Positions 1 to 64,000 of a stretch of DNA of 64,000 nucleotides are shown here, one piece after another. Below the pieces are notes generated by a model. That model worked only from the letters and a program-made list of their open reading frames with translations. It was not told where the DNA came from and ran no database searches. Origin of the DNA: Macrostomum hystrix. Its lineage: Eukaryota; Animalia; Platyhelminthes. Location: contig CATNEN010000005.1 in assembly GCA_950097015.1 (NCBI GenBank), forward strand, positions 248,001-312,000, given 5' to 3'. Made by a program: the position numbers and the translations under genes. Positions within the stretch are counted from its first letter, which is position 1, and the number at the start of each line of letters is the position of its first letter.

Positions 1-266
1 TTCTCTATCTTATTTCTTCGCTGACTCATCTCTTCTCAGGTCTCATCATTCTTGTCTCATCTCTCTTAATGTAATCTATGGCATTTGTGTCTTCTGTCTC
101 TCCGTGCTTAGTCAGTAATTTAGCCTAGCCCTAGTGTAATGAACTAGACGCTGTCATTTAAATGAACTTGATTGTGTACTGCATGAGTTATATACAAGAT
201 ATAAAGTCACTATTATATTTGTAGTAATTATTTCTAATAATTACACTATATTTTATAATCTTTTAG

Positions 267-3200
267 CTCAAGGTGAACATTGACAAGTCAGGCTCCGGCA
301 GCTTCATCACTCATCGATCGCTGCTATTAAAGAAGTGCCAGAATATGTTCGAGACGCCCCTACTAGACCAGATGAATGCCAAGGCTGAGCATTGGGACGA
401 CATCATTGCCAAAGAAGAGAAAGAGGAGAAGAAGAAATCGCTTGAAGAGGAGAAAGAGGAGCAAGTTAAAAAAGTGAAGGATCAGTACTACGGTAATATT
501 CGGTAAGTTTCTTTAAGTTATTTATTGTCTGAAGCTATTGCGCGGCGCATCTGAAGACTGCGTACGGCTGTTCAGTCCATGGACTGGGGCGACGCCACAT
601 ACACCCTCAATTACCCCCAGCTAATGCTGGTGCCCATTTGACAACTGGGTGAACTCAGGCGATGCAGAGTTAAGTGTCTTGCTAGATTACACAAACTGTT
701 CTTGTGGAGTCTGGAATCGAACCCCCGACCTTCAAGTCGTAAGTCTCGAGTCTAATCACGCATTTTTATTAGATTAGGTACACTACAACCTCTTGTCTCC
801 TGACTTTGCGTTGGCAAACAAACTGAAGTTGTGAGTTTGTTTTTTTATCTCACAAACAGATCAATTTCTCGTAAATAGAAACTATTTTAAAACTTCAAAA
901 AGCTAAAGAAATTATCTGGCGCTTCAGTTAACAGTAGAAAAATCACGATATACCCCCTGTGGAAGAGCCACGGTGGTAATTTAAACACCCACTGGCCACT
1001 GTCTACTTGTCTACTACTAACTACAGTACACTGTCTACTTGTCTACTACAGTACACTGTCTTTTTGTCTACTACAGTACACTGTCTTCTTGTCTACTACA
1101 GTACACTGTCTACTTGTCTACTACAGTACACTGTCTACTTGTCTACTACTAACTACAGTACACTGTCTACTTGTCTACTACAGTACACTGTCTTCTTGTC
1201 TACTACAGTACACTGTCTACTTGTCAACTACAGTACACTGTCTACTTGTCTACTACAGTACACTGTCTACTTGTCTACTACAGTACACTGTCTTCTTGTC
1301 TACTACAGTACACTGTCTAGTTGTCTACTACAGTACACTGTCTACTTGTCTACTACAGTACACTGTCTACTTGTCTACTACAGTACACTGTCTTCTTGTC
1401 TACTACAGTACACTGTCTTCTTGTCTACTACAGTACACTGTCTACTTGTCTACTACAGTACACTGTCTACTTGTCTACTACTAACTACAGTACACTGTTT
1501 ACTTGTCTACTACAGTACACTGTCTTCTTGTCTACTACAGTACACTGTCTACTTGTCAACTACAGTACACTGTCTACTTGTCTACTACAGTACACTGTCT
1601 ACTTGTCTACTACAGTACACTGTCTTCTTGTCTACTACAGTACACTGTCTAGTTGTCTACTACAGTACACTGTCTACTTGTCTACTACAGTACACTGTCT
1701 TCTTGTCTACTACAGTACACTGTCTAGTTGTCTACTACAGTACACTGTCTACTTGTCTACTACAGTACACTGTCTACTTGTCTACTACAGTACACTGTCT
1801 AGTTGTCTACTACAGTACACTGTCTAGTTGTCTACTACAGTACACTGTCTACTTGTCTACTACAGTACACTGTCTACTTGTCTACTACAGTACACTGTCT
1901 TCTTGTCTACTACAGTACACTGTATAGTTGTCTACTACAGTACACTGTCTACTTGTCTACTACAGTACACTGTCTACTTGTCTACTACAGTACACTGTCT
2001 ACTTCACGATAGCTCCCACACCGAATGACCGATTTTCGTTTTTAAGTCCACGTCACGGACGTCAGCATCTTCGAGATATTCAGCGATTCTTGTCGAAGAC
2101 CGCTGTGGTGACAAGGACAACTAACATTGCTTTGTATAAGCCTCTATAACAAATCCATATTGGCTCAAAAATATCAAATTAACATAATAATCAATATAGA
2201 ATGTGATCACCAATCATATCCGACTTGTGGTTACATGATAACAATTATGATTAGAAAAATGATGCCCAAATTGGTGGTTTTTGCCACCAGACACCCCGAC
2301 GATAACTGTTTAACATCTCGACGATGCCGATGTTTTGTGATTCTGGAAGTTGTTTAATCGGCTAGAGCGGAAAGTTTTCATGGCGATTAGTTGATTATTT
2401 AGGAGATACAGAAAAAATAAAATGGGGTATTTGAAATACCCTCCTTTGGTTTTTCTACTATTAAAGCCTTTGTATATCCCTAACTGCCCTGTGTAAATTT
2501 TGGCCAGTCAGTCAGCCTGTACTGCTCTGAAAATAAATCTGAGTGCATTGCCTTAGCCTCCTAAACTGCTCCGTCTAGTGTTGCGAGGAAGTGAATCTTT
2601 CCCTAAAACAATATGTTTGGTAGCATAGAATCGTATATCACTTTTTTATGTGTCTAATTTTTCCTTAGTAGAACGGTGAAGACCCAGTTACTGGAAAATG
2701 CAGTCAGTCTGCGGGCTTATTTCCTCTGTGTATCCGCTGTTTCTGTAAGACTTGGCTACTTAATCCTTTTAAGACTTCCTATATTGTAGGGCCCAATCTG
2801 TGTCTAATTGCGCACTTCAAAATTACGTTTAAAAAAACTAAGAGATATCAAGACACATAGGACAAAAAATTATTCCTTCTAACAAAAAATCTGCTAGAAT
2901 AGTTTCTGTATTATGATAATCATTGGCAGCACTTGTTACACATTCTAGTAATCAGCATCTATATCTAAAGTGTTAGTTATTTTAATGTGTTCTAATTCTG
3001 TTCTAATCTACACCAACTGCCCGTGTGTAATAACTTGCCCTCCCCCTATCTGAAAAATGCTGTCCCATGTCAAGCCTAGCTTTTCAAATCTAGCCTGCCA
3101 TATATGAGATCGTGTGCGTTTGTGTGTCCACTGAGTTTAACGTGGGAACCTTTTCTTCTACTAGCTAAAACATAGTGATTGTCTGAAATGTGCAAACTAA

Positions 3201-6200
3201 AGCTTTGTTTAGCTTCGAGCAAACTTGCCTAAATTTTTTAGCTTTAATTTGGCCGATTAAATTTCATAGTGATTTCTAAGAAATCAGATCATTTTTGCTT
3301 TTAACAATGTTGGTTATTGGGAATTAGATTATAATCAGTATTAGAAAATAGGATCCTTTAATTGTTTCGAGTGGGATTTTTATTGGAATATTCTATAGTC
3401 TAGAATAGGATTATTATGAATACTAGAATATTTACTTGTAACTAGGCTACAAGGTTAGAGCGTCGGACTCACGACTTGAAGGTCGGGGGTTTGATTCCCG
3501 ACTCCACTCGAGCAATCTGTGTCATTTTAGAAAGACACTTAACACTGCATTGCTTCAGTTCACCCAGCTATTAAACGTCCATGTTTTTGCGAGCGCCTGA
3601 ATGCTTTGGGGGTGACTGATTAGTTGACAGACTAGTCAAGGGTGTCCTGTGGTTGAGCTGCGCAGCCCTAATAGTTAGGCTTGAACAGTGAAATTGGAGA
3701 AATTCGCGTCAGGGTGTCCATAGTGGTCTAGTTCCACCTGTTGTAGCTCTTTAAGGTCTAGATCGATAAGAGAGATAGATATAGATAAAGGTCGGTGACC
3801 GCCGAAGTCGGAGATGATGCAGGCACATTCGGGATAAAGTTTGAAGGTCTGGAAAGGCCGCACTGAGGCGCAGTGCAAATTCGTGTATAGGGGTGTATGA
3901 AATACACTAGCTCTTATGGGAAAAATCGGACCTTCGGCCAGAAACATTGAATATCTCGACGGTCTGAAGAGCTGGCGACTTGTTTCTTGTTTCAGAAGAT
4001 GCGCAACAAAACGTGTGCCCGTGTTCTTGAGTTTCGTGTGCTTGCATTGTTCTGTTCGGGTGCTGCAAAAAATTTGTCGGGGGGGGGAATTCCCCCCCCC
4101 CTTGGTAGTTCTACTGTTAAGAATGTGAATTGTTGTTAGTAAATAAAGAAAATCTGACAAGATTTTTCTAAACAAATTAAATCTAAAAAACTTGTCAGAT
4201 TCATCGGCGAGCTCTACATGAAGGACGTCCTGACGGCCAACATAATCTACAGCTGCATCAACGCCCTGCTACCCAATCCGTCGCAGAAAGGCGACAATCG
4301 CAGCACTCTAGTTGAGTCGCTGGAGTGCCTCTGTGAATTATTGCGCACAGTTGGCAAGAAACTCGAATCGAATAGGAAACCATCCGATGCTAATCAGATC
4401 GATAACGCGTTCGGTCGAATTAAACAGATCATTGCGGATAAGACCATAGAATCCAAGGTGCGATTCAAGCTAACCGACGTTGTTGAAATGCGCGGGAGAA
4501 ATTGGGAGCTAAGAGAAATGGAGCGTCGACTTCAGGAGCGACCAATGACAAAGGAGGAGCTGGAACAGAAGGAACGCGAAGAGGAGGCCAGGCGCGCCAT
4601 GGCGGCTAGCAATATCGGCGGCGGCGGCGGAGGTCGCGGCGGTCATCGCGGCGGCTACGGTCGACCGCCGGCATCTCCGGCTTCAGCGCTACCACCAACA
4701 GCGTCGGGCACGGAATGGACGCCAGTTGTAGCTAATAGTCGGCGTCAACAGAAAATGGATACTAGGAAACTGATCCTGGAAACTCCAAGCAGTGCTGGCG
4801 GCCTTGGCGGCTTGTCGGATTCCTCCAGCGGCGCCGGTATTGGCGGCGGAGGCAGCGCCGCGTCGTCGGCTACGCCTAGACTCGGTCCGTCGCGTCCGAA
4901 GTTTAGTCAGCAACGCGGCGCCGGAGCTGCCGCGGCGGCGGCCGCCAAGGAGACAGCCGGCGATGTCGGACGATCGCCTGCTGTGCAACGGTGAGCCGAG
5001 TGCCTGTTTGATATGCAGATTTTCGTTTGGACTGGGATTTGACGTTAGGACTATGGGATTCCCAATTTATGACTATTATAATTTTGGATAAGGGTATTAG
5101 AAATCTTTGACTATTTCGCTTCTTTTATATGTTATAATATTTATATAGTTAAGGACTTCAACTGGTTCTTAATTTTATTCCTGTAAATTCAGGATTCTAG
5201 GGTCAGAGATAATAAAATATTGCTACAAAGCGAAATATGTTAATATCCGAGCTAATATCTAAAAATTCCACTGTAGTGGCATGCTATTTTCATAATTTAC
5301 AAAAAAATTATTTGCAAGACTACACCAGCGAAAGCACGAAACAATGACAATTTGTGGTCTCTCCTAAAAGTCTTGCCATATTGAAGGCTTTCCTGTTTGA
5401 GTCTCTGCAGTCTTTGTTTTCAACTAACTGTGGGGATTTAGGTTGAATTCGCTACATTTACTGCTCATTTAAACTACTCACTTTGCAAGACTACACCAGC
5501 GAAAGCACGAAACAATATCTATTTGTGATCTCTCCTAAAAGTCTTGCTAGAATAAAGGCTTTCCTGTTTGAGTCTCTGCAGTCTTTGTTTTCAACTAACT
5601 GTGGGGATTTAGGTTGATTTGCCACATTTACTACTCACAAACTGCTCACTTTGTATGTGACGGGCAAGACTACACCAGCGAAAGCACAAAACAATATCCA
5701 TTTGTGATCTCTCCTTAAAGTCTTGCTAGAATAAAGGCTTTCCTGTTTGAGTCTCTGCAGTCTTTGTTTATTTAACTTACTGTCGGGATTTAGGTTGAAT
5801 TCGCTACATTTACTGCTCATTTAAACTACTCACTTTGCAAGACTACACCAGCGAAAGCACAAAACAATATCTATTTGTGAACTCTCCTAAAAGTCTTGCT
5901 AGAATGAAGGCTTTCCTGTTTGAGTCTCTGCAGTCTTTGTTTATTTAACTTACTGTCGGGATTTATGTTGAATTCGCAACATTTACTGCTCATTTAAACT
6001 ACACACTTTGCAAGACTACACCAGCGAAAGCACAAAACAATATCTACATCTATTTGTGATCTCTCCTAAAAGTCTTGCCAGATTGAAGGCTTTCCTGTTT
6101 GAGTCTCTGCAGTCTTTGTTTTTAACTAACTGTGGGGATTTAGGTTGATTTGCCACATTTACGACCCACTTTGTATGTGACGCGGCAAGACTACACCAGC

Positions 6201-9200
6201 GAAAGCACAAAACAATGACAATTTGTGATCTCTCCTAAAAGTCTTGCCATATTGAAGGCTTTCCTGTTTGAGTCTCTGCAGTCTTTGTTTTCAACTAACT
6301 GTGGGGATTTAGGTTGATTTGCCACATTTACGACCCACTTTGTATGTGACGCAGCAAGACTACACCAGCGAAAGCACAAAACAATGACAATTTGTGATCT
6401 CTCCTAAAAGTCTTGCCATATTGAAGGCTTTCCTGTTTGAGTCTCTGCAGTCTTTGTTTTCAACTAACTGTGGGGATTTAGGTTGAATTCGCTACATTTA
6501 CTGCTCATTTAAACTACTCACTTTGCAAGACTACACCAGCGAAAGCACGAAACAATATCTATTTGTGATCTCTCCTAAAAGTCTTGCTAGAATAAAGGCT
6601 TTCCTGTTTGAGTCTCTGCAGTCTTTGTTTATTTAACTTACTGTCGGGATTTAGGTTGAATTCGCAACATTTACTGCTCATTTAAACTACTCACTTTGCA
6701 AGACTACACCAGCGAAAGCACGAAACAATGAAAATTCGTGGTCTCTCCTAAAAGTCTTGCCATATTGAAGGCTTTCCTGTTTGAGTCTCTGCAGTCTTTG
6801 TTTTCAACTAACTGTGGGGATTTAGGTTGAATTCGCTACATTTACTGCTCATTTAAACTACTCACTTTGCAAGACTACACCAGCGAAAGCACGAAACAAT
6901 ATCTATTTGTGATCTCTCCTAAAAGTCTTGCTAGAATAAAGGCTTTCCTGTTTGAGTCTCTGCAGTCTTTGTTTATTTAACTTACTGTCGGGATTTAGGT
7001 TGAATTCGCAACATTTACTGCTCATTTAAACTACTCACTTTGCAAGACTACACCAGCGAAAGCACGAAACAATATCTATTTGTGATCTCTCCTAAAAGTC
7101 TTGCTAGAATAAAGGCTTTCCTGTTTGAGTCTCTGCAGTCTTTGTTTTCAACTAACTGTGGGGATTTAGGTTGATTTGCCACATTTACGACCCACTTTGT
7201 ATGTGACGCAGCAAGACTACACCAGCGAAAGCACAAAACAATGACAATTTGTGATCTCTCCTAAAAGTCTTGCCATATTGAAGGCTTTCCTGTTTGAGTC
7301 TCTGCAGTCTTTGTTTTCAACTAACTGTGGGGATTTAGGTTGAATTCGCTACATTTACTGCTCATTTAAACTACTCACTTTGCAAGACTACACCAGCGAA
7401 AGCACGAAACAATATCTATTTGTGATCTCTCCTAAAAGTCTTGCTAGAATAAAGGCTTTCCTGTTTGAGTCTCTGCAGTCTTTGTTTATTTAACTTACTG
7501 TCGGGATTTAGGTTGAATTCGCAACATTTACTGCTCATTTAAACTACTCACTTTGCAAGACTACACCAGCGAAAGCACGAAACAATGAAAATTCGTGGTC
7601 TCTCCTAAAAGTCTTGCCATATTGAAGGCTTTCCTGTTTGAGTCTCTGCAGTCTTTGTTTTCAACTAACTGTGGGGATTTAGGTTGAATTCGCTACATTT
7701 ACTGCTCATTTAAACTACTCACTTTGCAAGACTACACCAGCGAAAGCACGAAACAATGACAATTTGTGGTCTCTCCTAAAAGTCTTGCCATATTGAAGGC
7801 TTTCCTGTTTGAGTCTCTGCAGTCTTTGTTTATAACTAACTGTGGGGATTTAGGTTGATTTGCCACATTTACTACTACTCATAGTCTACTGCTTTGCTGT
7901 TTTGTTACTCACAGATTAACTGGCGGCAGCGTTGGCGCTGGAAGGCGCAACAATAGCCGAGAATCGAGCGCCAGCCGCGAGGCATCCCCTCACACCCAGC
8001 AGCAGCAGCAGCCCCTGCCGCAGTCCCAACTGGCTAAGCAGACTAATTCGATGGCTCAGCAGCCAACTGTGAAAACTGTATCGAATTTATCCGCTTCAGC
8101 CTCCGTCGGCATGCATCGATCATTGTCCACTCACGAGCTGCCTTCGCGCGCAACCGCCTCTTCTAATCCTACAGCCAACATTCTTGACAAAGACGCACTC
8201 GGCCGCAAATCTAAGAACATCATGGATGAATGGCTGACCAGTGTTATCTCCCTAGAAGACACAAAATCCTGCTTCTCGGAGATTGCTTCGCATCCGCATC
8301 TCAAAGTGTTCGTTGATGTCAACGCTGAGCATCTGTTGAATGCTAATAGTAAAGAGTTGCGCGAGTTGGGCGGCCGATTGTTCTTTGAACTGTTGCACTG
8401 TCAGCTAATTGACTATCGCACGGTTATTGATGGGTGAGTAGTTGTTTTGTTGATTTTTGTTCGCCTAGTCCAGTGCTCGGACACCCGCTTGAGCCCTTTA
8501 AACCTCCCCTTCCCCTCTCCCGTCTCATCTCTTCCCTGTCTTATCTCTTCCCTGTCTCATCTCTCCCCTGTCTTCTCTCTCCCCTGTCTCATCTCTCCCG
8601 TCTTCTCTCTCCCGTCTTATCTCTCCCCTGTCTCATCTCTCCCCTGTCTTATCTCTCCCCTGTCCTATCTCTCCCCTGTCTTTTCTCTCCCCTGTCTTAT
8701 CTCTCCCCTGTCTCATCTCTTCCCTGTCTCATCTCTCCCCTGTCCTATCTCTCCCCTGTCTTATCTCTCCCCTGTCTCATCTCTCCCCTGTCTTATCTCT
8801 CCCCTGTCTCATCTCTTCCCTGTCTCATCTCTCCCCTGTCTCATCTCTCCCCTGTCTTATCTCTCCCCTGTCTTATCTCTCCCCTGTCTCATCTCTTCCC
8901 TGTCTCATCTCTCCCCTGTTTTATCTCTCCCCTGTCATATGTATCCCCTATCTAATCTCTCCCTGCCTCATATCATCTCACCCCACTCGTATCTTCTGTA
9001 TTAGTTTTATATCTCACCTTTATTATTTATCTCACACCTAATTTATTTCCCGCCTATCTTATCTCGTTTTTATGTCCCGCCTTTTCATATTTCCCCTATC
9101 CCATCCTAGTTTTCCAATGATAAAAAAGTAAGTATCCTTCTACCGTCCTCACTCTCCCGTATTATAATAGATAAATAGTTAGCTTTGTGATTTAAATCTA

Positions 9201-11423
9201 TACCTAAATTTAGCCTAGGATACCAGCCACGTATATTAAGTTTCATTGTACTGAAATGTATAAACTCACTCAATATAGGCACGCCAGGCTACACCAGGGA
9301 AAGCATAAAAATAGTCCGATTGTCTCAATATAATTGATCAATTCGGACAGATTAATGAACTTTACTAGAAGTCTTGCTAGAGCAGGCAATGTTAGGCTTT
9401 CCTGTTTAACTCTCTGCAGCCGGTACTGCTGTATAGACAATTTTTACAGCTGAATGAACATGTGTTGCTGTTGGCTGGAATTTAGTTTTAATATATGCTC
9501 ATTGCTGTCCAGTTACTACTCAGTAATTTTTTTAGTAAGTTAGTTACCCGCTAAAAAATTTGGATGTTTCTTTGGGTGATTCCAGTTGGAATCTGCGATG
9601 TTTCCAGAAAAAGAAACAGCCGAACGCTAGAAACAAACCAATCGGATGATTCCATATTTAGAATCTACCCAACTGGGTTTTTTCTCGATGCTTCTTGGTG
9701 GCGAAATGGAATCACCCAAAGAATCCTCCAGTTCGGAAGATTCCATGCTCAGAAACCGCCGAGGAATCGACCGTAAATAAATCTCTGGTTGTCCACTGGT
9801 GCCACTGGTTCGGGTGATGTGCCACTGGTTCGGGTGATTCTTCGGCGGTTTCCGCACAATTTACGGTTACATCGGCTGCTTCCTGGGTGGTTTCTTTAAC
9901 TCTTGCGAGATAGGGGGGATTTTTGTAGATTCCACTCCTATTTTGCACAAAAACCCGCCGAAGAAGCAGCCGAATTTTTTACAGGGTAAAACTTAATTAT
10001 TATAATAAACTGCTCAGGTTTTAAATTTGAAATTATTAAAACAACTCCATTCGCAGCTTCTCCAATCTGATGGAGAATGCCGAGGATATGCAGTCGGATT
10101 TCCCGCTGCTAGGCGTATACCTTGGCGAGATTTTCTCTTCGTTTATGCAAAAGCCGGCCAGCTATTTGGACTGCGTCCTCAGCCTAGTTAAACAAATCCC
10201 GGCAGACATTCAATGCTATTCGGCCGGTCGCAAATCTCCTCTACGAGGCGAGATTCTCTCCCGGGCCGCTCACCTGGCCAGCGTCCGTCTCGGCCACGAA
10301 CGAGTCGGGCAAGATTTTCGCGACGCCGGCGTTGTCTGGCCGGACGTGCTGGAAGTGTCGGCTGAGTCGGCCGCCGAATTTGTCATCAGCAAGGAGCTGC
10401 AGTTCACAGAGGCGCCCCTGCCAGATCCGGCCACGTCTGCAGCGCCGCCGATTCCATTGGAGCGTCTAGCCGGTCGGGTTCAAGAGATTGTCCGCGCCGG
10501 CCTGCCAGAAGGCGACGTCGATCGGCTAGCCGAATCTGTCATCGACCTGTTGGAACGCGGAGTCTGCAGGGCTGATCGGGACGGCGAAGCATTCAATTGC
10601 GAACTGATGCGCGGCGTCTGCGGCGCCTGCCTCTGCGCCAATAGGCTAGACGCCGGCCTATTGAAACGGCTCTGCCCGGTGTTGCAACAATTTGTTGATG
10701 GCTTCGCCCAGGAGATTTGGTCGTTGAAAGCGGCGGCCACGTGTCTGTCTGGCGGTCCGTATGTTGGTGAGTCCGCTGGTGCATATCAAGAATCTAATTA
10801 ATTTGGTTTCCGTCAATCTTAGCCATGTTTGTTTATTATTCTCTGCTTTCGCTTTGCTTACCCTACCACTCTACTTATCATTTTTACACTCTACTTCTCA
10901 CCCTTACACCTTTCCCTCTCACGCACCACTCTAGCTATTTCTCTCCCTAACCCTCAAATACTTACCATAATACTCTACTTTTCACCCTACCACTATAGTT
11001 CTCACCCGACCACTATACTTTTCACCCTACCACTATACTTTTTAACCTACCACTCTACTTTTCACCCTACCACTATAGTTCTCACCCGACCACTATACTT
11101 TTGACCCGACCACTCTACTTTTCAACCTGCCACTCTACTTTACACCCTGCCACTCTACTTTTGACCCTACTACTCTACTTATTTCGCCAGTCCTATTCTT
11201 TCCCTAAAACTATTCATCTCAACCTTTCGTCTCAACATCTCACCCCATATCTCCAATATTTGCAGAGCTGCTTCCAGAAGTATTCACAGTCTTTCTCGAC
11301 AATCGCCTCATATCCGAGGAGTCCTTCAAGAACTGGCACGAAGAGGAGGCCGACCAAAGTCAGCGCGAGGCTGTGCGAACTTTTATGGGCACCCTGGCTG
11401 CCACCGCTTCTGTGCGCGAGTGA
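267..11423 (+). CDS. EIF4G: Eukaryotic translation initiation factor 4G, 3' portion (MIF4G end, MA3 and W2 domains); 5' exons lie outside the window
   Basis: Exons 267-502, 4199-4990, 7915-8433, 10057-10766 and 11266-11423 (TGA). All junctions are GT-AG and frame-consistent. The spliced product gives YYGNIR|FIGELYMKDVLT (MIF4G GNIxFIGEL motif), SKVRFKLTDVVEMR, VIDG|FSNLMENAEDMQSDFP (MA3) and FLDNRLISEESFKNW (W2). Confidence 0.92.
533..761 (-). mobile_element. tRNA-derived SINE family A, near full length
   Basis: tRNA-like head with B box ggttcgattcc, body gcaagacacttaactctgcat...ttcacccag, and tail cagtccatggactg. Confidence 0.75.
932..2460. mobile_element. Non-autonomous TIR element flanked by TTAA, carrying an internal 25-bp array
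   Basis: TTAA(928-931)-CAGTAGAAAAATC ... GGTTTTTCTACTA-TTAA(2461-2464), with a subterminal hairpin gggtatttgaaataccc. A related end lies at about 18980-19044. Confidence 0.55.
995..2003. repeat. 25-bp minisatellite (gtctactacagtacactgtctactt)n, eIF4G intron 1
   Basis: Direct tandem units, each with an internal acagt/actgt hairpin. Confidence 0.95.
3445..3571 (+). mobile_element. SINE family A, 5' half
   Basis: ggttagagcgtcggactcacgacttgaaggtcggg...gattcc and aagacacttaac. Confidence 0.7.
3585..4116 (-). mobile_element. MITE family TTAA-CAGTAG, truncated copy
   Basis: The reverse complement aligns to 13327-13883. It ends GTAGTTCTACTG-TTAA. Confidence 0.75.
5310..7870. repeat. About 171-178 bp satellite, about 15 monomers with higher-order structure, eIF4G intron 2
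   Basis: caagactacaccagcgaaagcac recurs at 5315, 5486, ... 6355, 6526, 6699 ... 7212, 7383, 7556. Confidence 0.95.
8510..8960. repeat. 16-bp pyrimidine-rich minisatellite (atctctcccctgtctt)n
   Basis: Direct tandem units in eIF4G intron 3. Confidence 0.9.
9547..9986. mobile_element. MITE with TA flanks and CCC(GC/TG)TAAAAAATT termini (EnSpm/CMC-like by inference)
   Basis: TA-CCCGCTAAAAAATT ... AATTTTTTACAGGG-TA. An inverted near-copy lies at 18386-18806. Confidence 0.75.
10960..11180. repeat. Degenerate ~20-bp array (caccctaccactatactttt)n
   Basis: Located in eIF4G intron 4. Confidence 0.7.
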
Positions 11424-13326
11424 CCTCACCCCCTTCCCAGTCGATCTGGCACTCTTCGTTACAATTCAAATTGATTGATAATGAGATTGGTTTTTGTAGC
11501 TTATTTAACTGGCGTGTCATTATCTTCCTTATCCGTCGCCTTGCTTTATTTAAGTCTGTCCTAAATTTGTCTTAATTTTAATTTTCGCGCGCCTATCATT
11601 GTCCGTCTGTCTCTGTGTGCGTTTTTGCTATAATTATTTGCTTTTTTAAGTATGAGTACTTTTAAGTACTGTTTCTTACGAGTCTAATTTAAATGGCGAA
11701 TATTTCATTTTAAGCAAAATCCTATTTTAAACTAATTCTTTTACAAATCAGGCGGGGCTTCTCGTACGAAAAGTGATCACAATTTATGCCGCAGATGGCC
11801 TGCTTGAAATAGTCTGGTCTTATATTATTATATACAACTATTATAGCTTGAACTATATAAGTTGTCCCAATTTAATGACAGTTATATTTATTGAAGTCAC
11901 ATGTGCAGTGCTTTGTTTGTTTGTTTGTTTGTTTGTTTGGTTTCTATAAATTGTTGGTGTCGGATTATTTTTTTTTTTTGAAATTTCGCATTGTATCATG
12001 ATACACGTGTGTTCGTTTATGTGTTCTATTATATATATATATATATATAAATGTATATCTACATGTTGAACATTATTTTGTGCATCTAAACTGAAATGAC
12101 CCTTTTAAAATTATTTGTTTAAAATTGTCCTATTTTTTTCAAATCAGATCCAAGCCTCAACTGAATAATGATGACACGGTAATCCAATAATAAGCTAGAT
12201 TTCGTTCGTTTAACAAGCTTTTCTTTCTTTTTTGCAAAACAACTTTGTTATTACATTTTTGCTTTCGTCAGTGCGGTTACAAACTAATTAGTTGCTATTT
12301 TTTTCATCTGCTATTCACACACACACAAGAGTCTGGTGTTCGGACGGGTTAATTGACGTCATTCGTGTGTGTTTTTTGTCCATCAATAAAATGCCGCCAC
12401 TAAATTCACTGATGAAGTTAAGGACAATGCTTCTCCTAATCATTATTGTGTTGAAGGCCAGTAGCGAGGTTATTGTTTAAAGTACATAAATGGCCATATA
12501 TTATTATTTAAATATTATTTTCCTTCAGTTATTTTATTCTGCTTTTGTGTTCGAAAAGCCGATTTTGACCGAAGCTTTGATTGTTGGAAACTAAAAAAAA
12601 GAAAGTATAATCCCACTTAGTGACGCTCGACGCTTGCTTCGTTTTTTCCTCTCTCTCCCGTTTGTTGATTGATTGATTGATTAATCGATTTGATTTGATT
12701 TGATTTGATTGATCGAAATCTTTCTCCTCCTTATGTCTGCGTCTTGGCAGTTTCAGTTAGTGGTCAATTAGAAGCTACATAGGGCCGTACAAGAAACGCT
12801 GCTTAAGTTTTGTGATCTCTATTTAGCAGCTGGTGCCTTTAAAATCTAAAATCCGTTCTGTTTTTGCTGCTCTATACAACACGTTTTCAAGTCTTGCTCA
12901 TTTTGTTTATGACGAGTGAGGGTCGGGGCAGGTCGGGAGTTCGAATCTCTGTTCAATGGGAGCGATTTTTCCTGTCCATGCAGACTGCATAAACAGATTG
13001 TACACTTTATTACATTACTTTGGATTATCCGTCTAATTATGCTTAAGCAGGAGTGACGTAATTAAAAAATAGTCTATGACAATAACTGCCCCATTTTTGC
13101 ATCTCTAAAATCAGGTTTTATCTGAGCACTGAAGTCGAACTACCTATACCAATAGCTCTCTGATTTGTCAAATACTTTGAGCTTTGGAATATGTAGACGA
13201 TGGATATGCCTTTCTCAGCCGAGTCGAGAACAATGTCCACATTCACTGCAGTACTGCCATAGATCTACACTCGACCATAGACAATAAAAGGCAATCAAGT
13301 TGATAAAAAGTGGAGAATTCAATTAA

Positions 13327-13883
13327 CAGTAGAACTACAAATGGGATATCCCCCCTAAACAATTTGGTAGAGCGGAACAACGCAAGCACACGAAACTCCA
13401 GAAAGCCGGGTCAACTTATTTTTGCGCATCAATAATCAAGTCGCTAGCTCTTCAGACCGCCGAGAAATTCAATAGTTCTGGCCAATGCTTAGATTTTTCC
13501 TATAAGCGCTAGGGTATTTCATGCACCCCTTTACACAAATTAGCACTGCGCCTCAGTGCGGCCTTAACAAGCCTTTAAACTTTATCAGCATGTCAGCCAA
13601 ATGTACCTGCATCATCTCCGTCTTCGGTGGTCACCTGCCTTTATCTAGACGGAGTTTCTGGACCTTCAAGTGGTACAACAGTCACTAGGGACACCCTGAC
13701 GCCAATTTCTCCAATTTCACTGATCGAGCCTAAATATTAGGCGTAGCTCAACCACAGTACACCATCGCCTAGTCTGTCAACCAATCAGTCACGACTCCAC
13801 CGCTGTTGGCATTCAGGCGCTGCCAAAAAGATTTCAGGGCGGATTTACCAAACAGGCGGCAAAATGACTAGGTAGTCCTACTG
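13327..13883 (+). mobile_element. MITE family TTAA-CAGTAG, full copy
   Basis: TTAA-CAGTAGAACTAC ... GTAGTCCTACTG-TTAA. The interior is homologous to 3585-4116 and 49031-49496. Confidence 0.8.
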
Positions 13884-14561
13884 TTAAAATCAACCAAGCG
13901 TCAACAAAATGGTAAGTGGCAGAGGGTTAATGCGTTTGCCTCTCGCACCAAGGTCCCCGAGCTCGATTCCGCGGCGAGGCCGATAATCAACAATACAAAT
14001 ATATAATATAATATAATATAATATAAAATATTCGGTATGGTTACTGATGAAGCTTTGAGCAGTTCGTAGAATGTTTTTGCCACAAGATACGAAGACATCC
14101 CGCGAGAATCTGCGGGTCAGCTGATTTAGTTGAATATCTAGACAATGATTCTGGATATTTCTTCATCGGATAAAGCATTTTGGAAGATACAGAAAAAAGC
14201 TGTGCACATTTAAACTAACACCATGACCATTCTACCTACAGTAAAAGCTTATTTTGAACTAAGTGACGCCTGGGTCCCATGGGTGTCATTTTTATTGTGC
14301 CATTTTCAGACCAGCTTCATTTTCAAACAGTTATAAACTCTGATACATATTTGATACATACTGTTTTGATACATTTGATACATTGTATAAAAAGTTGTAC
14401 AAGTGCAGTGATTGCGGAGTTAATTTGATGCTAATCTGTATTCCTGCCTTATAGAGTATTTAGCTTGCACAGCTACAGCGGTTTTTCATATATAAGATAG
14501 ATTTTCGATGCGCAATATACGCTCGTTGTTTAAGTTTTACAGTTGTATAGAATCTGCAGGT

Positions 14562-15866
14562 ATGGCTGTTACCGAGGAAGGTACAGGCTTGGCTAGCATT
14601 TTTCAGGTTATCCTACTGTTCGTCATGGAGCTATGCAGCCAGGCGTTGGCGGGGTACATGTCAGTGCAGGATCCGCACAATTTCGAGATGAGGAACGGCA
14701 TGTGCCTGTTGAAAGGCGGTCAATCGGCCGAAAACAAAGCTCACGCCACAGAGTACTTTACCTATCTGCTGCCAGTGCTCGGTGGTTTGATGGCAACGAT
14801 CTTTATGAGCTACATCTCCGTCATCCAACTTGGCGGCTTTATCTTCCTGTTTTCCGCTGTGGTCATGGCAGTGGCTGGAAGCATGAACCTGCTGTGCTAC
14901 AGCCCCCAACTCAGCCATTTTCTGTGGGCCTTGCCAACAATCAGCTCTGGCATTGTTAAGCCAGCCATCGTCTATGGTATCTGCAGGCGTCACTTAAACT
15001 GGCGCTCGCCAAACAGCCTTAGCATTCTGTTCGCAGTACTATTCATTTTCAGCTGCCTTGGAGAGCACATTGGTATCATGCCATGGTCGGAATTCTTGGG
15101 ATTAAGTCATCCTCTATTTGGAGTTGCGTTCAGTGTATTGTTCATTATTTTCTCCCTATTTATGCAGGAAGACTCGTTCGATATTAAATTCGAACTGCCG
15201 CGGCGGCAGAGAATATTGCGCTTAGCGAAGATTTTCTCCGGACTGACACCGTTTGCTGCTGTCTTGTCAAATTATCATTGGACGATATACGCCAAGGAGT
15301 GGCGACTTCTAGTAGGTTACCAGCAAAGCGATTGGAGCTTGTCGCTATCTCCCATTGTAGCCAGGCTAGCCGCATACTTGGCAACGGCCTTTATTACCAT
15401 TGTGCTCTCCTGCTACTTCAAACTGCCTATTGTTGCTAGAATTTACACAGCCATCACCATCGAAATGTTGGTTTCAATAGGCTTGTCAATTTCAACAGCT
15501 GCGGCTGTTTTTATCGAGCTCAACAAATCACTGGTGACTGTCTGGCTGCTAGCTTCGTTCTGCGATGGCGTGGCTTGTTGCCTGGCGACAGTGGCTGTCT
15601 ATGAACTGTTCGACAGATTATCAGATGAGTCAGGTAAGCCGCTAGCTGCCGGCATCATGCTCACCATGTTCGGTGTTGGCGGCTTTATCAGCTTTCTCCT
15701 GAGCCAGGCGTTTGAGGCCCAAACGGTGACCGATTGGTCGTCAATGCTATTTATCTATCACATAGTGTGCGTTATACTGCTAGCGATCAGCCTGCTCTAC
15801 CACAAACTCATCAGCATTCCTTTGGCAGAGGTGCTGCTGGTGACTGCCGATGAGATGGAATACTGA
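14562..15866 (+). CDS. Intronless multi-TM MFS transporter, divergent POT/PTR2 (SLC15-like), copy 1
   Basis: The 452-aa ORF 14508-15866 probably starts at ATG 14562, just after tgcag. YFTYLLPVLGGLMA resembles POT TM2 YxxPxxGGxxAD, SSGIVKPAI resembles TM4 GxGxxKPN, and YELFDRLSDESGKPLAAGIM resembles the C-terminal POT motif. About 11-12 hydrophobic segments. Confidence 0.75.
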   Translation: MAVTEEGTGLASIFQVILLFVMELCSQALAGYMSVQDPHNFEMRNGMCLLKGGQSAENKAHATEYFTYLLPVLGGLMATIFMSYISVIQLGGFIFLFSAVVMAVAGSMNLLCYSPQLSHFLWALPTISSGIVKPAIVYGICRRHLNWRSPNSLSILFAVLFIFSCLGEHIGIMPWSEFLGLSHPLFGVAFSVLFIIFSLFMQEDSFDIKFELPRRQRILRLAKIFSGLTPFAAVLSNYHWTIYAKEWRLLVGYQQSDWSLSLSPIVARLAAYLATAFITIVLSCYFKLPIVARIYTAITIEMLVSIGLSISTAAAVFIELNKSLVTVWLLASFCDGVACCLATVAVYELFDRLSDESGKPLAAGIMLTMFGVGGFISFLLSQAFEAQTVTDWSSMLFIYHIVCVILLAISLLYHKLISIPLAEVLLVTADEMEY

Positions 15867-16793
15867 ACTCACGGCTGTCTTTTAGTAGACATGCCAATTA
15901 TAATTGCGAGATTTGTTTATTTTTATTCTTGATATTTTTTTCCATTTCTTTGCTAAGTCTCAATGAAAGATACAATCCGAAAATTACATTAGTATAATAA
16001 CGAGTACAAAAATGCATTACTTAAAAAACTCGCCGAGGGAAGGCTTGGTGGCTTGTCGTGCAATTTACGACTCAATTTACGACTTAGGCCAGACTCAAAG
16101 GCACAGTGAGTCTACACTGCCTGACAATGAAAAAGTCAGAGCAGATGTACACAACTGTGTGAGTATGTGCTCAGGAGTCAGCGGAATGGACAGAAGACGT
16201 GCCTCCTCGCTGGCTGCGGGTCTACCGTCACTAAATGATGCATCCACAGTCCTCTTGAAAATGATTCTCATTAATTAATGACATTTTGTCTAATAGATGA
16301 GATTCGTTGTTTGATGTAATTGACTTGTTGACGATTTGAATCAAGTATCACACTTTCAGCACACTCATTTGACTACATTTTCTGTTTCAAAGAAAAATTT
16401 TGGCAAGTAGAGCTGCTTCTGTAGTGGCAGGGTTAGAACGTGCAGTTAAATGTTTCCTACAAGCAGTTTATATGGAAGACAGTGTGCGCAAAACTCCTAG
16501 CCAATGTGCAAAGCAAACGATGGTGCATTGTGCATCGAGCTAGGGCTATATGTTATAAAAGTTCTCAGCGAATCGGGTACTGTCCTACACTGTACAATAA
16601 ACGGTACAAAGGCGAACATGCACAGTGTGCAGCATTCACAGTTTTCTCAGACTGCAAGCTGCCGTGCAAATAATTTAATTCAACAGCGTTGGCTAAACGC
16701 TAAGTCGTTTAGTAGAGTTTTATAGTAGAGCTTGAGTTTAAAGTTCAGAAATTAGTCATCATTGATATTGTCTCTTATGCGAATCAATTCTCG

Positions 16794-18188
16794 ATGGATT
16801 TCATAGCCCTGAGAGTAATTATCATCGCTTGCTTATTAAAGCTGTTGATGAAGACGATAGACTCCCTGTTGGCAGTTGAACAACCGTCACATTTTCACCT
16901 GGTGTTGAGAAACACCACCGAGCCGGGGCACCCGACAGGAACGTGCCAGTTTAGCTCGAAAATTCGTTCCTACAGCGGTATGTCAGCCGCCACCGAATGG
17001 ATTTACAGTGCGAGATACTTGCTACCAGTTATTGGAGGCATTATGTCTACAAGAGCCTGGCTAGGATACAAGCGCGTATTACAGATAGGCGGCTTCACAA
17101 TGCTACTTTCGACAGTCCTCCTCTCAGTGTCCATGTACCTAGGCCTCATGTGTCAAGCCTCGCCGATAATACCAATCATCTGGCTACTGTTGCCGGTGTT
17201 CTTCGGGCTCACGCAGCCGAATATTCTGTATTGCATGTTCAAGTGGTTCGTGAATCCGCACCTCGCCACCATCATGTCTGCGACGTACTATATTACAGCT
17301 ATCGGCGGAAAATTCATGGCGCAGCAGCTGCAGTTGCTGGCCAGAACCGATTTTCTGGGTCCCAATTCATCGCTGGTTAGCATCTGTGTCAGCGTTTTCT
17401 TTCTTCTGTTGTCATTTCTGTTGCCGAACAATCAGCTCGGCTGGGAGCCCTTCCACGTGCCGCATCGGCTCAGACTGAAGCGATATTTTAAAATCTTCAG
17501 CGGTGTGACATTGCTCTTCTTTACAGAGGCTGACACTAAAGCGTTTGTTTACAATGCGGAGCTAGCATTTCATCTAAATGGGACGGATTACGTAGAAAGA
17601 CATTTTGCCGTATCGCCAGAAATTGCGTCTACCTCGGTGATGTTGCTATTCTGCTTTGTTCATATAATTATTGCATCCAGACAACGACGACTACCCATTG
17701 GTCTGCGCATGCAGCTGTCAGTTCTGATTAAAACTGGAGTCACTGCTAGCCTGATGATCTTCAACATGATTGGGAGCTCCAGTTCTAACACTGTGGTCGC
17801 TGTGTATATGACAGTTTTTATCCTGGATGCCATCGCCAGGTCCACTCTGATGATTGCGGCCTACGACTTGCTCCAGCAGGTCTTGCCGGGAGCTAAGGGC
17901 GCCGAGTGTTTCGTCATTGGCGTCATGCTCACCGTCTGGGGCATCGCCAACGTCGCTAGCCAGGTAGCATTGAAAGCAATGTCCGGCTTGATATTCGACG
18001 GCGAAACAAACGCGCCAGTGCGTAGCTACATCTATCATGCGGTGATGCTGGCTGCTCTTCTAGCTTGCTTCGCATATCAAAAGTTTGTAGCTCTACCCAT
18101 GGCAATCCAGGTAACACCGATTGAACACCTCGAAGAAGAAGAACAAGGCCGAGAAATTGATGACGAGCTGCAGCCGCTGCGATCGTAA
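16794..18188 (+). CDS. Intronless multi-TM MFS transporter, divergent POT/PTR2 (SLC15-like), copy 2 (tandem paralog)
   Basis: 464-aa ORF. RYLLPVIGGIMSTRAWLGYKRVLQIGG resembles POT YLxPxLGGxxADxxLGxxRxxxxG. Also FFGLTQPNI, YYITAIGG and AAYDLLQQVLPG...GVMLTVWGIAN. Collinear with the 14562 ORF. Confidence 0.75.
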   Translation: MDFIALRVIIIACLLKLLMKTIDSLLAVEQPSHFHLVLRNTTEPGHPTGTCQFSSKIRSYSGMSAATEWIYSARYLLPVIGGIMSTRAWLGYKRVLQIGGFTMLLSTVLLSVSMYLGLMCQASPIIPIIWLLLPVFFGLTQPNILYCMFKWFVNPHLATIMSATYYITAIGGKFMAQQLQLLARTDFLGPNSSLVSICVSVFFLLLSFLLPNNQLGWEPFHVPHRLRLKRYFKIFSGVTLLFFTEADTKAFVYNAELAFHLNGTDYVERHFAVSPEIASTSVMLLFCFVHIIIASRQRRLPIGLRMQLSVLIKTGVTASLMIFNMIGSSSSNTVVAVYMTVFILDAIARSTLMIAAYDLLQQVLPGAKGAECFVIGVMLTVWGIANVASQVALKAMSGLIFDGETNAPVRSYIYHAVMLAALLACFAYQKFVALPMAIQVTPIEHLEEEEQGREIDDELQPLRS

Positions 18189-18385
18189 AGTTGAGCCGCT
18201 TTGGAAATTCAATTGTTGCCGATTGTGTCAGAACTTTTTTTGTCATTTCTTCCGCGCCAGAACTGAGCAACGCAGTCGTCAAGTGAAAAGTCAAGTCATC
18301 AAATTTTTTGTATAAATAAATTTTCCAAATGTCTGAAAAACATAACGCATTGGTTTTATTGTTAACTGTTATAATCATTGAGTTA

Positions 18386-18806
18386 CCCTGTAAAAAATTC
18401 GGCTGCTTCTTCGGCGGGTTTTTTGTGCAAAATAGGAGTGGAATCTACCAAAATCCCCCCTATCTCGCAAGAGTTAAAGAAACCACCCAGGAAGCAGCCG
18501 ATGTAACCGTAAATTGTGCGGAAACCGCCGAAGAATCACCCGAACCAGTGGCCCATGGGACAACCAGAGATTTATTTACGGTCGATTCCTCGGCGGTTTC
18601 TGAGCATGGAATCTTCCGAACTGGAGGATTCTTTGGGTGATTCCATTTCGCCACCAAGAAGCACCGAGAAAACGCCCAGTTGGGTAGATTCTAAGCATGG
18701 AATCATCCGATTGGTATGTTTCCAGCGTTCGGCTGTTTCTTTTTCTGGAAACACCGCAGATTCCAACTGGAATCACCCAAAGAAACATCCAATTTTTTTT
18801 AGCGGG
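18386..18806. mobile_element. Second, inverted copy of the 9547-9986 MITE
   Basis: TA-CCCTGTAAAAAATT ... AATTTTTTTTAGCGGG-TA. High identity to the reverse complement of 9547-9986. Confidence 0.75.
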
Positions 18807-19302
18807 TAGTTGTCCTTGTCACCAGGGTCTTCGACAAGAATCGCTGAATATCTCGACGATGCTGACGTCGGATGGCTTTGAAAGTTAATTAATCGAAAAG
18901 TGCAGACATTTTTTATTCAGACAGTGAAATTGCAGGTAAATCCGTCATCCGGTTTGGGAGCTATTGTGGTGTGGGCAGAGGGTACTTGAAATACCCCTTT
19001 AGTTTTTGACCAGGAAAAAATAGCGTGATCTTTCTACTGTTAAACGTTTTTTTACTAAAACTTGGGCGATTCCAAAAGTACTTAAAGAAACATAAAAAAA
19101 CTGGTTTCTTCACAAGTAGAGTTGACGATTGAATAAAACAGCATTTTGAAAGTGGCATTGCCAGCAACCAGTATATAATTATAGCTTGCATTCTATACTG
19201 CACTGCAAATTTATGAGATCAGAGAAAATACGATTACAAGTAGAACATAAGCAAGCAAGTTATTATCTTCACTGCTCCACGAATGCTAGATAGATTATTA
19301 AG

Positions 19303-22300
19303 TTAAAAACCGCGCAAATTAAACCCTGGCGGCGGCGCCTGACCACCGGATTGCTGACCAGGTGGCGGCAATTTAGCAGTAACAGCCGCAGCAGCAGCAG
19401 CCGCCGCCGCCACCGCAGCCGAAGGAGCTGCGGCAGCTGGCAGGTCCTGACTACTGTTGAATATGTCGCCATCACCGCCGCGAATGAGTCTAGAATAGGC
19501 TTTGCCACCAGAGGGCGGCTTCGGACTGTGCCGCTGATGATGATGCCCGCCAGCGGCAGCGGAGGCCGCCCGTTGACCCTCGGATCTGGCTGGCCAGGTT
19601 GGGAACAGGGCCGGGTCGATGGGCGCCGGGCGTTCGCTGAAGTATTCGTGCTTCAGAGCCTGCTCAGCCGATAGTCGCTTAGCCGGATCGAAGGTCAGTA
19701 GGCCGTTAATTAGGCTGAAAGCGGCGTCCGACATGCGATCTGGCGGGAATCGATTTTTTAATCGATTAAATCGATATTCTTCGCCATCGAACATTGGCTG
19801 ATCGACTAGAAGCCGTTTGCCCATCGGTAATTGTAGAACACCGGGCCAGATTTTCTCGCTAGGTCGGCCCAGATCTCTAAACACTAATTTGAGTTGTTCT
19901 AATTCGCCTTTACCGCGAAATAGCGGCTCCTTCAATAGCAGCTCGCCAAAGATGCAGCCGACACTCCAGCAGTCGATCGGGGTGCTGTACAGCTTAGTTC
20001 CCATCAGCAGTTCCACGGAGCGATACCAAAGCGTCACCACAATGCTCGTGTACTTCCTCAACGGGCTGCCATATTCACGGGCTAAACCGAAGTCGCCAAC
20101 TTTGAGAATGCCCTTGTGACTGAGCAGCAGGTTTGAAGTCTTCAGATCTCGATGCAGAATCCAGTTGTCGTGCAGGTGGGCCACGGCGCGAAGCAGCTGC
20201 ACCATCAGACACTTCACTTCTTCAATCTGCGCGGAATTAAAGCGGGTGAAATGCTTGAACTTCAGGTGTAATGACAGTGTTGTCTGAACTTCAGGTGGAA
20301 TGACAGTGAGACCTGACCTTCAGGTGTAATAACAGTGAGACCTGAACTTCAGGTGGAATGACAGTGAGTCCTAACCTTCAGGTGGAATGACAGTGATTCC
20401 TAACCTTCAGGTGGAATGACAGTGAGTCTTAACCTTCAGGTGGAATGACAGTGAGTCCTAACCTTCAGGTGTAATGACAGTGAGTCCTAACCTTCAGGTG
20501 GAATGACAGTGAGTCCTAACCTTCAGGTGTAATGACAGTGAGTCCTAACCTTCAGGTGGAATGACAGTGAGACCTAACCTTCAGGTGGAATGACAGTGAG
20601 TCCTAACCTTCAGGTGGAATGACAGTGAGTCCTAACCTTCAGGTGGAATGACAGTGAGTCCTAACCTTCAGGTGGAATGACAGTGAGTCCTAACCTTCAG
20701 GTGGAATGACAGTGGTGTCTGAACTTCAGGTGGAATGACAGTGAGTCCTAACCTTCAGGTGTAATGACAGTGAGTCCTAACCTTCAGGTGTAATGACAGT
20801 GAGTCCTAACCTTCAGGTGGAATGACAGTGAGTCCTAACCTTCAGGTGGAATGAAAGTGAGTCCTAACCTTCAGGTGTAATGACAGTGAGTCCTAACCTT
20901 CAGGTGGAATGACAGTGAGTCCTAACCTTCAGGTGGAATGACAGTGAGTCCTAACCTTCAGGTGTAATGACAGTGAGTCCTAACCTTCAGGTGGAATGAC
21001 AGTGAGTCCTAACCTTCAGGTGGAATGAAAGTGAGTCCTAACCTTCAGGTGTAATGACAGTGAGTCCTAACCTTCAGGTGGAATGACAGTGAGTCCTAAC
21101 CTTCAGGTGGAATGAAAGTGAGTCCTAACCTTCAGGTGTAATGACAGTGAGTCCTAACCTTCAGGTGGAATGACAGTGAGTCCTAACCTTCAGGTGGAAT
21201 GACAGTGAGTCCTAACCTTCAGGTGGAATGACAGTGAGTCCTAACCTTCAGGTGGAATGACAGTGAGTCCTAACCTTCAGGTGGAATGACAGTGAGTCCT
21301 AAACTTCAGGTGTAATGACAGTGGTGTCTGAACTTCAGGTGGAATGAACAGTGCTTTAATTAAAAGCCTACTCACCTTGAACGGCTTAGTCATAATCTCC
21401 ATCAGGGCCTTGAGATCGTGCTCAACATAGTCCATCACAATGAAGATCTTGTCCATATTACTGCCTACAACAATTTCTCGCACAGTAACAATATTTTCGT
21501 GCTGCGCTTTCAACAGAGTGTTGATCTCTCTTAGAGATGTGATAGGAAAGCCTTCGCGCTCATTCTCCATTTTCAATCGTTTCAGAGCCACAATCTCTTT
21601 GGTCTTCTTGTCGTAGGCTCGATAGACGACACCGTATGTGCCTTCCTCGATTCGATTTAGGCAATGAAACTCTTCTACATTGCGGCAGCCCTGAATGGCC
21701 GGCAGATAGACTCGGCGTGGTGGCCTAGAAATCTCATCTGTCTGCTGCTGTTGCTGCTGTTCCTGCGAAGGTTGCGGCGGCGGCTGCTGCTGCTGCTGAT
21801 GCGACTTCTTCGAAGATTTAACAGGCGACTCTGAACCTGACGACGAAGACGAAGAAGCCGACGAACGGTCGGGCGAATCGGAGCCAGACGAAGAACTTGA
21901 CGACGGCGAACTGGCCATGGCTACAGGCGCCGGGTCTTCAATCGACACCATCGGCGAAGTGCCAAGATCTTTTTCATCTTCGTTGGCATTGCTGTCAGCG
22001 GAGTAAGCAGCTGCGGCTATGGAAGTCGGCTGCTGCTGCTGCTGCTGTTGCTGCTTCTCTTTCAGTCGCTTCTGCAAACGACGCCGCAAGTCCTCTTCCT
22101 GACGCTGAGTCGAAGAGCTGCCAACTGACGAGGGCTGAGCCCGTCTTGACAGCTTCGCAGCGGCCGCGGTGGCGGCTGCGGACGCATCAGACGGCGATTG
22201 ATTGTCGTGCCGACGTTTCCGACTGTCCCTGCCGCGCTGATCCCTATCGCGCTCCCGGCCTCTGTCCCGATCCCGACGATGATCCCGATCCCAGTCCCTG

Positions 22301-22692
22301 CCAGCGTCAGCGCGTCGGCGATGCCCTTGACGCCGTGATCCAGTCGCCGCCGCCCTGTCTTGAACTAGTTCGTCAGAGGTGGCTGGAGAATTGGAGCGCG
22401 AGCGAGACTGGCTGGCCGAATCGCTGCCCCTAACCAGGATGGGATTATTATCCCGATTTGGCGGCGAGGCGCCGGAAGCGGACGACCGCGAAGACGACGG
22501 AGAGGAAGTTGGAGATCGGGGAGGCAAGCCAGAGCGATTGGCCGACGCCTGAGCTGGAATACTGACGGCCGATGTTGGCCTTGATTTCGGCTGCGGCTGC
22601 TGCTGTTGCTGGCGACGCATTGCGCTGCTTTCGCTAGCGTATCTGCTGCTACTGTCGCTGCTGCTGTTGCTTCGATTCGAATTGCGACGAGG
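19303..22692 (-). CDS. CDK11: Cyclin-dependent kinase 11 (PITSLRE)
   Basis: Exons 22692-21376 and 20226-19303, joined as KPFK|IEEVKCLM. Motifs: [52 protein letters not shown], with an RD/RE-rich N-terminus. The start is uncertain: there is an acceptor at 22693 and a first internal ATG at 22620. Confidence 0.95.
20250..21350. repeat. 29-bp minisatellite (taaccttcaggtggaatgacagtgagtcc)n filling the CDK11 intron
   Basis: Direct tandem units. Confidence 0.95.
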
Positions 22693-22849
22693 CTGAAATG
22701 AGATCAATTTGAGAACTTAATGCAAGCTGTCGAGAAATCAGTTTTCTAGTCTTATACTCTTCTACTCTGTGATCTGAGTCGGCAAACTTAATAGGGTGCG
22801 CGCCACCGAGAGAACAAAAAAGACGACCGCGGGTGCATTGACGGTAGGA

Positions 22850-23240
22850 ATATGAGACACAGAGGAGCTGGGACACGGGAGAGATGAGACACGGGAGAGA
22901 TGAGACACGGGAGAGATGAGACACGGCAGAGATAAGACACGGGAGAGATAAGACACGGGAGAGTTGAGACACGGGAGAGATGAGACAGGAGAGTTAAGAC
23001 ACGGGAGAGATGAGACACGGCAGAGATGAGACACAGGAGAGATTAGACAGAGGAGAGATAAGACACGGGAGAGATAAGACACGGGAGAGTTGAGACACGG
23101 GAGAGATAAGACACGGGAGAGATAAGACACGGGAGAGATGAGACACGGCAGAGATGAGACACGGCAGAGATGAGACACAGGAGAGATTAGACAGAGGAGA
23201 GATAAGACACAGGAGAGATAAGACACGGCAGAGATGAGAC
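22850..23240. repeat. 16-bp minisatellite (gagacacgggagagat)n
   Basis: The reverse complement is nearly the same unit as the 8510 array. Confidence 0.9.
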
Positions 23241-24129
23241 TCTCCATCTCCAGATGAGATAAATATTAGACAGGATACTATCCGTTAGAAGGGGCAACAG
23301 GTGGCATTTGGGAGCTTTCATGGCCGCATCTGGATTAAAATCATTCTCATAGATCCCTAAAGTATCTTTGATTTCATATTTTTACATATTTCATTCCATC
23401 TAATTAAAATTCTTAAATTAACAGTTGTTAAAAACGCCGACAAATGTTTAACCTATCGCATGTAATTTCTTTCATTGTTAAAAAAATACGGACGCTCTTT
23501 GTATCAGCAATATCGCGCAGCGAAAAATGGCCTTATATTTTTAGGAAAGAAACCTTTGCAAGCAAGGCAAATTATAAGCATAAGTAGCAAATGTCCTACT
23601 AAAAGTAGTGCCGTTTATAAACAATAGTTATTCTAGTTTAGCAGCATAAAATTTGTAATATGTAAAGGCAGATGTTATGTAGCTGTAAACTTTTTGTGTA
23701 AAAGAATAGAAAATAACTAGCTGTAGTTAAATGAGACAGACAAATGTGAGCAGGCTAAATTGACGAAAAACATCACCGCAAAACAATTATTGCTAGGAAG
23801 CGTAAAAATGCTAGATGAACTCATTAGGCTAATAGGAATGACAAGAAAATCGAAAAAAGAACAATTATTTCACGTGGATACTTTGTGAATGAAGCCGTCA
23901 AATGAACTACTAACTCGGTCAACTTTTGAACAAGAAATAGGGGCTGATGAAGAATGCCGCTACTAACGTAAAGTGCAAATCGTTATAAAAGTACTAATGG
24001 CATCCTTAGGCATATAGAAATCTTCAGGAACACGGAACAGATCTCAAGACAAATATAACTTTTTTTTGGACACCTAGAATCAATAGTTTGACATAGAATT
24101 GATTTACCACATCTAATGTGTACCTTTAG

Positions 24130-25420
24130 GCATCTCGAGTAGGTCTTTAGACATCTAGAATAGGTCTTTAAACATCTAGAATAGGTCTTTAAACATCTAG
24201 AATAGGTCTTTAAACATCTAGAATAGGTCTTTAGACATCTAGAATAGGTCTTTAAACATCTAGAATAGGTCTTTAGACATCTAGAATAGGTCTTTAGACA
24301 TCTAGAATAGGTCTTCAAACATCTAGACTAGGTCTTTAGACATCTAGAATAGGTCTTTAGACATCTAGAATAGGTCTTTAAACATCTAGAATTAGGTCCC
24401 TTAGACATCTAGAATAGGTCTTCAAACATCTAGACTAGGTCTTTAGACATCTAGAATAGGTCTTTAGACATCTAGAATAGGTCTTTAAACATCTAGAATT
24501 AGGTCCCTTAGACATCTAGAATAGGTCTTTAGACATCTAGAATAGGTCTTTAAACATCTAGAATAGGTCTTTAGACATCTGGAATAGGTCCCTTAGACAT
24601 CTAAATTGGTCTTTAGACATCTAGAATAGGTCTTTAAACATCTAGAATATGTATTTAAACATCTAGAATAGGTCTTTAGACATCTAGAATAGGTCTTTAA
24701 ACATCTAGAATAGGTCTTTAGACATCTAGAATAGGTCTTTAGACATCTAGAATAGGTCTTTAAACATCTAGAATAGGTCTTTAAACATCTAGAATAGGTC
24801 TTTAGACATCTAGAATAGGTCTTTAAACATCTAGAATAGGTCTTTAGACATCTAGAATAGGTCTTTAGACATCTAGAATAGGTCTTCAAACATCTAGACT
24901 AGGTCTTTAGACATCTAGAATAGGTCTTTAGACATCTAGAATAGGTCTTTAAACATCTAGAATAGGTCTTTAGACATCTAGAATAGGTCTTTAGACATCT
25001 AGAATAGGTCTTTAAACATCTAGAATAGGTCTTTAGACATCTAGAATAGGTCTTTAGACATCTAGAATAGGTCTTTAGACATCTAGAATAGGTCTTTAAA
25101 CATCTAGAATAGGTCTTTAGACATCTAGAATAGGTCTTTAGACATCTAGAATAGGTCTTCAAACATCTAGACTAGGTCTTTAGACATCTAGAATAGGTCT
25201 TTAGACATCTAGAATAGGTCTTTAAACATCTAGAATAGGTCTTTAGACATCTAGAATAGGTCTTTAGACATCTAGAATAGGTCTTCAAACATCTAGACTA
25301 GGTCTTTAGACATCTAGAATAGGTCTTTAGACATCTAGAATAGGTCTTTAGACATCTAGAATAGGTCTTTAAACATCTAGAATTAGGTCCCTTAGACATC
25401 TAAATTGATCTTTAGACATC
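24130..25420. repeat. 21-bp minisatellite (agacatctagaataggtcttt)n
   Basis: Direct tandem units immediately downstream of the BTB gene. Confidence 0.95.
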
Positions 25421-25493
25421 CAGCTTAGATTGTTTGACATATAATACGACATATCTGCATTGAGAAAGATGAAACTTATTCAATTAGCAATGC

Positions 25494-28348
25494 CTAAACC
25501 CAGCACACGTACAGTGCCTGTAGGAAACTGGCGCACGGCGGGTTAGAAACTAAACTCGAAGACGATCCCGACGGTGCTCTCAATTCGAGTTTGGCGCCGC
25601 AGCCGCCGCCAACAGCGCGACCCTCCAGCTCGCAAGGAAGTCGACACAGACTGGGAAGCGACAGTGCTGACGGCATTTGCTGACCAATGCCATGTACATA
25701 CAGTGTCAATCGATACCAACATCCTGGTAGCAGCACAATGGCGCGTGGAAACAACACTTCAATTAGGCCAACATTGTGGCGAATAATCTGATTGCAAATC
25801 AATGCCGGTTCATTGTCCCTACGAATTAGATAGTGCTGATCATCGTCAACTAATGTTATATCGGCGGAAACTATGATTACAGAAGACACTGGATTGGCCA
25901 AAGGCTCTTGTCTTATTGTTCTCTGTTGTTGATGCTGCTGCTGCTGTTGCTGACGAAACAGATGCAAACCGGTAAGTAGCACTCTCCTACTAGGCCTTAT
26001 TTCAATGCAGCCATAGATACCATGGCTAGAAACTGTTTCGTTGGTAACTAAAGCTGCTATAGTGGAAGACTGCAATACGCCGCTAATTTCGCCAGTAGTT
26101 TCCAAGCTTTGATTAGCCGAAAATAGAGTGGATACAGAGGGCGGCAAAGAGACTGGAAATCGCGAGTTAGATACAGAGCGAGTGTCTGGGCGAGCAGCAG
26201 CAGCTACTACTGACAAATCACACAGCGACAGAAGTTCAGGTTCTCCGGGTAGACAGGGATTCCTCGGTCGCGCGTTCAAGAGACTGATATTTGAATTGGC
26301 GACGGCTGCAATGGAAAAGGGAGTGTACGGATTAGAATCTGGATACTGGAGTGACTCATTAGAGGTCAGTCAGTTGAGGCACTCTCTCAATACTGGAGTG
26401 ACTCACTCAAGTACAGTCAGTTGAGGCACTCTCTCAATACTGGAGTGACCCACTCAAGTACAGTCAGTTGAGGCACTCTCTCAATAGTAGAGTGACTCAC
26501 TCGAGTACAGTAAGTTGAGGCACTCTCTCAATACTAGAGTGACTCACTCGAGTACAGTCAGTTGAGGCACTCTCTCAATACTAGAGTGACTCACTCAAGT
26601 ACAGTCAGTTGAGGCACTCTCTCAATACTGGAGTGACCCACTCAAGTACAGTCAGTTGAGGCACTCTCTCAATACTAGAGTGACTCACTCGAGTACAGTC
26701 AGTTGAGGCACTCTCTCAATACTAGAGTGACTCACTCGAGTACAGTCAGTTGAGGCACTCTCTCAATAGTAGAGTGACTCACTCGAGTACAGTCAGTTGA
26801 GGCACTCTCTCAATACTAGAGTGACTCACTCAAGTACAGTCAGTTGAGGCACTCTCTCAATACTGGAGTGACTCACTTAAGTACAGTCAGTTGAGGCACT
26901 CTCTCAATACTGGAGTGAATCACTAGAGTACAGTCTGTTGAGGCATTCTCAATACAGGAGTGACTCATGTTTACTTACAGTTGAGGTCATTCTCGCTAGT
27001 CCATGTGAGAATCTGTACTAACTGTTCGCATGTGAGCAGTCTAGTTGGCGCAACCAATTGCCCAATCTGACGACGCGACATTCTAGGAAATCTGACGCAG
27101 CTAAGCAGTTCTGGCGTTAGGAAAGCAATGCGTCTGCTTCTAACATTTTCAATGTCATTCGGATCTGCTGCAGTATCTTCTTCGCTGTTTAAACAGCTGG
27201 TCACGTCGGCGCCTGAGAAGCCATTAGCATCGGCCCAACGTAGAAGCCAATTAAAGATTTCCATTTCGTCGCAAGGTAGGCCGTCCTGAGACAGCACGCA
27301 TGCAATCAAAGCTGTCGAGTAGGATTCCGAGACGCTTAAATCGCGATTTTGGCTATGACCTAACAGCTCGGCACTGACACGCTCCCATTGCTGACAGATT
27401 AAACGAAGGCAAGGCTGTACAACTGATGGCACCTGACCAATTGATCGTTCGGATACACGGATTAGGCCTAATTTCATTTATGTTTTTAGATATAGTAGAT
27501 AGAATCTATAATTATTTAAGGATATAATTTAGACAATTTGTGTACGGCACTGGACTGTTCAGTCCATGGACTGGGGGACTCTATAACCTTCCTTAATTAC
27601 CTCAGCTGATGCTGGTACCCAACTAGATCCAGTGGACGAGTTGCTGGGTGAAATGACGCAATGCAGAGTTAAGTGTCTTGATAAGGGACACTAATTGTTA
27701 CTGTCGACTTTTTAGTCGTGATACCCTATGAGTAGATAATAATTATTTATTTATAATAATTAACAAAGCAGTGCAGCTCACCTCCAGAAACATACAGTGC
27801 TCCAGCACTATCAAAGCGTTCTCTACAGTCAGATGCTGGCGCAAATATTGGCAACAGTCGCTAACAAGACCTTCAATAAGATACTTCTTGGCTGCATAAA
27901 GTGTTTGAAAAACACTGTCATTGTCAATACCATGGGTACAGTCGGTATAAGCATACACCAGCAGATTCCTGAATGCCACAGGTTCAATGTCTTCTAACTC
28001 ATAGCTATTGTTGCCAATGTCATCATCTCCTTGACGTTGAAGTGGACTATTGAACATGGCTAGAAATACAGGACTAACGGCGCCCAATAAGACTCGATGA
28101 GCATTGAACTGCTGCCGGCTATCTCCAACTAGAAAGCTGACGTCGCAGAATTCACCAACATCTAGACAATGCTGCATGCGACTTTGTAAGCTTTTTTTAG
28201 GCTCCAACTTCTGCTGTTCTGTTGCCACATTGGAGCAATGATAACTTTGACAAGTCGCATCAACAATTGAGGCGCTGTTTAACGCATTCACTCTGCTCTG
28301 TTCTGATTGGCTAGGTAGATTGTGTACACCACCTGACATGATGCTCAT
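25494..28348 (-). CDS. BTB-BACK-PHR domain protein (BTBD1/2/3/6-like Cul3 adaptor)
   Basis: Exons 28348-27782, 27432-26979 and 26305-25494, frame-consistent. BTB: CDVSFLVG...FNAHRVLLGAVSPVFLAMF, AAKKYLI. BACK: DEMEIFNWLLRWA, VRFPRMS. The PHR-like IEVLFPRAIVLLPGCWYRLTL follows LNARPR. Confidence 0.85.
26345..26970. repeat. 47-bp minisatellite filling BTB intron 2
   Basis: Unit gagtgactcactcgagtacagtcagttgaggcactctctcaatacta. Confidence 0.95.
27545..27690 (-). mobile_element. SINE family A fragment in BTB intron 1
   Basis: gttcagtccatggactggg...gcagagttaagtgtcttg. Confidence 0.65.
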
Positions 28349-31300
28349 GCTGCATTGCAAAAGATATCCATTTTAAAAATAAATACAATATTTTGTAACT
28401 AGGCTAGTCATAAAACTCTCCGAAATACTCTGGCTCATGGGCTGTTATTCCATTTTTAATTGCATTAAACAGCCGACTTTCTTAATATTATCTTACCCTA
28501 TTTTTTTCTAACTATTTCTTATCATTGAGAATACTGAATGCTAAGTGCTACATATGGAAGACAATTGCCAAATGCTAACAATGCCTGGCACCTTATTAAC
28601 ATAGCAGCTTGTTGGAATAGGATAGCCTGCCGACACTACAGCTATACAAGGTTGAGGTTGAAGTGCAATTAGACTATTGAAATAATGACTGTTAAGTTAC
28701 ATAGTACATCAAAGGTGCAGACTGTGCATTGTTTGAGATCTGATTGATCTGATCTTAGTTTTCTGTCACCTCCTTATTTGTGCCTAACTTATCCCTCATC
28801 TGCGACTCAGTTTTCTCTCAAGTGCAACTTAGTTTGGTTCTTTGCTTTATTTACAACTTACTTTGCTTGGCACTCATTTCACCTGGCCAAATTAGCAGTC
28901 AACTGGGTGTTGCGCATTCATGGCTACATCATAGCATAACAAAGGACACAAGAGCAGTGCATCTTACTTTTTCTGTCCATGTCCCTAGTTATTACCCACT
29001 CTGTGCCCAAAGCCACAGCAGCCATGCCTCTTGCAGTGTAGACTTGTGGCACAGCTGCTCTGTCCCGAGATATATACCACTACCACACCTACTGGCATGG
29101 TGGTTGTCTCAAAATCGTTAGCTGTAAATATACATAATATAATAGCATAAGTACATGGTCCTAGACAAATTTCACAAAATATTTTTTCATACTATATTAC
29201 TTGGTATTTTATTATTGCTAGTGGTTGTAAGGGTTGCCAAAACTGTGGGTGAGTGTAGATATGATCATGACTCATAATCATACATACTTGTGAACATAAT
29301 TGTAAACAATTGTAATGTTAGGGGCTTAATCATAAACATAATAATACTCACACAAATTGATGCCTTTCGCATGCTGCCACATTTTGCAATAGCAATATCA
29401 TAACTTTGACTTAAGTATTATCAATAAATGTATCACTGCACCCATTGTATACATGTGGTATTGGTAATTGGTTGCATCAGTTAAAAAATAAAATGCTTTT
29501 CAGTTTGTTTTTATAGATTTTTTCATATTTCATATTCATGTTCTGTAGAGTCATAAGTTATGCATAGTGTGGTTAAGCTTTGATGTGATATATTCAATCC
29601 AGAGCCATGCAGGCAAAGTTTATGCCAAATTTGATTTACCAAAGAGATATTTTGCTGATATGGCTGAACAGAAGTGGTCTTTTGTTAAAGTGGACTGAAG
29701 CTGTTGTAAGATAGAATTTCTTGGTGACCCCTAACAATGGCAATATCATTGCTGTGATAGAATTGCTTTGTTACAAAGACATGAAATGCACTGCATAAAT
29801 CAAAGAAGTATTACTGCTGCTTTAAAAAACCATAATTTACTAGTCATAGAGCTCATAATTTTTATTTAGAGAACCACCATTCCCCTTATTACGGGAGTGG
29901 TACATAGACCCTAGGCCCTAACTAGGGATTTGGCACAGCCACTATGTCACTAGTCTTTAAAAGAAAAAATATTGTGATAAATACATATGTAGCTTTTTAC
30001 AACTTTGCATAGCTAGCCAAAAAAGTGACACATAAGACATTAAACATGTTAAACACTTATTATACACATAAAATATATCATGAAATGGTTCTTAGACACT
30101 TTTGTCATCTGGTTTTCAGATTGGACACTGCTATCCAGACAATTGGAAAGTATTATAGTTAAAGTTAAGTCAGTTTGCCAACCATCAATAGAAACTAGTT
30201 TCGATTTGATTTATAGTTGCTGATGTGTATAGTATATGGAAAACTGAGGGCAAACTGTGAGTGTTGTCATAAAATTTAAATAACTAATGCTTAAATTTGT
30301 TAATTAACACAGACTGTGTCGCAAAAGGAGTACAACTGATTTGAGCATCTCTAAGCTCAAACTTGACTGTTTCTGATGCTTTGCAGCAGCTGCCTGGAAC
30401 ATCACAGAATGCAGTCAAGACAGATTATTTAATTATCAAAGAAGAGAACAATGACGACTTTTTGAATGAAGCCTCTATGGATGGTAAAGAAAAAGCGATT
30501 GTCGCTGAGCTTAAGTTACTTAACAAGAGTATTCAGAAACTTATTAGGCTAAGTTCTCAGAGTATCTCAGCTCAGCAGGTGACAGCTACACAACTGAGAA
30601 AGTTGCAAATGGTGATGGAGTGCAAAGCAGGGGACATTGGCAAACTCAGCCTGCTCTTGCACCTGTCACCTATTTTAAAGTCAGAAGGATTTCATTCAAC
30701 CCGCAAAATTTTGCACCCTCAATGTTGAACCAACATTGAACCATTTTGGAGAAATGGTGCCCAGTGGCAACATTATCAAATTGGTGTCAATGTTGAGCTC
30801 AGATTTCACTAGCTTAAGTCACATTTTATTCAAATTTGCACACCAGCAGCAACTTTTGCTGTTTGCTGTTTCTGTATTATATGACTTTGAACATTACTGA
30901 TTCAGTACCATTACATCAGACTTTTATATGCGTCTTCTGTAGCTTGCATGGCACACAAAAATATTTTTTACCGAAGGTGGGACTTAAAATGCAGGCCAGA
31001 CTTGTATGATTCTCTGTCTGAAGCACTATAATGATGTCCTTTGGGCACTAGCACTCTTGTGCTTTAGTGTTACTCTAGACAGCTTTTATGCTCCATAGTC
31101 AGTTTGATGTACATGGTGTCCTGCAAAATGGTGCCCATTTGGTCTCCCATGGACAAGGGAAATAATTAAGCTTTAGTTTCCAAGCAATGGTTTTATACTG
31201 TATTGTTTATGAGTATACTTGCATTTCTGTTTGTGTCTTTTTGTATGTATGTCTGCTTCTAAAATTTACTTGTGCACATTTTTTTTACTTTTTTCACAAA

Positions 31301-31744
31301 CATAAAAGTACATATTTTTTTAATTACATCTCTTTAGTGTACTTATCCTTAATGCTGTTCTATAACTGAGTTTAACTGTACTGTAAGTATAATCTATACT
31401 TAGACAAAAATATTTGTAGGCCTACCAAAAAGACATTCTTCACCACTATACAAATCCCCTAAATATTGTTACACAGTAACATGGTAGTTTTTTGTCTCTG
31501 TGATTTAAGTCTACAATACATGTAAGTACTTGGAAGTAGGTCAGATGACCGATAGTTCAAACATTGAATTCTTGGAAAGTACTTAGAAGTAGGTTGGTCA
31601 ACATGAAGTTCAAACATTGAATACTTGGGAAGTAATACTTGGAAGTTATTATCAGATACAGCTTGATGATAATATACCATGTTGCCATGGCACTCTAGCA
31701 CTGTGCTGGCATGGACTCCGGCATGCCATGGGTGAAGGATATCA

Positions 31745-32600
31745 TAGATGAGGCGCAGATAGGATAGGAAGCTGTTGTTGACTGGCTCAACTTCATCCGC
31801 AATATTTACACAATGTTACCTCGTGGATCACCCAACGCAGCTTGGTGGCCCAGGTGTCAATGTTGAAATAGACAAGAGCAAGTTTATGCACCGCAAGTAC
31901 CATCAGGGCCAGTATCATGAAGGTCATTGGGTGCTTGGTCTTGTTGAGAGAGGCACAAGGTGTTGCTCAATGGCTGCTATTCCCAACAGATCCACTAGGC
32001 CCTAACAGCCTACTGCCAACCAGACTGCCAATCAACCAGACTGTGCTCCCAAGAATGCATGTTATAACAGACCAATGGGCATACATGCGCAACCTCCCAA
32101 ATCTTAGCTGGGTGTGCAACTTAGTTTTTGCTCTCATTTGCAACTTAGTTCATTTCATTGTTCTATTTACAACATAGTTTGCTCTCTTTTGCTCTTTTTT
32201 TTCTCTCCCCTTTTTCCTTTTCTTCACGCGTTCCTTTTTTGTCCCTTGGTCCCCCTTTGATTTTTTTGCGCTTGGTTGATTGGTTTTTGCGACTTACCTT
32301 GCTTGGCCCTCTTTCACCCAGCCGGTTTGGCCGGGTCGGCCAGGTGTTGCGCATGTATGCCAATTGGCCATGTATAAGATGTTGGTCAATCACCTAATGG
32401 TCAACCATTTGCTGCACTTCAGGGACCCTAACAACCCTGCAGTACACACGAATACTATTGAGCGAATGTTGGCCCATTGCAAAGCCAAATTTTGAGCTAT
32501 GCACAGGACCAGTAACAATTTGTTCACCACATACCTGCAGGAGTTTATGTGGTGCCGAGCTTTTCCCAAACAGCAATTTGGCAATATCCTCTACTAAATA
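31745..32600 (+). pseudogene. Decayed Merlin (IS1016/ISXO2-like DDE) transposase
   Basis: VVDWLNFIR, GGPGVNVEIDKSKF.HRKYHQG...HWVLGLVERG, VITDQW, VNH...DPNNPAVHTNTIER, YLQEFMW. Contains stops, frameshifts and an internal insertion. Confidence 0.85.
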
Positions 32601-34937
32601 ACACACTACTACCTTGTGTAGTCCAAACTTGAACTGCTTTTGTACTTCTATAACCTCTATAGCTCATTTTTGTTGCCTTGGGAGTCTAAAAAGTAAAAAA
32701 AACAGGGTCAAAATAATTTAGAGCCGGAATCCAAAGGATTGCCCAAAACTATATTAATTAGCTAATTTAGTTTAATTTAATTTAATTTAATTTAGCTACC
32801 AAGATGATTTTATTTAGACTAGGCCCCTAGTCAGTTTGTATAAAATATGGGTATAGGCCTATAAATTGTGAAAGTGGTTATAAAATAGGCCTAGGCATTA
32901 GCCTAGGCCCCTATGCTATATAGCAATTATAATTATATATAATAATATATATTTTATATGGAAATGCTTATTCCCACAGCCCTATGCCAATAATTTCAAT
33001 TTTATCCACACAGATCCATGCAGATAATTTTCTGCTTATCACCCGGCAGCTTGTATGAATAGGTCTACTTTCAAGTCCCTACCTATTCTAGGTATTCTAG
33101 GCATATTTAGGCCCCTAAAGAGTATTTTATATACTCTTTATATGTATTTTATAATGTATGAAGAGGTTGTAGCCTAGTGGTTAGGACGTCAGACTAACGA
33201 CTTGAAGGTCGAAGGTCAGAGTGTAACATGGGTGCATAGGAATTACGAATTGTCTACAAGTCTTGGTAACTATGCCATCCACCCACTTAGACCCTGGACA
33301 ATTCGTGATCCAGATGACAAAGTGTCCAGGAACTCATGAAATAACCTGGCTTCGTCGTTTTTGTTGTAATGAGATACGTCTATTCTGATATTTAGGAAAC
33401 TATGGAATACTCATAACTCTAAACTCTAGAGATTTAGAAAATAAAAATCTAAGATATATAATTATTGATATTAAGTCCAAGGGCCACTAGAGTACTACTC
33501 CTAATACTAGTAGGCCTACTACTCCTAGTGGTCCTCAATCAAGTATTGAAAGTACTATATAAAATTAAAGAAGCCCAGCTATAGATCTCTAGGTTTCTTT
33601 CTTTTCAAAACTTGCATGCTGCAAAATTGCAAATGTCTTAGCAATGTTTTTATGCAAATTATACATCTATGAAAGACAGTATTTATTTATTATCATAATT
33701 AGTTTTACTTGCATCAGTGTCCATCGATTCATTGCTTTGTTTTAGCCGATCTCTTGCCATGTGACAAAGACGCGATTGAGTATTTTAATTTTGTTGTGAT
33801 TCGGGTCGGTTAGATCAGCGTGAATAAGGTACTTATACACCTAAACCGAAAATTGCTAATTTTGGTAGTTCTTTCTATTGGCAGTGATATTTAAATTAAC
33901 ACTGCTTTAGTTAGCCTAGCTTAGCTATGCTTTTTTCAACAGTTTCATTATTTTTGTCCAACCTAAGAATTTAGTTGTCTGCCAATTCATAATTGGCCAG
34001 TTAGGCAGCTCGATCAATGTATGTATTAGATATTATGAAATTTATAACACTTAGTGTAACATTTATTTAATATTTTGATGCTGTTTAATGTGCATGCTAG
34101 CTGCCAGAAAAATTATTTTTAGGCCCACACACTATGGGCATAGGCCTATGGCATAGGACAGCTGATAGGTAGTTTCTATGAGACTTTTCTTTGTACTAAA
34201 ATGACATTGGCATTGTTGGTTTTATACTTTTATATTTGAATATAAATATCTGAATTGTTTCTTGATACCTATGAATATTCCTATACCAATTGATAATTTT
34301 TTATATATAGGCCTAGCCTACTCTGAAGTAGTTAGGCCCTAGGGCCTAGGCCTATTAAAAGTTTTAGACATAAACATTGAATTATAAAATAAATCAGACA
34401 CTCATATCTCATAGCATGGTATTCAGAATTCTCTCAAAAAAGTTAGTCTGACTTATATGCTGTTTATTGCAATTAATTTTTTTCTTTAAGATAGCAAGAA
34501 GATAATAGATTTTTTACAGAATAGAGCTGCAATCATGAACTTTAGTAAATCACATGTATTGCATTATCAAAATGTACATAACCTATGTAAGCAAGTGTAT
34601 CACAAGCTTGATAAGGCCTTGCTTTGAATTCAGAAATTCTAGGAAAACTGTATATTCTGCTTTATTTTTATCATGCTTTCCACAGAACTGAGCTACTCAA
34701 TCTGATGTGTCACAGTTAAAATAAAATATGCATGTGAATATAGATTATTTTTCCCATTTTACTGATATGCTGCAATTATTTTACTTTACTTACAGTTCTC
34801 AAGAGGTCTAAAGTAAAAACGAATTAAAAATAATTGTATTTAATGCCTAATGTCCTACTGACAACATTCATAATTTGTCCTAGACATCATAACTTAAAAA
34901 AATTTTCAGACAAACACTAACTTACTTACAAGGCCAG

Positions 34938-37590
34938 ATGTCTAGTCCTGTTTTGCTACGATCTAGTATGCCTTGGGGCGATGATACTAAGTTGGTGAGT
35001 GTTTAAACTTCAGTATTAAATTTAGAGACCTGTGTTTAGAGAATTGCGAGAGCTTTAATTGAATAATGCATCTAGAATTTGCAATTGAATAAGTCATGGA
35101 ATATTAAACAGGCTTTTTACTTTATAAGTTATTGTAAACAACAGGATTAAAAATTCTATTTGTACTCAAAATTATTATTAAATGCCTCGCCATCTAATTT
35201 GTGTGATTTAATTGGGTTAAAAATGAATGTTTTTATCTAAAAAGGAGACTAAGAAAAAACATTTTTATCAAATTGATCTATTTAGGCAATGACAAGACTA
35301 GAGCGGCACTGCAATGCTATCCTAGCCACTGTTACATATCTCAAGCGTGTCTGTCTTAGTCGGGTTGCCCATTTGCAGCTGAACAGCATGCAATACTTGC
35401 TAATTGGTCAGCATAGCGAGATGACATCAGCAGTGCGTCGGCTTTGTCAAGATTTGTACAAAAAGTGAGCTTTGTTATCGAATTATTTTGTCTTTTATTT
35501 CGGCTTTGTTATTAATTATTATCTAAATTTGGATTTACAGGATTGCAATGAGTGTCGGACTCGCGACTTGAAGGTCGGGAGTTCGATTCCTGATTCCACT
35601 GGAACAATTTGTGTCCTTTAGCAAGACACTCAACTCTGCATCACTTTAGTTAACCTAGCATTTGAATGGGTTACCAGCATTAGCTAGGGTAATTGGGGAG
35701 GTGGGTGTGGCGTCCCCCCAGTCCATGGACTGAACTGTCAATATCAGGTTTGTTAAGTTTCAGAACCGTGGAAACTCATTTTTTACTTAAAGTATTTTAT
35801 TGTAAATCTTAGTTGTGCTATCTCAGGTTCAGGTGGTTAATTTGCATTGAGTTTTCTTTGGTGATAATGTTGCTTGGTTTAAGGGTGTAGCTCGAAATCT
35901 AGATACTGGTGAAACAACTTCCCGCTAGACACCCATTTTCCGAGCCAGTAATAGGCTGACTGGCTGTCCCGTAAATACACACTGGACAGATAGTAGGAAA
36001 TTTCTAACGCACCCATTTAACAGCTGGGTGAACTCAGGCAATGCAGAGTTAAGTGTCTTGCTAAAGGACACAGTTTTTTTCTGTGGAGTCAGGAATCGAA
36101 CCCAGACCTTTAAGTCGTGAGTCCGACGCCCTAACCACTAGGCTAAAACCTCTTTGTGCAATATATTTTATAATAATAGTTTTTTAAAGCTAAATCAATT
36201 CTCTACACTTTAGTTAAGGCTTGTGCTTCTACCAATTTTAGCTACTGGGCTGTGCTTTAACAAAGTTTAAGGAAGACAAAAAATAGTCACTTAGCAAAGC
36301 ACTGTTTTATTAATTGCCAGATTTTTCGTGAAATGTAGCTAATTAACATTAATAAATTAATGTTTACGATCTACGATTTAAGATATCGTTAATTTGTTAA
36401 TGTTTCATTAATATGGATTGTTAACTTTACTTCCTGTTATTGTTGCGGGCGTCACAAATGGCAGTGCGATAAGTCCTTACTCTAAAATTTTTCTTTTTTT
36501 AGAGTTAATAAAATTTTAAGTATTTACAGGTTAGATTTGAAGAGTGTGCCTTGAAATTAAATTGTAGGCAATTCATCGTTGTAAGTGAATAATTTATGCA
36601 TACATTGTGATTTGTTTATTTTACACATACTTTGCCGCTACATGAAATGATCATGTAGCCCTTCTGTGTACAGACAAGTAAACCTTAGCAATCAAATTAA
36701 ATCTCTGTGATCTTGAAACGTGACAGCCGCCACATTGCCTCATGATAAATCATGCATCGTGTGTTACTCAGGGATTTTCAAAGACCCTTTCTCCTAGATT
36801 TCTCAATCCCATTCAGGGATTCTCAAAGACCCTTTTCCCAGATTTCGCAATCCCATTCAGGGATTCTCAAAGATCCTTTCTCCCAGATTTCTCAATCCCA
36901 TTCAGGGATTCTCAAAGACCCTTTTCCCAGATTTCGCAATCCCATTCAGGGATTTTCAAAGATCCTTTCTCCCAGATTTCTCAATCCCATTCAGGGATTC
37001 TCAAAGACCCTTTTTCCCAGATTTCTCAATCCCATTCAGGGATTCTCAAAGACCCTTTTTCCCAGATTTCTCAATCCCATTCAGGGATTCTCAAAGACCC
37101 TTTTTCCCAGATTTCTCAATCCCATACAGGGATTTTTAATGACCCTTTTCCCCGATTTCGTAATCCCATTCAGGGATTTTCAGAGATCCTTTCTTTCATA
37201 TCCCGAAAATCCCATCTTAAGATATTCAGCCTCCGTTTCTTCCAATTCCCGAAATCCCTTTTTGGGATTTTCAGCACAATTTTATCGGCATCCCGAAATG
37301 CCATGTTATAACTGATGTCGTAGCTTTTGAAATCCAGGTAGTAATTTTAATAAATTATCCCAACCGTTTGTCCATTTCACAGGCAATCTGGCCAGTTTGA
37401 AGCTCTGCTATCTTCTGCCAATGCCTCGCTAGCCAGTCTGTGCTGTTGGTTAGATCGCCGCTTGGCATTTGCTAGACAGTCCTGCAATGGGAATAATTTT
37501 ATAACTATTGAAGAAAACAACGATGCATGTAAAGGCGAAATCAATAATAATGGGACATCAGTTATGAGCGATTATCGAGACAAAATTTCG
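34938..37590 (+). CDS. RAPGEF1: N-terminal exons of the C3G/RAPGEF1-like gene (helical N-terminal domain)
   Basis: Exons 34938-34994, 35286-35464 and 37383-37590 splice in frame: MSSPV...DTKL|AMTRLERHCNAILATVTYLKRVC...LYK|KQSGQFEALLSSANASLASLCCWLDRRL. This matches the recalled C3G N-terminal patterns LExxxxxVxxAxxYxK and SLAxLxxWxD. The exons linking it to 43437 are unresolved. Confidence 0.7.
35545..35737 (+). mobile_element. SINE family A
   Basis: tRNA-like head, body and ccagtccatggactgaac tail. Confidence 0.7.
36010..36146 (-). mobile_element. SINE family A, 5' half
   Basis: Reverse complement reads tagcctagtggttagggcgtcggactcacgac...ggttcgattcc. Confidence 0.7.
36760..37190. repeat. 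44-45 bp minisatellite
   Basis: Unit cccattcagggattctcaaagaccctttttcccagatttctcaat. Confidence 0.9.
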
Positions 37591-37699
37591 GTAAGTAAAC
37601 ACCATTTAAAGTAATCGCTATTTTGCTAACATATCGGATAGCAGTAAGTGTAAAATTTATAACAAAATTAACCACTAATTATCAGAAATTCGATTTCCA

Positions 37700-38160
37700 A
37701 TCACATTCCTCAGATTAGGAATCTCCCCTATCACAGATTCCTTAAATTGGGAAATCTCCCCTATCACAGATTCCTTAGATTGGAAATCTACCCTATCACA
37801 GATTCCTCAAATTAGAAAATCTCCCCTATCACAGATTCCTCAGATTGGAAATCTCCCTTATCACAGATTCCTCAGATTGGAAATCTCACTTATCACAGAT
37901 TCCTCAGATTGGAAATCTCCCTTATCACAGATTCCTCAGATTAGAAAATCTCCCTTATCACAGATTCCTCAGATTGGAAAATCTCCCCTATCACAGATTC
38001 CTCAGATTGGAAATCTCCCCTATCACAGATTCCTCAGATTGGAAATCTCCCCTATCACAGATTCCTCAGATTAGGAAATCTCCCTTATCACAGATTCCTC
38101 AGGTTCTGAGAAATGTCCCTTATCACAGATTCCTCAGGTTCTGAGAAATGTCCCTTGATC
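37700..38160. repeat. 32-33 bp minisatellite
   Basis: Unit gattcctcagattggaaatctcccctatcaca. Confidence 0.9.
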
Positions 38161-39079
38161 ACAGACTTAATATTTGATATATTTTAAGACATATTTAAAG
38201 TTTTCATATAATATTATTTTAGGTGACATATTTATGTTTACGCAGTTTTCGAATATTTATGTGAGCCTTTAAAAAATAACAGATAGATGTACACCTTGCT
38301 TCTTAACTTAAATTGGTTTATTTATTTTGTTAGATCGAAATTTTTATATTGACATTGCCTTCCAACGCCCTACTGCTTCTGACAAAGTTTTGGCATTCGT
38401 TTTCTATATATCTGTTTCTCTTACGTAAATAGGCATCTGACACTAATTTATTATCTTAAATTTCAGCAAAATTAGATTCTTTTTTTTTACAATTTATCGT
38501 GCAGAATGAAAACAGGAAAACACCTTATCACGTACACCAGTCGTTTGCGATGTGAAGTCTGAATTTTGTGAAGAAATTATTGCAGGTTAGAATTGACGCA
38601 TTCAATCGAGTCACAAAAGTGGTGTAATGTGACTAACAATAATATGTATTTAGATTCTCATTTATTTTACATAACTGTAGCAATTCTTTATAGTTAAATA
38701 TAGAAAGACTCTAAATGTCATATACCTACATTAACACAGATTTTCATTCGATAATATGGCGAGAAAATTAGTTTTTAGCTTCGACTAGAATAGAAAACTG
38801 ACTGCTTCGGTAAGTCTAACTGGGTGTGTTAATGTTTTGTTATTCTACAGTTTTCGCGTTGTTCATTTTCGTTAGTCAAAATTATTTCTATCCTAATTCA
38901 GTCCTGTGTAGCTCGTGTTAAGCGTTTTACATGTACTACTTTCGTCAGCTTCTGTTGATCTGCAGTTCTACATAATTATCTGCCTTTATATTTGCCCTCT
39001 TTTAGTTTCGCAATAATCTTATTGTCCCGTAGACCTTCCATAAATCCCATTCTTCAGCCTTAGTTAATCTTACCATTAC

Positions 39080-39940
39080 ATGTTCATCAATCCTACCCTT
39101 CATCCTACATCAATCCCACCCTTCAGCCTACATCAATCCCACCCTTCATCCTACATCAATCCCACCATTCAGCCTACATCAATCCCACCCTTCAGCCTAC
39201 ATCAATCCCAACCTTCATCGTACATCAATCCCACCCTTCATCCTACATCGATCCCACCCTTCAGTCTACATCAATCCCACCCTTCAGCCTACATCAATCC
39301 CACCCTTCAGCCTACATCAATCCCACCCTTCAGTCTACATCAATCCCACCCTTCAGCCTACATCAATCCCACCCTTCAGCCTACATCAATCCCACCCTTC
39401 AGCCTACATCAATCCCACCCTTCATCCTACATCAATCCCACCCTTCAGCCTACATCAACCCCACCATTCAGCCTACATCAATCCCACCCTTCATCCTACA
39501 TCGATCCCACCCTTCAGTCTACATCAATCCCACCCTTCAGCCTACATCAATCCCACCCTTCAGCCTACATCAATCCCACCCTTCAGCCTACATCAATCCC
39601 AACCTTCATCGTACATCAATCCCACCCTTCATCCTACATCGATCCCACCCTTCAGCCTACATCAATCCCACCCTTCAGCCTACATCAACCCCACCATTCA
39701 GCCTACATCAATCCCACCCTTCAGCCTACATCAATCCCACCCTTCATCCTACATCGATCCCACCCTTCATCCTACATCGATCCCACCCTTCAGTCTACAT
39801 TAATCCCACCCTTCAGCCTACATCAATCCCACCCTTCAGCCTACATCAATCCCACCCTTCAGCCTACATCAATCCCACCCTTCAGCCTACATCAATACCA
39901 CCCTTCATCCTACAACAATCCCACCCTTCATCCTACATCA
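39080..39940. repeat. 23-bp minisatellite (tacatcaatcccacccttcagcc)n
   Basis: Direct tandem units. Confidence 0.95.
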
Positions 39941-40429
39941 ATCCTCGATCACAATGTATGTAAATTAGTATTTTATCACCGCATTTTCAGTTGTAGACTT
40001 AAAGTGCACTTTCAATCTTAACTGCAGTTGTGAAATAAATAAATTTTTAGACCAGTTTTCGTAACTTCCTGTCTTGTCGTCATTGGTAGTCACAATGATC
40101 ACAAAAACCTATTGGCCCTAGTATGGTTCATGAAACTTATATTGCGTTGCATTACTTATATTGTAAAACTGAATCTTAAAGCACACACTTTTTATTCGTG
40201 TTTTAATCTTCTACGTCTTATATTTCAATGATACACCTATTTTACATGTAGAGCAGTCTGAAATCTTATTGTTGGTAAGTGACTTCTAAATTATTTTTTA
40301 TCGGTATTGTTGTGTCGCTGATTTAATTCGTTCAGACGTTGTTTGCTTTTTTAGGTGTTATTGTTCCTTTAAATATTGAAAATGGCTGTCTACACCATAT
40401 AGATTTGTCTCACTTCGCAAAATCAATCT

Positions 40430-41920
40430 CAACCTACATCTCACCCTTAGATGTCACATTTCTCACCCTCTATCTCACCCTTATGTATCTAGCTTCTCAC
40501 CCTCTATCTCACCCTTATGTATCTAGCTTCCCACCCTCTATTTCACCCTTATGTATATAGCTTCTCACCCTACATCTCACCCTTATGTTTCTAGCTTCTC
40601 ACCCTACATCTCACCCTTATGCATCTAGCTTCTCACTCTCTATCTCACCCTTATGTATCTAGCTTCTCACCCTCTATCTCACCTTTATGTATCTAGCTTC
40701 TCACCCTACATCTCACCCTTATGTATCTAGCTTCTCACCCTACATCTCACCCTTATGTTTCTAGCTTCTCACCCTACATCTCACCCTTATGCATCTAGCT
40801 TCTCACTCTCTATCTCACCCTTATGTATCTAGCTTCTCACCCTCTATCTCACCCTTATGTATCTAGCTTCTCACCCTACATCTCACCCTTATGTATCTAG
40901 CTTCTCACCCTCTACCTCACCCTTATGTATCTGGCTTCTCACCCTACATTGCACTCTTATGTATCTAGCTTCACACCCTCTACCTCACCTTTATGTATCT
41001 AGGTTCTCACCCTCTATCTCACCTTTATGTATCTAGGTTCTCACCCTCTATCTCACCTTTATGTATCTAGGTTCTCACCCTCTATCTCACCTTTATGTAT
41101 CTAGCTTCTCACCCTCTACCTCACCCTTATGTATCTAGCTTCTCACCCTCTACCTCACCCTTATGTATCTAGCTTCTCACCCTCTACCTCACCCTTATGT
41201 ATCTGGCTTCTCACCCTACATTGCACTCTTATGTATCTAGCTTCACACCCTCTACCTCACCTTTATGTATCTAGGTTCTCACCCTCTATCTCACCTTTAT
41301 GTATCTAGGTTCTCACCCTCTATCTCACCTTTATGTATCTAGGTTCTCACCCTCTATCTCACCTTTATGTATCTAGCTTCTCACCCTCTACCTCACCCTT
41401 ATGTATCTAGCTTCTCACCCTCTACCTCACCCTTATGTATCTAGCTTCTCACCCTCTACCTCACCCTTATGTATCTGGCTTCTCACCCTACATTGCACTC
41501 TTATGTATCTAGCTTCACACCCTCTACCTCACCTTTATGTATCTAGGTTCTCACCCTCTATCTCACCTTTATGTATCTAGGTTCTCACCCTCTATCTCAC
41601 CTTTATGTATCTAGGTTCTCACCCTCTATCTCACCTTTGTGTATCTAGCTTCTCACCCTCTACCTCACCCTTATGTATCTAGCTTCTCACCCTACATCTC
41701 ACCCTTATGTATCTAGCTTCTCACCCTACATCTCACCCTTATGTATCTAGCTTCTCACCCTACATCTCACCCTTATGTATCTAGCTTCTCACCCTACATA
41801 TCACCCTTATGTATCTAGCTTCCCACCCTCTATTTCACCCTTATGTATCTCGATTCTCACCCTACATCTCACCCTTATGTATCTAGGTTCTCACCCTACA
41901 TCTCACCCTCATCTATCTCG
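40430..41920. repeat. 34-bp minisatellite (atctcacccttatgtatctagcttctcaccctac)n
   Basis: Direct tandem units with variant blocks. Confidence 0.95.
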
Positions 41921-42709
41921 CTTCTCCCCCTCCCGTTCCACACCCTTAACTGAACCGCATTCTTTTCATCCCATTGGGAGGAACTTTGTTCAGTGATTCT
42001 GAACTGAACACTATTTGTGTGCACACAGTCTTTCTGACCGCTGTTAAATGTAAGTCTTTAACATGCGTACATTCCTTGGTCCTCTCTCCCCCCAAAAAAG
42101 CCTCGACTTTTTGACAAAAAAAACTTTCTCGCACCTCCCTTACTTCTTGATCCTCAAAGTGAATTCCTGAAGGTTTCTAAGTCAATTCCTATTTATTTCA
42201 GTCTCTCTCCTTATTCGCTTTCTACCCTATATGTTTGACTATGATTCGCCTCTCGGCTTCATAGAAATATTGTGGTGTATTTGATGAAGCAGGATTGGCT
42301 GCTGCTGCTGCTGCGAAGCCTAAATTCCCCCAATTCGTTATGGGGACAAGGGATTCAGGCGGGGAAGGTTGAATATTGGGAAGAATTATTTAAGCTTGAA
42401 GCTTTAAGCAAGTCCGCATTGCTTTACTTTTCATTTTAAAACATTTTCATTTTGCTTGTCTCTACGCTGCTTTCAAATTTAGGCGAACGTGTTCTGAAAG
42501 AAACACAATTGTTCCCCCCTTTTTTCGCAGGACATTATCGACGCCTGCCGCTGTCCTACTAGAATCGAATCTGACTGGTTTGTACATACTATTCATTTTG
42601 TGATCTGTAGTATGTCATACATTTTCTATTTGTATTTTAGGCAGTGGAATTTCAGAAGGGATTCGGATTGGCATCTTATAGAGTTTGTGATTGGAATTCC
42701 ATTGGGTTT

Positions 42710-43200
42710 GGGTTTAGGATTGGGATTTTATTGTGTTTAGGTTAGGATTGGGATTTTATTGGGTTTAGGATTGGGATTTTATTGGGTTTAGGATTGGGAT
42801 TTTATTGTGTTTAGGTTAGGATTGGGATTTTATTGGGTTTAGGATTGGGATTTTATTGGGTTTAGGATTGGGATTTTATTGGGTTTAGATTAGGATTGGG
42901 ATTTTATTGGGTTTAGGTTAGGATTGGGATTTTATTGGGTTTAGGATTGGGATTTTATTGGGTTTAGGATTGGGATTTTATTGGGTTTAGATTAGGATTG
43001 GGATTTTATTGGGTTTAGGATTGGGATTTTATTGAGTTTGAAATTGGGATTTTATTGGGTTTAGTATTGGGATTTTTTTGTGTTTAGGTTAGGATTGGGA
43101 TTTTATTGGGTTTAGGATTGGGATTTTATTGTGTTTAGGTTAGGATTAGGATTTAATGGGGTTTAGGATTGAGATTTCATAGAGTTTGGGGTTTGGGATT
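42710..43200. repeat. About 23-bp G/T-rich minisatellite (ttaggattgggattttattgggt)n
   Basis: Direct tandem units. Confidence 0.9.
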
Positions 43201-43436
43201 TTAATAGTTTGACGCTGGGATTTTTTGGTTTAGCTACAGGGTTATATAGGTCAACTAATTGTATCTCGATGAAGATTATCTAACAAAAGCTGCGTACAGC
43301 TGTTCAGTCCATGGACTGGAGGGTAAGGTGGCTACGTCCACCAAAATTTCCATCTCACAGCTAATATTTCGGGGGAAAAATCACAGTTAGTTGAGTTTAT
43401 TAACTAATCGCCCGTAACCATGGCAACCTATTCCAG

Positions 43437-46400
43437 CCGCCAGCGCCTACGCAGCTCACTGCCATCAGAATTAGACTGCGGCGGTGATTTCTATCGTCAG
43501 TCGCAATCGGACAATCCGATGGAATCTTTTGGCCAACCAGCCGATGTGGATTCGGCAGATGCTGCTGCGGCAATAAAACTTTCCCTGTCATCTTCCGCGT
43601 CAACTTCTTCGTCCGGTTCATCGTCATCAGGCATCCTGTCTGGCTCCCTGATTGCTAAGGATCGTTGTGGAAAATCGACACAGGACGCTGACGAGAATGA
43701 CAATAAAAAATCTGGCGAGGAAGATCGATCTGAGGATTCTACTCAGACGGAGGAGGAAATCACCGAGGAGCTTGTTAAAGTTGACGGCGTACTTTATAAA
43801 CGGCGCGTTCTTCGGCGAAGGCGCCAGAAAGTAGTCCGAACTCGTACGGTGGTGTCGTCCGCTCAGCCCCCGGTTCTGGGTCCTGCGACAAACACTTCGA
43901 CTGCTGCTGCTGCTGCTGCTGCTGCTTGCGCCAGTAGTACAACTAAAGGATCGAGTAGCACCGCCAATAGGTTGGAAGATGGTGCTGTTGTTTTAAGAAG
44001 GCCCGAAGCTGCAGCTGAACAGAATCGTTTGGGTGAGTTATGTTTCTAAATGGTTTCTTGGAATGCTTCTAAATGGTTTCTTGGAATGTTTCTAAATGGT
44101 TTCTTAGAATGTTTCTAAATGGTTTGTTAAATGTTTCTAAATGGTTTCTTAGAATGTTTCTAAATGGTTTCCTAGAATGTTTCTAAATGGTTTCTTAGAA
44201 TTTTTTAAATGGTTTCTTAAAATGTTTCTAAATGGTTTCTTAGAATGTTTCTAAATGGTTTCTTAGAATGTTTCTAAATGGTTTCCTAGAATGTTTCTAA
44301 ATGGTTTTTTAGAATGCTTCTAAATGGTTTCTTAGAATGATTAGGGTAAGATTTTAAGAATCTGACAACCGATGATTAGGGTGAGATTTTGAGAAACTGC
44401 CGACCGATGATTAGGGTGAGATTTTTAGAATCTGCTAACCGATGATTAGGGTGAGATTTTGAGAAATTGCGAACCAATAATTAGGGTGAGATTTTGAGAA
44501 TCTGCTAACCGATGATTAGGGTGAGATTTTGAGAAACTGCGAACCGATGATTAGGGTGAGATTTTGAGAAACTGCCAACCGATGATTAAGGTGAGATTTT
44601 GAGAAACTGCCAACCGATGATTAAGGTGAGATTTCGAGAAACTGCCAACCGATGATTAGGGTGAGATTTTGAGAATCTGCTAACCGATGATTAGGGTGAG
44701 ATTTTGAGAATCTGCCAACCGATTATTAGGGTGAGATTTTGAGAATCTGCCAACCGATGATTAAGGTGAGATTTTGAGAATCTGCCAACCGATGATTAAG
44801 GTGAGATTTTGAGAAACTGCAAACCGATGATTAGGGTGAGACTTTGAGAAACTGCCAACCGATGATTAGGGTGAGATTTTGAGAAACTGCCAACCGATTA
44901 TTAGGGTGAGATTTTGAGAATCTGCCAACCGATGATTAGGGTGAGATTTTGAGAAACTGCCAACCGATGATTAGGGTGAGATTTTGAGAAACTGCCAACC
45001 GATTATTAGGGTGAGATTTTGAGAATCTGCCAACCGATGATTAGGGTGAGATTTTGAGAATCTGCCAACCGATGATTAGGGTGAGATTTTGGGAAACTGC
45101 CAACCGATGATTAGGGTGAGATTTTGAGAATCTGCCAACCGATGATTAAGGTGAGATTTCGAGAAACTGCCAACCGATGATTAGGGTGAGATTTTGAGAA
45201 TCTGCCAACCGATGATTAAGGTGAGATTTCGAGAAACTGCCAACCGATGATTGGGGTGAGATTTTGAGAATCTGCCAACCGATGATTCGGGTGAGATTTT
45301 AAGAAACTGCCAACCGATGATTAGGGTGAGATTTTGAGAAACTGCCAACCGATTATTAGGGTGAGATTTTGAGAAACTGCCAACCGATTATTAGGGTGAG
45401 ATTTTGAGAAACTGCCAACCGATGATTAGGGTGAGATTTTGAGAAACTGCCAACCGATGATTAGGGTGAGATTTTGAGAAAATGCCAACCGATGATTAGG
45501 GTGAGATTTTGAGAAAATGCCAACCGATGATTAGGGTGAGATTTTGAGAAACTGCCAACCGATGATTAGGGTGAGATTTTGATAATCTGCCAACCGATGA
45601 TTCGGGTGAAGTTGATTTAACAGTATTTTCTATACTTATAAAAAATTTCTTCCTCTCTTGAGGTTCCACTCTTTGCCCCAGTTAAGATGCATGGATTTAA
45701 TCGATTGAAAACATAAACCTGTTTACCCAGCATAGATTTATTTATTTAAGAAACGGCAGAAATTATTTCACGGATTTTTTGTTGGATTATAACTCGGACA
45801 GTTATAAGCAGCTTAGTGTTTGACCTTCACTTTTCTTTTTTGATTCGATTTGAGCAGAAAAACGTCCTGTGTAAGCAGAGAGCAAGCTTAATAAAGTTTG
45901 GCTTTTATATTTTCAAAGAAGAAAATAGAAATTTGAGAACAACTTTGCCCTCTTCATATTTTATTCTCAGACAACATAGGATTTTATCTGTATATTGTAT
46001 TTACCAGATAAACTTGCGTTAACATTAATCTAAATGTACTAAGAATAGGTTTGATAATACTAATAATAATTGATTATACCTGCCCAAATCTGGCCAGTTG
46101 TACCGCCGCAGCTATTGCGCGGCGCATCTGAAGGCTGCGTACGACTGTTCAGTCCATGGACTGGGGTGACGCCATCCCTACCCTCAATTACCCCCAGCTG
46201 ATGCTGGTACCCAGCTTGAACTAATGCAGTGCAGAGTTAAAGTGTCTGGCTAAGTGTCTGCCCATTTCGCTGACTCGTGAGCACACGCTCACACAGGTGT
46301 GTACAACTGCCCTGACTTTCTCATCGTCAGGCAGTGTACACTCTCACTGTGCCTTGGAGGTTGGCCCTGAATGGCGTAAATTGCACGACAAGCCCCCAAA

Positions 46401-49400
46401 GCCTTCTCTCCGCGGCTGCGCCCCAAATGAATATGGCCTCGCCGCGGAATCGAACTCAGGGACCTTGGCGCGAGAGGCAGACGCGTTAACTGACACCGAC
46501 ACCGACCCCCTAGCCACTCCTTCAAGATCCAATAGGTATTCAATTCGACGATTATATATTTGATATTCTATTTAGGACCGAATGAGTCATCACAATAATA
46601 ATCCCCTTGGCCTAGCACATTGTGTATAGCACTATTATCCCAACTGTTACCTTGACTGCTAAGGAGGTCAATCCGGGGCAATTCTTCCCCAGCCTAAGCT
46701 TTCTCCCACTCTCCGCCTGTCTGTTAATGTCTGTCTGTCTTCTTTTATCTACCTCTGCTAGCCTGCCGATCTACTATGTAGAGTGTTTCGTACATAGCGT
46801 ATTCCCTGCCAACCAACTAGGCCCTCACAATACCGTTAGAGGCTGTATTGACTGTGTGGAATAGGAAATTCATGTGTGTGTGTGTGCGTGCTTTCGTCTT
46901 TCATTACTGATTTGGAAATTAAAAACAGCTGACATAACTTCTCTTAATATAATATAATATAATAACGATAATAAAATATAATGTCAAGTGACAGACTTAC
47001 TGAATCGACTAATTTAAATAGACTAAAATTTGATTTAGACAACGACCAAAAAACAGACATAAAATATTAATAAACACGAAATAGACCTCAATTACCCATT
47101 TAAGCATATAATGACAGATTTCTAGAACCGGACAATACTAAATTAACAATATTCTAACTCTGTCACAAAGAAAATGCTTCGAGAGAGAAAGCGAAAAAAT
47201 CGAAGTTAAAATTTTTTTAGTTTAGAAAATTCTCTACATTATCGGGTTCATACAGGATGTGGCCTATGGCCCACTGCTTGTGAATATTGATTCACACACA
47301 CACGCATCCAGATCTCAAGACTTTTAGCGTAAGCAGAAGAAACAGCAAGACGTGGCATTGGCACGAACAGACTAATAAAGAACATGACGAGTAAATAATT
47401 CGATGCCTGAATATTCAGACAGGAAGTGAGTCGACTACATGCTGTGCAGCTCGCGATTTGATGGATTTATCCTGTTGTTTTTTTCTTATTACTGTTAGAC
47501 GTGTAGAATTAATTAGCTTTATTTAGTTGGATGATGAAAATTGTCGCGTTCTATTAAGCTTTGCTATGAGTCTGTTCACTAGCTGTTACTACAAATAATA
47601 GAGACGACTTTCTGATTGTGTTATTTTGCTATATTCTGATTACTAGTTATGAAATGGAATTTTGCCGGGCCGTCTTTTGGCTATAAATAAGTTTTCGATT
47701 ACCTCTCTGCTTTGCGCATATTTTTGGACCGTCAAATTTTTAATGCATAATAATGCCTTTCTTTCACTTTTTCTCCATCCCCTCTACTTTATCTTCTTTA
47801 TCTACATATCCCTCTTACTAACTCCCACTCCCTCACTTCCTCTCCCTCACCCACTCTCCTTCACTCCCTCTCCCTCACTCCCTGTCCTTCTCTCCCTCAC
47901 TCCCTCTCCCTCACCCACTCTCCTTCACTCCCTCTCCCTCACTCCCTGTCCTTCTCTCCCTCACTCCCTCTCCCTCACCCACTCTCCTTCACTCCCTCTC
48001 CCTCACTCCCTGTCCTTCTCTCCCTCACTCCCTCTCCCTCACCCACTCTCCTTCACTCCCTCTCCCTGTCCTTCACTCCCTCTCCCTCACTCCCTCTCCT
48101 TCTCTCCCTCACTCCCTCTCCCTCACCCACTCTCCTTCACTCCCTCTCCCTCACTCCCTCTCCTTCTCTCCCTCACTCCCTCTCCCTCACCCACTCTCCT
48201 TCACTCCCTCTCCTTCTCTCCCTCACTCCCTCTCCCTCACCCACTCTCCTTCTCTCCCTCACTCCCTCTCCCTCACCCACTCTCCTTCACTCCCGCTCCT
48301 TCTCTCCCTCACTCCCTCTCCCTCACCCACTCTCCTTCACTCCCTCACTCCCTCTCCCTCACTCCCTCTCCTTCTCTCCCTCACTCCCTCTCCCTCACCC
48401 ACTCTCCTTCACTCCCTCTCCTTCACTCCCTCTCCTTCACTCCCTCTCCTTCACTCCCTCTCCTTCACTCCCTCTCCTTCACTCCCTCTCCTTCACTCCC
48501 TCTCCTTCACTCCCTCTCCTTCACTCCCTCTCCTTCACTCCCTCTCCTTCACTCCCTCTCCTTCACTCCCTCTCTAAGCTAAGCTAAACTAATATGTGTG
48601 TTTTTTCGCTAAATTTAAAATACAATATATGATTTAAAATGTACACCTAAATGATAAATTAAAGTACTTCAAATATTCGCGAACCAAATCCTGGAACAGT
48701 AATTGGATTATAAAGCTTTCCCGTCAGATTCGAATCGAAAAATGTAAAAAAATGGTTCGGTTAACATCTGGTTAAAAAAATTATTGCCATCTGGTGGACT
48801 GCTAGTATTTCGGCGAAATGTTGAATATTTATTTTTTCTGCTTCCATTGGTGCCGTCGATTTAAAAAATGATTTTAAAAACCAAGAAGGATTTGTTTTGC
48901 GAAAAATTTGCGATAATATTTGCAGGTTCTTGAGTTCGAATATTAAATCAAGAAAGGAGCCATTAACCTAGCTGTCAGCTGGGGTAGAGATTGGGGAGTG
49001 TCTAACAGTCTTCCCAGTACAGGGACTTAACATTAGAACTAACCATTTTTGTGCTGCACCCGAACGGAACAACGCAAGCACACGAAACCCAAGAACACGG
49101 ACCAACTTTTTGTTGCGCATCTTCTGAATCAAGAATCATGTCGCCAGCTCTTCAGACCGTCGAGATATTCAATGGCTCTGGCCGAAGGTCTGCGCCTCAG
49201 TGCGGCCTTGCCAGGCCTTCAAAATTTATCAGCATGTCACCCGAATGTGCTTGAATCATCTCCGTCTTCGGTGGTCACCTATACCTTTATCTAGACAGAT
49301 TTGGTTGACCTTCAAGGGCTACAACAGTTGGCCACAATGGACACCGTGACGCGAATTTCTCCAATTTCACTGATGAAGCCTAAATATTAGGCGCAGCTCA

Positions 49401-52400
49401 ACCACAGTACACCATCGACTAGTCTGAAAATAATTTCAAGGGGAGTAAATCCCTTGGTATAACAACGGGTGGCAAAATGGCTTGGTAGTCCTACTGTTAA
49501 ATGCTGTACATCTGGCTCCTCACTTAATCCGCATGAAAAACTCTTTCTAATTCTCCAGTGACGCAGTACATGCTAGCCCTCGGCGACAGCCGAGGCGTCG
49601 GCGGAAGCGGCGGTAGCGGTGGTCGCGACGATCTAATGCTGATTGACTTCAGCCGGCACTCGGCCATAGAATCATTCGATCTCAGTAGGGCCAGATGGCG
49701 TCAATTATTGTCGGCCGCTGAGACTGACTCAAACTCGGACCAGCAGCTCAACGGTCAGGAGCGCACCAGGACTGTCTGTCTGGTGTCCGAGCAGCAGGAA
49801 CTGGAACCCGGTCGGCTGTTTGTTCAACGCAGCGCCACAGTCAGTCGGACTGTGCGTCAGCCTGGCGGCGTCACCGCGGCATCTCCGTCGTCTGCTTCCG
49901 CTGCCTCGTCGACGACAGCGTCTGTCGCCGTTGAAACTGTACTGCCGCCTCATTGTCAGGAGGATCTGTGCGATCTATTAGTTTGGGACACTGCCAACGC
50001 TAATCACGCTACTAATAGTAGTAGCGGCGGTGGCGACGATTGCATTCTGGTTAGAGGCGGCCCGCTGGACGCCCTGCTAGTATACGCCTGCCTGCCAGGC
50101 AACGATAGGCCGCATATTCTGTTCTGCGAGAGTTTCGCTGCCACATTTCCCTGCTTCGCTAAGCCGACCGACTTGCTAACTAAGATTGTGGAACGCTGCT
50201 TGCATTTTAAGGTGATGCTGACAAAAATATATATTTTTAGTTTCGAAAGTAAACCAAGCTTTATCATTTCTAATAAGTATTTAGGATTTACCTTTTGGAG
50301 TCTAGAACTCCGATTTTTAATTAGTTCATGGATAGTCGAAAGTTTACAAAAGGTGGTTAAGAGCCTTCTGGAATTCCCTATGCAGGTCATGATGATTTGG
50401 CATTTCCCAACGAGTATTTTGAGGAGTCGATATTTCCCGATGAGTATTTTTAGAGTTCTGGAATTCCGAATAAGCATTTATAAGATTCGGAAATTCCCAA
50501 TCGGTATATTAAGAATTTTGGAATTTCCAACAATTATTTTAAGAAATTCGGAATTTCCAACGAGTTCCGAGCTTGAAAAAATGTTACAAAAAAATATTTT
50601 TTATCGGAAATTTCCTATGAGTATTTTTGGATTTGGGAATTCCCAACGTCTATTTTTAGGATTTGGGAATTCCCCCATTGTCTTTATTATTGTAGATTAG
50701 TGAAGAACTTCTTAAAGAAACTCTTGTATCATTTTATAAAAGTGGTTTAATTGTCTATGGTCCAAACCTTCAACGCACCAATCTGCGCGCAGACCAAAGG
50801 CAACAAGGAGACACTGTGGAAGTCCTCATTCGCCTTTCTCATTCGAGTACTGGACGAGTCTACTCAGCAGGATCGCCAGCGCCGGCTTAACAACAATGAA
50901 ACTGGCGAGTCCAGCGTTGAAAACACCTCAGCTAGACTCATGAATCAGCTGGCGTTATTGAAACAGCGTCTGTTAGCCGACGGAAATTTGGCCGAGGTGC
51001 AGATACTTGGCAGCGCTCTGCACTGTCTAAGCGAAGAAGTCGACCAACAGACGATGTCAATTCCAAGCGCGCCTGCTGCTGCTGCTGATTCTGGCTTATC
51101 ACTGCGGCGGCGAAGTATATTAGAATTCGGACCGAAACAAGTGGCGGAGCAAATCACACTTTTGGATGCTCAACTGTATCGCCGGATCGACATACAGGTG
51201 AGAATAAAATTTTGAAGTGACTAGGATGAGATTTTGAAGAAGTTTGAATATGATTTGAGATGACTAAAATGAGTTTTAGAAGTAGCTTGGATGACATTTT
51301 GAAGTAACTAAGGATGAGATTTTGGAGTAACTATAGGGTGAGATTTTGAAGTAGCTAGGGTGAGATTTTGAAGTAGCTAGGGTGAGATTTTTAAGTAGCT
51401 AGGGTGAGATTTTGAAGTAGCTAGGGTGAGATTTTGAAGTAACTAGGGTGAGATTTTGAAGTAACTAGGTGTGGTTTTCAGCGTGTTTACATGTAAAATA
51501 AACTTCTTTAAAGTGTATTATTTGAATTTGTGATTCAAAAGTCTATTTCACTTTTTACCGACCGTCCCCCCGCCTCCGTCTCATTGCTCAGGAGTATTTA
51601 GCCTTCGTCCGTGCGCGATCCGGCGAACAATTCGCCAATCTGCAGGCGTTTATCAATTTCTTCAATCGGCTTGGCTTCTGGGTGAAGACCCTCATACTGG
51701 GCCGGCCCAGCGACAGGATGCGCGACAGGCAGCGCCAAATGAGCTTCTTCTGCAAAGTGGCCGAAGAATTACGCAGACATCACAATTTCAATTCGCATCT
51801 GGCTATTGTGCTGTGCTTAGTTAGCCTAGACCGACTGCCATGGCCTGGTACGCTTCAGTTTTTTCATTTATTTTGTCAAGTACGCGAGTACTTATTTAAG
51901 TACGCGAGTACTCAATAAAGTATGCGAGTACTTATTCAAGTACGCAAGTACTTAATCAAGTATGCGAGTACTTCCGTTTTCGCTCCTCAGGTCGCTCGGT
52001 GCGCCGCAAATTAAAAGACTTTACAAGCCGTTTGGCCAATCAGTCCGCGTTCGCCCGCGAATATTTTCGCAACATGAGCACCACTGAACCGCCTCTGGTG
52101 CCTCACGTTGGTGAAGTTTTGAAATACCTAACCAGGATACACGAGGGCGTCATTGGCAACGACGAGATTCGCCAATTGCCAGCTAATTATCCGGTTGAGA
52201 GGGCCAAGTCGATCGGCCCAGTGATCAACTATTGGAAGTACTGGATGTCATTCAACTGCCTGGACTTTTGCATCAAGTTCAAGCGATACTCTGCAAACTC
52301 GATGTGAGTTGATCTGTCTCATTCCCTGCCCTCTCACCCTGAGCCTTCAGTGACACACCATACCCTCTCACCCTGAGCCTTCAGTGACACACCCTACCCT

Positions 52401-53396
52401 CTCACCCTGAACCTTCAGTGACACACCATACCCTCTCACCCTGAACCTTCAGTGACACATCCTACCCTCTCACCCTGAGCCTTCAGTGACACATCCTACC
52501 CTCTCACCCTGAGCCTTCAGTGACACATCCTACCCTCTCACCCTGAGCCTTCAGTGACACATCCTACCCTCTCACCCTGAGCCTTCAGTGACACATCCTA
52601 CCCTCTCACCCTGAGCCTTCAGTGACACATCCTACCCTCTCACCCTGAGCCTTCAGTGACACATCCTACCCTCTCACCCTGAGCCTTCAGTGACACATCC
52701 TACCCTCTCACCCTGAGCCTTCAGTGACACATCCTACCCTCTCACCCTGAGCCTTCAGTGACACATCCTACCCTCTCACCCTGAGCCTTCAGTGACACAT
52801 CCTACCCTCTCACCCTGAGCCTTCAGTAGCACATCCTACCCTCCCAACCTGAACCTTCAGTAAGTCACCCTACCCTCTCACCCTGAACCTTCAGTGACAC
52901 CCTACCCTCTCATCCTGAACCTTCAGTGACACACCCTACCCTCTCACCCTGAACCTTCAGTGACACATCCTACCCTCTCATCCTGAACCTTCAGTGACCC
53001 GCCCTACCCTCTCACCTGAACCTTCAGTAGCACATCCTACCCTCCCAACCTGAACCTTCAGTAGCACATCCTACCCTCCCAACCTGAACCTTCAGTAAGT
53101 CACCCTACCCTCCCACCCTGAACCTTCAGTAAGTCACCCTACCCTCCCAACCTGAACCTTCAGTAAGTCACCCTACCCTCCCACCCTGAACCTTCAGTGA
53201 CACATCTATGCCACACTGAATACTTATGGATTGCTAATCTATGCCACCTTCTTTCCACCTAAACAGGTACTACGACTTTCAGAGAAATGAGGAAATTCTA
53301 GCCAGCATTGACAATTTCAGTCAGTCGCTAGACGAATCTCAGCTAGCAGATTTGGATACAGAAATTCGACACAAATACAGCCATAGGCCGAAATAG
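43437..53396 (+). CDS. RAPGEF1: Rap guanine nucleotide exchange factor C3G/RAPGEF1-like (Ser-rich linker, REM and CDC25 GEF domains)
   Basis: Exons about 43437-44032, 49559-50211, 50793-51197, 51592-51847, 51991-52303 and 53267-53396 (TAG). The joins from 44032 onward are frame-consistent. REM: VRGGPLDALLVYA...LFCESFAATF. CDC25: QVAEQITLLDAQLY, FFNRLGFWVKTLIL, HHNFNSHLAI, VPHVG, INYWKYW, YYDFQRNEEI. Confidence 0.85.
44040..44340. repeat. 23-bp minisatellite (tttctaaatggtttcttagaatg)n starting next to a splice donor
   Basis: Direct tandem units. Confidence 0.9.
44340..45610. repeat. 35-bp minisatellite (gattagggtgagattttgagaaactgccaaccgat)n
   Basis: Direct tandem units containing TTAGGG. Confidence 0.95.
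46106..46250 (-). mobile_element. SINE family A, 3' half, abutting a family B copy
   Basis: Nearly identical to 533-680. Confidence 0.7.
46255..46500 (-). mobile_element. tRNA-derived SINE family B
   Basis: Reverse complement: gttaacgcgtctgcctctcgcgccaaggtccctgagttcgattccgcggcgaggcc plus a body shared with 59033-59315. Confidence 0.7.
47820..48575. repeat. CT-rich array, ~14-bp core (ttcactccctctcc)n
   Basis: Direct tandem units. Confidence 0.9.
49031..49496 (+). mobile_element. MITE family TTAA-CAGTAG, internally deleted copy
   Basis: TTAA-CATTAGAACT ... GTAGTCCTACTG-TTAA, with a shared interior. Confidence 0.8.
51230..51470. repeat. 22-bp minisatellite (gggtgagattttgaagtagcta)n
   Basis: Located in the RapGEF intron after 51197. 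Confidence 0.85.
51875..51975. repeat. 20-bp palindromic mini-array (aagtacgcgagtacttattc)n
   Basis: About 5 units in a 143-bp intron. Confidence 0.8.
52325..53200. repeat. 34-bp minisatellite (ccctctcaccctgagccttcagtgacacatccta)n
   Basis: Fills the last RapGEF intron. Confidence 0.95.
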
Positions 53397-53789
53397 TTGT
53401 TGGTCAGTTGACTAGTTATAACTTAAAAAACTTTTTATACCTTTTTACAAGCTTTTTGCCACTTATTTTGTTATTTTCTTTAGTTTTGCAATAAATTATT
53501 TTATTAGTGACAAAAATCTCTAATTTTGACCCTTATAATTAGAATTATAATTTTTTAATTAGATACTACTCTACCTTTGTGCGTTCTGTAAGTAGTATAT
53601 TCAGAGTTCTTTTATATGAACAGTTTTTTGTTTTAGCGAATTCTTACAAGAACTCTAAATGTTCTTTAGCATTTGTTTTTTTTCAAGTTACATTGTCATT
53701 GTTCCTTTTGCCGCATGTATGGAATCTCATTGTCCGATTATTTTAATTAATTTATTTTATTTTATAAACTTTGTCACATTGACCCACGC

Positions 53790-54640
53790 TGAATATTTAT
53801 GGATTGCTAATCTATGCCACACTGAATAGTTATGGATTGCTAATCTATGCCACACTGAATAGTTATGGATTGCTAATCTATACCACACTGAATAGTTATG
53901 GATTGCTAATCTATACCACACTGAATAGTTATGGATTGCTAATCTATACCACACTGAATAGTTATGGATTGCTAATCTATACCACACTGAATAGTTATGG
54001 ATTGCTAATCTATACCACACTGAATAGTTATGGATTGCTAATCTATACCACACTGAATAGTTATGGATTGCTAATCTATACCACACTGAATAGTTATGGA
54101 TTGCTAATCTATACCACACTGAATAGTTATGGATTGCTAATCTATACCACACTGAATAGTTATGGATTGCTAATCTATACCACACTGAATAGTTATGGAT
54201 TGCTAATCTATACCACACTGAATAGTTATGGATTGCTAATCTATACCACACTGAATAGTTATGGATTGCTAATCTATACCACACTGAATAGTTATGGATT
54301 GCTAATCTATACCACACTGAATAGTTATGGATTGCTAATCTATACCACACTGAATAGTTATGGATTGCTAATCTATACCACACTGAATAGTTATGGATTG
54401 CTAATCTATACCACACTGAATAGTTATGGATTGCTAATCTATACCACACTGAATAGTTATGGATTGCTAATCTATACCACACTGAATAGTTATGGATTGC
54501 TAATCTATACCACACTGAATAGTTATGGATTGCTAATCTATACCACACTGAATAGTTATGGATTGCTAATCTATACCACACTGAATAGTTATGGATTGCT
54601 AATCTATACCACACTGAATAGTTATGGATTGCTAATCTAT
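53790..54640. repeat. 33-bp highly homogeneous minisatellite (tatggattgctaatctataccacactgaatagt)n
   Basis: Direct tandem units, with a partial copy at 53205-53247. Confidence 0.95.
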
Positions 54641-55149
54641 ACCTCTCAATTTAATGTGAATTTGTTCTAAAAAAATTTTTGTTTGATTGTCAAATATTAA
54701 CCATTTTGTCATTTTTTCATTTGATTGCTTGTTTCGATGGCTAATAGATGCTATTCGTTAGCTTGACTTTGTGTTTCATTAAAAATGTTTTGTAAATGAG
54801 TCTGTATTAAAAAGTTTGCAATAAAAAATTCTTTTTGTTGCCATTTTTTAAAGTACACATGTTGGCTGCAACGCATTCAACACCTTGTTGATTTTTTATG
54901 CCTCAGTTCTTGTCAAAGTATATTAATTTAAACAGACATGGCTTAAATGCTGTCAATATTAAAATTTAAATTATATTAGCTAACACAGTTATTATACCCT
55001 TCGCGTGAGTTTATGAGCATTAATTTGCAATCATTGCACTTTGAGCTGTACTTCTATTTCAGAAATTTTTTGTCTTTGAACAAGTTTTCCTGGGAAAAAA
55101 AATTGTTCTATTTTCTCGAGGAATCTAAATGTAAATTAAGATATTGATG

Positions 55150-56395
55150 GTGGGAGATGGGTAGGTGTAGGGTGAGAGATGGGGTAGATGTAGGGTGAGA
55201 GATGGGGTAGATGTAGGGTGAGAGATGGGGTAGATGTAGGGTGAGAGATGGGGTAGGTGTAGGGTGAGAGATGGGGTAGGTGTAGGGTGAGATATGGGGT
55301 AGGTGTAGGGTGAGAGATGGGGTAGATGTAGGGTGAGAGATGGGGTAGGTGTAGGGTGAGAGATGGGTTAGGTGTAGGGTGAGAGATGGGGTAGGTGTAG
55401 GGTGAGATATGGGGTAGGTGTAGGGTGAGAGATGGGGTAGATGTAGGGTGAGAGATGGGGTAGGTGTAGGGTGAGAGATGGGGTAGGTGTAGGGTGAGAG
55501 ATGGGGTAGGTGTAGGGTGAGATATGGGGTAGGTGTAGGGTGAGAGATGGGGTAGGTGTAGGGTGAGAGATGGGGTAGATGTAGGGTGAGAGATGGGGTA
55601 GGTGTAGGGTGAGAGATGGGGTAGATGTAGGGTGAGAGATGGGGTAGATGTAGGGTGAGAGATGGGGTAGGTGTAGGGTGAGAGATGGGGTAGATGTCGG
55701 GTAAGAGATGGGGTAGATGTCGGGTAAGAGATGGGGTAGATGTAGGGAGAGAGATGGGGTAGATGTCGGGTGAGAGATGTGGTAGATGTAGGGAGAGATA
55801 TGGGGTAGATGTAGGGTGAGAGATGTGGTAGATGTAGGGAGAGATATGGGGTAGATGTAGGGTAAGAGATGGGGTAGATGTAGGGTGAGAGATGTGGTAG
55901 ATGTAGGGAGAGATATGGGGTAGATGTAGGGTAAGAGATGGGGTAGATGTCGGTTGAGAGATGGGGTAGATGTCGGTTGAGAGATGGGGTAGATGTAGGG
56001 TGAAAGATGGGGTAGATGTAGGGTGAGAGATGGGGTAGATGTAGGGTAAGAGATGGGGTAGATGTAGGGTGAAAGATGGGGTAGATGTAGGGTGAAAGAT
56101 GGGGTAGATGTAGGGTGAGAGATGGGGTAGATGTCGGGTGAGAGATGGGGTAGATGTCGGGTGAGAGATGGGGTAGATGTCGGTTGAGAGATGGGGTAGA
56201 TGTCGGTTGAGAGATGGGGTAGATGTAGGGTGAAAGATGGGGTAGATGTAGGGTGAGAGATGGGGTAGATGTCGGTTGAGAGATGGGGTAGATGTCGGTT
56301 GAGAGATGGGGTAGATGTAGGGTGAAAGATGGGGTAGATGTAGGGTGAGAGATGGGGTAGATGTAGGGTGAAAGATGGGGTAGATGTAGGGTGAG
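55150..56395. repeat. 23-bp G-rich minisatellite (gagatggggtagatgtagggtga)n
   Basis: Direct tandem units. Confidence 0.95.
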
Positions 56396-57310
56396 TGTTA
56401 TCTCTAGACCATGGCTATAATGGATAAACAGCATTTTAAGTCAAACAAATTGTAATTAATCGAGTCTGACTTTTTGTCTCGCTGTGAAAGTGTGATTTCC
56501 CAATAGAATAGGCACGCAATTAGTTATTCTAAATTAGTTATTCTTACGATTGATAACAAAAGCACACTGTTGTAATGTGCAGTGCTGAATATCAGAGCAT
56601 ATTATGAATTGGATTAGGTAAGTTATGAGGAGTTAGTATACGTACGTATTAACATGTAAATTGAAGTGGTTTTACTGAATTCGTTAATTGAGTAATTAGT
56701 TACTTATTCCAGGAATGGGGAGAAGTGATAAAGTAATGAGGGATTTTGATTAAAGTACGAGCGTAGATCTGCCACGAGAAGTTGATCTGTATATTTAATA
56801 GCCATGGATTATAAAGATACTAAATTTTTTTACGAAAAGATAAATAAGAAATCGCATCGAGTCAGTATAATATAAATGAAAATGGTGATTGCGAGATGCT
56901 ATAAATCCATCTTGACCTCATGCTGAACGCCAAGCTACAAAACGGAGGAGGGAAACGTACAGTTTTCGAGTCGTGCTCAAAACAAAATATGCTGCCATAG
57001 CTATAATGTGCAGCAATTATCTACAGCACAGTGAAGGCTCTGTGGACATCAACAGTGGATTCCCAAAACTGGGATCAGACCTGACTGCGAATGCGACAGT
57101 ATTTTTCCCCAATGCAGTCGTTATCCCATAAAAATTGCTGCTTTTGCGTTTTCGCCATTTCACAGTGGGAAAAACAAGTGGCTATGAGAAGCGGGTCCGA
57201 TAAGTGCTGCTTGTTTGATTTTTTCATGGCACGCATGAAATGGGAGTTTATCCCCATTCCCTCAACCAATCCAAATGGGAATGAGAGATTCCCCTAAAAA
57301 CTCGGACGCA

Positions 57311-57317
57311 TATAAAA
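57311..57317 (+). promoter_or_regulatory. TATA box of the metallothionein-like gene
   Basis: TATAAAA about 107 bp upstream of ATG 57418. A candidate poly(A) signal ATTAAA lies at 58125-58130. Confidence 0.6.
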
Positions 57318-57417
57318 AGGCTGATGCAGAGCGGAGTTGAAATGTAAATATCACTATAATTCCAGTGAACCAGTTTCAGATTCAACTTCTCCACGCTTCT
57401 TCTAAAAGCATCTGAAC

Positions 57418-58071
57418 ATGTGTAAGTAAACTTTTATTTCTTTATTTTCTTTTTTACACTCGCATATTTCAAAATGTTAAAGAGAAATGTACGATGAAAC
57501 TCAAAGAAAAAATGAGAGAAATCCTTCGTCTTATAAGACTCGACTTTGCGAAGATATCTTAGTCAGGTTAGCCAAAACACATCGAATGTACGCAGTCTAG
57601 CCGAGTGGAGAGAAATGAATGTACGCAGGCTAGCCGAGTGGAGAGAAATGAATGTACGCAGGCTAGCCGAGTGGAGAGAAATGAATGTACGCAGGCTAGC
57701 CGAGTGGATAGAAATGAATGTACGCAGGCTAGCCGCTCCCCGAGGAACAAGTAAACATTCCCTCCGCCTTATCTCACCCAACCACCCCATTTTAAGCCGG
57801 CCAAAAGTCATGCCAGCCGTGCGCCGACGATAAGCAGAAGCACTCCGAGGATCTGTGCGGCGAAAAGTGCGAATGTCCACCAGCTGACTGCAACGCTGGC
57901 GAATGCTGCGAGAAGAACGCCTGCTGCCAGTCAGACGCGGGCAAGCAGCATCATCATCATGAGCACGGAGATGCTGGACATCATCACAAGCATGAGGCCG
58001 GTCACGAAGGGCATCATCATCAGCACGATGCTGGGCATCAGGGACATCACCATCAGGATCACAAGCATTGA
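57418..58071 (+). CDS. 92-aa metallothionein-like protein with Cys-rich domain and His-rich tail (two exons)
   Basis: Exon 1 is ATG T (57418-57421) followed by gtaagt. Exon 2 follows the ttttaag acceptor, 57797-58071 (TGA). Protein: MSGQKSCQPCADDKQKHSEDLCGEKCECPPADCNAGECCEKNACCQSDAGKQHHHHEHGDAGHHHKHEAGHEGHHHQHDAGHQGHHHQDHKH. 10 Cys, 21 His, no aromatic F/W/Y. Confidence 0.8.
57585..57735. repeat. 33-bp repeat, about 4 units, in the metallothionein-like gene intron
   Basis: Unit aatgtacgcaggctagccgagtggagagaaatg. Confidence 0.85.
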
Positions 58072-58444
58072 AGTTCCGGAATAAGAGATGTGTAGAGCGT
58101 TGTAATCTTTTCGGCTCTGAATGAATTAAAAAATACTTTAACCTCAACAAAGTCGATATTCTGTACCGAAATTTTATGAAAAAAACTTTTTGACCAATCA
58201 TCTGCATGACCATCAAGATAATATATGTTGTAAAGTTATCTAACACGCATACTTCTAAAAGCAAAAGTACAGAAAACAAAAAATATGTGACACTCGATAT
58301 TCAGACAAAGTCGGCAATCATCTTATCTTAAAGTAAATGTTCTCAATTTATTGTAACTTTCGGCTGTTATTTTGAATAAATAAGGGATGGAAAAAACCGT
58401 AGAGTATGAGATATGGGGAGAAAGGGACCATGGGAGATTGTGGA

Positions 58445-58705
58445 GAGAATGGGAGATTGGGTAGAATGGGAGAATGGGAGAGTGGGATATTTGGTAGAGA
58501 ATGGGAGAGTGGGATATTTGGTAGAGAATGGCAGAGTGGGATATTTGGGAGAGAATGGGAGAGTGGGATATTTGGTAGAGAATGGGAGAGTGGGATATTT
58601 GGTAGAGAATGGGAGAGTGGGATATTTGGGAGAGAACGGGAGAGTGGGATATTTGGGAGAGAATGGGAGAGTGGGATATTTGGGAGAGAATGGGAGAGTG
58701 GGATA
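58445..58705. repeat. 27-bp minisatellite (gagaatgggagagtgggatatttggta)n
   Basis: Direct tandem units. Confidence 0.9.
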
Positions 58706-59032
58706 TTTAAGGGAGTAGGAGATTAGGGAGAAGATGAGGGATGATGAGATTTCCCTCAGGGATAATGATAAGGGAAATGTTAAAAACATTTGACAGACAA
58801 CTAAGATAGTAATTGAATATATGTGACTTAAAAAATTGTTACATTTCAGATAAAACTGCTGTTTTCGATCACTTATAGATAAAACGATTGAAATATAGAA
58901 TATATTTATCTAATATTCAAATCTTCATTCTGTACATATATTCAACTTCAGCCTAATTATATTACCCCACCTCTAATAATCTACCTACTTCTCATAACCT
59001 AGACTCTACTTTCCACAACCAATTTCTCGTAA

Positions 59033-59315
59033 CGCGGCAGTTAACGCGTTTGCCTCTGGCGCCAAGGTCCCTAAGCTCGATTCCGTGGCGAGGCCACATT
59101 TATTTGAGGCGCAGCCGCGGAGAAGGCTTTGGGGGCTTGTCGTGCAATTCACGCCCTTGAGGGCCAACCTCCAAGGCGCAGTGCAGTGAGAGTGTACACT
59201 GCCTGACGATGACAAAGTCAGGGCAGTTGTACACACCTGTGTTAGTGTGTGCTCAGTAGTCAGCGAAATGGGCAGAATTGCCTCCTCGCTGGCTGCAGGT
59301 CGAGTGTCACTAAAT
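59033..59315 (+). mobile_element. tRNA-derived SINE family B, full copy
   Basis: Homologous to 46255-46500. A head-only copy lies at 13915-13982 and a body-only copy at 16035-16237. Confidence 0.7.
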
Positions 59316-59449
59316 ACCGCGCCATTGCCCGCCGCAGCCCTCCTGCAACTTTTATTCTACTAACCATTTCTCGAAACCTAGTTCTCATTTATGTTATTTT
59401 TCCGGTACAATAAAAGGGTTTATCAATCTTATCAAACAGAAGAAATTCG

Positions 59450-62400
59450 TCATTTCGGTTTCTGTTGCTGCTGTTGCTGCTTCACAGCAGCAGACTTCTG
59501 CCTACCAGCTGAAGGAGCCCCGCTTTTTCGTCGAGCGCTTGCCATCAGGGCTGTCTTCGGCCGGTCGCCGGCGGCCCCAGCGCCGACGCCGTCTTCCCAG
59601 TCCAGCTCTTCGTCTTCGGCCAGAGAGACGCGGAGCAATTTTCTCTGACGCTTTAGAGAGGCCGGCTTCACTGACCAGGCCGCAGCTGCTGCCGCTGCTG
59701 CTGCTGTTTCCTCTTCATCCTTTTCACCATTCGAAGCCGGATCAGAAGCTGGCTTGTCAGCTTCTGTGGCTGTCAGCCGTTTTACTGATGCGATGCACTT
59801 TGTTGACTGTTAATTGGACATTGTGGGCGAGAGGTTCACTGAAGGATGAGTGGTAGATAAGGGTGAGAAGTGCTCGCATCGGCGAGACGCAATGCCTGTG
59901 AGGTATGAGTCAGTCCAGGCCCACGGGCTAAGGTCTGCGATGCCTCACACTTGCAGACGCTTTTTGAGCAGGCTTGGCAGGAAGGAGCCCTGTGCCTTCG
60001 GGTGCAGGAATCCCTCCACGCTGTCCCGTCAGCTGACCCATGGGTACACGTCCAGCGAGTGTTCAAGGCTGACCCTAGGGCAGCCGGACAGAATGGGCAA
60101 CAGTGCTGGATGACCCATCCATGGCCTCTGGCCAAACTGGGTACCTCTAGCCCTGGCTGGAGGGAAAGGTGTCACCCTATGACCTTAACAGGGTATGCGG
60201 CCAGTCCGCAGCGTTTGTGCACCTGTGCGTGATCAGGTACCTCTGATCACAGGATGATGCCAGGAGAGAATGTATACATATGCTAGCCAGGAGAGAATGT
60301 ACATATGCTAGCCAGGAGAGAATGTACATATGCTAGCCAGGAGAGAATGTACATATGCTAGCCAGGAGAGAATGTACATATGCTAGCCAGGAGAGAATGT
60401 ACATATGCTAGCCAGGAGAGAATGTACATATGCTAGCCAGGAGAGAATGTACATATACCAGCCGGGAGAGAGAATCGCGGCCGTAAAGATAGCTGTACGA
60501 GGCTCACCCAGTCATAGAAGGCCCAAGCGGCGGCGCTCCGAAGCCGAAGCTCTCTTGGATCGATGCCAGCTAGCAGCAGCTCCGCCCGTGCCGCAATCTC
60601 CGGATGAATATCGTTAACATCCATCTGGCTCAGAGTTTTGATGTCTTTTAGTAGGGGCTGACAACGCTTCCACTTCTGTAAAATGATGTAACTTTTAATT
60701 ATAAAAAACACACTACTGCTAACCAAATAAAAAGCGTAGTTTCTTAAAAAAATTAACAAAACAAAAAAAATCCTACCCGGACTCGCTTCTCATAGTTGCC
60801 TAGCAGCAGGAGCATAGCCATAACTGACTGATGAACTAGCTGGTCGGGGTCAGCGTAGCCTCTTAATTCCAGCAGGCTTTTGCTGTCCACATCCAATTGA
60901 TGAATTAGGCGCTTTTTGAGACGCCTTTCTCGTTTGACCAGCTCCCGACAGCGTTCAATCTCTTTTAGTAGTTCAGGAGGGAGAAGACGACCGCCGCTGT
61001 TAGCCAGATAAGAATCTGCTTCGACTAGCAGGGACTCCAGCCGGGTGACGTCTCGACTGCCTTCAGCCAGTTTGCGCTCGGCAGACAGTGCTGAATGTGG
61101 GGAATTATTTTAACAGGTGATTATCTGTGTTTTAACACGTGATTGTCAGTGTTTTAACAGGTGATTGTCTGTGTTTTAACAGGTGATTGTCAGTGTTTTA
61201 ACAGGTGATTGTCTGTGTTTTAACAGGTGATTTTTAGTGTTTTAACAGGTGATTTTCAGTGTTTTAACACGTGATTGTCTGTGTTTTAACAGGTGATTGT
61301 CTGTGTTTTAACAGGTGATTGTCTGTGTTTTAACAGGTGATTTTTAGTGTTTTAACAGGTGATTGTCAGTGTTTTAACAGGTGATTGTCAGTGCTTTAAC
61401 AGGTGATTGTCTGTGTTTTAACAGGTGATTTTTAGTGTTTTAACAGGTGATTGTCAGTGTTTTAACAGGTGATTGTCAGTGTTTTAACAGGTGATTGTCA
61501 GTGTTTTAACAGGTGATTGTCAGTGTTTTAACAGGTGATTGTCAGTGTTTTAACAGGTGATTGTCAGTGTTTTAACAGGTGATTGTCAGTGTTTTAACAG
61601 GTGATTGTCAGTGTTTTAACAGGTGATTGTCAGTGTTTTAACAGGTGATTGTCTGTGTTTTAACAGGTGATTTTTAGTGTTTTAACAGGTGATTGTCAAT
61701 GTTTTAACAGGTGATTGTCAGTGTTTTAACAGGTGATTGTCTGTGTTTTAACAGGTGATTTTTAGTGTTTTAACAGGTGATTGTCAGTGTTTTAACAGGT
61801 GATTGTCAGTGTTTTAACAGGTGATTGTCGGTGTTTTAACAGGTGATTGTCAGTGTTTTAACAGGTGATTGTCAGTGTTTTAACAAGTGATTTTTAGTGT
61901 TTTAACAGGTGATTGTCAGTGTTTTAACAGGTGATTGTCAGTGTTTTAACAGGTGATTGTCTGTGCTTTAACAGATGATTTTCGTTGTTTCGACACTTTG
62001 ATGTCAGGTTGAAAGTATGAGTAAAGAATCAAAAGTGATTAAACTGTTCTCACAATCTTTAAGCCGCAGACCAATGATGAGTTCGTCCGCTTGTCGCAGC
62101 AGGCCGGCTGCTGAATTGGCTCCTCCGTCCTCGGCTGCGTCTCCTTTGCTTCTAACAGCCTCAGCCGCTGCCTCCAATGCGTCTAGTCGACCCCTCTGCA
62201 GGCACTCCTTCAGCGTGGCCAGCCTCGTCTTGCGCTCTTTGCTAGCTGCCTCCGCTTCTTCGCGCAATTGCCTGCGCTTCTCCTCCGCCTCCGCTTCCGC
62301 TTGCTTCCGTTTCTCTTCTTCGTGCTTCCGATTCTCTTCTTCTTGCTTCCGATTCTCTTCTTCTTGCTTCCGATTCTCTTCTTCTTGCTTCCGATTCTCT

Positions 62401-64000
62401 TCTTCTTGCTTCCGTTTCTCTTCTTCTTGCTTCCGTTTCTCTTCTTCGTGCTTCCGATTCTCTTCTTCTTGCTTCCGTTTCTCTTCTTCTTGCTTCCGAT
62501 TCTCTTCTTCTTGCTTCCGTTTCTCTTCTTCTTGCTTCCGATTCTCTTCTTCTTGCTTCCGATTCTCTTCTTCTTGCTTCCGTTTCTCTTCCGCTTCGGC
62601 TTCCTCCTGCTTCCGTTTCTCTTCTTCTTGCTTCCGATTCTCTTCTTCTTGCTTCCGATTCTCTTCTTCTTGCTTCCGATTCTCTTCTTCTTGCTTCCGA
62701 TTCTCTTCTTCTTGCTTCCGATTCTCTTCTTCTTGCTTCCGTTTTTCTTCCACTTCGGCTTCCTCCTGCTTCCGTTTCTCTTCCTCCTGCTTCCGTGTCT
62801 CTTCCTCCTGCTTCCGTTTCTCTTCTTCATGCTTCCGTGTCTCTTCCGCCTCCGCTTCCGCCCGTTTCCGCTCCTCAGCTTCCGCTTGCTCCCGCTGCCG
62901 CTTCTCCTCCGCCTGAACGGCCTCCTCCTCAGTCAGTGGTGGCAGCCCCGAGCGCTGCCTGGCATAGTCGGCCTGTCGTCGTCGACGGCGAACAGCTTCG
63001 GCTAGTCGGCGAGAGCGTGATGTCTCGGCTTCCTGACGAGTGGCTTCGCGATTGGCCAAATCTGCCGGAGTCTCGTAGCGGAATGTGAGCAGGGTCGCTG
63101 GTGGCTTGGAGGCGGAGGCTTCAACGGATTCCAGCGTGACCGGCGACCCAGCTTCCTTTGCGTGCTGCGTGGGACGGGATGATCGGGGTTTGAATCTGAT
63201 GAGTCACGTGAGTCACGTGATGCTTTTAGAAAGTCGCGTGATGCTTTTAGAAAGTCACGTGATGCTTTTAGAAAGTCACGTGATGCTTTTAGAAAGTCAC
63301 GTGATGCTTTTATAAAGTCACGTGATGCTTTTATAAAGTCACGTGATGATTTTTTCAAAATCACGTAATTATTTTTTAAGTAACGTTTTGTTTTTTTGAA
63401 GTTTCTTGTTGCTTTTATAAGCAACTTGAGGCATTCTAATTATTCAGCCTTAAAAAAGTCACGTGATGCTTCTAAAGCCCACGCGATAATTTTAAAAGTC
63501 ATGTTCGTCCATGCCGTTCCATGATCACCTGATACCTAAATCACGTGATGCTTTGCTGGAGTCTAAGTTTACATTTCGCAGAAAAAAGCTTTAAGAGTCT
63601 TTCGTAGTCAAAAATTTAATAATTGAGCACATAAAGTTCGTAGAAACTTTCTGATTCCAGCATACCTTAGCAGCCGGCACAGTAGCCTCCAAAACGCCTT
63701 TACTATCTGTGCCCTTGAAAGCGATCAGTTCACCGTTTGGCAGCCGGAGTTTGAGTCGTTCCGTTGCCATAGCAACAGCCGACTCGGCAACGGCCAGCTG
63801 CACCACGGTGGGCGCATCAGCTCGCAACAGAAGCTGCTGGGGAGTCAAGAGCCTGCAGGAATCCGTCAGCCACCAACTCGGTCCGACAAAGGGAAACTGT
63901 TCCGCAGCGACAGTTCGTGACACCCCGACAGCTCTGACCAAATAGTTGAAGAAGCACTTCTCTTCTGCCTTGCCATTGTCTGTCTCGTCGTCTAGCGATG
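59450..64000 (-). CDS. 3' part of a multidomain protein: beta-rich (hillarin/KY-like?) domain, E/R/K helical repeat and dynein MTBD-like module; 5' end outside the window
   Basis: Exons >64000-63666, 63164-62054, 61090-60777, 60675-60508 and 59806-59450, frame-consistent. C-terminal module: SLLELRGYADPDQLVHQSVMAMLLLLG...|KWKRCQPLL...DVNDI...RSAAAWAFYDW|STKC. The hillarin/KY resemblance is from recall and is tentative. Confidence 0.7.
60260..60460. repeat. 25-bp minisatellite (gccaggagagaatgtacatatgcta)n
   Basis: Intronic direct tandem units. Confidence 0.9.
61110..61980. repeat. 22-bp minisatellite (aacaggtgattgtcagtgtttt)n filling an intron
   Basis: Direct tandem units. Confidence 0.95.
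62290..62830 (-). repeat. Coding 21-bp repeat encoding (EEENRKQ)n
   Basis: In-frame heptads within exon 63164-62054. Confidence 0.9.
63200..63370. repeat. 21-bp array (gtcacgtgatgcttttagaaa)n
   Basis: Intronic. Further single units lie near 63455-63550. Confidence 0.85.

Follow-up and report, generated by a model that had tools for sequence, protein, structure and literature searches.

A start-codon micro-exon gene of Macrostomum hystrix encoding a conserved Cys cluster and a His-repeat tail, a putative metallothionein-like metal buffer

Gene structure, product and transcripts

The sequence analyzed here (hereafter, the window) is a stretch of 64,000 nucleotides from Macrostomum hystrix, and all features described below lie on its + strand. 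A CCAAT box (57266..57270), read directly from the sequence, is found about 40 bases 5' of a TATA box, TATAAAAA (57311..57318), and transcription probably starts near 57340. Exon 1, as covered by RNA (57359..57421; contig from sequencing run X1, see below), includes at least 59 bases of 5' UTR followed by the start codon (57418-57420) and a single T (57421), the first base of codon 2. No AUG precedes this ATG in the RNA seen; its context is AACATG, with A at -3. Four codons 5' of it lies an in-frame TAA (57403-57405), so that the 92-codon coding sequence is complete. The intron (57422..57796) is 375 bases long and in phase 1, extends from a gtaagt donor (57422-57427) to a ttttaag acceptor (AG at 57795-57796) and contains a tandem array of a 33-base unit in 4.6 copies with core AATGTACGCAGGCTAG (57584..57735), delimited by a repeat search and by cross-species comparison. 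Exon 2 opens with CC, completing the Ser codon begun by the T at 57421. Translation, a three-way alignment and a repeat finder divide its coding part into a Cys-rich half (57797..57948, residues 2-52) and a His-rich tail of 40 residues (57949..58068), terminated by TGA (58069-58071). The 3' UTR, as covered by contigs, spans 58072..58316 and contains the hexamer ATTAAA at 58125-58130.

An earlier note on this DNA had described the interval 57311-58130 as a two-exon gene with a TATA box, an ATG+T micro-exon, a gtaagt donor, an acceptor at 57796 and a 92-aa product. Re-reading 57100-58400 and translating exon 2 matched that description base for base and reproduced its coordinates. Translation also agreed with the stated 10 Cys in the first 52 amino acids, 20 His in the last 40 and lack of aromatic residues. 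Comparison with the mechanical ORF list bore out the further claim that the ORF track misses the gene. It does so because the Cys/His frame of exon 2 contains no ATG, GTG or TTG start.

The exon-2 product (window positions 57799-58069) is 90 amino acids long and was used as the query in homology searches, exon 1 contributing just Met and one base. Its Cys residues follow the pattern C-x2-C-x11-C-x3-C-x-C-x4-C-x4-CC-x4-CC, which amounts to the motifs CxxC, CxxxCxC, C, CC and CC, or ten Cys accompanied by one invariant His. The whole product uses only 13 residue types and is devoid of Phe, Tyr and Trp. It contains 21 His (23% overall), 20 of which are among the last 40 residues, making up 50% of the tail. 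The tail is built of imperfect 11-residue (33-base) repeats; the repeat finder delimited them at 57976-58056, with a period of 33 and 2.5 copies. The product is acidic (16 Asp+Glu against 8 Lys) and shows no hydrophobic N-terminus and no signal peptide. When the bases of the coding part were shuffled 20,000 times, 652 of the shuffled sequences were open and none of these exceeded 12 Cys+His, as opposed to the 31 observed; the Cys/His composition is not due to chance. No paralogues of the gene were detected within the 64-kb window by tblastn or blastn. The ORFs at 53757-56434, considered as possible large upstream genes, were rejected as minisatellite read-throughs without a Pfam match.

Seven sequencing runs from two studies were found, and the assembled contigs of four of them were compared with the window. 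The contig from X1 joins 57359-57421 to 57797-58240, and that from X2 joins 57369-57421 to 57797-58059. The exact 57421/57797 joint that the earlier note had proposed to seek in RNA, with GT..AG borders and 375 skipped bases, is thus present in assembled contigs from two samples. The share of sampled words from the window recovered in X1 was 0.49 and that in X2 was 0.24, approximately the exon share, with none originating from the intron or the flanks. From this distribution X1 and X2 behave as RNA, their library type not being on record. The only variant in the coding region of the RNA, T>C at 57993 in X2, converts CAT to CAC and is synonymous in the Cys/His frame. Altogether, the gene is transcribed from the CCAAT/TATA promoter, and splicing excises a phase-1 intron of 375 bases that interrupts codon 2. 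A trans-spliced leader supplying the start codon at the 57797 acceptor was considered and discarded: exon 1 and the RNA contig are colinear, and an ATG set immediately before 57797 would open the other frame, in which pN/pS exceeds 1.

Runs X4-X7, which belong to the second study, gave a different picture. Their sequences are identical to the window but contain only the segments 57613-57675 and 57679-58316. Their contigs run unbroken across the acceptor at a depth of 85-155, and the unspliced form is the only one found in these runs. X4-X7 thus represent neither plain genomic DNA, the flanks being missing, nor spliced mRNA. They might derive from intron-containing RNA, with the assembler clipping the short exon-1 branch; alternatively, a second transcription start could lie within the intronic array. 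At the other end of the gene, the X1 contig continues beyond ATTAAA to 58240, and the X4 and X5 contigs stop at 58316 and 58310, respectively. The ATTAAA signal claimed in the earlier note is therefore present as a motif but, even if used, does not mark the sole 3' end, since RNA contigs reach 58240-58316.

Orthologues in Macrostomum lignano and selection on the Cys/His frame

An exhaustive phmmer search of 1.84 billion representative proteins, at E values up to 0.001, returned exactly one match. This is PAA64456.1 (A0A267ESM6; hypothetical protein BOX15_Mlig034277g1) of Macrostomum lignano, 82 amino acids long, which aligned with an E value of 2.6e-25 and 75% identity over residues 2-90. The 90% cluster of this protein also contains a second copy, PAA84756.1 (g2), whose annotation as a partial protein stems from its 5' UTR having been read in frame. 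The product of the window gene is 73-75% identical to the two M. lignano proteins. A word-indexed protein search with the exon-2 product gave no match, and one with a profile of the three sequences recovered the M. lignano protein alone; a feature search of the ESM Atlas gave no usable match. The gene is apparently confined to Macrostomum. Its absence from the ORF track agrees with the description of the gene as hidden in the earlier note, but that word does not fit the genus, the M. lignano orthologue being already annotated as a hypothetical protein. No paper on Mlig034277 was found in the literature.

The genes for PAA64456.1 and PAA84756.1 were located in assembly GCA_002269645.1 (loci L001 and L002, respectively). 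Both display TATAAAAG at a distance from the ATG similar to that of the TATA box in the window, a leader of about 118 bases, ATG+T followed directly by gtaagt, an intron, and an acceptor ending in caaag before CC. The intron occupies the identical position but is 568 bases long in L001 and 550 in L002, as compared to 375 in the window. The promoter block ACCAAT..AAAT is kept in both copies (alignment A2). Synteny extends to either side: upstream, window positions 53255-53397 correspond to the final part of a RasGEF gene (L001 273-415), and on the other side, L001 6148-6283 matches 59541-59688, inside the downstream gene. At about 71-78%, exon identity to M. lignano marks the window as derived from another species of the genus; between the two M. 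lignano copies, identity reaches 91%. Full-length similarity, shared exon structure and syntenic flanks place the gene in the Mlig034277 family.

In the alignment of the three proteins (A1), all ten Cys, His15 (exon-2 numbering) and both Pro are invariant, as are the blocks LCGEKC, CPP.DCN and AGKQHHHH; the relatives that the earlier note had suggested seeking by sequence search do retain the Cys/His frame. His makes up half of the tail in each species (20 of 40 residues in the window, 15 of 30 in PAA64456.1). The M. lignano tails measure 30-31 residues, and the gap of 9-10 residues relative to the window makes them shorter by about one repeat unit.

Selection was assessed by Nei-Gojobori counts between the window and L001. 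Synonymous sites are saturated (pS 0.70) and pN is 0.13, which corresponds to a corrected omega of about 0.07. Constraint is equally strong on the Cys half (pN 0.14 versus pS 0.65) and on the tail (pN 0.11). Mismatches are distributed among the three codon positions as 11:9:35. When the same nucleotide alignment was re-read in each frame, pN/pS was 0.18 in the Cys/His frame versus 1.3-2.2 in the other two. A second exon-2 frame is open in all three sequences; its pN/pS above 1 identifies it as a compositional by-product. The skew in codon positions and the restriction of low pN/pS to the Cys/His frame establish that the gene encodes the Cys/His protein and is subject to strong purifying selection. 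The gene model of the earlier note, with its micro-exon, intron, frame and 92 amino acids, is upheld by the spliced contig, by the orthologue of the same architecture and by selection at the codon level.

Composition, known relatives and possible function of the product

Clusters of Cys in CxxC, CxC and CC arrangement within some 40 residues are the signature of a single metallothionein-type domain, and a repeat that is 50% His offers the imidazole ligands classically associated with borderline metal ions. The product was compared with the general features of metallothioneins. With 92 codons, it falls within the size usual for these proteins (about 10 kDa or less); it is free of aromatic residues throughout, and its CxxC, CxxxCxC, CC and CC motifs comprise ten Cys that are invariant in the three sequences. 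Cys accounts for 10 of 92 residues overall (10.9%) and for 10 of 52 in the N-terminal half (19%), the range typical of metallothioneins being about 15-30%. His, typically absent or rare in metallothioneins, occurs 21 times, and the promoter carries no metal-response element (MRE; no TGCRCNC between 50791 and 60000). Searches of Pfam, including its metallothionein models, returned no families at E values up to 10, whether queried with the window product, with the Cys half alone or with the proteins of M. lignano, and no match was obtained among PDB chains, including solved metallothioneins, with either the single sequence or the profile. The sole line listed in the Pfam and PDB searches, a His-rich loop of a ZIP transporter at E 7.8, was dismissed as noise. 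In view of the lack of a match to described metallothionein families, the product is regarded here as metallothionein-like in its presumed mode of action and not as a member of any such family. AlphaFold2, run with the three-row alignment, produced no confident fold (mean pLDDT 53, pTM 0.25). The absence of a confident autonomous fold in this prediction would be expected of a protein that folds around metal. The literature yielded no paper on a Macrostomum metallothionein or on a Macrostomum His-rich protein.

Classical animal metallothioneins share with the product its small size, hydrophilic character, lack of aromatics, lack of a signal peptide and lack of an autonomous fold, and they carry 9-11 Cys per domain in CxC, CC and CxxC motifs; the beta domain of the mammalian proteins, for instance, is an M(II)3Cys9 cluster. 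The product differs from them in showing no detectable sequence relationship, in its sparser Cys, in having 21 His instead of none or few and in the lack of an MRE upstream. Among invertebrate metallothioneins, MTL-1 of Caenorhabditis elegans has His residues near the C-terminus that supplement the Cys ligands. It may share short motifs with the product (of the type CG-D/E-KCEC ... CCEK ... CC) but contains few His and lacks a long His-rich repeat tail, and the nematode metallothionein model of Pfam did not match the product. Modulation of Zn binding by His is on record for C. elegans MTL-1 (CeMT1) and for bacterial metallothioneins (papers cited in PMC12779199), and a disordered tail rich in His is carried by a metallothionein of Pseudomonas fluorescens Q2-87 (Habjanic, Zerbe and Freisinger 2018, cited in PMC12779199; see also PMC7387436). 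The Pseudomonas protein is the closest concept, a Cys-cluster domain followed by a disordered His tail that adds capacity; MTL-1 and Hpn (see below) are also close. The Pseudomonas protein differs in being bacterial, in belonging to the SmtA/BmtA family and in its zinc-finger-like fold; it shows no homology to the product and must have arisen independently.

Judged by composition, the bipartite reading of the earlier note, thiolate plus imidazole and possibly an undescribed animal metallothionein type, would fit the conserved Cys pattern, the conserved density of His and the lack of both a signal peptide and a confident fold. It seems rather likely that the protein is a small cytosolic metal buffer or detoxifier, metallothionein-like with an added His reservoir, and probably of a type that is new among animals. 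In this role, the half with ten Cys (and one His) would resemble a single metallothionein domain and could form a thiolate cluster around some three to four Zn(II) or Cd(II) ions, or around a larger number of Cu(I). In the tail, which would be disordered and is acidic with (G/A)GHHH-type repeats, imidazoles would bind extra ions of borderline character (Zn, Ni, Cu(II), Co). Such binding would be weaker than that of the thiolate half, labile and pH-dependent, so that the tail might act as a fast-exchange antenna or as an overflow store, feeding or relieving the thiolate site. Its capacity could be tuned through gain or loss of 11-residue repeat units. Overall Cys content below the usual metallothionein range, the lack of a family match and the lack of an MRE core count against a buffer.

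Cys- and His-rich sequences are also found in zinc-knuckle adaptors and in metal-hardened biomaterials. The product could be a small regulatory or adaptor protein of the zinc-knuckle type, contacting a protein or nucleic acid partner through one or two structural Zn(Cys)4 sites of its Cys half, with the His tail acting as a zinc- or pH-sensing switch; it would then be a sensor and not a buffer. Cys are indeed sparser than in classical metallothioneins, CxxC-x11-CxxxC could form one tetrahedral site, and non-Cys residues between the Cys are conserved as well (LCGEKC, CPP.DCN, QKHS). Lack of a confident AlphaFold fold (pLDDT 53, pTM 0.25), lack of a zinc-finger family match in Pfam and the confinement to Macrostomum, which would be unusual for a regulatory module, nonetheless make such a sensor unlikely. 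Slightly less probable is a metal-crosslinked structural protein, whose His-Gly-Ala repeats and Cys would harden an intracellular structure, such as the copulatory stylet or adhesive organs, by means of Zn/Cu-imidazole and thiol bridges, as in His-rich proteins of worm jaws and mussels. The composition of the tail does resemble that of His/Gly-rich metal-curing sequences, repeat number differs between species as is typical of material proteins, and in mussel glue, zinc-dependent assembly is driven by His-rich domains (PMC13022425). The protein, however, is very small (92 amino acids), very acidic and hydrophilic and has no signal peptide, its strictly conserved Cys pattern looks like a chelating site more than a crosslinking matrix, and no paper was found linking such a protein to Macrostomum structures.

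A store for nickel or cobalt, or for copper, of the Hpn type appears equally improbable. In such a store, the His tail would do the work, with the Cys pairs in an accessory role. Animals are not known to need Ni storage, which counts against this reading. Hpn of Helicobacter pylori, a His-rich Ni-binding protein (PMC5312948), is very small and cytosolic, nearly half His, equipped with CC pairs that accompany the His runs, and engaged in Ni storage and buffering. The likeness to the product lies in those CC pairs and in the tail that is 50% His in both Macrostomum species. Hpn differs in that it is bacterial, dominated by His throughout and endowed with only 4 Cys; it is unrelated in sequence, the exhaustive search having returned only the Macrostomum protein, whose His content is 23% overall and reaches 50% just in the tail. 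Also against an Hpn-type store is the constraint on the Cys half, which represents over 50% of the protein and is conserved as strongly as the tail (pN 0.14 versus 0.11). Finally, a non-coding or decaying transcript in which CAT/TGC-rich repeats happen to generate the Cys/His frame would accommodate the second open frame, the low-complexity DNA repeat of the tail and the exclusively unspliced form in X4-X7, but it is nearly excluded by the selection data (11:9:35, with pN/pS of 0.18 in the Cys/His frame only and above 1 in the other open frame) and by the conservation of start codon, split codon, intron phase and all Cys at saturated synonymous divergence, and can be considered very improbable.

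The metallothionein-like buffer is the reading retained here. With the gene already in the M. lignano annotation, albeit unnamed, it is not the gene itself that is new but its reading as a lineage-restricted bipartite Cys/His protein with a putative metal-binding role. If the protein does bind metal, it would represent an independently evolved two-ligand design of animal metallothionein, a thiolate cluster joined to a His-repeat tail, parallel to that of Pseudomonas. M. lignano being a transgenic model species, an expressed and conserved Cys-plus-His protein in this genus makes the question directly testable. Micro-exons reduced to a start codon conceal short genes from ORF-based annotation.

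The intronic array and regulation of the gene

The array is the only intron sequence conserved between the window and M. lignano. The M. lignano arrays consist of 37-base units in 7.4-8 copies, as opposed to 33 bases and 4.6 copies in the window, and the core is common to both species. It recurs as a 15-base motif with five matches in the window, all within the array, versus 0.08 expected; in L001 and L002, the motif is confined to the intron. The core is conserved even though neighboring synonymous sites are saturated. The g1 and g2 genes of M. lignano therefore share with the window gene the locus, the ATG+T micro-exon, the intron position, the ten Cys, the 50% His tail and the array core, and differ from it by a tail shorter by approximately one 11-residue repeat, a longer intron and 37-base array units. 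In the 14 kb around the gene, 17 minisatellite rows were found. Given this abundance, an array here is nothing unusual in itself, but its conservation is. The array is a candidate enhancer or internal promoter and may be regulatory. The contigs of X4-X7 begin in it. An Rfam scan of 56800-58800 matched the array to a trypanosomatid snoRNA at 22 bits, against a gathering score of 40, and the match was set aside as due to chance.

The MRE core, TGCRCNC, is found on neither strand between 50791 and 60000, an interval that includes 6.5 kb upstream of the gene, and the statement in the earlier note that it is absent upstream holds over this whole range. In the entire window, the core occurs at 29 sites, versus 37 expected. 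Its absence around the gene is consistent with, and only consistent with, regulation independent of MTF-1. Transcription would probably be controlled outside the classical MTF-1/MRE circuit, possibly via the conserved intronic array.

Little is understood of how flatworms handle metals. According to the literature, metallothionein genes appear to be absent from schistosomes and other parasitic flatworms, which rely on phytochelatin synthase (PMC3561135). It is conceivable, although doubtful, that the gene founds the first genuine metallothionein family of flatworms and embodies a new animal design, a thiolate cluster with a repeat-expandable poly-imidazole tail in which repeat number sets capacity, switched by the AATGTACGCAGGCTAG intron array and not by MTF-1/MRE. 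If the protein does bind metal, promoter and intron would offer a metal-responsive cassette for a marine toxicology model. The reverse complement of the array core contains TGCGTAC, one mismatch away from the MRE core, and was not counted as an MRE.

Tandem array in the intron and the partial contigs

The only intron of the Cys/His gene carries a tandem array (window 57584-57735); no other part of the intron is conserved across the two Macrostomum species. Counterparts in the two M. lignano loci of the orthologue lie at positions 3189-3483 of L001 and 3312-3585 of L002. Unit length differs (33 bases in the window vs 37 bases in M. lignano), yet units from both species share the core AATGTACGCAGGCTAG, of which no copy was found elsewhere within the window. 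The array may act as an intronic enhancer or an internal promoter. Contigs from four sequencing runs of the second study (X4-X7) cover only window 57613-58316, at a contig depth of 85-155; they read through the splice acceptor unbroken and contain neither exon 1 nor flanking sequence, and nothing from the intron's 5' half. This pattern might be ascribed to intron-containing RNA combined with clipping by the assembler or, alternatively, to a second transcription start within the array.

Gene start and reading frames

A minimal upstream ORF (ATG TAA) is found at 57342-57347, approximately 25 bases 3' of the TATA box (57311-57318). Contigs reaching the leader begin at 57359, 3' of this ORF, whose inclusion in the transcript hinges on the true start site. 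For the L002 copy of M. lignano (positions 3001-3901, contig NIVC01000363.1), the public annotation gives PAA84756.1 as a partial protein whose N-terminus is too long by 33 residues. This extension results from in-frame reading of the 5' UTR; the gene really begins at L002 3100-3103, with an ATG+T micro-exon as in the window.

A second frame of exon 2 (start PAKSHAS...; window 57797-58084) has no stop in any of the three sequences, the window's or the two from M. lignano. The pN/pS ratio of this frame exceeds 1; it does not represent an overlapping gene and is open only as a by-product of a coding frame rich in CAT, CAC and TGC.

Gene order and surrounding minisatellites

The order RasGEF-domain gene, Cys/His gene, downstream gene is kept in M. 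lignano contig NIVC01001749.1, with matching flanks at window 53255-53397 and 59541-59688. Exon identity between the window and M. lignano is only 71-78%, which places the window in a Macrostomum species distinct from M. lignano.

Very dense minisatellites with units of 21-40 bases occupy window 51209-56395 and 58431-63353, including arrays at 55149-56395 (23 bases x 54), 53784-54643 (33 bases x 26), 52325-53206 (34 bases x 26) and 61108-61980 (22 bases x 40). Two long ORFs, 53757-54670 and 55136-56434, were rejected as genes: they are read-throughs of minisatellite arrays, and no Pfam family was matched. Inside the neighbouring gene region, a tandem repeat of GCCAGGAGAGAATGTACATATGCTA (25 bases x 8.4) spans 60259-60471. 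Because this repeat and the unit of the intronic array both carry GAGAATGTAC...GCTA, they may be members of one minisatellite family.

What the first reader, a model, noticed from the sequence alone, without database searches (positions are those of the whole stretch)
59450..61090. Stand-alone dynein microtubule-binding-domain-like module in a non-dynein protein
Three spliced exons give SKSLLELRGYADPDQLVHQSVMAMLLLLGNYEKRVRKWKRCQPLLKDIKTLSQMDVNDIHPEIAARAELLLAGIDPRELRLRSAAAWAFYDWSTKC. This parallels the dynein stalk-tip pattern (L.E.RSM..PP..V.....++C+LLG....W.......F+..+..F....I.......+.......Y..+.RAS.AC..M..W). Here it has no AAA ring in view. It is preceded by a long charged helix and a beta-rich domain, and followed by a basic tail (RQRK, RRKSG, KPK). 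Inference: a motor-independent microtubule tether or cross-linker using a dynein-type MTBD.
Basis: partly seen in the sequence, partly recalled or inferred. Interest (0 to 1): 0.75.

Follow-up and report, generated by a model that had tools for sequence, protein, structure and literature searches.

The report
Dynein-type microtubule-binding domain without a motor
A spliced flatworm gene ends in a domain that is a true relative of the microtubule-gripping tip of the dynein motor, with no motor attached, and it belongs to a widespread, almost unannotated animal protein family that probably tethers other domains to microtubules.

Summary
Both junctions appear in contigs of public runs.

The peptide's family is homologous to the dynein microtubule-binding domain (MTBD).
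- A family profile hits only dynein heavy chains in the PDB, always at the MTBD, best E 1.5e-10.
- AlphaFold models have pLDDT 91-93. In an unbiased search of 48,161 chains their five best matches are dynein MTBD or stalk structures, Z 13.8 to 9.1.

The protein is not a dynein. Upstream lies a roughly 240-residue Glu/Lys/Arg-rich helix. The protein ends 118 residues after the domain.

149 relatives were collected. There are two old architectures: KY/hillarin-like (transglutaminase core plus Ig-like_KY) and EF-hand plus charged helix. They occur in cnidarians, spiralians, amphioxus and tunicates. Most are named "uncharacterized" or "trichohyalin-like".

Four of the six tubulin salt-bridge residues of yeast dynein are kept; one in H1 and one in H6 are not. 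Microtubule binding is therefore likely but untested.

No KY domain was detected in the part of this gene inside the window. I found no paper describing this family.

The parts
63666..63998 (-). Putative upstream exon (111 codons). The frame stays open to the window edge, so the gene probably continues beyond 64000. No known domain detected.
   Evidence: Open frame and GT donor after ...PAAK. No Pfam hit. Atlas best score 0.76. Not checked with reads; inferred.
62054..63164 (-). Large exon: a short non-repetitive start, the long Glu/Lys/Arg-rich helix, then the first helices of the C-terminal module. It ends in phase 1 at a GT donor.
   Evidence: AG acceptor and GT donor. Contigs that end at 61090 continue with further letters upstream (records 16 and 23).
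62223..62942 (-). Predicted ER/K single alpha-helix spacer, residues about 186-425 of the spliced product. It has (EEE[N/K]RKQ)n 7-residue repeats and is encoded largely by a 21-nt tandem repeat at 62300-62846.
   Evidence: TRF periods 21/42/63. 71% E+K+R over 240 residues, no Asp. The helix itself is inferred from composition.
60777..61090 (-). Exon encoding the CC1-like helix and MTBD helices H1-H2 (...LDVDSKSLLELRGYADPDQLVHQSVMAMLLLLGNYEKRVR).
   Evidence: Joint 60675>60777 and piece ends at 61090 in contigs. P0001.
60508..60896 (-). Core MTBD-like domain, residues L547-W642, interrupted by the 101-bp intron 60676-60776.
   Evidence: Profile alignment 520-659 at 113.7 bits. Family-to-dynein matches. 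Models and fold searches.
60508..60675 (-). Exon encoding MTBD helices H3-H6 (KWKRCQ...AFYDW).
   Evidence: Both flanking joints in contigs.
59450..59806 (-). Last exon: short CC2-like helix (STKCIASVKRL...), an Ala-rich insert, a conserved motif, a basic tail, and stop TGA at 59450-59452.
   Evidence: Joint 59806>60508 in contigs of X1 and X2. The profile alignment runs across the junction.
59591..59668 (-). Conserved C-terminal motif KPASLKRQRKLLRVSLAEDEELDWED, shared with the Macrostomum paralogues. A looser form, PA..RQ(R/K).(I/L)(L/F), occurs in annelid and mollusc relatives.
   Evidence: C-terminal sequences listed. In the P0002 model the equivalent stretch forms helices 212-218 and 223-234 with pLDDT 93-98.
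59453..59572 (-). Terminal 40 residues: a basic, low-complexity tail (net charge +9, pI 12).

Best explanation
This is the 3' end of an expressed, spliced Macrostomum gene. Its product carries a genuine homologue of the dynein microtubule-binding domain but no motor.

Shown: the exon structure; homology of the domain to the dynein MTBD by sequence profile and by fold; the absence of AAA modules in the part within the window; and membership of a conserved metazoan family in which the domain sits at or near the C-terminus of non-motor proteins.

Inferred mechanism: the six-helix domain sits on a short pair of antiparallel helices that correspond to the distal ends of stalk helices CC1 and CC2. 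Three N-terminal helices and a conserved C-terminal motif probably cap this pair. The registry would then be fixed rather than sliding, which would give a constitutive binding state instead of ATP-controlled binding. The domain would dock in the tubulin intradimer groove through H1 and H3, where equivalents of yeast E3122, R3124, R3152 and R3159 are kept. The +9 terminal tail would help by binding the acidic tubulin tails. The roughly 240-residue ER/K helix would act as a stiff spacer of about 35 nm. It would hold the N-terminal part of the protein at a distance from the microtubule. That part is still unidentified here; in relatives it is a transglutaminase-like KY module or an EF-hand module.
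For: Splicing and expression: joints 59806>60508 and 60675>60777; P0001 has the same join.

Homology:
- The A1 profile against PDB sequences gives 60 of 60 hits to dynein heavy chains at the MTBD, best E 1.5e-10.
- 15 of 37 members hit PF12777 at E<=1, best 3.6e-6. P0029 hits PF12777 positions 99-204.
- The single coral protein P0105 hits the yeast MTBD at E 2.9e-4.

Fold:
- P0001 model, pLDDT 90.9. Foldseek's top hits are nearly all dynein; 6rzb_C gives TM 0.67 and rmsd 2.3. VIA-align gives Z 10.8 and 10.6.
- P0002 model, pLDDT 92.6 and pTM 0.81. In the unbiased search of 48,161 chains the top five are dynein stalk or MTBD entries, Z 13.8, 13.7, 12.0, 11.7 and 9.1. Model residues 57-204 align to dynein 3253-3408, so both stalk helices are covered.
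- The window product aligns with the whole of P0002 (residues 457-722 to 6-244, E 1.6e-39).

Contact residues (from PMC7042235), counted in 37 family members: E3122 equivalent 37/37; R3124 equivalent basic in 32/37; R3152 equivalent basic in 22/37; R3159 equivalent or the next residue basic in 11 and 18. All four are kept in the window protein (E556, R558, K589, K596).

Tail charge. ER/K composition.
Against: - No binding experiment exists.
- The window protein and its closest paralogue alone do not reach Pfam PF12777 or any PDB dynein chain. The link to dynein runs through the family profile and the fold.
- Two of the six yeast salt-bridge residues are not conserved. The K3117 equivalent is basic in 5/37 (Ser in the window protein). 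The R3201 equivalent is basic in 2/37 and acidic in 11/37 (Leu in the window protein). Mutating any one of the basic salt-bridge residues in yeast lowered affinity more than 2-fold.
- The core domain of the window protein has net charge 0.
- I could not inspect model coordinates, so the capping of the mini-stalk is inferred only from secondary structure and high pLDDT.
- The ER/K helix was not modelled.
Confidence: 0.6

Rival explanations
1. The domain is a true dynein-MTBD homologue that has been re-used for a different partner, such as another filament system, a membrane or a protein ligand. The family would then not be microtubule-associated.
For: The H6 arginine (yeast R3201) and the H1 lysine (K3117) are not conserved, and the R3201 position is often acidic. 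Net charge of the core domain varies from -5 to +10 among members and is 0 in the window protein. The family has its own extra conserved elements, the C-terminal PA..RQ motif and the N-terminal helices, which dynein lacks.
Against: The invariant Glu and the conserved Arg of H1 and the basic residues after the invariant Trp of H3 are exactly the tubulin salt-bridge positions. Conservation since the cnidarian-bilaterian ancestor fits a conserved ligand such as tubulin. These residues could also be structural.
Confidence: 0.33
2. The resemblance is a chance or compositional match between helical segments, and the exons are not a real gene.
For: The single exons and P0001 give no Pfam or PDB dynein hit on their own.
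Against: Spliced contigs carry the exact junctions. 149 relatives share invariant E, P and W columns. The profile hits are exclusively dynein, at the MTBD. The unbiased fold search puts five dynein entries on top, clearly above the generic helical bundles at Z 8.7 or less.
Confidence: 0.02
3. It is a fragment or pseudogene of a dynein heavy-chain gene, or a mis-assembled piece of one.
For: None beyond the domain itself.
Against: CC1 is preceded by an ER/K repeat and unrelated sequence instead of AAA4. The CC2-like helix is only about 20 residues long and is followed by a stop within 118 residues. Transcripts are spliced in frame. None of the 78 representative hits has dynein length. In the tree the window domain groups with Macrostomum paralogues, next to the Macrostomum KY-type proteins.
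Confidence: 0.01

Closest known systems
Dynein heavy chain stalk tip / microtubule-binding domain (Pfam PF12777 'MT'; e.g. PDB 3ERR, 5AYH, 6RZB, 6KJN, 8I3J)
   Same: The same six-helix globular fold sits between two antiparallel helices: Z 13.8 with 145 residues aligned for 3err_B, and rmsd 2.0 over 111 residues for 8i3j_A. Profile-level sequence homology is E 1.5e-10. The conserved core residues are shared (E in H1, PP after H1, LLG in H2, W before H3, W after H6). Four of the six tubulin salt-bridge positions are shared.
   Different: There is no AAA+ ring, linker or long stalk. The CC1-like and CC2-like helices are only about 25 and 20 residues long and are flanked by extra helices and a conserved C-terminal motif. 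The H6 Arg and the H1 Lys contacts are not kept. A three-residue insertion follows H3. The domain lies at the C-terminus of non-motor proteins.
KY / hillarin-like transglutaminase-fold proteins (Pfam PF01841 Transglut_core + PF23265 Ig-like_KY)
   Same: 63 of the 149 relatives collected carry Ig-like_KY upstream of the MTBD-like domain, and those scanned with Pfam mostly also carry Transglut_core. The nearest full-length relative of the window domain outside its own paralogue group is the Macrostomum KY-type protein P0007. The sister grouping has SH-aLRT support of 90. They share the PA..RQRKLL motif.
   Different: The 760 residues of this gene inside the window match neither the transglutaminase core nor Ig-like_KY. 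Whether such domains lie beyond position 64000 is unknown. I did not test whether vertebrate KY, leech hillarin or fly Hil carry the MTBD-like domain.
EF-hand + charged-helix proteins auto-named 'trichohyalin-like' (e.g. Nematostella P0117, Branchiostoma P0121, Ciona P0133, Crassostrea P0097)
   Same: They share the layout of a long Glu/Arg/Lys-rich helix followed by the C-terminal MTBD-like domain.
   Different: Their N-terminus is a conserved EF-hand-like module, which the window protein lacks. Their MTBD-like domains mostly cluster apart from the Macrostomum and KY-type domains in the tree.
ER/K single alpha-helix spacers (myosin VI/X, caldesmon; named from general knowledge)
   Same: Heptad-like runs of E and K/R with 71% charged residues over about 240 residues.
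   Different: The helix was not modelled or tested here. It is encoded by a recent-looking 21-nt tandem repeat.

Membership tests
Dynein MTBD (PF12777 MT) | The protein itself scores above the Pfam gathering threshold (24 bits) | tested here: not met
   The exons and the near-identical P0001 give no PF12777 hit. 15 of 37 family members hit at E<=1, best 3.6e-6. P0101 carries a precomputed PF12777 hit.
Dynein MTBD (PF12777 MT) | Profile-level sequence homology to dynein MTBDs | tested here: met
   The A1 profile against PDB gives 60 of 60 dynein heavy chains at the MTBD, best E 1.5e-10. The window product scores 113.7 bits against the family profile built without flatworm rows.
Dynein MTBD (PF12777 MT) | Six-helix globular fold inserted between two antiparallel helices | tested here: met
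   Models have pLDDT 90.9 and 92.6. Z 13.8, 13.7, 12.0, 11.7 and 9.1 to dynein entries, which top 48,161 chains. TM 0.67 and rmsd 2.3 to 6rzb_C.
Dynein MTBD (PF12777 MT) | Tubulin salt-bridge residues (yeast K3117, E3122, R3124, R3152, R3159, R3201; PMC7042235) | tested here: inconclusive
   Four of six are kept in the window protein (E556, R558, K589, K596). The K3117 equivalent is Ser and the R3201 equivalent is Leu.
Dynein heavy chain | AAA+ ring modules flanking a long coiled-coil stalk | tested here: not met
   No Pfam family in 480 or more upstream residues. The stop codon lies 118 residues after the domain. No representative hit has dynein length.
Dynein MTBD (function) | Binds microtubules | not testable with these tools
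   Needs co-sedimentation, TIRF or localisation experiments.
KY / hillarin-like | Transglut_core (PF01841) and Ig-like_KY (PF23265) domains | tested here: inconclusive
   Absent from the in-window 760 residues. The frame is open at the window edge, so upstream exons could not be examined. These domains are present in many family members.
ER/K single alpha-helix | Long run of alternating E and K/R blocks forming a stable isolated helix | tested here: inconclusive
   The composition and the 7-residue repeat fit. No structure prediction was run on this segment.

The most novel reading that the evidence does not exclude
Animals have an ancient family of motor-less proteins that carry the dynein microtubule-binding domain on a fixed mini-stalk. 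The family was present by the cnidarian-bilaterian ancestor and is kept in spiralians, amphioxus and tunicates. No vertebrate, insect or nematode member appeared in my hit lists. It has two main architectures, a transglutaminase-like KY module or an EF-hand module held at a distance by a charged helix. These proteins would be a previously undescribed class of microtubule-associated proteins. They would also offer a natural, ATP-independent version of the dynein MTBD for asking how stalk registry sets affinity, and where the dynein MTBD came from.
Probability: 0.5. Interest if true: 0.78.

Novelty: new variant of a known kind. Interest (0 to 1): 0.66.

Why it matters
The dynein MTBD is usually treated as a part peculiar to the dynein motor, with affinity set by sliding of the stalk helices under ATP control. 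Here the same domain appears in non-motor proteins, on a short capped stalk, in at least 149 proteins from corals to tunicates. Nearly all of them are unannotated or misnamed after their charged helix.

If these proteins bind microtubules:
- They define a new class of MAPs.
- They could link KY/hillarin-type transglutaminase-fold proteins and an EF-hand family to the microtubule cytoskeleton.
- They give a simple natural system for testing what a registry-locked MTBD does.

Macrostomum is experimentally tractable (RNAi and transgenesis, from general knowledge), so the idea can be tested directly.

Tried and rejected
- Pfam on each exon alone found nothing, even at E<=10.
- phmmer of single exons and of P0001 against PDB sequences gave no dynein hit, only weak noise such as kinesin light-chain TPRs and gp41.
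- The N-terminal in-window part (spliced residues 1-175) has no similarity to family members, to an Ig-like_KY profile I built, or to Atlas clusters. The KY reading for this particular gene is therefore unsupported, not refuted.
- Literature searches found no paper on a dynein-type MTBD outside dynein. Terms tried: hillarin plus dynein, PF12777, 'MTBD-like', 'MT domain-containing protein', KY-like, and kyphoscoliosis peptidase plus microtubule-binding domain. The library lacks most subscription papers, so this is weak evidence of absence.
- I tried to identify PDB chains 9fqr_Xl and 7jtk_C, which also resemble the models, from papers and by phmmer of P0105. This failed.
- The spliced window protein could not be handed to the folding or family tools, because it has no single reference. 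I used P0001 (one residue different within the core domain) and P0002 (aligns over residues 457-722) as proxies, and ran local HMMER and BLAST on the spliced product.
- The careful tree did not finish in time, so only the quick IQ-TREE result is reported.
Full report
**1. Gene model**

The finding lies on the minus strand of a eukaryotic locus whose introns are rich in tandem repeats. An earlier scan note calls this genome a Macrostomum flatworm. The closest database proteins are from Macrostomum lignano.

Reading the sequence and checking the splice sites by script gives five in-frame exons with GT-AG introns:
- 63666 to at least 63998 (frame open to the window edge)
- 62054-63164
- 60777-61090
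- 60508-60675
- 59450-59806 (stop TGA at 59450-59452)

The in-window product has 760 residues.

**2. Expression and splicing**

Contigs of four public runs from one study were laid on 59440-61100.
- Joint 60675>60777 skips 101 bases, with ends CT..AC on the + strand, which is GT..AG on the gene strand. It is seen in runs X1 and X3.
- Joint 59806>60508 skips 701 bases with the same ends. It is seen in X1 and X2.
- Pieces end exactly at 61090 and continue with further upstream letters (records 16, 23 and 31).

The runs are not on record as RNA, but intron-less contigs with exact GT-AG junctions indicate transcripts. The UniRef model P0001 (M. lignano A0A1I8G7H0, 145 aa) carries the same ...EKRVR|KWKRC... 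join. It is 87% identical to the window product over 144 aligned positions and differs at one residue within the core domain. The two upstream exons were not checked with reads.

**3. Sequence evidence for a dynein MTBD**

The exons alone and P0001 alone hit nothing relevant in Pfam or in PDB sequences. UniRef nevertheless names P0001 and P0003 'MT domain-containing protein'.

A full HMMER scan of 1.84 billion representatives with P0001 gave 78 proteins at E<=1e-3. None has dynein length, and the match usually lies at the C-terminus of proteins of 500-2300 residues.

An alignment of 37 domain segments (A1) has invariant E, P and W columns. Its consensus reads TI.EIRSY..PP..VH.VM.ATLLLLG......W......, then S.GAA.FY.W.

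Results with this family:
- The A1 profile against all PDB sequences returned 60 sequences. Every one is a dynein heavy chain (one row carries a different depositor name but has dynein length), and every one aligns at its MTBD. The best are the yeast MTBD 6kjn at E 1.5e-10 and DNAH6 at 1.8e-10.
- 15 of the 37 members hit PF12777 'MT' individually at E<=1, best 3.6e-6. No other family recurs in more than 2 members.
- The brachiopod member P0029 hits PF12777 positions 99-204 of 344, the tip of the stalk model.
- A single coral protein, P0105, hits the yeast MTBD at E 2.9e-4 by plain phmmer.
- A profile built without the four closest flatworm rows scores the spliced window protein at 113.7 bits. 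The alignment covers residues 520-659 and runs across both splice junctions.

**4. Fold evidence**

The AlphaFold2 model of P0001 with A1 has mean pLDDT 90.9.
- Foldseek against the PDB lists almost only dynein stalk and MTBD entries among the first 43 rows. Probabilities are up to 1.00, although E-values are weak. 6rzb_C gives TM 0.67/0.66 and rmsd 2.3.
- VIA-align gives Z 10.8 (3err, 5ayh) and 10.6 (6rzb).

P0002 is a 250-residue Macrostomum paralogue. It aligns with window residues 457-722 at E 1.6e-39. Its model has pLDDT 92.6 and pTM 0.81.
- In the Foldseek-independent search of 48,161 chains, the top five are 3err_B (Z 13.8, 145 aligned), 5ayh_A (13.7), 8i3j_A (12.0, rmsd 2.0), 6l4p_B (11.7) and 2rr7 (9.1).
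- The next rows, at Z 8.7 or less, are generic helical bundles that match only the N-terminal helices.
- Model residues 57-204 align to dynein 3253-3408, so the helices before and after the globular part correspond to the distal ends of CC1 and CC2.
- The ESM Atlas shape search returns mollusc relatives and dynein MT clusters.

**5. Differences from dynein**

There is no AAA module.
- The helix after H6 is about 20 residues long. The protein ends 118 residues after the invariant Trp.
- The P0002 model has three further helices N-terminal of the CC1-like helix (14-42, 46-57 and 62-87).
- It also has two short C-terminal helices (212-218 and 223-234, pLDDT 93-98). These are made by a motif conserved in the family: KPASLKRQRKLLRVSLAEDEELDWED in the window, and PA..RQ(R/K).(I/L)(L/F) in annelids and molluscs. 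One subgroup has LPRT(R/T) instead.
- I infer, without coordinates, that these elements cap the mini-stalk and fix its registry.
- Upstream lies a run of about 240 residues of (EEE[N/K]RKQ)n with 71% E/K/R, encoded by a 21-nt tandem repeat. This is typical of an ER/K single alpha-helix (general knowledge).
- The last 40 residues have net charge +9.

**6. Is microtubule binding plausible?**

The yeast MTBD-microtubule model names six salt-bridge residues: K3117, E3122 and R3124 in H1, R3152 and R3159 in H3, and R3201 in H6. Mutating any one of the basic ones lowered affinity more than 2-fold (PMC7042235).

I mapped these onto the family through the HMMER alignment and counted them in A1.

| Yeast residue | Family (37 members) | Window protein |
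|---|---|---|
| E3122 | Glu in 37/37 | E556 |
| R3124 | basic in 32/37 | R558 |
| R3152 | basic in 22/37 | K589 |
| R3159 | basic in 11/37 (next position basic in 18/36) | K596 |
| K3117 | basic in 5/37 (next position basic in 20/37) | S551, followed by K552 |
| R3201 | basic in 2/37, acidic in 11/37 | L631, flanked by R630 and R632 |

The H1 and H3 contacts are kept and the H6 contact is not. The core domain of the window protein is electrically neutral, and the family mean is +3.3. This supports microtubule binding as the leading hypothesis but leaves room for a changed partner.

**7. The family**

Pfam scans of long members show Transglut_core plus one to three Ig-like_KY domains upstream.

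Word searches with named sources place these KY-type proteins in molluscs, the brachiopod Lingula, the annelid Owenia and Macrostomum.

A second architecture has an EF-hand-like N-terminus, a long charged helix and the domain. It occurs in:
- corals and Nematostella
- amphioxus
- tunicates (Ciona, Styela, Clavelina, Phallusia)
- a bryozoan
- annelids
- a nemertean
- molluscs
- Lingula

Its automatic names are 'trichohyalin-like', 'caldesmon-like' and the like. Almost none of these proteins has a precomputed PF12777 hit.

A quick maximum-likelihood tree of the domains largely follows architecture: 5 label changes against 42.6 for shuffled labels. It places the window domain with P0001 (99*), inside a clade of five Macrostomum sequences (95*), next to the Macrostomum KY-type proteins P0007/P0106/P0107 (support 90). 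No vertebrate, insect or nematode protein appeared in the lists. That is an observation about these capped searches, not proof of absence.

**8. What this gene's N-terminus is**

The in-window residues 1-175 match nothing: Pfam, family members, my Ig-like_KY profile and the Atlas all gave no result. The frame is open at the window edge. Whether a KY module lies upstream is unknown.

**9. Novelty**

Automatic annotation has flagged a few members ('MT domain-containing protein'; PF12777 on P0101). I found no paper describing a dynein-type MTBD in non-dynein proteins, nor this family. The searchable library is incomplete. I rate it a new variant of a known kind: a known domain in a new, motor-less context, forming a broad and essentially unannotated family.

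**10. Limits**

- The spliced window protein has no single reference, so proxies (P0001, P0002) were used for folding, and local scripts were used for the spliced product.
- The sequencing runs are of unrecorded type.

Noticed in passing
PDB chains 9fqr_Xl (res 1349-1492) and 7jtk_C (res 352-574), seen with models of P0001/P0002: Two axonemal chains that are not of dynein length resemble the MTBD-like models. A bovine sperm 96-nm-repeat chain gives Z 8.2, rmsd 2.7 and 114 aligned residues. A Chlamydomonas radial-spoke-1 chain gives Z 12.6 but rmsd 6.1. Their identities could not be established here. They may be further non-dynein MTBD-like domains or only helical look-alikes.
   Followed up: partly
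ESM Atlas cluster, row 6: An oomycete cluster named 'Impact N-terminal domain-containing protein' matches the MTBD part of the model at rmsd 2.0 over 111 residues. PF01205 occurs in 33% of its members and PF12777 in 14%. This may be another non-dynein context for the domain outside animals.
   Followed up: no
window 61108-61980 and 60259-60471: Two introns of the gene hold tandem repeats. A 22-bp unit repeated 39.7 times fills almost the whole intron between 61090 and 62054. A 25-bp unit repeated 8.4 times lies within the last intron.
   Followed up: no
window 59890-60245 (last intron): This stretch attracts many contigs at 90-95% identity and high depth in all four runs. That suggests a dispersed, possibly transcribed repeat element inside the intron.
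   Followed up: no
window 62300-62846: The ER/K helix is encoded by a 21-nt tandem repeat with 86-88% matches and higher-order periods of 42, 63 and 159. The spacer length may therefore vary between alleles or paralogues.
   Followed up: no
window 59462-59481 and 59679-59708: The CAG/CTG-type runs coding poly-Gln and poly-Ala in the last exon pull in unrelated contigs and cause a spurious 'skips 203' joint at 59481>59685. I do not read it as an intron.
   Followed up: partly
P0002 (UniRef A0A1I8HEZ9) and EF-type relatives: Automatic names look misleading. P0002 is called 'MAGE domain-containing protein'. EF-hand-type relatives are called trichohyalin-like, caldesmon-like, vicilin-like, reticulocyte binding protein 2-like and GRB10-interacting GYF protein 2-like, all apparently on the strength of the charged helix.
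   Followed up: no
window 57311-58800: The neighbouring region holds several coding-looking tandem repeats of 33-bp, 27-bp and 81-bp units. An earlier first-reader note describes a Cys/His-rich two-exon gene there. I did not examine it.
   Followed up: no
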